Positions 1 through 40,173 of a stretch of DNA of 40,173 nucleotides are shown one piece after another. The stretch is taken from positions 1 through 40,173 of IMG/VR virus record IMGVR_UViG_3300017785_008116. One strand, 5' to 3'. Below the pieces are notes generated by a model, which was not told the DNA's origin, made no database searches, and saw nothing but the letters and a program-made list of their open reading frames with translations. The number at the start of each line of letters is the position of its first letter. Positions within the stretch are counted from its first letter, which is position 1. This stretch comes from a virus. Its lineage: Duplodnaviria; Caudoviricetes. The position numbers were made by a program, and so were the translations under genes.

Positions 1-704
1 AGCCGGCTCTTCCTACAACAACTACATCTCCAGCCGTAAAAGGAGCCACTAAAGCTGCAGGTACAGGTGCGCTTAAGGGAGCAGGCCGCGGCCTTGCTCG
101 AGGTATACCCATTTTAGGAACAGTACTAACAGCAGGTATGCTTGCCTCTGATCTTTCTGGTGTATCTGAACAAGAAGAAAAAGGAGAAATAACACAAAAA
201 GAAGCCTATCAAGCTAAAGGAGGAGCAATTGGAGGGGCTGGTGGAGCATTAGCTGGAGCTGCAGGAGGGGCTGCGCTGGGCACTTTATTACTTCCAGGGG
301 TAGGTACAGTAATTGGAGGCATTGCAGGAGGTATTCTAGGAAGCATGGCTGGGGAAGCTGGAGGAGCTGCTATAGGTAGTACCATGGCTCCAGAAGAAGA
401 ACAGCCTATGGTTGCACCTGTCCCATCGCCTGAAATTCCTCAAATTGATATACCCGAACCAAGAGATTATTCTAAAACCCTTGATGATATTGCTAGTAAC
501 ACTAATACTACTAGTAATAAAATTTCACGTCTTAGTGACGCCATTTTTGCTTTAGCAGGTACCCTTAAAACTCAACCATCCAACTCAACACCAAACGTTG
601 CAGTAGTTAATAACCAGCAATCTCAAACCTCTTCTGCCTCTCAAATAGCTGCTTCTAATATAGATGCTATTCGTAGTGTACGTAGACAGTTTAACTTAGC
701 CTGA
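1..704 (+). CDS. 3' part of a tape-measure/baseplate-hub-like protein with glycine-zipper region (5'-truncated by window)
   Basis: Frame is open from position 3 (PALPTTTTSPAVKGATK...RGIPILGTVLTAGM), so the ATG at 138 is internal. GGAIGGAGGALAGAAGGAALGT...GTVIGGIAGGILG glycine zipper and a C-terminal 'VAVVNNQ' tail are typical of myophage tape-measure/gp29-like proteins. Lies directly upstream of baseplate genes. Confidence 0.55.
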   Translation, partial: PALPTTTTSPAVKGATKAAGTGALKGAGRGLARGIPILGTVLTAGMLASDLSGVSEQEEKGEITQKEAYQAKGGAIGGAGGALAGAAGGAALGTLLLPGVGTVIGGIAGGILGSMAGEAGGAAIGSTMAPEEEQPMVAPVPSPEIPQIDIPEPRDYSKTLDDIASNTNTTSNKISRLSDAIFALAGTLKTQPSNSTPNVAVVNNQQSQTSSASQIAASNIDAIRSVRRQFNLA

Positions 705-707
705 GGT

Positions 708-715
708 TATAAGTA
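708..715 (+). promoter_or_regulatory. T4-type late promoter variant TATAAGTA
   Basis: One mismatch to TATAAATA; ends 5 nt before ATG 721. Confidence 0.55.
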
Positions 716-720
716 TTTAT

Positions 721-1848
721 ATGGCATCTCCAAACACAACACCATCTACTGGCTCTGGTCACTATGATGATGATAAAGAGCTTTTTGGAAAATCAGCTAC
801 CTATCTTAAGAGAAATCAAGGTCTTGTTTATGATGTTGTAAAAGAATATCCCTGGACTTTATCTAAAAATCAAGATTTACTTAATGAAGTACCGTACGTT
901 AATTTAGTTGAGTTTGCAGTTGATGAGTCCACCATACAACAGCAAATTAGCTATTATGGTACAGCTGTTGCAGATGCTGTTGCAAGTAATACTAATGTTT
1001 TAGCTCCTTATGAAAAACTATTTCCAAGAAATGCTACGCGTAATGTTTATTCTTTTCCTTATTTTTCTGATATTAATTTTCAGATAAATACACCCTCATG
1101 GCAATCTCTTGATGGACTAGAACAAGGTAAAAAATTTGCTGAAGGTATTGGCGGACTCCTTTTTGGGGATGAAGGTGCTAGAAATGTTGGCAGAATAATT
1201 GAAGGAGCAGCTACTACCGCTGGCCTTGCCATGGCTGCAGCCTACCCTAAGATCGGTATAATGGACCGCCCTAAATTATGGTCAAGCCATGAATTTCGTA
1301 CTATAGAAATAAAATTTCCTCTCTTTAATACTGTAGGGCCTAGTGACTGGATAAAAAATAGAGATTTATGCTGGCAGTTGGTCAATCAGAATCTTTTTGC
1401 TAAAAGAGATTTTATCACAGGTATACCTCCAGTCTATTATGAAATATTAATACCCGGTCAACACTATAGTTATGCAGCAAGTGTTACCAACTTAACAATA
1501 TATAATAGAGGTAATATGAGAACTCTTCTTGACAAGAGTGGAGGACCCACCATAGTGCCAGACGTTTATGAGGTGAATATAACCTTGCAAGATTTAGTAA
1601 TGCCCAGTCAAAATCTTTTTCAATCTATTAAACAAAAACAAAAAGATATAACTATTAACAATCTTAAAAACGCTGCAAGAAGTTCAGGAAACATAACCGA
1701 CGAACAGGCAATACCTCAAGCAATTAACGCTGCCATTGATGTTACAAGTCGGGCTTTTCTTAATGGAGGGGCAGCGGCTCTTAATTTCTTAAATGAAAGA
1801 GCTAATGCAGGTAGAGATTTTGTAGTAAGCGCTTTTAATAGTTTATAA
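721..1848 (+). CDS. Probable baseplate/tail-tube cap protein (gp48/gp54-like)
   Basis: 375 aa ORF between the tape-measure-like and gp53-like genes. The 'RTIEIKFPLFN...PP.YE..IPG...VTNLTI...P..YEV.ITL' pattern resembles tube-initiator proteins; assignment rests largely on position. Confidence 0.4.
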   Translation: MASPNTTPSTGSGHYDDDKELFGKSATYLKRNQGLVYDVVKEYPWTLSKNQDLLNEVPYVNLVEFAVDESTIQQQISYYGTAVADAVASNTNVLAPYEKLFPRNATRNVYSFPYFSDINFQINTPSWQSLDGLEQGKKFAEGIGGLLFGDEGARNVGRIIEGAATTAGLAMAAAYPKIGIMDRPKLWSSHEFRTIEIKFPLFNTVGPSDWIKNRDLCWQLVNQNLFAKRDFITGIPPVYYEILIPGQHYSYAASVTNLTIYNRGNMRTLLDKSGGPTIVPDVYEVNITLQDLVMPSQNLFQSIKQKQKDITINNLKNAARSSGNITDEQAIPQAINAAIDVTSRAFLNGGAAALNFLNERANAGRDFVVSAFNSL

Positions 1849-1861
1849 CAGGTAGATAATT

Positions 1862-2212
1862 ATGTATCAAAATAGTATAAAAGTATTACCCAAGTTGCGT
1901 AACGAAAATTATGCAAATATTTTCAACATCTATCAAGACGAAGATGATAGATATTTTTATAATTTGTTACAAACTGTAGCGATACCAGCTAACTTACCAG
2001 TAGGTTATTATGATAACTATAGTGCTGTTTATGGGGATACTTGGCCATACGTATCCTATAAAGCATATGATACTCCAAACCTATGGTGGGTAATTACTAG
2101 TGTTAATAATATACAGGACCCTACAGTGCAGCCTCAACCCGGAGTTCAATTTAAAATACTTAAAACTCAGTACGTTTCATTAATTTTAAATGAGATAAAA
2201 ACTCAAAAATAA
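1862..2212 (+). CDS. Baseplate wedge protein gp53-like (LysM-like)
   Basis: GDTWPYVSYKAYDTPNLWWVITSVNNIQDP matches the gp53/LysM-like 'D....IS...Y....LWW.I...N.I.DP' motif. Confidence 0.75.
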   Translation: MYQNSIKVLPKLRNENYANIFNIYQDEDDRYFYNLLQTVAIPANLPVGYYDNYSAVYGDTWPYVSYKAYDTPNLWWVITSVNNIQDPTVQPQPGVQFKILKTQYVSLILNEIKTQK

Positions 2213-2213
2213 T

Positions 2214-3962
2214 ATGTTAATTTCAGGCATTTACGATAAAGCTAATTTTAAAACAAAATTTAATCAAATAGATCATGAATTTGAAATTTACCTTGATTCT
2301 GGCTTTGGGGAGACAGATGCAAATAAGTACCCCATTAACCCTAACTCTATTGTCAATCTAAGTATAGAGGACACATTAGCAGATTGGGTAACTCGGGGCT
2401 CTTTAACTTTTTTTTATAACCCTGAATCTGGATCTGGCATAACTAATCTAGCTACTGGTAATGATAGAACAGCAAAAACTGGTGTAAATTCTGATAACGA
2501 TTTAAGACCGTTTTATTCACCTCGTAATGATGGTTATGATTTATTAAGAGTGCGTATTAAACCATTATTAAACGATAATCAAGACTTGCCTAATGCAACC
2601 ATTATAACTGATCCTGTTCATTGGTCTATATCTTCTCTTTTCTCAATATATGATGTTGAAGATATTGATCTCCCCCCTGGAGCTCAAGGCCAGGCCTCTT
2701 CTTCTATTAAATGTTTAAAGTTATATTTCTGGGATTCTTGGTACCAAAAGATGTTAACTAATAAATTAGAGTATTCATCTGCACTATCTCCATTTTCAAA
2801 TATAGAGAGAGATATACAAGAAGGAGTTTACGATAACCCAGGAGTCTTGCCTACTGGTCAAATTATTCGAGAAATAATAAATTTATCTCTAGGGACTAAT
2901 AGTACTCAAGAAAACTATACCAATACTACTTACGTAGACCCTGTTCTCAATTTTAACTATGAACCAATAAAAGACAGTGAATGGGAAGATGGGTCTAGTG
3001 AGATGTTTTATACAACCCCTGCTGACTCTACAGCGTTTGAAAGCTTAATGTATGTTTTTAAAAACCATGCAAGTGCAGATAGTTATTCAATACCTTCAAA
3101 AGCTACCACCCCACGAGGAGGTATACCAGATACAAAACTACATGATATAAGCTTACTTAAAAAAGAAAGAGGTCCAGATGAATATGATGTCGGGCAGTTA
3201 ACCCTACAGTCTATGTCATCTATTTTTCAAAAAGCTGGCTCCGGATCAACGACACCAGGGCCATATCAAAACGAGCATTTCTTTTTACAAGCCTATGGTA
3301 AAACTAATAGTAAACCTACTAAAACCTTACGAGGACCTATTAGCAATACCGATAGTAGCACAGTAGATTTTAAATCGTTAAAATATAGTGTTATCTCTAA
3401 TTACCGTTTTGTTGATATATCTGCTCTTACTAATACTACTGAATTTGTTAATACCCCTGTTTACTCGTTTAACTTTAAAGAGAGAACTTTTAATATAGAA
3501 TTTAATAATAACTCTGTTACAACGGCCCGAGAGTTTATGTCTGAAAAATATATCAAAAATGTTTACAAAGATAGTAATGCAGATCTAGAAAAACTTTTTT
3601 TAATTAACTTAGACAAAGATAGAGAAAACAAAAATGTAAATCCTCGATTTTCCTTAGCAGGAGATAACCCCGTAATAAGACAAAAAACTGGTCTACATAG
3701 ATTACTTTATTACGGACTATTTCAAAACGCTGCTATTAACTTTAGAACCCTTGGCCTCTCTTTTAGAGAGCCTGGTCGATTTATTGCAATTGATAAAACA
3801 GAAGGCGTTGAGGACGGTGATTTTGAAGACAAGTTTTACGGTCAATGGTTTGTTATAAACGTTAAACACATTTTTGAATCAGAAATTTACTTTAACGATA
3901 TAACGGCTATAAAAATACATCGCTTTCAAGAGGCTGAATTAAATTTACCTGGAACCCTATAA
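2214..3962 (+). CDS. Baseplate hub protein (gp27/late-control-D-like)
   Basis: 582 aa. C-terminal 'G...R.PG.FI.I...GQWFVINVKHIF' is typical of contractile-tail hub proteins; follows the gp53-like gene. Confidence 0.55.
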   Translation: MLISGIYDKANFKTKFNQIDHEFEIYLDSGFGETDANKYPINPNSIVNLSIEDTLADWVTRGSLTFFYNPESGSGITNLATGNDRTAKTGVNSDNDLRPFYSPRNDGYDLLRVRIKPLLNDNQDLPNATIITDPVHWSISSLFSIYDVEDIDLPPGAQGQASSSIKCLKLYFWDSWYQKMLTNKLEYSSALSPFSNIERDIQEGVYDNPGVLPTGQIIREIINLSLGTNSTQENYTNTTYVDPVLNFNYEPIKDSEWEDGSSEMFYTTPADSTAFESLMYVFKNHASADSYSIPSKATTPRGGIPDTKLHDISLLKKERGPDEYDVGQLTLQSMSSIFQKAGSGSTTPGPYQNEHFFLQAYGKTNSKPTKTLRGPISNTDSSTVDFKSLKYSVISNYRFVDISALTNTTEFVNTPVYSFNFKERTFNIEFNNNSVTTAREFMSEKYIKNVYKDSNADLEKLFLINLDKDRENKNVNPRFSLAGDNPVIRQKTGLHRLLYYGLFQNAAINFRTLGLSFREPGRFIAIDKTEGVEDGDFEDKFYGQWFVINVKHIFESEIYFNDITAIKIHRFQEAELNLPGTL

Positions 3963-3982
3963 GCTATTTAATAAGTCTTTAT

Positions 3983-4192
3983 ATGAGCAATTTTTTCGTA
4001 AGCGTTATAACTGAAGACAATAAATTTGTAGGAGAAGTTTATAACAAAGATAGTAATATACTTCTCTATAGAACTCAAAAGAGATCCTTACATCAGGATG
4101 CTTTAAATGAGGCTAATATGTTTTTAAGAAACCAGGCACCTCCTGCCCAGAGTCCGTCAACCCAGCCTCCAAAACGTTGTTGTGGACGTTAA
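3983..4192 (+). CDS. Small hypothetical protein ending KRCCGR
   Basis: 69 aa ORF filling the gap; its stop overlaps the convergent clamp-loader stop (TTAA at 4189-4192). Confidence 0.6.
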   Translation: MSNFFVSVITEDNKFVGEVYNKDSNILLYRTQKRSLHQDALNEANMFLRNQAPPAQSPSTQPPKRCCGR

Positions 4193-5094
4193 CTATAAAG
4201 CTTTAAGCAGGTACTAAACCAGTTAATCTCTTTATCAATTACAATTGCATCCTTGTACATCCCCTCTGATACTACTAAGAGACTATTAGCATTAGTGTCA
4301 GTTTCAAATAACACTTCAAACATCTCTCTTAAGAGCTGCAAATAGTCCCCAGAGAATTCTTGCTCTCTCTCAATAACATACTTTCTAAGTTCTTGAGGAG
4401 ATGCTTTACCTTTAATCTTCTCTACTACTTTACTAGCAATACCCTTGGCCTGGTTATCCTTAATGACCAAAGTCCCTGTAAATGAGAACTTTTGAATATC
4501 ATTAATAATACGCCGCAAGTCAGGATAACCAGAGCGAACTAGCTCTACTAGCCTTTGTTTCTCGGTATCCGGAACAGTGATTCCCTCATTTTTAAGTATA
4601 GATACTACTCTATTCAACACCCCATCAAGAGGTGGTGTTAGATTAAAGATCTGACACCGAGATTGCAGAGCAGGAATAATCTTAAAGAGATAGTTACAGG
4701 TAAAGATAAACCTAGTATTCTCAGAATACTCTTCAATAACATTACGAAGAGCCTTTTGAGAGTCTAAAGTAAGAGCATCACATTCATCGAAGAGTACAAG
4801 CTTTAACTTACCATCTATGGACTTCGTAGAAGCAAACCCGATAACTTTAGAACGAATTGTATCGATACCATTTTCATCAGAAGCGTTAATATAAAGATAC
4901 TGACAATCTAGGATATCATTAGCAATAATTTTACTAAGAGTAGTTTTACCTGTTCCGGGGTTACCCGCAAAGAGTAAGTTAGGAATCTCTTCTTTAGACT
5001 TTAAGGACTCAAAGTATAACCGTTCCTCGTTAGTAAGAACAATATCCGCAAGAGTCTTCGGTCGGTATTTTTCAACAAATAGATTCTGAAACAT
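4189..5094 (-). CDS. Clamp loader ATPase subunit (T4 gp44/RFC small subunit-like)
   Basis: VEKYRP, Walker A GNPGTGKT, INASDENGID, Walker B DECD, SRC arginine finger, PDLRRIIN. Confidence 0.95.
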   Translation of the reverse strand: MFQNLFVEKYRPKTLADIVLTNEERLYFESLKSKEEIPNLLFAGNPGTGKTTLSKIIANDILDCQYLYINASDENGIDTIRSKVIGFASTKSIDGKLKLVLFDECDALTLDSQKALRNVIEEYSENTRFIFTCNYLFKIIPALQSRCQIFNLTPPLDGVLNRVVSILKNEGITVPDTEKQRLVELVRSGYPDLRRIINDIQKFSFTGTLVIKDNQAKGIASKVVEKIKGKASPQELRKYVIEREQEFSGDYLQLLREMFEVLFETDTNANSLLVVSEGMYKDAIVIDKEINWFSTCLKLYS

Positions 5095-5100
5095 GTAAGT

Positions 5101-5106
5101 AGTATA
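5101..5106 (-). promoter_or_regulatory. Putative sigma70-type -10 box TATACT for the clamp loader
   Basis: Reverse strand reads TATACT-acttac-ATG (6-nt spacer); no Shine-Dalgarno. Confidence 0.45.
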
Positions 5107-5108
5107 TA

Positions 5109-5549
5109 CTATTTTCCCGAAGAACCAAAGCCTTTTTCTCCTCGTTCAGTCTCATGAACAGTCTCAGACCAGCTAGTCTCAGTAGTTACTAGAGGGTAAA
5201 GAACTAATTGAGCTACTCTATCCCCCTTCTTTACAGTATAGTCGTTATCGGAATGATTAAGCATACGAATACCCATATCCCCTCTGTACGAGTTATCTAT
5301 AATGCCTCCAAAAGCCTGGAGCCCATGTTTAAACTGTAAACCAGAACGAGACTCTATCCTAATCCAAATACCAGGAGGAAGATACGCTAACTTTAAACCA
5401 ACAGGTACAACAATAGCCCCTCTAGCAGGAATAACTGTATCTTCAACGGCAGTTACATCATAACCAGAGTCTCCTGTAAAAGAATCTTTGTGGTTCCGTT
5501 CAGGTAAAACAGCATCAGGATGAGTCTTAAGAAATTTAATACCTGTCAT
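5109..5549 (-). CDS. dut: Trimeric dUTPase
   Basis: Motifs SGYD, RSG, GIIDNSYRG, GDRVAQL, RGEKGFGSSG. Start at 5549 (MTGIKFLK) is preferred over 5582 because TACAAT lies 7 nt upstream and 5582 overlaps the upstream small ORF. Confidence 0.95.
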   Translation of the reverse strand: MTGIKFLKTHPDAVLPERNHKDSFTGDSGYDVTAVEDTVIPARGAIVVPVGLKLAYLPPGIWIRIESRSGLQFKHGLQAFGGIIDNSYRGDMGIRMLNHSDNDYTVKKGDRVAQLVLYPLVTTETSWSETVHETERGEKGFGSSGK

Positions 5550-5574
5550 ATTAGGTATTGTATATGTATAGGAA

Positions 5575-5739
5575 CTATTCATTGATTAGCTGACGACCAG
5601 TATAATTACCTTCTTTAATTTCTCCAATAGGGGTCGCACCAGGTCTAACGGCATTACTCTCAAGCCATTGAAGAAGTTGATCGAGTTTATTTGCAGGAAC
5701 AATATAAGTTCCTTTAATTGTGTTAATGATTGTTTCCAT
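5575..5739 (-). CDS. Small hypothetical protein (54 aa), absent from the ORF track
   Basis: Hand translation gives METIINTIKGTYIVPANKLDQLLQWLESNAVRPGATPIGEIKEGNYTGRQLINE*. Natural protein composition and a preceding TTGCTT-16-TATTAT promoter-like element. Confidence 0.75.
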   Translation of the reverse strand: METIINTIKGTYIVPANKLDQLLQWLESNAVRPGATPIGEIKEGNYTGRQLINE

Positions 5740-5745
5740 TTGGTT

Positions 5746-5773
5746 ATAATAGTATAAAGTTTAACAAAAGCAA
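5746..5773 (-). promoter_or_regulatory. Putative sigma70-type promoter (TTGCTT-16nt-TATTAT)
   Basis: -35 at 5768-5773 and -10 at 5746-5751 on the reverse strand, 6 nt before ATG 5739; divergent from the + strand gene at 5792/5795. Confidence 0.5.
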
Positions 5774-5791
5774 CTACAGGCTTAATTATCA

Positions 5792-6301
5792 ATGATGTCA
5801 GATATAGATACTTTATTGGACGAACTATCTTCTTTTTCGTTCCCGCAACCTTCTACTGTTAGATCAGTACCAAGAGGTACACCCACTAATATAAATGAAG
5901 ACAATATTAATGATTATATCTTACAAAAAACTGGTAATTTAGTTGATGCAGGGCTTGGAGCTGTTCAGGATCTAAAAGACTTCGTCGTACAGGGTCAAAA
6001 CCCAGACGAAATTGCAGCTCTCTCTGAACTCATCTCTTCTACTACCAAAGCCATTGAAGCTCTTAATAGAATTAATTTACAAAATAAGAAGGCTAAAACT
6101 GACAAAGAAATTAAAATAATGGATATTGAAGGCAAAAAGGCTATAGCTAATTCATTGCCAGGAAATAACATAACTAACAACACTGTTAATTTAGTTGCTA
6201 GTAGAGAAGAGATCTTTAAACAGCTTTTAAATAATATAGAAGAACAACCTGCTATAGAAGTTATAGAAGATATTGTTATAGAAGAAAAAGAAGATAAATA
6301 A
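5792..6301 (+). CDS. Probable terminase small subunit (T4 gp16-like)
   Basis: Helical 'NLVDAGLGAVQDL...P.EIAALSELI' core and C-terminal 'NNITNNTVNLVASREEIFKQLL' resemble the gp16-family 'TNN..FVGST.EL.K.L'. True start may be the second ATG (5795), 6 nt after TAATTA. Confidence 0.55.
   Translation: MMSDIDTLLDELSSFSFPQPSTVRSVPRGTPTNINEDNINDYILQKTGNLVDAGLGAVQDLKDFVVQGQNPDEIAALSELISSTTKAIEALNRINLQNKKAKTDKEIKIMDIEGKKAIANSLPGNNITNNTVNLVASREEIFKQLLNNIEEQPAIEVIEDIVIEEKEDK
6295..6300 (+). promoter_or_regulatory. Late promoter core TAAATA
   Basis: 6 nt before ATG 6307. Confidence 0.6.
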
Positions 6302-6306
6302 TTGAT

Positions 6307-6867
6307 ATGGCTAGTACTTTTACACCAACAACTTGGCCCACTGTTTTAGGGCCTTATGCAATTGATGTTAATGATTGTATCGGAGACTCAGTAGGTATTA
6401 TTAATGCTAATACAAACTATTTAGCATCTTATACAGCAGCAGTTTCTAGTACTGCTAGTACACAAATAGCTTCAGCAAATACAAGAATCACTGCTTTATC
6501 TACAGTACCCCTTGCAAGGTTACAAGACGGTGGTCAGACGGGTAACGCACCTATTTTTGGAGCTCGGGCTTGGGTAAATTTTAATGGCACAGGGGGTAAT
6601 GGTGCTAACCAGATTATTAGAGGTTCAGGAAATGTTTCTTCTGTTTATAGGACCGCAGGTGGAAATTACACTGTATATTTTACAGTAAATATGCCAGATA
6701 CATATTATGCAGCTATTGCTACTTCAGGTAATCTTGATGCAAGTACAGCCGCAGAATCAACATCAACGACAAATAGACAAGTTAGCTCAGTTCAAGTTTA
6801 TACTGGAAATGCACAAGGGGGCACCCTTGCTGAAAGAGCAGATATATCAGTTGTAATTTTTAGGTAA
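6307..6867 (+). CDS. Short tail-fibre/spike-like protein
   Basis: N-terminal DCIGDSVGIINAN motif shared with 30916/32672/32920. C-terminal 'ARAWVNFNG...IRGSGNVSSV.R...G.Y.V.F...MPD..YA' domain is common at phage fibre C-termini. Confidence 0.6.
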   Translation: MASTFTPTTWPTVLGPYAIDVNDCIGDSVGIINANTNYLASYTAAVSSTASTQIASANTRITALSTVPLARLQDGGQTGNAPIFGARAWVNFNGTGGNGANQIIRGSGNVSSVYRTAGGNYTVYFTVNMPDTYYAAIATSGNLDASTAAESTSTTNRQVSSVQVYTGNAQGGTLAERADISVVIFR

Positions 6868-6869
6868 TC

Positions 6870-8861
6870 TTACTTAACCGGACAAGCCCCGCCTTCACAT
6901 TCCATACTTTCGATCTCCCCCTGTCCGATATTAATCGTGATAATTGGTTTTACTTTTTCAGATAACCTCTTATAGTCTTCTTCAGAGATCTCTTCGTAAG
7001 GGGCTTGTGCAAATCCATGCTCGCTATGAAGCAAGAATGAAACTGACTTAATAGATGTCTCATAGTTATATTCGAGCCAGGCTTTAATTTCTTCCAGCTC
7101 CTCTTGTCTGTAATAAACAGTAACTGAAACAGCATTATCTGACCAATACGTTTGAAGCTTCTTAACGATATCAAGCTGCTGAACTGCAGTCATTGATTTA
7201 GCAACAACACAGCTTTCTCCGGCATTACAAGGAAACTCTATAACAACAGTTGTATGATCGTCTTTACCATCAAAGCCTCGAACGTACTCAACATGGTACC
7301 CAAGTTCTCGGCAGATACTAACAAGTCTATCTCCTGAACCCATTCTTACTCTACGGATATAAAATGGTGAATAAGCAGGATGTACCCCTGGTGTCGAACC
7401 AGCTAGTAATGAAAGAGTGCCTGATGGCTTAACGGTTGTAAGTTTAATTGACTCTGGGTAACCTTTAGTCTTTGACCACTCCTTATCAAATTTACGAAGT
7501 GCTTCATAACCCTTGTCCAGCCATCCAATCTTTTCATCTGAACACTGACAGATGCCGGTAACACCGAGACCTAAACGCATATTCTTATGAACGATCTTAT
7601 TAGTCTCATCATGAATAAAGGGCATAGCAGCTGTTGCTTTTTGTGTCTTATAAAGAAGTGTAGCGCAATCTACTAACTCTTCTGCAGAAGAAATATTATT
7701 AAGATATAACTCAGACAAGTTACAACATTCGTAAGAGTTTAAAGAAATCTCAGCACAAGGATTAGTACCCTGTACGTTATCCTCATTAGTAGGATATAGC
7801 TTAGATGACTTCATTTGGCCGTCTTTAAGACGGCCAAACTTCTGAGACAAGGGAAGATTAAAGAACCCGTAAGGTTCTCCTTTAGCAAACCCAGTCTCCT
7901 TATCTATAATATAACCGTTAGTCCAAATCTCACTTGAAATATGTGAGAAGTCATCTGCATAGATAGTATTATTTGACATCGCTCTCCAGTTAGGTATATT
8001 GCCAAACGACCAGTTCTTAGCACGGAGATAGAGATAATCATCCGGGTCACCTAGAGCAATTTGAGCCGAACGACGAACATTACCTGCTACTACAACTGAA
8101 CCAATAATGTTGCAGATATCAAGAACGTCTGTAGAACGTAGTTTTTTACCTTCTCTTGATTGAAAGATTTTAGAAATCTTCTCAATACCTTCAATAAGGA
8201 TACCCGGACCAGAAGCTGTACCTCCAAAGCCGGCTATTCTTTCCCCTGCACCTCTTACAAGGATCGTTGAAAAAGAGAAAGACTTACCATTTACATAATA
8301 AGCATCTAAAACCTTTCGAAGTAACTCTACCCAACCTGAACGAGAATCAGGTACAATAAAGTCAGCATCCTTTATACATTGATGCTCTACAACAACACCT
8401 TTCTTAATCTTAGGCAGTTCGTGAATATCCTCTCTACGAATAGAGAACCCTACCCCACCACCAAGCATTAGGTTCTCAAAGATAAAGAGAAACGTTTTAG
8501 GATCATTAATACTGCAGTACCAGCAGTTGAGTAAAGAGTTAGCACCAAACTTCTTAACTGTCTCAGTACCAAGCTGCCAAAGCATTCTACCAGCAAAATT
8601 ACACTTAAGGTTATAAACCAAATCATACAGTCTTTGAGCTTCTTGTGATGTATAGTCTGCTCCAATTTCTTGTGCACCATTAATACACCGAGCAACAGTC
8701 TGCCACCATTCTTCAGTTTGGTCTGTACCTTCTATTTTTCTTGCGTAAGTCCTCTTGTAAACAATATAACCTAATCCATTAAAGCCCCATGGAACCTCTT
8801 TATTGATATATTTTTGTAAAAACTTTTCGGGTAATAAATCAGAGGTATAGTTTGTAATCAT
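6870..8861 (-). CDS. nrdJ: Class II (adenosylcobalamin-dependent) ribonucleotide reductase, monomeric RTPR-like
   Basis: RTYAR, GGGVG, GGTASGP, VVAGNVRRSA, TNPCAEI, CNL, TTVKPSGT and C-terminal CEGGACPVK; no intein or intron interruption seen. Confidence 0.92.
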   Translation of the reverse strand: MITNYTSDLLPEKFLQKYINKEVPWGFNGLGYIVYKRTYARKIEGTDQTEEWWQTVARCINGAQEIGADYTSQEAQRLYDLVYNLKCNFAGRMLWQLGTETVKKFGANSLLNCWYCSINDPKTFLFIFENLMLGGGVGFSIRREDIHELPKIKKGVVVEHQCIKDADFIVPDSRSGWVELLRKVLDAYYVNGKSFSFSTILVRGAGERIAGFGGTASGPGILIEGIEKISKIFQSREGKKLRSTDVLDICNIIGSVVVAGNVRRSAQIALGDPDDYLYLRAKNWSFGNIPNWRAMSNNTIYADDFSHISSEIWTNGYIIDKETGFAKGEPYGFFNLPLSQKFGRLKDGQMKSSKLYPTNEDNVQGTNPCAEISLNSYECCNLSELYLNNISSAEELVDCATLLYKTQKATAAMPFIHDETNKIVHKNMRLGLGVTGICQCSDEKIGWLDKGYEALRKFDKEWSKTKGYPESIKLTTVKPSGTLSLLAGSTPGVHPAYSPFYIRRVRMGSGDRLVSICRELGYHVEYVRGFDGKDDHTTVVIEFPCNAGESCVVAKSMTAVQQLDIVKKLQTYWSDNAVSVTVYYRQEELEEIKAWLEYNYETSIKSVSFLLHSEHGFAQAPYEEISEEDYKRLSEKVKPIITINIGQGEIESMECEGGACPVK

Positions 8862-8926
8862 AAATTTGACAAAGAATGTGTAGAAATAACTTAAGCCATT
8901 CTACCCTAAAATACTAGTTAATCTAC

Positions 8927-9472
8927 TTAGTATTTTCTTTTTGGCGAGTTACCTGCACCTGGTTTTTTATCATCCCACTTTGTACCGCCAGGTAATTGTA
9001 CATTCTTATTTTGCAGGTTAATATCAAAATCAGCTGATTGTTCAGCTTCTACTTCTTCAGGTTTAATATTAATTTTAGATTTACGCTTTAATGAATCAGG
9101 AATTGGACCTCTATTGATACCATCGTCTTGAATTTCAAAAGCTTCAATAGGCACCGTCATAGGATTACGATAGAGGCCAGGGGCGTATTCAATAATAACA
9201 TCTGCAAAGATAGCATCAGGAGACTCTGTTCCTCCGCGATAGTTCTGAGAGGTTGTTGGATAAATAGATTTAAGAGCAGAAACTCTCAAGTTAAGGTCAA
9301 AACTTGGATCCATACAAGCTCTAACAATATCGATGAAGTTCTGACCTTTGCCCTTAAAGAACTCCATGGAAAGAACGTTCTTTTTAAAGCGAACTCGGTC
9401 TCCAATAAGAAAACCGCCCTGTTGATATCGCTCTAAGACATTTTCGTATAATACATCAAATTTTGTTTCCAT
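8927..9472 (-). CDS. Hypothetical late protein with acidic N-terminal leader
   Basis: 181 aa ORF with TAAATA upstream on the reverse strand (9487-9492); begins METKFDVLYENVLE. Confidence 0.75.
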   Translation of the reverse strand: METKFDVLYENVLERYQQGGFLIGDRVRFKKNVLSMEFFKGKGQNFIDIVRACMDPSFDLNLRVSALKSIYPTTSQNYRGGTESPDAIFADVIIEYAPGLYRNPMTVPIEAFEIQDDGINRGPIPDSLKRKSKINIKPEEVEAEQSADFDINLQNKNVQLPGGTKWDDKKPGAGNSPKRKY

Positions 9473-9486
9473 AGTTATTCTGATAT

Positions 9487-9512
9487 TATTTATGCAACTC
9501 TTGCTCTAAATA
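9487..9512. promoter_or_regulatory. Divergent pair of late promoter cores (TAAATA)
   Basis: TATTTA at 9487-9492 (reverse, toward 9472) and TAAATA at 9507-9512 (forward, toward 9523). Confidence 0.6.
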
Positions 9513-9522
9513 ATAGTGTAAA

Positions 9523-10023
9523 ATGGCAATAAGATTTAAAGAGCTTGAAACCCTTGCAAATACATATACTGATAAAGGTTATTTGTATAAGGATCTTGCT
9601 CTTGATTTACAGCAAAAACAAACAATTGAACCTGGCTATACGACAGCTGTGCGTGGTGCAGATATTAAGGTTTCAACTAATTTAGCTGCTATTCAAAACT
9701 CTCTACAAAACCTATTTAATACCTTACCTGGTCAGAGATTTTTGTTTCCTGAATATGGTTTAGATTTGTACCAATTTCTATTTTCACCAATAACAGATCT
9801 AAATGCTAGAGTTTTAGGCGAAAGAGTACTTCAAAGTATTAAAGTTTATGAGCCTCGAGTAATAGCTCGTAATGTTAATATTACTGTAGACCCAGATGGT
9901 AGTCAGTATTTTCTAAATATTACTATCGAAGTACCTGCTTTAAATTTAATAGACCGAACAGATTTTCTACTCGATACAAAAAAACAATCTTTTATTTTCG
10001 TACCTAACTCTAGAAACAAATAA
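9523..10023 (+). CDS. Baseplate wedge protein gp25-like
   Basis: Y.DL.LD...AIQNSLQNLFNTLPGQRFLFPEYG...YEPRV, the gp25/GPW signature. Confidence 0.9.
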   Translation: MAIRFKELETLANTYTDKGYLYKDLALDLQQKQTIEPGYTTAVRGADIKVSTNLAAIQNSLQNLFNTLPGQRFLFPEYGLDLYQFLFSPITDLNARVLGERVLQSIKVYEPRVIARNVNITVDPDGSQYFLNITIEVPALNLIDRTDFLLDTKKQSFIFVPNSRNK

Positions 10024-10025
10024 CT

Positions 10026-11846
10026 ATGGCAAATTCAACTTCAACAAATAACTATGATATACCTAAAGACGGGTATGTAGCTTTTGATGCTTTATCCTTA
10101 AGACAGCTTATTATTAATCGTCTTAATGAGGAAGGCACTTTTACTGATCAAAATTCTATTGGTTCCAACTTAGCATCTATTATAGATATTGTTTCTTATT
10201 CCTATAACACGTTAATTTATTATCTCAATAAAACAGCTACAGAATCGATGTTTACTGAAGCCCAATTATTAGAAAATATTAATAGAATAGTAAAAATTAT
10301 AGACTATTCACCAATAGGGGATCAAACAGCTACTTTAAATTTTTCATGCTCAGCAAATACCTTCAGCCAAGGATTTTATACTATACCTCGCTACTCTTAT
10401 CTACTTCTTAACAACATACCATATTCCTTTAATGAGGATATTACATTTGCTAAAACTCAAAATACTATTACTGAAAGTCTGAATGAGTTAGCTCAACAAA
10501 AATTACTCTTCCAGGGCCTTTTTAATGAATATCCAGTTTATACAGCTACTGGAGAAAGTAATGAGGCACTCTTATTAGATATTCGTAATGAGGTTGTTGA
10601 TCATTTCAACGTCAATGTTTATGTTAAGTCTTTCCTTACTGGTGTTTGGAGACAGTATACAAGAACAACAAATTTATATTTAGAAGATGGGTTTGCTGAG
10701 AAATATGAAATTAGACTGAATAGCAATAACCGTTATGAAATTAAATTTGGTAATAACATTAATGGCAAACAATTACAGCCTGGTGACCAAGTAGCTGTTT
10801 ATTATCTTGTTAGCAAAGGGCCTGCAGGAGAAGTTGGAGCTAATACAATTAATAATACATCTTTACTTCTTTACACCTCAGTTCAATATAATCAAATATT
10901 AAACAACATCAATCTAAACAATAATCGTTATGTAAGCTCATCGGAAACTAACTTTTTTATATTTGCTAATTCATCAGCCTCAACAACGTTTCAAAGTAAA
11001 GAGACTCCAGATGAAATTCGCCAAAATGCTCCCTCTACTTATAAGAGCCAGTATCGTTTAGTTACCTTATCAGATTATGTAACATTTATAAAGACAAATT
11101 TTGCATATCTTTTTTCTGATATTAAGGCTGTTAATAATGCTGATTATGTTTCTGGGTATTTAAAATATTTTTATGATATAGGTCTTACAGATCCTACTAA
11201 CACAGAAAGAGCTCTCTTTAACCAGGTCCTATATTCTGATAGTTGTAACTTTAATAATGTTTATTTGATAGTAGTCCCAAAAGCAGAAACTCAAGATTAT
11301 ATTTTACCAGCTCAAAAAGAATTAATAAATTCAACAGTATCTCAGATTAAAATGACTACTACAGAAACAACATTTTTAGATCCATGCTACAAAGCAGTTG
11401 TTTTTGGTGTTAAGAATGATCTAACCTCTCCTTTAACTATTACTGATGACTCTTTTGGAGTTATAATTGTTACTAAACAAGGTAATTCCCGTCGGGACGA
11501 TCGTGCTATTGCTTCAGATACAGCTAACGTTTTTAAGAATTATTTTAATAAACAAAATTTAAAACTTGGTCAAACTCTTGATCTAAGAACTCTCACCCAA
11601 CAAATACTAGATATAGACGGTGTTGAGTCTTTTGTAACTGCAAATGAAAATGATAACAACGAGTTTGTACAAGGTTTATCCTTCTTTGTCTGGAACCCTC
11701 TTTATCCAGACAACGACAAACAAGTAACTCAAAATAGTGTTTCAATGAAATATTTTGAAATACCTTTCTTCTTCGACATAAACAATATTGAAAGTAGAAT
11801 TTTTGTTAATTCGTCTATTAATACCACTATGTCCTTAGAATATTAA
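10026..11846 (+). CDS. Baseplate wedge protein gp6-like
   Basis: FD.LR..I, GSNL..IID..SY, E.MF..AQL, YEIKFGN...GK, ET.DEIR.NAP..Y..QYR.VT..DY; follows gp25. Confidence 0.88.
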   Translation: MANSTSTNNYDIPKDGYVAFDALSLRQLIINRLNEEGTFTDQNSIGSNLASIIDIVSYSYNTLIYYLNKTATESMFTEAQLLENINRIVKIIDYSPIGDQTATLNFSCSANTFSQGFYTIPRYSYLLLNNIPYSFNEDITFAKTQNTITESLNELAQQKLLFQGLFNEYPVYTATGESNEALLLDIRNEVVDHFNVNVYVKSFLTGVWRQYTRTTNLYLEDGFAEKYEIRLNSNNRYEIKFGNNINGKQLQPGDQVAVYYLVSKGPAGEVGANTINNTSLLLYTSVQYNQILNNINLNNNRYVSSSETNFFIFANSSASTTFQSKETPDEIRQNAPSTYKSQYRLVTLSDYVTFIKTNFAYLFSDIKAVNNADYVSGYLKYFYDIGLTDPTNTERALFNQVLYSDSCNFNNVYLIVVPKAETQDYILPAQKELINSTVSQIKMTTTETTFLDPCYKAVVFGVKNDLTSPLTITDDSFGVIIVTKQGNSRRDDRAIASDTANVFKNYFNKQNLKLGQTLDLRTLTQQILDIDGVESFVTANENDNNEFVQGLSFFVWNPLYPDNDKQVTQNSVSMKYFEIPFFFDINNIESRIFVNSSINTTMSLEY

Positions 11847-11858
11847 ACATAAACAAAT

Positions 11859-14800
11859 ATGGTAACCGCTAATTTCTCTGTTACATTAAACCCTGTTACA
11901 CCAAATCCGGGTTATGTTAACGGCTCTATTTTTACCTTTGCTGACTTAACAACAAGTAGTAATAGTATTGTACATCGTACCTGGGATCTAGGAGACGGTT
12001 CTTTTGTATATGATGTTACCGAATTAACTAAAGTTTATAACTACCCAGGTGTATACGCTATATGTTTAACGGCTACAGATTTAATTGGTAGTATTAGTAC
12101 ATTTACAAGTAATGTATCAGTTGATTACTATTTGCGAGATTCTGTAGAATTTACTAGTTTGCCTAGTAACTATGCAAACCCTGGAAGCTTTCCAAACACC
12201 CCTTTTCAAGTCAAAATAAGCACAGCTCAAATAGACCAACCAATTTTCTTAAATTTATTTGCTGCGAATTCCCAATCAACCCCATACCAATTTGTACCTG
12301 AGCACTGGAAATTTTTAACTCCAACATGGAGATTTACTGATAATGAATTTAACTTTGTTACCTCGCTATCTGTTAATACGTTACCTGTTTATTTTAATAA
12401 TAGTATAGTAGGTCTGACAGGTGAAACAGAGTTTTATTACGTAGACGGTTCAAGTACAGGTAACCCTGAAAGTAATTGCCCTATTGTTATTACAGCAACT
12501 ATGGAAACTTCAGGATTTTCATATCCTAAAGATAGTAACGTTTACCCTTATCCAGGCTATGCAAATAATAAAAATACAATAGCTGCTACTACCTGGCTAG
12601 TTAACGATTTAAGACCTAACTTCCTAAAGATAACTGAAAACTATCTTACCGATATATTTCCACAAAAATGGGAAGGAGTTAAAATACCCTTTCTTATAAC
12701 TTGTCATAATAAACGAAACGATGTTATATCAGATGTTTTATTTTCTTATCCTGATTCTAATTTGAATGGTAGTATTAGTAGCATTAATGTCACCTTATCT
12801 AATACTCAAAACTTTATCGTAGATGAATCTCCCCTTTACTTTAAGGCCACTGATGAAAATAATTCTAAGACAGGTGGGTTTTTATTCACTACCTTAACCC
12901 CAACTTCTACTGTTAATACTACAGTTATACAGGCTAGTACTGTAGCGTTTTATACCCCTGATACTACAACTGACTTTCCTTTCCCGGCCGGAGAAGGAGC
13001 TAATGTTAATGTATGGGTATCTAATCCTGAACAAGACTCAATTAATAAAATATTATTAGGTTACTATTCTGACACATGTAAGGTTATAAACAGTTACAAA
13101 GATCGAGATGGGTTATATGAAGGACATGTTACTCAAATAAATGTACCAAAAATAGATTCTACCACTACTTATAACTACAGTATATCTAGTTTTTCAGGTA
13201 TATATGGAATGGCTGTAGACCCTACAAATTATAATTTAATTGCTACAGATACTGAACTCGATCGCATTTACAAATTTGATACTGAGGGCACACTTTTAAG
13301 TACATTTTATTTGTCTGCTTTAGCCATTCACCCAAGTGCATCTGGAAATTATACTCCAACTGATATATCTCTTGATAGTAATTTAAATATTTACGTATGT
13401 CTATACAATGCAGTTTCAGTTTTAAAATTTGATATTAATCTTAACTATCTACAAACTTTATCTCCAACTGGTATAAACCTGTATAATACACTTAGTGGGG
13501 ATTTCTTATTAAAACCATTTGCTGTTGAAACCGATAAGACAAATAATGTTTGGGTAACTTATGCAAACCCTCTATGTAGCTTATTAGTTAAATACAACAC
13601 TACAGGATCTTCTATATATCAAATAAGCTTACCGATAAATAGCGAACCAATAGATTTAGGTATTAACAAAAATAACAATGTTTGGGTTTGTAATAGTTAT
13701 AGTAATACTCTTAGTGGTGGGTCTTTGCAGTTGTATAGTTCCACTGGTACATTAATATCTACAGTGTCCGGGTTCACTAGACCTAGCAATATAGCTATCG
13801 ATCGAGGTAGTAATGTCTGGTTTACATATGGTATAGAAAATATAGGTTATTACTCTACAACAGGCACTTTATCTACGTGGGTGCTTTCTGCTGTTAGTAA
13901 TACCTTTGTACCCGTACAACTAAGTGCTTACCCAATCTTGCAAAGAAGAGAACTAGGGGGTATTGCTATTGACATATACAATCGGGTCTGGACCATTAAC
14001 GCCTTTAATAATAAAACATTTACTTTCCTAGCCTCTTCTACTATTGCAAATGTTAAAGGAGTTTCTATAATACCTTCAGTTTCAAATTTTGATGAGCCTT
14101 TTAGAGCTGCGCAAGCTATTGGAGACTGGACTGGTAATAAGTGGTACCAAAAGTTTTATAGCCCTAGTAGTGTCTCAGCTATACCTCTAACAGGGACCTC
14201 TACACCTTTTTCAATATTAAAATTCGAAAATCCTTCACAAATTTTTCGTATAAATGAAAACTTTGATACAGCAAGTCATTTAAAATCTTTAGCTTTACCA
14301 GAAATATTAAGTCAAAATACCCAATTTTTTGATACGTTTTTAGGGGCTGTTGTAGGTAATAGTTTATTAAGCTCTACTGAGGATTTAGGTCAAACCGTTT
14401 ATGAGCGTATAGCAAACTTTGTATACAATACTGGGGATATTGATACTTGTAATATAGATCAGCTTTTATCCTTTGCTCAAGAAACTGACACATCTTTTAT
14501 AAACTACGGTCTAACCTTACCAGCAGATATTAAAAAATATTTAGATATAGCATCAGTACCCAAAACAAAATTATGGGGTATACAATCCCCTATACCACTT
14601 TCATCTGAAAGTGTGGGTCAACAGCTTAATACCCAAACAGCCCTAGTAACAGCCGGTGCTAAAATATACATTTTAAATAAATTTAGTAATGAATATAGCC
14701 TCTTTACTGTACCGTTACTATCCACTCAATCAACTGTACCTCTCTCCGGTCAATCAGTTTACCCTCTATCCTCTATGAGCGGTACTGGTTTGGTATCACC

Positions 14801-14996
14801 TTTTTTGAATAGTTATCTATTTTTTGAATACACACCTGTATATTCAAGTACTTTTATTGAAAATATTATAGACTGGTCTAATCCTAATACAACCCTTAAC
14901 CCTAGCCTATCAACCTCAAATAACTGGTACGGTGAAACAGAGGGAATAGAAAAAGTATTTAACTATTTGTTAACCAAATATATTATAGTTAAATAA
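11859..14996 (+). CDS. Large baseplate protein (gp7-like position) with PKD and beta-propeller domains
   Basis: N-terminal PKD (WDLGDG...YNYPGVY); repeated 'P..I.ID..NNVWV' blades; C-terminal 'YERIANFV....DIDTC....L.S' region; follows gp6. Confidence 0.6.
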   Translation: MVTANFSVTLNPVTPNPGYVNGSIFTFADLTTSSNSIVHRTWDLGDGSFVYDVTELTKVYNYPGVYAICLTATDLIGSISTFTSNVSVDYYLRDSVEFTSLPSNYANPGSFPNTPFQVKISTAQIDQPIFLNLFAANSQSTPYQFVPEHWKFLTPTWRFTDNEFNFVTSLSVNTLPVYFNNSIVGLTGETEFYYVDGSSTGNPESNCPIVITATMETSGFSYPKDSNVYPYPGYANNKNTIAATTWLVNDLRPNFLKITENYLTDIFPQKWEGVKIPFLITCHNKRNDVISDVLFSYPDSNLNGSISSINVTLSNTQNFIVDESPLYFKATDENNSKTGGFLFTTLTPTSTVNTTVIQASTVAFYTPDTTTDFPFPAGEGANVNVWVSNPEQDSINKILLGYYSDTCKVINSYKDRDGLYEGHVTQINVPKIDSTTTYNYSISSFSGIYGMAVDPTNYNLIATDTELDRIYKFDTEGTLLSTFYLSALAIHPSASGNYTPTDISLDSNLNIYVCLYNAVSVLKFDINLNYLQTLSPTGINLYNTLSGDFLLKPFAVETDKTNNVWVTYANPLCSLLVKYNTTGSSIYQISLPINSEPIDLGINKNNNVWVCNSYSNTLSGGSLQLYSSTGTLISTVSGFTRPSNIAIDRGSNVWFTYGIENIGYYSTTGTLSTWVLSAVSNTFVPVQLSAYPILQRRELGGIAIDIYNRVWTINAFNNKTFTFLASSTIANVKGVSIIPSVSNFDEPFRAAQAIGDWTGNKWYQKFYSPSSVSAIPLTGTSTPFSILKFENPSQIFRINENFDTASHLKSLALPEILSQNTQFFDTFLGAVVGNSLLSSTEDLGQTVYERIANFVYNTGDIDTCNIDQLLSFAQETDTSFINYGLTLPADIKKYLDIASVPKTKLWGIQSPIPLSSESVGQQLNTQTALVTAGAKIYILNKFSNEYSLFTVPLLSTQSTVPLSGQSVYPLSSMSGTGLVSPFLNSYLFFEYTPVYSSTFIENIIDWSNPNTTLNPSLSTSNNWYGETEGIEKVFNYLLTKYIIVK

Positions 14997-15011
14997 TAAT
15001 GATAACCTACC

Positions 15012-18000
15012 GTGGCTACAAATAATCAGCAGTATAATACCTATGCCCAGCCTACATCCAAGACATCAACTGTCTTAGATAATGCATCTCCCTTGTCTTT
15101 TAAGGAGTGGTATCAAGCATATGTTGGTATAATACCAGGCCAGGAATATAATCAATACAACACCTATTTAACAGAGTGGTATGCTGATAAACAAAAAGAA
15201 ACTATAGATTATGATGCTCAATTAAGACTAACCTATTTAGGTCTTCTAAAACAGTTACAACTCTTTTTCAACAGTAAGGATGTTGAAGACTGGTATAATA
15301 ACATAGATTTTAATAGCGAGAAAGAATTATTAATAGCTATACCATATTTTGCTCGAAAGCTAAAAAGTATAGCAATTTACTACTTACAGCTTCGCGAAGA
15401 AGTTAAAAAGTCTAAAATAAAGTATAATCAAATTGGTTCTAATAAAGGTCTTATACAAGATTTACAAGAACAGCTTTTACTTGGTTTTACTAAAAAGAGA
15501 CCAGGGGATATAACCTTACCTCAAAGCATTTGGTCGAATGTACCTGACCTAAGTTCAGTTAAAGATACTATATCTATTACAATAGAAGAACTTTACGACG
15601 ATCACCACTACAGTGATCAAAGTACATCCCTGCCTGCTTCTGCCTATTATAATTTAGAGGATGTAAATCTTGAAGCATATTTAAATAGTAAAAATATACC
15701 TTTAACAGAAACTGAATGGATTTACAAGCAAGGAAACACAATAGTTACTATAGAGGATATAGTTAATAATTTGACCTTAACAAAAGATATTTTTACAAAA
15801 TATATAGGCGAACAAAAATTTACTGACCTACAAAGCTCTACAACCTCTCTACTTAGCACCCCTGTAACCATTTATGATGTTTTGATCAATGAAGGTAATA
15901 ATTTTTTCTATTGGCCGTACGGTTCTTACAAACCAGATATTTCTACTACAACAAGATTAGAAGCGGTACCTTTAACTAGCGCTAAAATAGAGTTTTTAGG
16001 AACAGGGGGAACCGATATTGTTAACTCTGACACTATTTTTGTAAAAACTGTAAGAGGGGTTGAAGGAGCATGGCTTCGCTTTAAGCAATACGAAGAAACT
16101 CCTGAACAAATGTCTGTTTACGTAGAAGGCAATAAACAGGTTACATTTAAATACCCTTTCCCCGGGTTTGGTTTATCAGCAGATGATATTGATTGGACTG
16201 GACCTAGTCTACTATACACTTCAGAATATCAATACTTAGAAAGCAAGTTAAAAGAGTTAGTAAACCAGGCTTATTGGAACCTTGATATATCTCTTTCTGG
16301 GGCAGATTCAATTCAAATAAATGATACAACTTTAATAGAGGTCGGGGCCTACCCTAGCGAAAAGTATAGTACTGCTGACAAAATTAGAATTCGCCCTACC
16401 TCTCCAAGCTATACAGACCCAGCTGCATACGGGGACACTCAAGAGGCCTGGTTATATAAAATGGTTAAGTCTGATATCCCTATCGGTTCAGAAAATAACT
16501 TAATTGTTTGGCCTTATCAAAGAATTAGCAATACAGAGCCTTTCCCTTCTTATTTACCTAAAGATATTACAACTGTTTGTGAGCCTGTAGGGATACAGGA
16601 TTTAAATATACCTTTTGCAACAAGCTCAAATAGTATAACAGCATCAGATGTAATCTATAAATTAGCAAAATATACAGATGCTGAAACTGATGCTACAGAG
16701 TGTGCATGGCTATCAGGACAGACCTACACATATGGCAAATACACTGGTACGTCTCAATCTGGCTTAAATGCAATATTTAGAACTGGAGAGTATATACATT
16801 TTATTTGGGAAGGGGAAGATCTTACTGATGCTAATAATGTCTTTAAAACACTCAGACATCAACCCGATTGTACATTTGTAAGAACAGCAAGCTCATATAA
16901 AGAATTTAGTCTATGTAACTGTAAAGCTACTTTATTTACACCATTTGGACATCCAAGCGCTGAGTTTACTGATAATAATAGTCTTGCTGATTTTATAATA
17001 GAACAGGTTAATGATGAGTTTGTCGACTTGACAACATGGACAGATTTTAATGGAACAACTTACACTAGTAGTTCTGCTTTTGCGTTTTATAAAACTAATA
17101 ACTCTATAGGCTGGGGCGACGGAAGTTGGTACTCTGGAGTACCCTCTGTATCAAACAGATTTTTCTTAAGACAGGGTCATAGTTATATTTACAGACGAGC
17201 ATCCGATAATACATTAGAACAGCCAGACACATTTCCATTTTTTGTGGCTCGTTACCCTTATAATAGAAAGTCTTTATGGGTTAACGCAATTAAAGATAAT
17301 GAAGGTAACTGGAACAGTAGTGACACATCTTCAACTATGGTCTTAAGACCAGGAGATGTTATTCTTTATAAAAAAGCGCCTACAGCTACGTATAGTGCTG
17401 TTTCTTCTGTTGATACAGGAACTACAGAAATTACTGCCACAAACCAAGGAAGTATTTGGGCCACTTACGACTACCTAACTATAGATAAAGACGTTAACAG
17501 ATTACCACAGACTACTACAGTCTCATACCCCAATGTATTTTACCCTTATGGAGCAAAAACTCAACCCGAATACGCAGAGACTTACGCTCAGTACCCGGAT
17601 GTAAATTATGGTAATATTGTAACAGCATCTTGGAAATTAATAGACCCAGAGGGTACTGAATATGATTTTTATAACACTTTTAGTTTTAACTTTGTAGCCT
17701 TAACCTTAGGTAACTATACAGTGCTATTAACAGCTATTACAGCTGCTCAAGTATCACCTACTCAAGTATATACATCTACAACTTCAGGCTTTTATATATT
17801 TTCAGGCATACCTCAAATTTCTGCAGTTGAACTAAACCTACCTACTACTCAAATTACTATTTCTTCTTATACTCAAGAATTACCTGGTTTTGTAATTAAT
17901 ACCCCACTCTTTGGATGGAACTATAATACAGGAAGACCTAATTCAAATGCAAATGGGGTTAAACCGTACTGGGCTTTAGGTAATACAACATATAAAGATG

Positions 18001-20072
18001 TTATAAGTTGGGGAGCTAGCTTCAGAGTCGTTGATGATTATAATGTTATAACTCAGCCCCTGTTTTCTGATTTAGTTATTAGTACAGGTAATCTTGTTGA
18101 GTATGATAGAAAATATATAAGCTCGTTTACTTGGATCCAACCTATCAATTATAAAATTGAAGTTAATGAAAATATATGGAGCACTATACAGATAGTGACA
18201 ACTGCAACTTCAAATCTTGAACCCTTATTATATAATCTAACCAATCAATCTATATCTATACCTACTACAGATATCTCTCCTATAACCTTAACTAATGTTG
18301 TTGATAATCAACCAGTTGAAGTTTACTACAAGAGTATTAATCCTTTTGTTTGGAGCATTTCAGCTACATCTGTAGTAGCTACTTCTGAATTTGGAACAGC
18401 CGATTTGGCTCTTATTGTTGACCCTCTTCGACCATGGAATAATTTAACAAATAGGTATTTTCCTGCTTATGCAATCTTTCCAGCACTAGATAAACTATAC
18501 AGTGCTACCGATAAAGGTGGATACTTTATCCCAAATAATTTAGGCATTTCAACATATCTAAATAAAGATTTTACATCTCAACTCTCGGTATCATCGAGCG
18601 TTCTATCCTCTTATTTCGAAGACGGTACAAAAAGAGCTGGAGGAAGAGGTTTCACCAAACAAGACCAACTTACCCCTTACACTATAGTAGAAGATAATAA
18701 CACATGGCTTAAAGAACCAGTAACTTCAGGCCCGATAGCAGGCAATCTTAAAAAACAAGTTACTAAAAAGTATCAAAAATTTATACCTTATCAATCTGTC
18801 TATGAAACTAACCCAAAGACACAGCTCGGACTTGTTCTTCCAACAAGCCGTCAGACACCATGGGGTGGTAATGAAGATTCAACATGGACAGATGAAGCTA
18901 ATAAGCCTCAAAATTTTTCAGGGGTAGTTAATGTTAGTGCATGGTCTGATACTCAAATCTTAAAACAAACCGGTAAAGTCCTTGACAATTGGGTAACTGA
19001 TATTTTTGGTAACCAATATGGTTTATATAAGGATGTGAATAACATGTCTCCGTATGAAAGAAGATTCATACCTGGCGAAATTTGGGTTCGTAAAAATACT
19101 CAATTTGTATCTCCTGGTAAAGAAGCTTTAAGTGCTGTTTTTGATACCTACACTGCACTCAATCTTTATAACCAGTTGACAGGGGTAGGGGTTACAAAAA
19201 TAGATATGTTTTTTGATACTCTGTATGTAGAAACTACCTCTGCAATTATATTAGAAGATTTAGATTATAACTTCGATACTGGTAATATTAGTAGTATAAC
19301 TGATAATGCTAGGTTTATTTCTTTAGCTGTTCCGGTTAGTGCCAACCTTATACGGGAAATACAAGACGGCGGAGATGTAACAAATTATAATATCTTTACT
19401 ATTGATGGTTCTTTTATAGTAGCGATCTCTGGAGAAGAATTAGTACAAATCGCGTCAACTGATTTTGCAAAACCTGGAGATACTTGGTTCTTACCAGAAG
19501 AAAAAGTAGTTATAATAAGTACATGCTATCAGCTTAGTAGTCTTGGCTTATACCCCGAACTCTATAAACTAGATCTAGTTACAAGAGACTTTCAAAAAAT
19601 CTTTCCTAATAATCAAGATATAACAACCCTTAGAGCGGTCTTATCTTCATATACCACTTTTGATCCTCCGGTTCTAAGCTATGACAAAACTAAAAACGAA
19701 TTTTTACTAACCCTACTAGCCGGAAACACAGATATTATAGAGTTTATAGTGCTTAATATACCCGACAGCCCTTTAAAAAATATTACAGTTTATACCTCAA
19801 CTAACGAAAATATAAAAATACCTCCATCAGTAACTAGCTCTTTATCTCTTACTGCTACTACCTCAGTTACCTTTAACTATACAGTAAGTGCATCTAACAG
19901 CCCGACCTCATATACAGTAACTGATAGTACAACCTATCCTTGGATATCGGCAAATAATTCAGGTATATTTACCGGTACTCCTACAGCATCAGGAAACTTC
20001 TATGTACCCTTTGCAATTACTAATAGTGTTGGTCCAACCTATTACTCTTTAAATATAACAGTATCATCATAA
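15012..20072 (+). CDS. Very large virion structural protein with C-terminal Ig-like domain
   Basis: 1686 aa, GTG start, TAAATA at 14990-14995. C-terminal 'FNYTVSASNSPTSY...W...SG..TGTPT..G.F...A.N..G' Ig-like module; embedded in the baseplate operon. Confidence 0.6.
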   Translation: MATNNQQYNTYAQPTSKTSTVLDNASPLSFKEWYQAYVGIIPGQEYNQYNTYLTEWYADKQKETIDYDAQLRLTYLGLLKQLQLFFNSKDVEDWYNNIDFNSEKELLIAIPYFARKLKSIAIYYLQLREEVKKSKIKYNQIGSNKGLIQDLQEQLLLGFTKKRPGDITLPQSIWSNVPDLSSVKDTISITIEELYDDHHYSDQSTSLPASAYYNLEDVNLEAYLNSKNIPLTETEWIYKQGNTIVTIEDIVNNLTLTKDIFTKYIGEQKFTDLQSSTTSLLSTPVTIYDVLINEGNNFFYWPYGSYKPDISTTTRLEAVPLTSAKIEFLGTGGTDIVNSDTIFVKTVRGVEGAWLRFKQYEETPEQMSVYVEGNKQVTFKYPFPGFGLSADDIDWTGPSLLYTSEYQYLESKLKELVNQAYWNLDISLSGADSIQINDTTLIEVGAYPSEKYSTADKIRIRPTSPSYTDPAAYGDTQEAWLYKMVKSDIPIGSENNLIVWPYQRISNTEPFPSYLPKDITTVCEPVGIQDLNIPFATSSNSITASDVIYKLAKYTDAETDATECAWLSGQTYTYGKYTGTSQSGLNAIFRTGEYIHFIWEGEDLTDANNVFKTLRHQPDCTFVRTASSYKEFSLCNCKATLFTPFGHPSAEFTDNNSLADFIIEQVNDEFVDLTTWTDFNGTTYTSSSAFAFYKTNNSIGWGDGSWYSGVPSVSNRFFLRQGHSYIYRRASDNTLEQPDTFPFFVARYPYNRKSLWVNAIKDNEGNWNSSDTSSTMVLRPGDVILYKKAPTATYSAVSSVDTGTTEITATNQGSIWATYDYLTIDKDVNRLPQTTTVSYPNVFYPYGAKTQPEYAETYAQYPDVNYGNIVTASWKLIDPEGTEYDFYNTFSFNFVALTLGNYTVLLTAITAAQVSPTQVYTSTTSGFYIFSGIPQISAVELNLPTTQITISSYTQELPGFVINTPLFGWNYNTGRPNSNANGVKPYWALGNTTYKDVISWGASFRVVDDYNVITQPLFSDLVISTGNLVEYDRKYISSFTWIQPINYKIEVNENIWSTIQIVTTATSNLEPLLYNLTNQSISIPTTDISPITLTNVVDNQPVEVYYKSINPFVWSISATSVVATSEFGTADLALIVDPLRPWNNLTNRYFPAYAIFPALDKLYSATDKGGYFIPNNLGISTYLNKDFTSQLSVSSSVLSSYFEDGTKRAGGRGFTKQDQLTPYTIVEDNNTWLKEPVTSGPIAGNLKKQVTKKYQKFIPYQSVYETNPKTQLGLVLPTSRQTPWGGNEDSTWTDEANKPQNFSGVVNVSAWSDTQILKQTGKVLDNWVTDIFGNQYGLYKDVNNMSPYERRFIPGEIWVRKNTQFVSPGKEALSAVFDTYTALNLYNQLTGVGVTKIDMFFDTLYVETTSAIILEDLDYNFDTGNISSITDNARFISLAVPVSANLIREIQDGGDVTNYNIFTIDGSFIVAISGEELVQIASTDFAKPGDTWFLPEEKVVIISTCYQLSSLGLYPELYKLDLVTRDFQKIFPNNQDITTLRAVLSSYTTFDPPVLSYDKTKNEFLLTLLAGNTDIIEFIVLNIPDSPLKNITVYTSTNENIKIPPSVTSSLSLTATTSVTFNYTVSASNSPTSYTVTDSTTYPWISANNSGIFTGTPTASGNFYVPFAITNSVGPTYYSLNITVSS

Positions 20073-20073
20073 T

Positions 20074-21108
20074 ATGACAGTGAACTTTACAGTAATTAGC
20101 GGGCATTCAGTTCCCAGTAACTATTCTTGGGATAGGGGAACACCCTTTAGTGTGGCATCCCCTCTTTTGTGCACTGTACTTTTACCACAGGGAGGTATCA
20201 TAACTGGTAATGCACCCGGAGTAAAAGTGTTTATAAAAAATAACACTATACTAAGTACCACTACAGTTGGTTTTACGAGCGTTAGTGCTCAATATATTTG
20301 GGACTTTAATGACTATTACAACACTAATAACGATACTTATACATTAACCTGTAGTACAGATATTTCTCATGTTTATATAATGCCGGGTAGTTATGAAACT
20401 ACACTTACCGTAGTTGAAACATATTTACGGGTCGACCCTCAGACCCAACTACTACAAACAAATACTGAAACTAAAGTTAATACTCAGAGCGTCTGTACAG
20501 TACAAGAAATATCGCCCAAAGCTAATCTTTATTCTGTTACTCAACCAACAACAGGTTACGCTCCATTTTTAGTGCGCCTCACAGCTAGAACAACTATACC
20601 TGGCAGCTTCCCTGTCGATAGAATTCTTTGGGACTTCGGTGATGGCTCAGAGAGATTACTTGTTTCTAGATATTATAATGAACCAAATAATAATCTCATT
20701 TTTACAAATTTACTATCTAGTGATTCTGAAGATCCTAGAAATTATGATGTGTTACATACATATACCCGGGAATGTGATACATACCCTGTATTTTATCCTT
20801 CTATCTCTGCATATAGTAGTTCGACCAACAGTATAGATACCTGCTCTTTAACAATTGGTCCAGTTCTGTTATCTACTACAAATGCTCAATTTCATATATT
20901 AAAGGGTAGAAATACACCTTACGGCAATCTTTACTCTGCTGAAATAGATAAAAATCTAACCTTTGTAGCAACACAAAGTGCTACAGAGAGAGTATATACA
21001 TTAATACCTACAATACCCCCTAACCCTATTAGAAACTCATTCGGGCAAACCACCCTATCTTTTGGTAATTCAGGCACAGATTATTATACAGTTTCTGGGT
21101 TATGCTAA
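20074..21108 (+). CDS. PKD-domain virion protein
   Basis: Two PKD-like motifs (YIWDFND...HVYIMPGSY; GYAPF.V...WDFGDG...HTY). Confidence 0.65.
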   Translation: MTVNFTVISGHSVPSNYSWDRGTPFSVASPLLCTVLLPQGGIITGNAPGVKVFIKNNTILSTTTVGFTSVSAQYIWDFNDYYNTNNDTYTLTCSTDISHVYIMPGSYETTLTVVETYLRVDPQTQLLQTNTETKVNTQSVCTVQEISPKANLYSVTQPTTGYAPFLVRLTARTTIPGSFPVDRILWDFGDGSERLLVSRYYNEPNNNLIFTNLLSSDSEDPRNYDVLHTYTRECDTYPVFYPSISAYSSSTNSIDTCSLTIGPVLLSTTNAQFHILKGRNTPYGNLYSAEIDKNLTFVATQSATERVYTLIPTIPPNPIRNSFGQTTLSFGNSGTDYYTVSGLC

Positions 21109-21129
21109 AACTGCTATTAAATATTTATA

Positions 21130-22074
21130 ATGGCAACAGTTGTTTACAGAACATTAGCAGACTTAGAACCAGTTAAGTTAAATTATCAATATAACTATAA
21201 TGAAAATTTGAAAGCCGAAGTAGTAGGTTATACTGAGGGTTTAAATTTACAATTAGTTGAGAGTTTTATTAACTTTCAAGATTTTACTATAAATCGTGAT
21301 ACATGTCTTGTATTAACTACAGCTGTTAATCTTAGTTCTATATTTCAAAAACAAACCACTAAAAAAATTGGAGAAATTCCTCTCACCTTAAAAATCCAAT
21401 CGACTCCAACCTTTCCGGGTTTATCAGGGAACTTTTATGCTATCTATGATGAAGCTAACGCGCTAATAATAAAAACTGCCACTACAAGCGCTGAGGCGGC
21501 AAACTTTTTCTTTAACCCTATAGATGTTGATAGTTTAAAGGTAGAAATACTTGTTGGTGGAAAATACCTTCAGACTGATGCTGCATATCCTTATACCATT
21601 CGAGTTAATGATAAAATTACTGATAATGACGAAGTATACCGGCAGCACTTCTACTGCGAGAATTATAATAACCGCTTTGCTCTAAAGACCTATACTAATG
21701 TAGGTTTCCGATATTTAACTTTTTGTAGTTGTGGCACAATGAGAGGGACAGGGGTTATTTTAAATAGTGTTATAGTTAATAACTATCTACTATCTGCTGT
21801 TACTAATAAAGATTTAAACTACAACTTTACCCCTAATAATAAATGGATTACGTACTATCAGGACTTTCCTTCTCAAGTCTTTAACAAAGATGTTTCTTTA
21901 AATAAGATGTTTGATACTCAAATTAACTTTTTGTTTGACTTCCCTCTACTACCTGCAATTGAGAATAAAGTAGGCACTATTAATATAGCTAATTTAAAAA
22001 CTGGCTTAACCCCTACAAGCACTCCACCCCAAATAGATAATAGCTATGATGAACAAATCGTAACAACAAATTAA
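21130..22074 (+). CDS. Hypothetical virion protein
   Basis: 314 aa ORF in the structural operon; TAAATA at 21118-21123, 6 nt before ATG. Confidence 0.6.
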   Translation: MATVVYRTLADLEPVKLNYQYNYNENLKAEVVGYTEGLNLQLVESFINFQDFTINRDTCLVLTTAVNLSSIFQKQTTKKIGEIPLTLKIQSTPTFPGLSGNFYAIYDEANALIIKTATTSAEAANFFFNPIDVDSLKVEILVGGKYLQTDAAYPYTIRVNDKITDNDEVYRQHFYCENYNNRFALKTYTNVGFRYLTFCSCGTMRGTGVILNSVIVNNYLLSAVTNKDLNYNFTPNNKWITYYQDFPSQVFNKDVSLNKMFDTQINFLFDFPLLPAIENKVGTINIANLKTGLTPTSTPPQIDNSYDEQIVTTN

Positions 22075-22075
22075 T

Positions 22076-24826
22076 ATGCCAAACTTCAATCAAAGAAACT
22101 ATCATAGAATTTTTACCGGTACTAATCAATTGGATGGTTACGATAAAATTTGTTTAGGTTATGAAGCTTCAACAACAGATATAGAGTTTAAAAAAGATAG
22201 TACTACTTTTTTTCATGTGCCTCTTTATGCTGCGACCCAGTATCTTTCTTCCGGGCAATTAATAGGGGATGGAGCTATACCGGGCCCAATACCCGCAATG
22301 GCTGATAGAATTTTAAAAAAACAAGGTAACTACGGTAATACTACCCCCTGGGGTACAACTACCGATATACCTAATGGTACATGGTTATGTAGCTGGTTAT
22401 ATAGTTTATCCGGAGAAACCCCTCAATGGTTTGATCGTTTTTATAACCCCGGAAAAATAGCTTATAATGATGCTTTAATCGGAGATCTAACTTACGGGGT
22501 ATATGAAAAAAATAACCCTGTTTTTGCAGATTTACCTTCCTCTATCCGCCTTGAATCAGGAGTTCTTTACCAGTATTTCCATAATGGTGAAAAAGCCGCT
22601 GAAAATATTATTAATACTTTTTCAGGCCCTCTCTCAACAAATTTACGTCTTAATGTACAAACCTGGTCAGCTTCAGGAATAGATAATACAATTTATAATA
22701 ATAATTTTCGTATCACAAATTTTAAAAATAGTTTTGTTTTAAATACAAACGAACCTGGAGTTGTCGATCGTAATGCTCTTAATTTTGATAATAACGATTT
22801 CTTAGATGCAAAAGTCTCTTATTCAGACAACTACAATTTACCAAATGAATTTACTATAAACTTTTGGGTACAAAATAAAAATTGGAGCACTGCCCTGGCG
22901 ACACAATTAGTAGGTAACTTAAACTATGGTGGTTATGGCATTTCTTATAATAATTTAAAGTATTTCCCATTTTTTGCTATACCTGAAACATTCTACGGTC
23001 ATTTATACTATTATAATCAAGAGGGGCTAAATTATTCAGATAAAAGTACTCAATCTGTCATTAGCTTTATATCTCCAGAGTTGAGTGGTTCAAGTTCGCC
23101 TATACAGGTTAGTATGAATAGTGATAATGAGGTTTTAGTTTTAGATAAAAGTAATCCTATAGGCATCTATAAATTTAACCACCTAGGGGATGTTTTAGCA
23201 GTACCTCGTTTAAGTAGCGGTGAACCATATATTATTTCTGGAGAGCCAAAACAGTTTATTATAGATCAATTTGATGGTTGTTATTTACAGACTACTGAAG
23301 CATTTTATTACTTTGATAATAATTTAACTTTTGTTGCGGTAAGCTCTATTCCTTATGTAGACCAAACAAACGGTGCTATAACTGAAATAAATTATAGCTA
23401 CAACACAGGTGTAAATATAACTCCAGGCACCTACACAACAACTGTAACCGGGTTATCAACATCAGGTCAAGGGGTAGGAGCAGTTTTTGAAATACAGGTT
23501 AATAGTTTAAGCGCTATATCTGATATCTTTATACCTGGTGGCGGAAGCTTATACACTTTAAATGAAATTTTATCAGTTAATAATTTAATATTTACTGGTT
23601 TAAGTGGGGAGTATCTTGCAAGTGGTTCAGTTAATCTATCCCTTACAAGTACTAGTATTGGGTTCGGTGGTATACTTACCTATGATCTATCAGGTAACAT
23701 TTTAAGAGAGCCGCCATGTATAGACACCAAATACGACAACGGGGGTAAGAAGTGGGTAGTAGATAGTTCTGGAGATTTATTTGTAAATGGTGTACAACAG
23801 ACTAACTTTACCAATTGCTCAAATATAACTATAGATCCTGAAAGCAACGTTTGGGTATTTTATGGCAATAACAACGTTACAAAGATTAATACAACTACTC
23901 TTTCTGCTATAACTAGTTTTGAACTAGGTATTAGACAGCCTGATGTAAACAATGTAAGCTTTATCTACACGTATGATAGAGCCAATAATAAACAGCAATG
24001 GTATAGCTTAGTATATAGAAGTAATGAAAAAACTCTATATCAGGTAACTTTAGATGGAGACATAGCTCGATCCTCTTTTATACCTGACAGCACTAATATA
24101 GTATTAACTCCACCAGAAAAAGAAGATAAAAACTTTATGAAGTTTAACGGTAGAGGTGACTTTACAGGTTATGAATGGAAGAGAATTTTTAATAAAGTTT
24201 TATACAACAATAACCCACAGCTACAGTTTAAAATAATAGCTCAAAAGCCTTTACGAGGAACCCCTCTTAAAACTTTTACTCTATCAGTCCCAGTGCAATA
24301 TCTAACAGATGAAACCTGGCACCTTATTACAGGCACCCTTAAAAATCGTACATTATCTTTATACGTTGATACCCGACTAAGAGATGAAATATTACTCCCG
24401 GGTAATTACTCAGTTAGTTATCTTCGAAAAAATGACCTGTATATAGGCACACCTACTGGTAAATTTACAAATTTAAATACTGAGTTAAACTCTCAAGCTC
24501 TTATATTCAATGGGTATATAGATAATATTAGAATTTATGATTATGCAATAAAACCTTCCTTTTTAAATATGTTTGTTAAAGGCTATTTTGAAGGAGAGAA
24601 TCTAATATGGAGTATACCTACTTCTCAAATTCAATATATTGAAGGAATTGAACGATTCTTTAAACACAAAGCCCCTGGATCAAAAAGTGCATTCTTTAAG
24701 ATTAAGCTTTCCGGACTTAGTATAACCGATGAAAACACCCGTGCAATGATCGTAGCTTCTGTTAAAGCTGCTGTTGAACGCACTAAACCTGCTTATTCAG
24801 AATTAATTTCTGTGGAATGGGTTTAA
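22076..24826 (+). CDS. Virion protein with split LamG/concanavalin-like domain and beta-propeller insert
   Basis: 'ALNFD...EFTINFWV' N-half and 'WHLITGT...LYVD...LYIG...FNGYIDNIRIYDYA' C-half of a LamG-like fold, separated by propeller-like blades. Confidence 0.65.
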   Translation: MPNFNQRNYHRIFTGTNQLDGYDKICLGYEASTTDIEFKKDSTTFFHVPLYAATQYLSSGQLIGDGAIPGPIPAMADRILKKQGNYGNTTPWGTTTDIPNGTWLCSWLYSLSGETPQWFDRFYNPGKIAYNDALIGDLTYGVYEKNNPVFADLPSSIRLESGVLYQYFHNGEKAAENIINTFSGPLSTNLRLNVQTWSASGIDNTIYNNNFRITNFKNSFVLNTNEPGVVDRNALNFDNNDFLDAKVSYSDNYNLPNEFTINFWVQNKNWSTALATQLVGNLNYGGYGISYNNLKYFPFFAIPETFYGHLYYYNQEGLNYSDKSTQSVISFISPELSGSSSPIQVSMNSDNEVLVLDKSNPIGIYKFNHLGDVLAVPRLSSGEPYIISGEPKQFIIDQFDGCYLQTTEAFYYFDNNLTFVAVSSIPYVDQTNGAITEINYSYNTGVNITPGTYTTTVTGLSTSGQGVGAVFEIQVNSLSAISDIFIPGGGSLYTLNEILSVNNLIFTGLSGEYLASGSVNLSLTSTSIGFGGILTYDLSGNILREPPCIDTKYDNGGKKWVVDSSGDLFVNGVQQTNFTNCSNITIDPESNVWVFYGNNNVTKINTTTLSAITSFELGIRQPDVNNVSFIYTYDRANNKQQWYSLVYRSNEKTLYQVTLDGDIARSSFIPDSTNIVLTPPEKEDKNFMKFNGRGDFTGYEWKRIFNKVLYNNNPQLQFKIIAQKPLRGTPLKTFTLSVPVQYLTDETWHLITGTLKNRTLSLYVDTRLRDEILLPGNYSVSYLRKNDLYIGTPTGKFTNLNTELNSQALIFNGYIDNIRIYDYAIKPSFLNMFVKGYFEGENLIWSIPTSQIQYIEGIERFFKHKAPGSKSAFFKIKLSGLSITDENTRAMIVASVKAAVERTKPAYSELISVEWV

Positions 24827-24857
24827 AAACCTGAACTAACCGTTTAAATAATCTATA

Positions 24858-27800
24858 ATGGCGTTTGGTAATATAACATTAAGTGCAGTTAGATATAATA
24901 ATGAACCTGCAGTAAGGTCTCTATCTGCTGTTGTTGTCGGTCCAGGTATACCTGATAACAATGAAACTATTAAATGGAGTTTTGATACTTCTTCTGTTAC
25001 TGCTCGTCTACCATCAGGAACCTCTTATACAGCAGAAACCTTAGGGGCTGTTACCAGCTTAAGTTCTATTATCTTTAGTATAACTACTGATACCTATGAT
25101 TATAAAAGTGTAATAGATATTGGTCCTTCTCAGAGTACAATACTCGGAGTTACCTTATTAACCGGGGTTGAAGATATTGAAGAAAATATAGGTAGCTCAG
25201 ATACATATGAACTAGAATTTGACCTCTTTCCTGATATACCCCTACCAACTCTGTATATAAATTACGAGAATACAGATAATAGCAACATCTTTTATCGTCA
25301 AGCAACAGGCACCTATAATGCACAGCTGTCTGTAGTTTTTGATGACTCCTTTCTCAATCTTACAAACCTTTTAACTGCCAGTGAACAATTTGCAAATACT
25401 AATGTTTGGTCAATAAGCTCATCCCTATCAGCAAGTTTACCTAATCAAAAAGTAACTCCTGATAATAAAACTGGAGGCACACTTTTAATACCAAGCTCGG
25501 GTATACCTTTCAATACCATTAGTACGATTACAAATGTTACAACTGCCGGTTTACCAAATTACTTTTTACACGCTAATCAAACCTATGTAGTACCTCAGTC
25601 TGGGTATACAACAACAGGCGGTGGTGTAAGTGCAATTTTCACAATCACGGTCAGTAATAGTACCGTGTCAACTCTCTCAACAACGAATGGCGGGCTACAT
25701 TTTCAACCTCAAGACGGAATAACAATTAGCCGAGAAACCTTAGGTATAAGTGTTGAAGATCCTACTATTACTTTTGAAGTGGAGTCTGTATCTAACAAAG
25801 ATCATTTTATAGCTCGAAACGCAGTATCACTAACCCCTCAAACCTATACCTACTCAGTCTTTGCTTATCCCTCTGGCGGCGGTTATTTGTATTTTGATGG
25901 ATTTAATAAAGGTTCTGCAGTTTTTGACGTACAGGACGGAATAGCCTATAATAACGGGTCTTGGGATTCAGTATCTATAGAAACCTATGACCCACCACCT
26001 ATTGAAGAAACTAGCCCTCTCTTTAATGTAAAGTTAAATGGTGAACTCAACACTATAGTATTATCAGGGGATAGATTCTTTTTAGGTGGTAATTTTACAA
26101 CCTGTAACGATGTAAATGTGGGTTATGCCTGTGCTGTAGGTCTGAGTGGTAATGGACCTCTAACCTCTGGCCTAACACTTTCAGGATTCTCAGGGGGGGA
26201 TGCTCTCGGCAGAGTTCCTCTAGGGGTTAATACAATAGCTGTTTCAGGAAATAGTTTATACGTAGGTGGCAACTTTACATCATATAGAGGTACAGCAGTT
26301 TCCCATATAGTATGCTTAACAGGTACTGGAAACTTAGCGTCATCAAGTAAATTTACTGGAGGTATTAACTCACCAGCGGTAAATATAATTAAACCAGATA
26401 CCACTCGTAATATTATTTTTGTAGGTGGGGATTTTACTACCTATAATAGTACTACTCGTAACGGACTTGCTGTAATTGATCCTAATGGTGCATTAGTTGC
26501 TAATGCTATTTTTAATGTCAGTACAGGTGCTTCTACAGATGATTCAGGAAATACAGGTAGAGTAAAAGCTATAGCGCTTGAGCCAGGGGGTAATATTTTA
26601 ATAGGCGGCTCATTTAAAAACTGGGCCGGTAGAACAAATACAAAAAATATTGTTCGAACATCTTCGACGGGTGCTAGTAATACAACTTTAGGGTTAAAGC
26701 CTGGCGTTTATGTTTATAAAGCGGGTACAACCTACTATAATGGGGTAGTGACGTCTATACAAGTAGACTCTGGAGGTAGTATATATATAGGTGGTAGTTT
26801 TGAATACTATAATAGTACTGCTACTAGAAATTTAGTTAAACTATCAAGCAATGGTACAACTACAACCATCACCCCCTACACAATCGGTGTTCCAGGCAAC
26901 TTTATAAACAACTTAACTTTAAACTTAAGCGGAACAAGCTTATACGTTGGAGGAAACTTTACCGATGTTGTAGGTTCTCCTTATTATCGTTTATATCGAT
27001 TAGATACTACTACAAATAATATAGATTCTACTTTTAATACCCGATTAGGTCTTAATAATTCTGTAAATACTATATTCTTATCTTCTGGGGCAACTAAAGA
27101 AAGTGATGTCATATTTACAGGTGGAGATTTTACTACCTATAAAGGACAAGCTGCCAACAATATAATATCTTTAAACTCAAAGGGAGATTATAGACAGAGT
27201 AATTTTACCCTAGAAGGAGCTAGAGGTTGGTCAAGATGTTGCGCAACATTTACTCTAACATCTACACAAACAGATAAACTCTATCTTGGGGTAACCACAG
27301 ATACAGATTCTGTCTCTTCAGATGCTACTTCCAACGATGCAGTATATGTTTGGGGCGCACAATTAAACTACTTACAAACAGGAACTACAACTCCGTATAT
27401 TTGTACCTTATCTGTACCCAGAGCACTTTTTTATAATACAGCCCATCTTTATCTCAACAATCAAACCACCCCAACTTTATCTCTACCAATAACTGCATCA
27501 ACTATCTTTACAACTTTATGTAGTTTTAATACAAGTATACCAAGAGTTAGTAGCTATCAGGTTGTAGTATCTGCTAGTTCAACGTTTGATTCTTTAGGTG
27601 AAACAGTAAGAGAAAAATGGTATACCCCTCATATATATTCAAATAGTATTTCAGCTATTTTTGTTAACACCCTTTTATCAGCAGACTTTGTAGCATTTGC
27701 AAAAAATTATTTTAATAGTTCGGGCTCTAAATTTGGTCCAATTTCAGCTAGTCAAGATTATACAACAACCCCTGGCCCCTGCTTTTACGGAGAAGGTCAT

Positions 27801-30800
27801 ACTGAAACTATTAATCTTTCTGCCAATGGAACTAGAGCATCAGCATATTATTGGACTATTGGTTCTACAGATTTAGGGTTTTATCAAGCTTCAGCTATAA
27901 CCTCAATTCTTCCAAGCCCGTCGGGCTACTACGATGTATCTATACCTACTCAACTCAATTTTTACCCTAAAATACCTATACAGTTAGTAGTTTCAGATGG
28001 AACTATTTTATCCTCTGGTCCGTTTTACTATTATGATGATAGTACTGGAGAAGAACTGCCTTATCCGTTCTATTATAATACAGAAGATCAAGCTAGTCGT
28101 AACACTAAATACCGAAACGGTATACAGGTTGTAAGTTATGTGCCTCCTACATCTTCTTTTAGTTCCGGGTTCACTCAGTGCCCCGGCTTTCTACCAACTG
28201 ATGACTCCCTTAAAAGTTATGCAGCCTTTTTAAGGGTATCTTTATCCGGAGATACAGCTAGTACTTTAGACTTTTGTTATGGTTTATATGATTTAGTTTA
28301 TAGATGGTCTACCTTTGTTCATCTCTCAGCACCTATAACTACACCCCCTTTTGGTACAACTGCAAGTTTTGTTGATATAACTTCTACACTAACAGGTAAG
28401 CCTTCCTCTTGGTATACTACTCAGTGTTTAGTTACATCAATAACTGCAGCACCCTTTGATGTAACTCTTAATACCTTAACTTCTGCTTTATCAGGACCTT
28501 ACCCTAAAAAATGGCGCATCGAGGCCTCCACTAATCTTTCTGCAGAAAGAACACCTAATAGAAGTACTGGTGGGCCATTGACCTGGTCTCTTTCAACCCC
28601 TTCGTGGTCAGTTGAGACTCAAATATCATCCAACAATATTGATTATGTTTTTGAATTACAATACTCTAAAGACGGCTCAAACCCTTACACAGCTAGTATT
28701 AATAATAATACACCAATATATCTTCAAGGAAGTCAAATTGTTAGTACTGTTATATCTGCTGAACCTTTTGATTGGCAAATTAAAGAGTATGTTTATACTG
28801 ATAATAAAAACTGCTCAATTTACTCTCGAGGTGATTTTAAAGTATATACCTCAAACAGATATGTACTAACAGGCACTCAGGTTAAATTTCAAAATATATC
28901 AGTAGGATTTAATGCTGTTGATCGAATTGAAGTTAATTTAGATAATAGTCAAATAGAAACTTTAAGTGGAACATCCCTATACAGCAATGTAACTGCAACC
29001 TACACTGATATAGGTTATAAGACAATTACTAGCACTGTTTACTACACGAGTGCTGTACCAGATGAAGTAAGGTTCCCTGTTACCTCCATCTTTACTGATA
29101 TTATCAAAGTAGTTGCTGAATATGACACTATAGATACAGAAAACTATCGTACACCAGAAACCCCTCTACAGTTACCATGGCCAGAGGTACCAAAAGTAGC
29201 TCCTAATGAGTGGGTAAACGAGGATAATATAAATTCTGTATTTACTAAGTTTTATGAAAATTTAGAATATTTAGAAACAAGAGGACGAGGTTATGAGACC
29301 AGACCTGCTGAATTTTTTGGATGGCTAGGAGCACCTCCTCTATTAGATACAACTTGCCCAATTTACACTTGGGATAGTTTAGACTGTCTTGTAACTAATA
29401 ACCTTAATACAGTAACTTGGGAGGATGTTCAAAATGTAACACCAGAGTTCCCTTCAATAACTGCAACTGGTAGACTTTCAAGCTGCTGTGCTTGGGATGA
29501 TTATATTTGCACCCCGCAAGAGCAAAATCCTGAAAAGATAGGCAAGTATTGTATATCATGGAAATGGTCAGCTAGAACTTCTGCTAACTCTAGAACAGCA
29601 GTAACTTGGAGTAGCACTAAGAGTAACAGATCTTATAATAAAAAATGGGTCTTTGAGCCATGTATAACTCAAGATGGAGGCATCTTAATAGGATCAGCCT
29701 GTGAAGAGGGAGTATGGAATGTTAATATAGAAAAAATTAATACATATTATGATCCAATCGCTAACTGTGCGGTTAATTCTAGTTGCACCTATAGGGATAT
29801 AGTTAGTAGAAATAATATTCTGTATGTTGCCCTTACTAACGAAGTTAAGGTACTATCCTCTGACTACTCAGGTACGTTTGTAGCTTCAAGATTATTACTT
29901 GATGACTTGTTTGCGTTTAGAGATATACGAGGAATTGCCCTTGATAGTCAAAACAAACTATTTGTTCTTGATGGCACTTTAAACCGAGTAGCATCTTATA
30001 ATATTAACCTAACTGATCCAGTGCCTTTTGATCTCTTTCTTTCATGGGGCGGGTTTGGTACCTCGAAATCTACTCAAGGGTTCTCTAAACCTAATGATAT
30101 CTGTATTGATAATTTTGATAATGTATGGATTGTAGATACAGGTAATAAATGTGTGAAGGGCTATTCTAACACCGGTACTTGGCTTATAACAATAATTGAT
30201 TCAAGCCTTCGTACTACACCACCAATTAGTATAACCACAGATTCTGAGAATAATCTTCACTGCTTAACTCAAACTGGGGTTAGAGTGTACAATCAGCAAG
30301 GTACATTCATATTTGAATATACATTTACTGACACAGTAAGCAAAGAAGCTCAACCTATAAAGATAAACTCTAATTACAATAAAGAGATAATTTATATTGT
30401 TTTTAGTAATACTGTTGCAAGATATTTTAGAAATGGTATTTATGCAGGTCGTTTAATTGACAACAAGACCTGTGCTACAAATATACAAGATGTTTATCAA
30501 GATGAATATAGAAACACACTTGTAGTTTCAGGAGATAAGATTTTGAAATATGTTGATCTCATGGAACTTGAAAGCATTAAAGGGCCGTTACCAGTATCAT
30601 ACTGGCCTTTGAGTAATCTACTCATTCATAAAGATGAATATGTTCAAAACTGGGTATATAATAAGTCTTTTCAAAGATTGTGGGATAATATAGAGCTGTT
30701 TAGAGGCTCGTTATATTTCAATGAAACTAGCTGCAAAGGTTATAAACCTCCAACCTATTCTAAAGAGCAAATTGTTATTGGTCAAAATGAAATTGTAACT

Positions 30801-30884
30801 TCTGCAGTAGTTAATAGAAGCATTGAGTATCTATGGAGCAACTTTGAAAGTTTACTAAGTTATTTTGATCCCAATTGCTCTTAA
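24858..30884 (+). CDS. Giant (2008 aa) tail/baseplate appendage protein with delta-60-like propeller and NHL repeats
   Basis: Seven '[LI][YF][VI]GG.F..Y'-like repeats; WGAQL jelly-roll motif; 'F.KPNDICID..DNVWIVDTGNK.V' NHL repeats; TAAATA at 24845-24850. Confidence 0.65.
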   Translation: MAFGNITLSAVRYNNEPAVRSLSAVVVGPGIPDNNETIKWSFDTSSVTARLPSGTSYTAETLGAVTSLSSIIFSITTDTYDYKSVIDIGPSQSTILGVTLLTGVEDIEENIGSSDTYELEFDLFPDIPLPTLYINYENTDNSNIFYRQATGTYNAQLSVVFDDSFLNLTNLLTASEQFANTNVWSISSSLSASLPNQKVTPDNKTGGTLLIPSSGIPFNTISTITNVTTAGLPNYFLHANQTYVVPQSGYTTTGGGVSAIFTITVSNSTVSTLSTTNGGLHFQPQDGITISRETLGISVEDPTITFEVESVSNKDHFIARNAVSLTPQTYTYSVFAYPSGGGYLYFDGFNKGSAVFDVQDGIAYNNGSWDSVSIETYDPPPIEETSPLFNVKLNGELNTIVLSGDRFFLGGNFTTCNDVNVGYACAVGLSGNGPLTSGLTLSGFSGGDALGRVPLGVNTIAVSGNSLYVGGNFTSYRGTAVSHIVCLTGTGNLASSSKFTGGINSPAVNIIKPDTTRNIIFVGGDFTTYNSTTRNGLAVIDPNGALVANAIFNVSTGASTDDSGNTGRVKAIALEPGGNILIGGSFKNWAGRTNTKNIVRTSSTGASNTTLGLKPGVYVYKAGTTYYNGVVTSIQVDSGGSIYIGGSFEYYNSTATRNLVKLSSNGTTTTITPYTIGVPGNFINNLTLNLSGTSLYVGGNFTDVVGSPYYRLYRLDTTTNNIDSTFNTRLGLNNSVNTIFLSSGATKESDVIFTGGDFTTYKGQAANNIISLNSKGDYRQSNFTLEGARGWSRCCATFTLTSTQTDKLYLGVTTDTDSVSSDATSNDAVYVWGAQLNYLQTGTTTPYICTLSVPRALFYNTAHLYLNNQTTPTLSLPITASTIFTTLCSFNTSIPRVSSYQVVVSASSTFDSLGETVREKWYTPHIYSNSISAIFVNTLLSADFVAFAKNYFNSSGSKFGPISASQDYTTTPGPCFYGEGHTETINLSANGTRASAYYWTIGSTDLGFYQASAITSILPSPSGYYDVSIPTQLNFYPKIPIQLVVSDGTILSSGPFYYYDDSTGEELPYPFYYNTEDQASRNTKYRNGIQVVSYVPPTSSFSSGFTQCPGFLPTDDSLKSYAAFLRVSLSGDTASTLDFCYGLYDLVYRWSTFVHLSAPITTPPFGTTASFVDITSTLTGKPSSWYTTQCLVTSITAAPFDVTLNTLTSALSGPYPKKWRIEASTNLSAERTPNRSTGGPLTWSLSTPSWSVETQISSNNIDYVFELQYSKDGSNPYTASINNNTPIYLQGSQIVSTVISAEPFDWQIKEYVYTDNKNCSIYSRGDFKVYTSNRYVLTGTQVKFQNISVGFNAVDRIEVNLDNSQIETLSGTSLYSNVTATYTDIGYKTITSTVYYTSAVPDEVRFPVTSIFTDIIKVVAEYDTIDTENYRTPETPLQLPWPEVPKVAPNEWVNEDNINSVFTKFYENLEYLETRGRGYETRPAEFFGWLGAPPLLDTTCPIYTWDSLDCLVTNNLNTVTWEDVQNVTPEFPSITATGRLSSCCAWDDYICTPQEQNPEKIGKYCISWKWSARTSANSRTAVTWSSTKSNRSYNKKWVFEPCITQDGGILIGSACEEGVWNVNIEKINTYYDPIANCAVNSSCTYRDIVSRNNILYVALTNEVKVLSSDYSGTFVASRLLLDDLFAFRDIRGIALDSQNKLFVLDGTLNRVASYNINLTDPVPFDLFLSWGGFGTSKSTQGFSKPNDICIDNFDNVWIVDTGNKCVKGYSNTGTWLITIIDSSLRTTPPISITTDSENNLHCLTQTGVRVYNQQGTFIFEYTFTDTVSKEAQPIKINSNYNKEIIYIVFSNTVARYFRNGIYAGRLIDNKTCATNIQDVYQDEYRNTLVVSGDKILKYVDLMELESIKGPLPVSYWPLSNLLIHKDEYVQNWVYNKSFQRLWDNIELFRGSLYFNETSCKGYKPPTYSKEQIVIGQNEIVTSAVVNRSIEYLWSNFESLLSYFDPNCS

Positions 30885-30894
30885 TGATTTTACG

Positions 30895-30902
30895 TATAAA
30901 TA
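30895..30902 (+). promoter_or_regulatory. T4-type late promoter TATAAATA
   Basis: Exact T4 gp55 late consensus upstream of ATG 30916. Confidence 0.75.
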
Positions 30903-30915
30903 AACTATAGATAAT

Positions 30916-32670
30916 ATGGCCTGCCCTGAAATTACAACAATTCCTAGTTCTGAGTGTATAGGTAATTCTCTAATTACAATTAATAGTAATTTTGATACTT
31001 TAAAAAATGCTATTTGTGATATTAGTGTCAATGAAACTGGTATAGCTATAGAGGATGAAGGTAGCCCGATTGGTATCAATATCGGCACAGTTAATTTTAT
31101 AGGAGCAGGGGTAAATACAATTGTTCAAGGAAATCGTGCACAGGTTAATATACCTGGTGTTGAGCTAGTAAAAGTTTCAGGACTTGAAGAGCAAGGCACA
31201 AACTCAGGTGGTGGTAGAGATAACTTTTTTATTCTTAATGATGGTTCTTTAAGAGTTGTTGGACTCAATCAGCGCGGAGAGCTAGGTATAGGTCTTGCCG
31301 ATAAAAAAGTCTTTACCCCTCGTGTTGCTGGCTTTACTCCACCCTTAGAGTTAGGAGAGGGTATATCAAAAGTTTACTCTCAGCATAATTGCACTTACCT
31401 TGTTACATCTTTCGGTCGGGTTTATTCAGCAGGAGCAAATTCATCAGGACAATTGGGTATAGGTACAACTTCAACAACACCTACCCCTATCTTTACTTTT
31501 GTTAATGCAATTGGAGAAACAGCAACACCTCTTAACGATGTCACTAACCCGATAGCAGGTTATGCTGCAGCTAAACTATCAGGTAATAAGATTATACAAT
31601 TGTGTACAGGTTCTGGAGCTGTTACTGCTTTATTAACTATTTTTGCTTTATCAGAGGATGGTAGAGTTTTTGTTTGGGGTGCCAATAGCCGCGGACAAAC
31701 CGGTAACCCAACTGTCCCTGGTTTTAATAATGTACCTACACCCAGTCAATCCACAACATTTACAGGGATAGGTCGCTTAATAACCTCAGCTGGTAATAAC
31801 AACTCTACTACAACCTTTGTTGTTGACGCTCAAGATAAACTTTATGTAGTTGGTAGAAACCAAGACGGTCAAGCTGGTACTAGTAATAATAATACTGACA
31901 TCAAAGCTTTTCAACAAGTTATAGGTCTACCATTCAATTACCGTGTGAATAATGTTAGAGTTGGAGGCACAGCAGATCAAATAACAACATTTGTAACTCT
32001 TAAAGATGGTACTCTATATGCAGCTGGCAGAAACCGTAGTGGTGCATGTTCAGGTACCGGGGATGCAACACCTCTTAATTTTATATCTTTTTCGCGAGTT
32101 GGAATTTTTACTGATTCTGACTTTATAGAAGACATAGCGGTACATATTGATGCAAATGCAATTACATGTTGGGCTTTAATTAGAGATGGCATTTCAGGCT
32201 ATAAAGTTAAATGCTGGGGCAATAACACATTCGGGCAGTTAGGTCTAGGTACAACAGCAACAGCAGCAGCAGTATCTGAAAATGCATCTTGGCCATGGCT
32301 AAGTACCCCAGGGGTAAAAGTAAGTCAAATTGTTGTAGCTGGTAATGGCACTCAAAAGACAACCCTAGTACTTGATACAGCAAATAGATTGTGGGCTGCG
32401 GGCTATGGTACATCCGGTTTAATAGGCAATGGTACAACCACTGCTACCAATTCAACATTTCAAAGGGTTGCATTTAACCCTGGTTTAGGTTACCCTATTC
32501 AAATTAGAAGTACAAATAACGACGTTACCAATAAGGCAAACTTTTTAGCTTTATTAAACACTGGAAAAGTTTTAGGTTGGGGCTGGGATGAAGTAGCGTC
32601 AGGTCAATTAGGGGTTGATGCTTCTCCTGCTGTTACCACCGTACCAAGCTTAGTACAAATAGTAATTTAA
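30916..32670 (+). CDS. RCC1-repeat beta-propeller tail protein
   Basis: Repeated 'G.[VL]...G.N..GQLG.G' RCC1 motifs; N-terminal ECIGNSLITINSNF adaptor motif. Confidence 0.8.
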   Translation: MACPEITTIPSSECIGNSLITINSNFDTLKNAICDISVNETGIAIEDEGSPIGINIGTVNFIGAGVNTIVQGNRAQVNIPGVELVKVSGLEEQGTNSGGGRDNFFILNDGSLRVVGLNQRGELGIGLADKKVFTPRVAGFTPPLELGEGISKVYSQHNCTYLVTSFGRVYSAGANSSGQLGIGTTSTTPTPIFTFVNAIGETATPLNDVTNPIAGYAAAKLSGNKIIQLCTGSGAVTALLTIFALSEDGRVFVWGANSRGQTGNPTVPGFNNVPTPSQSTTFTGIGRLITSAGNNNSTTTFVVDAQDKLYVVGRNQDGQAGTSNNNTDIKAFQQVIGLPFNYRVNNVRVGGTADQITTFVTLKDGTLYAAGRNRSGACSGTGDATPLNFISFSRVGIFTDSDFIEDIAVHIDANAITCWALIRDGISGYKVKCWGNNTFGQLGLGTTATAAAVSENASWPWLSTPGVKVSQIVVAGNGTQKTTLVLDTANRLWAAGYGTSGLIGNGTTTATNSTFQRVAFNPGLGYPIQIRSTNNDVTNKANFLALLNTGKVLGWGWDEVASGQLGVDASPAVTTVPSLVQIVI

Positions 32671-32671
32671 T

Positions 32672-32914
32672 ATGTCAAGAGTATATACAACTGTTATTAG
32701 TGAGAATGAATATATTGGGGATTCTTTAGTTACTATTAATACAAACTACGCTAACCTTGATACAAGCCTTCTATCTGTTAGTACAGAAAATATAGTATTA
32801 AAAGCTCGTTACAACTCCCTAATACAAAATCTTTCAGGTCTAGGTGCCCCTGGAACTAATTATACCTCATTAAGCACATCCTTTTTATCTCTTTCAGCAC
32901 TTATTGTGCCTTAA
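32672..32914 (+). CDS. Small adaptor-like protein, paralog 1
   Basis: NEYIGDSLVTIN...FLSLSALIVP; paralog of the next gene. Confidence 0.7.
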   Translation: MSRVYTTVISENEYIGDSLVTINTNYANLDTSLLSVSTENIVLKARYNSLIQNLSGLGAPGTNYTSLSTSFLSLSALIVP

Positions 32915-32919
32915 AAATT

Positions 32920-33150
32920 GTGGCCAGAGAATTTACAACAGAAATATATGACAATGAGTATATAGGGGACTCCCTAGTTACTATTAATAATAGCTTTAAT
33001 GCTTTAGATACTTCTAGTCAAACTATTAATAATAACTTTAATAGTTTAATTAGTGCTCTTACAGCTTTAGGAACTGCTGCGTCTGAAGGGTCCAACTTTA
33101 GATCTTTAAGTGCTAACTTTTTATCTCTTTCAGCCCTAATAGTCCCTTAA
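32920..33150 (+). CDS. Small adaptor-like protein, paralog 2
   Basis: GTG start; NEYIGDSLVTIN...FLSLSALIVP identical to motifs in 32672..32914. Confidence 0.7.
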   Translation: MAREFTTEIYDNEYIGDSLVTINNSFNALDTSSQTINNNFNSLISALTALGTAASEGSNFRSLSANFLSLSALIVP

Positions 33151-33168
33151 AAAACAATCACTTTAGAA

Positions 33169-33180
33169 TAAATATAAATA
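33169..33180 (+). promoter_or_regulatory. Tandem late promoter TAAATA/TATAAATA
   Basis: TAAATATAAATA contains the exact TATAAATA (33173-33180), 8 nt before ATG 33189. Confidence 0.75.
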
Positions 33181-33188
33181 CACACCAT

Positions 33189-33977
33189 ATGAAGCAAAAC
33201 CCTCTTTCCGAAATTTATGAATCAAAGGTATTAACCTCTGAAGCAGTTCCTTCCAACAAAGTTAAAGGAGACAAAGAACTCGACGACATGATGAACGCTA
33301 AAAAAGCTCGTCTAGTATCAGGTCAAGGGTCAGAAGCTTGTAAAAAAGATATACATGCACCAAAAGAGATGCACGGTACTGAAGTACACGACCCTAAAGT
33401 TTTAAAAGATTCTATGGAAAAACCAACAAAATCATTTGAAGGCTCATTTGAAAAGCTCTTCAAAGCAACTATTAATGAGCAAATTCCGGGTGAGGAAGAA
33501 ATGGGTATGGAGATGGAAGTCGAAATGCCTACCTCAGACGACGAAATGATGGATGAGCTCGAAGGTGAAAAAGACGAAGTAACAGACCTCGTTTCTGATC
33601 TTAAGTCAGTAATGGACCATCTTCAGACAATCCTTGATAAAATTTCTGAAGAAACTGGCGGGGAAGAAGAAGAGTCAGAAGAAGAATCAGAATTCGGAGA
33701 CGAAGAAGCTGAAGACATTGAAGATCTCGAAATGGAAGAAGAGCCAGTTAAAGAAGCAACAGAACTAAAACCTCTTGGTGACAAGAGCAAGGTACTTCAG
33801 AACAAGAGTAATAAAGTTGGTGGACATCCAAAAGTTCACGGCGGTAAGGCACACGGCGGAGATGTTGATTCAGATCCTAAACTAAAGCCAGCCAAGGGAC
33901 ATGATAAATCATATCAACACCCAAAAGGTAAGCCTGAAGTTAAGTCGACTGTTAAAAGAGGCGATTTCTTTAAATAA
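33189..33977 (+). CDS. Acidic/basic low-complexity protein, probable prohead core/internal head protein
   Basis: Glu-rich centre (EEEESEEESEFGDEE), Lys/His-rich C-terminus, own late promoter and terminator. Composition resembles T4-like scaffold/core proteins. Confidence 0.45.
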   Translation: MKQNPLSEIYESKVLTSEAVPSNKVKGDKELDDMMNAKKARLVSGQGSEACKKDIHAPKEMHGTEVHDPKVLKDSMEKPTKSFEGSFEKLFKATINEQIPGEEEMGMEMEVEMPTSDDEMMDELEGEKDEVTDLVSDLKSVMDHLQTILDKISEETGGEEEESEEESEFGDEEAEDIEDLEMEEEPVKEATELKPLGDKSKVLQNKSNKVGGHPKVHGGKAHGGDVDSDPKLKPAKGHDKSYQHPKGKPEVKSTVKRGDFFK

Positions 33978-33999
33978 TAATCATTTACAGAATTAATAG

Positions 34000-34027
34000 A
34001 CGGCCCCTTACGGGGCCGTTTCTGTTT
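34000..34027 (+). terminator. Rho-independent terminator
   Basis: Stem ACGGCCCC/GGGGCCGT with TTAC loop, followed by TTCTGTTT. Confidence 0.85.
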
Positions 34028-34052
34028 ATAGAGAAAAGCTTAAATACAATAT

Positions 34053-34634
34053 ATGAAGAAATTATTTGAAGAAGAATTTGAAAAAGCTTATCTCAAATAT
34101 CATACACACCCAGTAGCTCCTAATTCTCTTGATCCTCGAATTTGGTACTTCTCTCCAGATGGTGGAGATCCAGTTTTGCAACCTGCTGTTAAATCTCAAA
34201 TACTAAAAGATATTGAAATAATAAATTCTGCAGAACATGGAAGCGGCAGAAAAAGGGTGTGGGAATACTTTATAGTTGGATCTGTGCTTGAGGAGGAATC
34301 ATCTAAAAAATGTGCTATAAACATATTAGTACTAATTGATAAAACAAACCTTGATGACATGGTTAAGGAGAGAATACTTCAAACTATTAAGCAAATAAAT
34401 GGAAGATTAGCTACTGGCTCTTTACACCCTATTTATTACTTACCTACAATTAGAGATTTAGATCAAGAAAGATACTCAGCCATCTACCACCCTTATAGTG
34501 ATAAGTGGGTTAAGAAGCCAAGATTTCTCGGTGAAGCAAAAATAGATTTAAAAGACATTGCAAGAGATCCTGCATATAAAAAGAATCGTAAACATCCCTT
34601 AAAGAAGGGCTTTAAAAAACTAGCAACAATTTAA
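34053..34634 (+). CDS. Nucleotidyltransferase-fold protein, apparently catalytically degenerate
   Basis: 'LDPRIW...L.P.VK..IL...IVGS...' and 'Y....D.W.KKP' resemble a phage Pol-beta-like NTase family, but the DxD position reads A-I-N. TAAATA at 34041-34046. Confidence 0.5.
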   Translation: MKKLFEEEFEKAYLKYHTHPVAPNSLDPRIWYFSPDGGDPVLQPAVKSQILKDIEIINSAEHGSGRKRVWEYFIVGSVLEEESSKKCAINILVLIDKTNLDDMVKERILQTIKQINGRLATGSLHPIYYLPTIRDLDQERYSAIYHPYSDKWVKKPRFLGEAKIDLKDIARDPAYKKNRKHPLKKGFKKLATI

Positions 34635-34635
34635 T

Positions 34636-35340
34636 ATGCAAAAGGTCCGTTATCTAAATAAGACAGTCAATGAAAACGAACGGGCCTTAATATCTGGTTA
34701 CTGGGAGGAACAGATAGGGCATTACGGTACTGAAGTAACATATTATACTCACGGTTATACTCTTTCTTCTCATTTTTATCTATACGGGGAAGACCCAACA
34801 ACACCGTTTCTATCAGCTGGCCCTGTAGTAATGTTAACTGACATCACAAATGATGCTATTATGTTATCTAAATTTGGCATAATGGCTGATTGTGATATGA
34901 CATGCATTTTACATCTATCATCTTTTCAAGAAGTATTTGGTACTTACAGAGAACCAAAAGCAGGAGACTTAATTGAGATGGCTGAATATGGAGGGTTTGG
35001 AGATAGACCAGGCGGTAGAGGGGCTCCAGTATATGAGATAACTGAAAGAGATGATCAAAATTTACAATTCAATGCTAACCAACTTATGGGCCATTATGTA
35101 TGGATAATAAAGTGTAAGCGTTGGGAGTACTCATCCGAGCCTGGTGCACCAAAAGAACCTCTCAATATTCAGTTCAATGATGATGAGTCATATGGAAGAG
35201 AAGCTGGAGGAGTTAACCCTGAAGAATTGGTACAGCCTTACCCGCAATCAAACGACAAAGCTGCTGAATGCATTATAGATGAAAGCATTACTGATAGATC
35301 TGAAATTTATGGCTACTACGGCGGATTAAAAGAATTATAA
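34636..35340 (+). CDS. Neck/head-closure protein gp14-like
   Basis: YG..V.Y, LYGED, LSKFGI...D, EPKAGDLI, YEIT, YVW.IKC..WEYS. Confidence 0.85.
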   Translation: MQKVRYLNKTVNENERALISGYWEEQIGHYGTEVTYYTHGYTLSSHFYLYGEDPTTPFLSAGPVVMLTDITNDAIMLSKFGIMADCDMTCILHLSSFQEVFGTYREPKAGDLIEMAEYGGFGDRPGGRGAPVYEITERDDQNLQFNANQLMGHYVWIIKCKRWEYSSEPGAPKEPLNIQFNDDESYGREAGGVNPEELVQPYPQSNDKAAECIIDESITDRSEIYGYYGGLKEL

Positions 35341-35353
35341 TTAAATAACTAAT

Positions 35354-36214
35354 ATGAACGTACTTCCTCGTTATACCTCTGGGTCAACCAATTTTAACTC
35401 AATCATTACGAGTTATGATGCACTGGCACAAAGAATTCGCAGACAAATGGGAGAGCCCTTGGTTAACGTTGAAATAGCTAATGAGCAAATCTACGACAAC
35501 ATTGCCCAAGCTATGGAATTTTTTACCAAGTATGCAGGGTACACAGAAGAGTTTTTAATATTTGATTCTGTCAAATATACAAGAGGTGTAGGATTGAATG
35601 TCGCAACTCTCATTAATCAGACCCCAGAGATGTATAAGTCCCAAACTGCAGGCCTGTCGGCTGGTTATGATTATGATTTAGAGTCTTATAGAAGGGTACT
35701 TGACTGTTTTTCCTTTACTTACGGTGAAACTACAGGCATTAATACACTCTTTACGCTAGAGCAGGCCATGGCCCAGCAAATCTATTCTTCTTATATGGTT
35801 GGTAACTTTGGCTTTGACCTTACAACCTGGGAAGTACTTAAAGGTTTTATTGATACTCGTAATAAGGTCCTGGCCATGACTCCGCATTATAGATTTGATC
35901 CTAAAAATCAAAATTTGAGAATCATACCAGAACCTATTCCTGAACAAACATACCTAGGAGTTGTTGGTTGTTATATTGAAAGACCTATAAAGGACCTCAT
36001 CAATGAAAGATGGATCTACAGATACTCTTTAGCTCTGTGTAAAATTGTTGTTGGTAACGTAAGAGGTAAATTCTCAGGCACAAACCTTTTCGGTGGTGGT
36101 TCTGTTAACTACTCAGACTTTATGTCTCAAGGTATTGAAGAAAGAAACGCTCTAGAAGTTGAACTAAAGAACACTTATGAAGATGTTACTGGGGCTATGT
36201 TCTTTATTGGATAA
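35354..36214 (+). CDS. Neck protein gp13-like
   Basis: R..GEPLVNVE...QI.D.I..A..FF, WI.RY.LAL.K...G..RGKF.G..L.GG..VN; TAAATA at 35342-35347. Confidence 0.88.
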   Translation: MNVLPRYTSGSTNFNSIITSYDALAQRIRRQMGEPLVNVEIANEQIYDNIAQAMEFFTKYAGYTEEFLIFDSVKYTRGVGLNVATLINQTPEMYKSQTAGLSAGYDYDLESYRRVLDCFSFTYGETTGINTLFTLEQAMAQQIYSSYMVGNFGFDLTTWEVLKGFIDTRNKVLAMTPHYRFDPKNQNLRIIPEPIPEQTYLGVVGCYIERPIKDLINERWIYRYSLALCKIVVGNVRGKFSGTNLFGGGSVNYSDFMSQGIEERNALEVELKNTYEDVTGAMFFIG

Positions 36215-36217
36215 ATA
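36166..36217 (+). repeat. 52-bp direct repeat, copy 1 (3' end of gp13-like gene plus TAAATA)
   Basis: AAAGAACACTTATGAAGATGTTACTGGGGCTATGTTCTTTATTGGATAAATA; 49/52 identical to 37074-37125. Confidence 0.95.
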
Positions 36218-36222
36218 TATCT

Positions 36223-37029
36223 ATGAGTAGGTTTGAACAATTAGTAGAGTTAATTTTAGAAATGTCTGCTTATCATGGAAGTAGATCTGAAATTTCTAAT
36301 TTTTCTACACCAATACAAAAAACTGCTAATGCTGAAGTAGGAAAAGAAATTAGACAAGATTCTACAGGTCAAAATTTATTTGGATGGGGTATATACTTTT
36401 CGGCCGGAACTGCAACAGCTAAAGAGTATGCTGGTTATGAAGGAAATAAAAATAAGTTTGACACAAAAACAGCAGAAAAATCCGGTAACCTTATTTATAA
36501 TGTTGAATTAAAAGCTGAAGAAGATGAACTAATAAATTGGTACGGTAGCTATGAACAACAATCAGAAAAAGTTAAAAAAGGATTTGAAATTGTAGCTGGG
36601 TTGAATGATTGCTTTAAACAAAAACTTGAAAAAATAAAACAAGCAACGAAACCAGGCTGGGTGGCGTATAAGTCTTTAGCAATTTGTTTGCAAAGTGCAA
36701 AAAATCAAACTTCAAATGTAGTTAACTCTAAAAATGACTCAGAACAAGCTATTAAACTTCAAAAAGGTTTAGCAACAAAAGAAGGAGAAAGACAAGCTTC
36801 TTTTATGTTGTATACAAAAGGTGGTATTAAAGGTACTCTTGCAAGATCTAATTCAGAAAATTTTCCAAAATACTTTCAACAAGACAAAACCTGGTATTGT
36901 ATATTTAGCGGAGATCTTGTTACAGTTAACAAAAAAAATGGAAGATTTTTACAACCTAACAAACAGCCAATAATGGCTCGAGTTACTAATACCTTTAATA
37001 GAATTTTTAACCCTGAAAAAAGTTTATAA
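36223..37029 (+). CDS. ADP-ribosyltransferase-fold-like protein (polyvalent-protein type) with N-terminal leader
   Basis: AYHGS...F, GWGIYFS, A..YA, IYNVEL, GGIKG, WYCIF follow the motif order of ART-like modules in phage/plasmid polyvalent proteins; starts MSRFEQLVELILE. Confidence 0.55.
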   Translation: MSRFEQLVELILEMSAYHGSRSEISNFSTPIQKTANAEVGKEIRQDSTGQNLFGWGIYFSAGTATAKEYAGYEGNKNKFDTKTAEKSGNLIYNVELKAEEDELINWYGSYEQQSEKVKKGFEIVAGLNDCFKQKLEKIKQATKPGWVAYKSLAICLQSAKNQTSNVVNSKNDSEQAIKLQKGLATKEGERQASFMLYTKGGIKGTLARSNSENFPKYFQQDKTWYCIFSGDLVTVNKKNGRFLQPNKQPIMARVTNTFNRIFNPEKSL

Positions 37030-37032
37030 ATA
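37025..37032 (+). promoter_or_regulatory. T4-type late promoter TATAAATA at the cassette 3' end
   Basis: Exact consensus overlapping the stop of 36223..37029; no substantial ORF immediately follows. Confidence 0.55.
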
Positions 37033-37073
37033 ATGATATGAACTCTTGTAAGAATTGATAATGTTACAAAGAA

Positions 37074-37125
37074 AAAGAACACCTATGAAGATGTAACAGG
37101 GGCTATGTTCTTTATTGGATAAATA
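37074..37125 (+). repeat. 52-bp direct repeat, copy 2 (orphan gp13 C-terminus plus TAAATA)
   Basis: AAAGAACACCTATGAAGATGTAACAGGGGCTATGTTCTTTATTGGATAAATA; encodes the same KNTYEDVTGAMFFIG*. Confidence 0.95.
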
Positions 37126-37130
37126 ATTTT

Positions 37131-37412
37131 ATGGACTTTAACGATACAGTATTAGAAGTTTTAGAAGAAGCTAAAGGTGGTAGATGCACCAAGGTTACAA
37201 AGAAGGCCTCTTCAACGCGCTCGGGAAAGAAATGGATGAAATGTGTTAAATCCCCTGGTGGTGGTTACAAACGTATTCACTGGGGACAAGCTGGTGTAAA
37301 AGTTACCGGCAAGTCTGGTAACACTAAACGCAAAAAAGCATTTAGAGCTCGTCATAAATGTTCGTCAGCAAAGCCAGGTACACCTCGAGCAGCTGCATGC
37401 GCTGATTGGTGA
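37131..37412 (+). CDS. Small basic Cys/His-containing protein
   Basis: KKWM...IHWGQ.G...RKKAFRARHKC...PGTPR..AC..W resembles a widespread viral 'RxxFRARHxC' family; acidic leader MDFNDTVLEVLEE. Confidence 0.7.
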   Translation: MDFNDTVLEVLEEAKGGRCTKVTKKASSTRSGKKWMKCVKSPGGGYKRIHWGQAGVKVTGKSGNTKRKKAFRARHKCSSAKPGTPRAAACADW

Positions 37413-37447
37413 TAAAAAGTATATGAAAATAGATAAATAACTTATCT

Positions 37448-38032
37448 ATGAAATATGGTTTTATTTACAAAATAACCAATTTAATAAACAACAAAAAATA
37501 TATCGGTTTCAAAACCTATACAAAAGGCTGGAAAGAGTATATGGGTAGTAGTAAAACTCTAAAAGAGGATATAAAAAAATTTGGTAAAGAAAACTTTCAG
37601 AGGGAAATAATAGAAGAAGGAGATTCTTTAAAAGAATTACAAGAAAAAGAAATTACACATTTAACAAAAAATAATGTACTTGAAAGAGATGACTATTACA
37701 ATCAGTCTATACCGCACCCTCGCTTTAGAAGATTAAAAGGAGGAAGTCACAGTAATAAAGGTAAAACCTGGGAGGAGGTTTACGGTGTTGAATATGCTAA
37801 TAAAAAAAGAGAAGCGTTACGTAATAGAATAAAAGGTAAAACGTGGGAAGAAATATGCGGGGATAAAGAAAAAGCTAAACAAAGAAGAATTATAGCAAAG
37901 CAAAATAAAACAGAAGAAACAAAACGTAAAATGAGCGAAGGCCGTAAGGGTATAAAATTTACTGATACCCATAGAGCTAACTTAAGTAAAGCTTTAAAAC
38001 AATATTTTAATGAATCGCAAAAGAACATCTAA
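37448..38032 (+). mobile_element. Free-standing GIY-YIG homing endonuclease (Seg-like) with NUMOD3-like C-terminal motifs
   Basis: GFIYKITNLINNKKYIG, YMGSS, F.REII, YYN; two KGKTWEE repeats (37757, 37832); TEETKRKMSE and FTDTHRANLS; own TAAATA at 37434-37439. Confidence 0.88.
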
Positions 38033-38459
38033 GTTCAAACAAGGTATATTCAACCCTGTTAATAAAGACAAGTATAAAGGCTCATCCCCAATACTCTACA
38101 GGTCATCATATGAGATCAAGTTTATGCGCTGGTGTGACCATAACCCAGCAATATTAACCTGGGGATCAGAATCAGTTATTGTTCCTTATCAAAACCCTCT
38201 CACTCAAAGAGTGTCTCGTTATTTTGTAGACTTTAATATAACTTTAAAGAATAAAAACGGCGAAACTAAAAAATATCTTATAGAAATAAAGCCCTCTGTT
38301 CAGACCGTACCACCCATACCTACTAAGAACACAAGATCTCTTCTTAGACGTCAAGCTGAGTATGTTAAAAATAGAGCTAAGTGGGAGGCGGCAACTCAGT
38401 TTGCAACTAAAAAAGGGTCAGAGTTCGTTGTGCTTACCGAGAAACACTTAGGCCTTTGA
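38010..38459 (+). CDS. Head completion nuclease gp4-like (TnsA-like fold)
   Basis: G.F.P.N..KY.G, YRSSYE..FM.WCD.NP....WGSE, RYFVDF, IEIKP, N.AKW.AA, LTE. Confidence 0.92.
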   Translation: MNRKRTSKFKQGIFNPVNKDKYKGSSPILYRSSYEIKFMRWCDHNPAILTWGSESVIVPYQNPLTQRVSRYFVDFNITLKNKNGETKKYLIEIKPSVQTVPPIPTKNTRSLLRRQAEYVKNRAKWEAATQFATKKGSEFVVLTEKHLGL

Positions 38460-39314
38460 AGAATACTTTCTTGTCTTTTCAGAACCGGGTACAACCTCTT
38501 CAGTTATCTCTTCTGTTATAATAGTTTTTGTCCGAGCCGGGATAGGTTGATCTACTAACAGCTGTTTAGTTTCTTTTAATATAGATCCACCTCGAGCAAT
38601 GTTATAAGCTAATACCAAAGATACAGCTAATGGATCAAATACTAAAACAATAATCAGGATAAAAAGCTTTACAACTGTATCAAGAGGCAAGCCAACTGAC
38701 TCAGCTACAAACTTAAAAGTGCCAATATCATGCACTTCATTACCTTCAGAGTTTAAAACAATAAGTTCGTTATCTTTCTCAAATGCTGTAGTTTGAAGCT
38801 CTTGTACCCGGGCTGTTAAGCCTTTAATTTCTTCAGCTGATCTTGCCATATCCTCATAAACAGGTTTAGCTGCTAGACGAGACATTTGAGGTAAACGAGT
38901 TTCTTGTGACTTACGAGCATCATTTAAAGTGTTAATACGCGAGTTAATCTGTTCAACTTCTTTTGTAATGTTATCTTTTTGCTGTACAATAAGAGAGGCC
39001 TTATTATCAATAAGCTCAGTCTTACCTGCATTAACCTGGTAGCCCGATGATAGATAACCATAGATACCTAATGAGGTAATACCCATGAGCACCAATACAG
39101 CCATTATCATGTATATCTTTAAAAACCAAACTACTTTGTTCCAGTAACGATACAGGAATGAGGTTGCTACTAATTTACCTAACTCCAAGGACCCGGCCAT
39201 AATAATAACTGACCAGAAGTGCCCGGAGAATAAAGTTGCAATACCGAGGACTGAAAAATAGGCTGCACTTCCTGCTACCAGGAGTGCTGTGAAGGCTAAT
39301 AGGGCTGTAAACAT
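38448..39314 (-). CDS. Membrane protein with three N-terminal TM segments, coiled coil and C-terminal TM
   Basis: Hydrophobic 'AAYFSVLG...LELGKLV...ITSLGIYGYLS' and 'VFDPLAVSL' segments; TATAAATA on the reverse strand 8 nt upstream. Confidence 0.75.
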   Translation of the reverse strand: MFTALLAFTALLVAGSAAYFSVLGIATLFSGHFWSVIIMAGSLELGKLVATSFLYRYWNKVVWFLKIYMIMAVLVLMGITSLGIYGYLSSGYQVNAGKTELIDNKASLIVQQKDNITKEVEQINSRINTLNDARKSQETRLPQMSRLAAKPVYEDMARSAEEIKGLTARVQELQTTAFEKDNELIVLNSEGNEVHDIGTFKFVAESVGLPLDTVVKLFILIIVLVFDPLAVSLVLAYNIARGGSILKETKQLLVDQPIPARTKTIITEEITEEVVPGSEKTRKYSSKA

Positions 39315-39322
39315 ACTGGCAA

Positions 39323-39370
39323 TATTTATACTATTTTAACTGGAGAAATTATGACATAGTAGATTAAATA
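39323..39370. promoter_or_regulatory. Divergent late promoters
   Basis: TATTTATA at 39323-39330 (reverse-strand TATAAATA, toward 39314) and TAAATA at 39365-39370 (toward 39381). Confidence 0.7.
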
Positions 39371-39380
39371 ATAGAAACCT

Positions 39381-40055
39381 ATGGGACTTAAATTTTTAGT
39401 CGAAGATATTCATGACGGGCTCGATTTCATGATCGAAGAAAAAAATCGTCAAGGAGAACAAAAACTCTATATCACCGGTCCATTTTTAATGGCTGAGCAA
39501 AAGAATCAAAACGGTCGTATCTATAAACTAGATGAGATGGTTACTGAAGTAAATCGTTACACTGATGAGATGGTTAAGTCTCGTCGCGCTATTGGTGAAA
39601 TGAATCACCCACAGTCGACAGAAGTTAACCCTGTTAATGCCTGTCATTTAGTTACGGAGTTAAAACAAAACGGTAATTACTTTATGGGCAAGTCCCAGGT
39701 GCTCAATACCCCCATGGGCCAGCTTCTCAAGTCTTTAATTACAGACGGAATTAAAATGGGTATCTCTTCTCGCGCTCTTGGTAACATCAATGATTCTGGA
39801 GACACAAAACACGTTTCTAATTTTCACTTAATCTGTCTTGATGTTGTGCATCAACCTTCAGTACAGAATGCCATGCTTGAGTCAGTTATGGAATCAAGAG
39901 AGTATATGATTCGTCCTGATGGTTCAATTATTGAGTGCTCAGCAAAAGCAAAAGCACAACTCGCTGAAAAACTTTCCAACATGCCAAGACATGGCACAGA
40001 TTCGTTTTTAAGAGAGGCCTTGATCGGCTTCATTAATAAAATTAAACTTGGATAA
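39381..40055 (+). CDS. Prohead core protease gp21-like
   Basis: LYITGPF..AE.KN.NGRIY, RAIGEMNHP, LNTPMG, GISSRALG, DVV.QPS. Confidence 0.93.
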   Translation: MGLKFLVEDIHDGLDFMIEEKNRQGEQKLYITGPFLMAEQKNQNGRIYKLDEMVTEVNRYTDEMVKSRRAIGEMNHPQSTEVNPVNACHLVTELKQNGNYFMGKSQVLNTPMGQLLKSLITDGIKMGISSRALGNINDSGDTKHVSNFHLICLDVVHQPSVQNAMLESVMESREYMIRPDGSIIECSAKAKAQLAEKLSNMPRHGTDSFLREALIGFINKIKLG

Positions 40056-40064
40056 ATATATTAT

Positions 40065-40173
40065 ATGAAAAAGAAAGATCAAATACTTTTAGAAGAAGCT
40101 TATCAAAAAGTTTATGAAGTAGGTCCTGCTCCAGGCCCGCTACCTCGCCGAGGGCCCGGTTCAATAGGATATG
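40065..40173 (+). CDS. 5' part of a hypothetical late protein (3'-truncated; not in ORF track)
   Basis: TAAATA at 40053-40058 then ATG 40065; MKKKDQILLEEAYQKVYEVGPAPGPLPRRGPGSIGY... is open to the window end. Confidence 0.7.
   Translation, partial: MKKKDQILLEEAYQKVYEVGPAPGPLPRRGPGSIGY

What the first reader, a model, noticed from the sequence alone, without database searches (positions are those of the whole stretch)
36166..37125. 908-bp effector cassette bounded by a synonymously recoded duplicate of the neck-gene (gp13) 3' end plus its promoter
Seen: 36166-36217 and 37074-37125 are a 52-bp direct repeat, 908 bp apart. The three mismatches (36175/37083, 36187/37095, 36190/37098) are all third-codon synonymous changes, so both copies encode KNTYEDVTGAMFFIG* followed by the late-promoter core TAAATA. 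Copy 2 has no in-frame ATG (TGA at 37039). Between the copies is one visibly A-rich ART-like gene, with no integrase or nuclease. Inference: the cassette inserted into the end of an essential gene while supplying a replacement C-terminus and promoter from a diverged relative. Recombination between the repeats would excise it cleanly, leaving gp13 intact and the promoter in front of gene 37131. This looks like a plug-in/plug-out slot for late-expressed cargo genes.
Basis: partly seen in the sequence, partly recalled or inferred. Interest (0 to 1): 0.85.

Follow-up and report, generated by a model that had tools for sequence, protein, structure and literature searches.

The report
Recombination scar duplicating phage neck-gene end
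The 52-base repeat is real, but it is likely an accidental scar left when a stretch carrying a predicted ADP-ribosyltransferase gene was joined in from a related phage through an 8-base chance match, so it is ordinary phage gene shuffling rather than a purpose-built plug-in slot.

Summary
The repeat, its three synonymous differences and the cargo are real, and independent assemblies span them. The 44 bp before copy 2 are not cassette DNA. Window 37044-37085 matches (39/42) the junction of the small gene's end and the head-completion gene's start in relatives, and meets copy 2 at an 8-bp microhomology (null 2e-4). So copy 2 marks a join between two genomes. The differences are standing allelic variation: 20 relatives differ by 1-11 of 45 nt. 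A relative carries the cargo without the duplicate, and 52 of 68 related loci have no gene in the slot. The best reading is one-sided repair: homologous exchange in the neck gene's last ~150 bp plus a microhomology join, as described for T4. The cargo is a divergent ART-PolyVal-like protein with a capsid-targeting-like leader, likely head-packaged; its activity is untested. One unrelated cargo shows a similar duplication (L039), so the site may recur. The scan noted analogous scars on other DNA (e1-221947, e1-395438).

The parts
35354..36214 (+). Neck / head-tail adaptor gene (T4 gp13-like), 286 aa, intact
   Evidence: PHROG 211 E 1e-23; tblastn to annotated neck proteins at 22-24%
36020..36100 (.). 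Inferred zone of the left, homologous crossover
   Evidence: Differences to L090 at 36019, then none until 36100; 4/246 before 36070 versus 14/145 after, p=6e-4. Inferred; the population is mosaic.
36166..36217 (+). Repeat copy 1: working neck-gene end plus TAAATA (36212-36217)
36223..37029 (+). Cargo: solo ART-PolyVal-like protein, 268 aa, with a 13-aa leader ending I-L-E
   Evidence: Pfam PARP E 0.003, ART-PolyVal E 0.03, both under cut-off; hhalign 97% to PF18760-positive P0009; Foldseek viral E 6.6e-7 to polyvalent proteins; leader
37027..37032 (+). TAAATA over the ART stop: the donor's promoter for its small gene
   Evidence: role inferred from X12 joint
37038..37061 (+). Relic of the donor's small basic gene: start codons joined to its last five codons (Trp codon now TGA), interior deleted
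   Evidence: 37044-37061 matches small-gene ends of L007/L008/L019; start assignment inferred from X12 joint 37050->37144
37061..37081 (+). Relic first seven codons (MLQRKRT) of a head-completion gene of a different allele from this genome's own (MNRKRT)
37074..37081 (+). 8-bp microhomology AAAGAACA shared by head-completion start and neck-gene end (11 of 12 to 37085): the illegitimate junction
   Evidence: null P for 8 or more = 2e-4 per random breakpoint pair
37074..37125 (+). Repeat copy 2: stranded end of the second genome's neck gene plus TAAATA (37120-37125)
   Evidence: X13 contig carries 37074-38086 (19 differences) directly behind an intact neck gene; 37120-37201 identical to empty relative L090
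37131..37412 (+). Small basic gene, 93-aa allele, with the shared leader
   Evidence: (DUF5754 E 1e-4, under cut-off)
37448..38032 (+). Free-standing GIY-YIG (Seg-like) homing endonuclease gene, outside the repeats
   Evidence: PF19835 E 1e-15; PHROG 314
38010..38459 (+). This genome's head-completion gene (T4 gp4-like; name recalled)
   Evidence: PHROG 218 'head closure' E 8e-48; TnsA-like N-terminal Pfam

Best explanation
The repeat is likely a scar of one-sided repair between two co-infecting related phages, not a designed cassette boundary. A donor with the order neck gene - promoter - ART - promoter - small gene - head-completion gene was copied into a recipient lacking the ART. On the left the exchange was homologous, probably in the last ~150 bp of the neck gene, so the working end (copy 1) came from the donor (inferred). 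On the right, the donor's seventh head-completion codon was joined to the recipient's neck-gene end at the 8-bp match AAAGAACA, stranding copy 2 (junction anatomy shown; order of events inferred). The donor's now redundant small gene lost its interior, probably between two copies of TCTTGTAA (inferred from a joint table). The three differences are ordinary allele differences between two coding ends, and the lack of any amino-acid change in the dead copy suggests a recent event. The ART is predicted to be made late, packed into the head through its short leader, trimmed by the prohead protease and injected to modify a host target with ADP-ribose (inferred by analogy with T4 Alt and internal proteins; untested).
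For: Spacer 37044-37085 matches small-gene end plus head-completion start of L007/L008/L019 at 39/42, E 8e-12. A 38-nt pattern for it hits 5 loci in the viral collection: the window's own contig and 4 such junctions. The relic start (MLQRKRT) differs from this genome's own (MNRKRT), so two genomes were involved. 8-bp microhomology, null 2e-4. X12 record 23 carries the ART (58 differences in 935 bp) and joins 37050->37144, skipping 93 bp including copy 2, in register with the small gene. X13 record 25 carries the copy-2 block behind an intact neck gene. L090 matches the window on both sides (4/246 upstream; 82/82 at 37120-37201; 98.8% at 38454-38799) but not in the neck gene's last 145 bp. Codon variants are standing variation. 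One-sided homing with microhomology junctions is described for T4 (PMC2988022, passage).
Against: The X12 letters were not seen; its reading comes from a joint table marked 'between: not known', 18 of its letters are unplaced, and it could instead be a later 93-bp deletion from a window-like allele. No complete donor locus was found. The left crossover rests on two relatives in a mosaic population (L003 shows no such step). L039 has a second, 37-38-bp duplication around unrelated cargo, and its spacer matched nothing, so recurrence is not explained by this one accident. PMC3945230 (passage) argues illegitimate recombination is rarer than relaxed homologous recombination in phage evolution. The ART lacks a clear third catalytic residue (W224).
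Confidence: 0.62

Rival explanations
1. Same scar, opposite direction: the ART-bearing genome was the recipient. The GIY-YIG endonuclease block (neck-gene end, 93-aa small gene, endonuclease) homed in after a cut near the recipient's small-gene/head-completion junction. The right end repaired by homology in the head-completion gene, the left end by the 8-bp microhomology.
For: Block 37074-38086 is 98% identical in X13 while X13's neck gene is only about 90% identical and X13 diverges again after about 38090, as expected of a co-conversion tract. The donor-side break lies within seven codons of where endonuclease genes sit in the window, L005, L012, L015, L024 and L057. Mechanism described for T4 (PMC2988022).
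Against: The window's backbone matches ART-less L090 on both sides and in 37120-37201, which favours import of the ART segment. The endonuclease's target is unknown.
Confidence: 0.25
2. One reading: a dedicated plug-in/plug-out slot where cargo genes travel with a copy of the neck-gene end plus promoter (as circles, PeSL-like) and integrate or excise by homologous recombination.
For: Empty alleles are the rule; X13 skips exactly 908 bp; a second cargo with a neck-gene-end plus promoter duplication exists (L039, second junction identical in L161; empty relative L128). A 27-bp perfect run could allow rare excision.
Against: A circle integrating by homology would not carry relics of the small gene and head-completion start. 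ART occurs without the duplicate. Duplications were seen in 2 of 69 non-redundant loci, the window included, with different lengths. X13 is a 10%-diverged strain, not an excision product. The ART homolog P0002 sits at another site.
Confidence: 0.08
3. Tandem duplication by slippage inside one genome, or an assembly artefact.
For: Slippage from the head-completion start back to the neck-gene end would use the same 8-bp match.
Against: It would duplicate the ART and give identical small-gene and head-completion alleles; the relic alleles differ from the resident ones. Several assemblies span the junctions.
Confidence: 0.02

Closest known systems
One-sided, illegitimate double-strand-break repair in T4 homing (PMC2988022, passages) and homology-facilitated illegitimate recombination in transformable bacteria (PMC6382021, passages)
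   Same: Extended homology on one side, a microhomology junction on the other, and foreign DNA gained.
   Different: Here it is a natural product in an uncultured freshwater T4-like phage; the trigger is unknown; the by-product is a duplicated essential-gene end.
PeSL promoter/stem-loop cassettes of RB49 and phi1 (PMC2839356, passages)
   Same: An accessory gene between direct repeats containing a promoter; a single copy at the empty site; excision possible by the phage's own recombination.
   Different: PeSLs are a multi-copy intergenic family with sigma70 promoter and stem-loop in hyperplastic regions. This is a two-copy repeat of a coding end in the virion module with a broken-gene scar.
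ART domains of polyvalent proteins, PF18760 / Tox-ART-HYD2 clade (PMC5512222, passages)
   Same: His in strand 1 (H18), Tyr in strand 2 (Y58), fold matches to ART-PolyVal-like viral proteins, late-gene context.
   Different: Solo protein; 15.5 bits against a cut-off of 31.2; no evident Asp in strand 5.
T4 Alt and internal proteins IPI-III with capsid targeting sequences (PMC9026906, passages)
   Same: Short N-terminal leader ending in L/I-x-E shared by unrelated mature proteins; an ART in a late head-gene region.
   Different: Alt is an R-S-E-clade ART (PMC5512222), unrelated in family; the leader here is 13 aa; packaging is not shown.

Membership tests
One-sided / homology-facilitated illegitimate recombination product | Microhomology at one junction between otherwise unrelated sequences | tested here: met
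   8 bp exact, 11 of 12; null 2e-4
One-sided / homology-facilitated illegitimate recombination product | Homologous anchor on the other side | tested here: inconclusive
   Step in divergence to L090 (p=6e-4) and L002 (p=0.003) near 36070-36100; no clear step to L003
One-sided / homology-facilitated illegitimate recombination product | Incoming segment comes from a second, related genome | tested here: met
   Relic small-gene end and head-completion start are alleles of L007/L008/L019, not of this genome
One-sided / homology-facilitated illegitimate recombination product | Initiated by a double-strand break and dependent on a recombinase | not testable with these tools
   Needs crosses
PeSL cassette | Multi-copy repeated element in the genome | tested here: not met
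   Two copies in the 40-kb contig, which is all that is held of the genome
PeSL cassette | Sigma70 promoter plus stem-loop in each repeat | tested here: not met
   7 promoter-like sites versus 5.6 expected, none inside a repeat; no + strand terminator in 36000-37600
PeSL cassette | Excised mini-circles | tested here: inconclusive
   No joint in 4 of 4 runs; contigs drop rare forms, and PeSL circles were about 1 in 1e5 virions
Integrative element restoring a gene's 3' end (attL/attR; features recalled) | Integrase carried by the element | tested here: not met
   The only gene between the repeats has no integrase hit; the rest of the phage genome is not held
Integrative element restoring a gene's 3' end (attL/attR; features recalled) | Cargo always flanked by the duplicated core | tested here: not met
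   ART-bearing contig in X12 skips copy 2 (read from a joint table)
ART-PolyVal (PF18760) | Score above the Pfam gathering threshold | tested here: not met
   15.5 of 31.2 bits; homolog P0002 23.5
ART-PolyVal (PF18760) | His in strand 1 and Tyr in strand 2 | tested here: met
   H18 and Y58 invariant in 5 of 5 aligned sequences, on predicted strands E15-20 and E56-60
ART-PolyVal (PF18760) | Asp in strand 5 | tested here: inconclusive
   W224 aligns with Asn of P0009; nearest acid is D221 in a low-confidence segment
ART-PolyVal (PF18760) | ART fold | tested here: met
   Model pLDDT 57; 16 viral matches at E<=0.001, best 6.6e-7, several named ART-PolyVal-like; no PDB match at E<=0.001
T4-type internal head protein with capsid targeting sequence | Short N-terminal leader ending in L/I-x-E, shared by unrelated proteins | tested here: met
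   L7-V-E9 and I11-L-E13; one leader pattern picks the ART, P0002, a 289-aa protein and several unrelated small-gene bodies
T4-type internal head protein with capsid targeting sequence | Packaged, cleaved and injected | not testable with these tools
   Needs virion proteomics

The most novel reading that the evidence does not exclude
The neck gene's 3' end is a recurrent gene-capture hot spot in this phage clade. Homing-type nucleases that occupy the neck-gene stop in relatives (DUF7487 genes in L013/L017, L047, L143) cut nuclease-free alleles there, and one-sided repair anchored in the essential gene imports late-expressed cargo while leaving a gene-end plus promoter duplicate that later allows clean loss. 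The window and L039 would be two independent captures.
Probability: 0.18. Interest if true: 0.58.

Novelty: new member of a known kind. Interest (0 to 1): 0.3.

Why it matters
It is an unusually legible natural record of how a lytic T4-like phage gains a gene inside its essential virion module: donor relic, microhomology and both parental allele types can be read from sequence. It does not show a new mobile system. The cargo is a candidate head-packaged ART with few relatives (3 cluster members, one 33% homolog elsewhere), a testable host-takeover or anti-defence effector. If more captures at this site are found, nuclease-seeded gene capture would become a testable idea.

Tried and rejected
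Assembly artefact: rejected. Deliberate recoding: rejected, variants are standing polymorphism. My early idea that the spacer was the start of a CxxC nuclease gene: rejected once it matched small-gene and head-completion ends. Searches for further duplications with degenerate C-terminal patterns found two copies only in the window's own contig, among 25 viral and 9 metagenome stretches. Searches for other ART-bearing loci gave only the window's contig and P0002 at another site; none in cultured phages; none among longer proteins (weak evidence). The first fold model was unusable (pLDDT 43); PDB sequence and fold searches gave nothing significant. The origin of the L039 spacer and cargo was not found. 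No excision joint was seen, but contigs cannot show rare events, so this is not counted against excision. No host could be assigned: cultured neck proteins are only 22-24% identical. Literature searches for this exact arrangement returned no paper describing it (open-licence library only). PMC10448965 passages were not relevant. The genome-contig scan was not used.

Full report
Observation. The repeat is as described: 36166-36217 and 37074-37125, 49 of 52 identical, with three third-position differences. TAAATA overlaps the neck-gene stop, the ART stop and the copy-2 stop and precedes 13 of 26 + strand ORFs over 70 aa. The upstream gene is a neck/head-tail adaptor. The window is the whole held contig of a T4-like phage; the runs that hold it are freshwater metagenomes. 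Contigs of X1 and X3, possibly the source samples, span the region in one piece, and X5, X7 and X11 span single junctions.

Relatives. Two scans gave 57 and 80 overlapping neck-gene loci. After dropping loci without the gene end and loci with identical ends, 69 remained, the window's own contig included. Of the other 68, 46 go straight to a small basic gene, 6 straight to head completion, 12 to another gene and 4 had no ORF called or were cut off. Two of 69 have a neck-gene-end duplication: the window and L039, a 37-38-bp repeat around an unrelated 379-aa gene, with an empty relative L128 and the second junction repeated in L161.

The differences are not recoding. Among 21 relative contexts with the same peptide (20 distinct sequences), every codon used by copy 1 or copy 2 occurs, and pairs differ by 1-11 of 45 nt, mean 6.3. 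Three differences is on the low side. Only 3 of 23 relatives at 85% identity or more have TAAATA over the stop, so the downstream gene does not need it.

The spacer gives the mechanism. Window 37044-37085 matches at 39 of 42 the end of the 90-aa small gene and the start of the head-completion gene in L007, L008 and L019 (E 8e-12). A pattern for it finds only the window's contig and four such junctions in the viral collection. The relic reads MLQRKRT, whereas this genome's own gene starts MNRKRT, and the resident small gene is another allele, so two genomes met here. The relic overlaps copy 2 in AAAGAACA (37074-37081; 11 of 12 to 37085); a match of 8 or more occurs at 2e-4 of random breakpoint pairs.

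Both parental types appear in other runs. X13 record 25 skips exactly 908 bp, but has 87 differences in the neck gene and 19 in 37074-38086: an empty allele of another lineage that carries the copy-2 block natively, not an excision product. X12 record 23 carries the ART (58 differences in 935 bp; its insertions fit the 270-aa P0006) and joins 37050 to 37144, a 93-bp skip equal to the distance between the starts at 37038 and 37131. It therefore has the ART without the duplicate. Read as a direct joint, it puts TCTTGTAA at the small gene's start; the same 8-mer lies at the gene's end, which would explain the internal deletion. I saw only the joint table, marked 'between: not known', so a later deletion from a window-like allele is not excluded. 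X12 also holds an empty allele (joint 36214->37127).

Left boundary. L090 differs from the window at 4 of 246 sites before 36070 and 14 of 145 after (p=6e-4), is identical over 37120-37201 and 98.8% identical at 38454-38799. L002 shows a similar step (p=0.003); L003 does not clearly. This fits import of a donor segment anchored in the neck gene's last ~150 bp. The reverse direction, homing of the GIY-YIG block into an ART-bearing genome, stays possible. That the repeat is a microhomology scar between two genomes I put near 0.87; the direction is less sure.

Cargo. Pfam hits are under cut-off. The nearest homolog, P0002 (33%), lies at another site in another phage. The family aligns end to end with PF18760-positive P0009 (97%); atlas neighbours at 0.92 carry ART-PolyVal on 42-58% of members; a medium-confidence model (pLDDT 57) matches ART-PolyVal-like viral proteins but nothing significant in the PDB. 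H18 and Y58 are kept; the strand-5 Asp described in PMC5512222 (passages) is not evident. The leader ends in I-L-E and matches the leader shared by unrelated small genes, as T4 capsid targeting sequences do (PMC9026906, passages). Packaging, injection and activity are inferred.

Comparison with what is known. It works like T4 one-sided illegitimate repair (PMC2988022, passages) and homology-facilitated illegitimate recombination (PMC6382021, passages). It fails the PeSL features tested (PMC2839356, passages) and has no integrase. PMC3945230 (passages) holds such events to be rare, in line with 2 of 69. No paper on this exact arrangement came up; no supplements were read. The scan's notes list analogous scars in other genomes (unchecked, seen after my reading was recorded).

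Verdict. A real, recent recombination scar with an interesting but untested cargo: new member of a known kind, interest 0.3. L039 and the nuclease genes at the same stop leave open a recurrent capture site (probability about 0.18).

Noticed in passing
L013:5808-7000, L016, L017:5811-7003, L023; L030, L035, L083: A 362-aa HTH plus DUF7487 nuclease-like gene sits at the neck-gene stop and the neck protein reads through into a 21-aa extension; the extension persists without the nuclease in L030, L035 and L083. Longer DUF7487 genes follow the neck gene in L047 and L143; a 367-aa look-alike in L154 was not scanned.
   Followed up: partly
L039:2160-2196 and 3386-3423; L161: Second neck-gene-end plus TAAATA duplication (37-38 bp, one synonymous difference) around a 379-aa gene with weak BNR-repeat hits; copy 1's flank contains a 13-bp inverted repeat. 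Spacer origin not found.
   Followed up: partly
window 37131-37412 and equivalents in 46 loci: The small basic gene has several unrelated bodies (about 90, 93, 96, 101 aa; DUF5754, DUF6321 and others) behind one conserved leader ending in L-E-E, like T4 internal proteins sharing a targeting propeptide.
   Followed up: partly
window 37448-38032; L005:3608-4471; L012, L015, L024, L057, L083: Different nuclease-like genes occupy the slot before the head-completion gene; in L005 and the L012 group that gene's first codons are rewritten.
   Followed up: partly
L002:7486-7791, L014:7538-8407, L015:5803-7642, L022:3184-3831, L090:1135-1350: Further variable genes around the prohead protease and head-completion genes, some with leader-like starts; no flanking repeats were reported for L002, L014, L015 or L022 (L090 was not scanned).
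   Followed up: no
window 32672-32914 and 32920-33150: Two tandem paralogous 76-80-aa genes with similar starts and ends give repeats D3 and D6; ordinary paralogy.
   Followed up: no
P0007 (cluster of the ART): A 261-aa member differs from the ART by a 7-residue internal loss; real variant or assembly error not checked.
   Followed up: no
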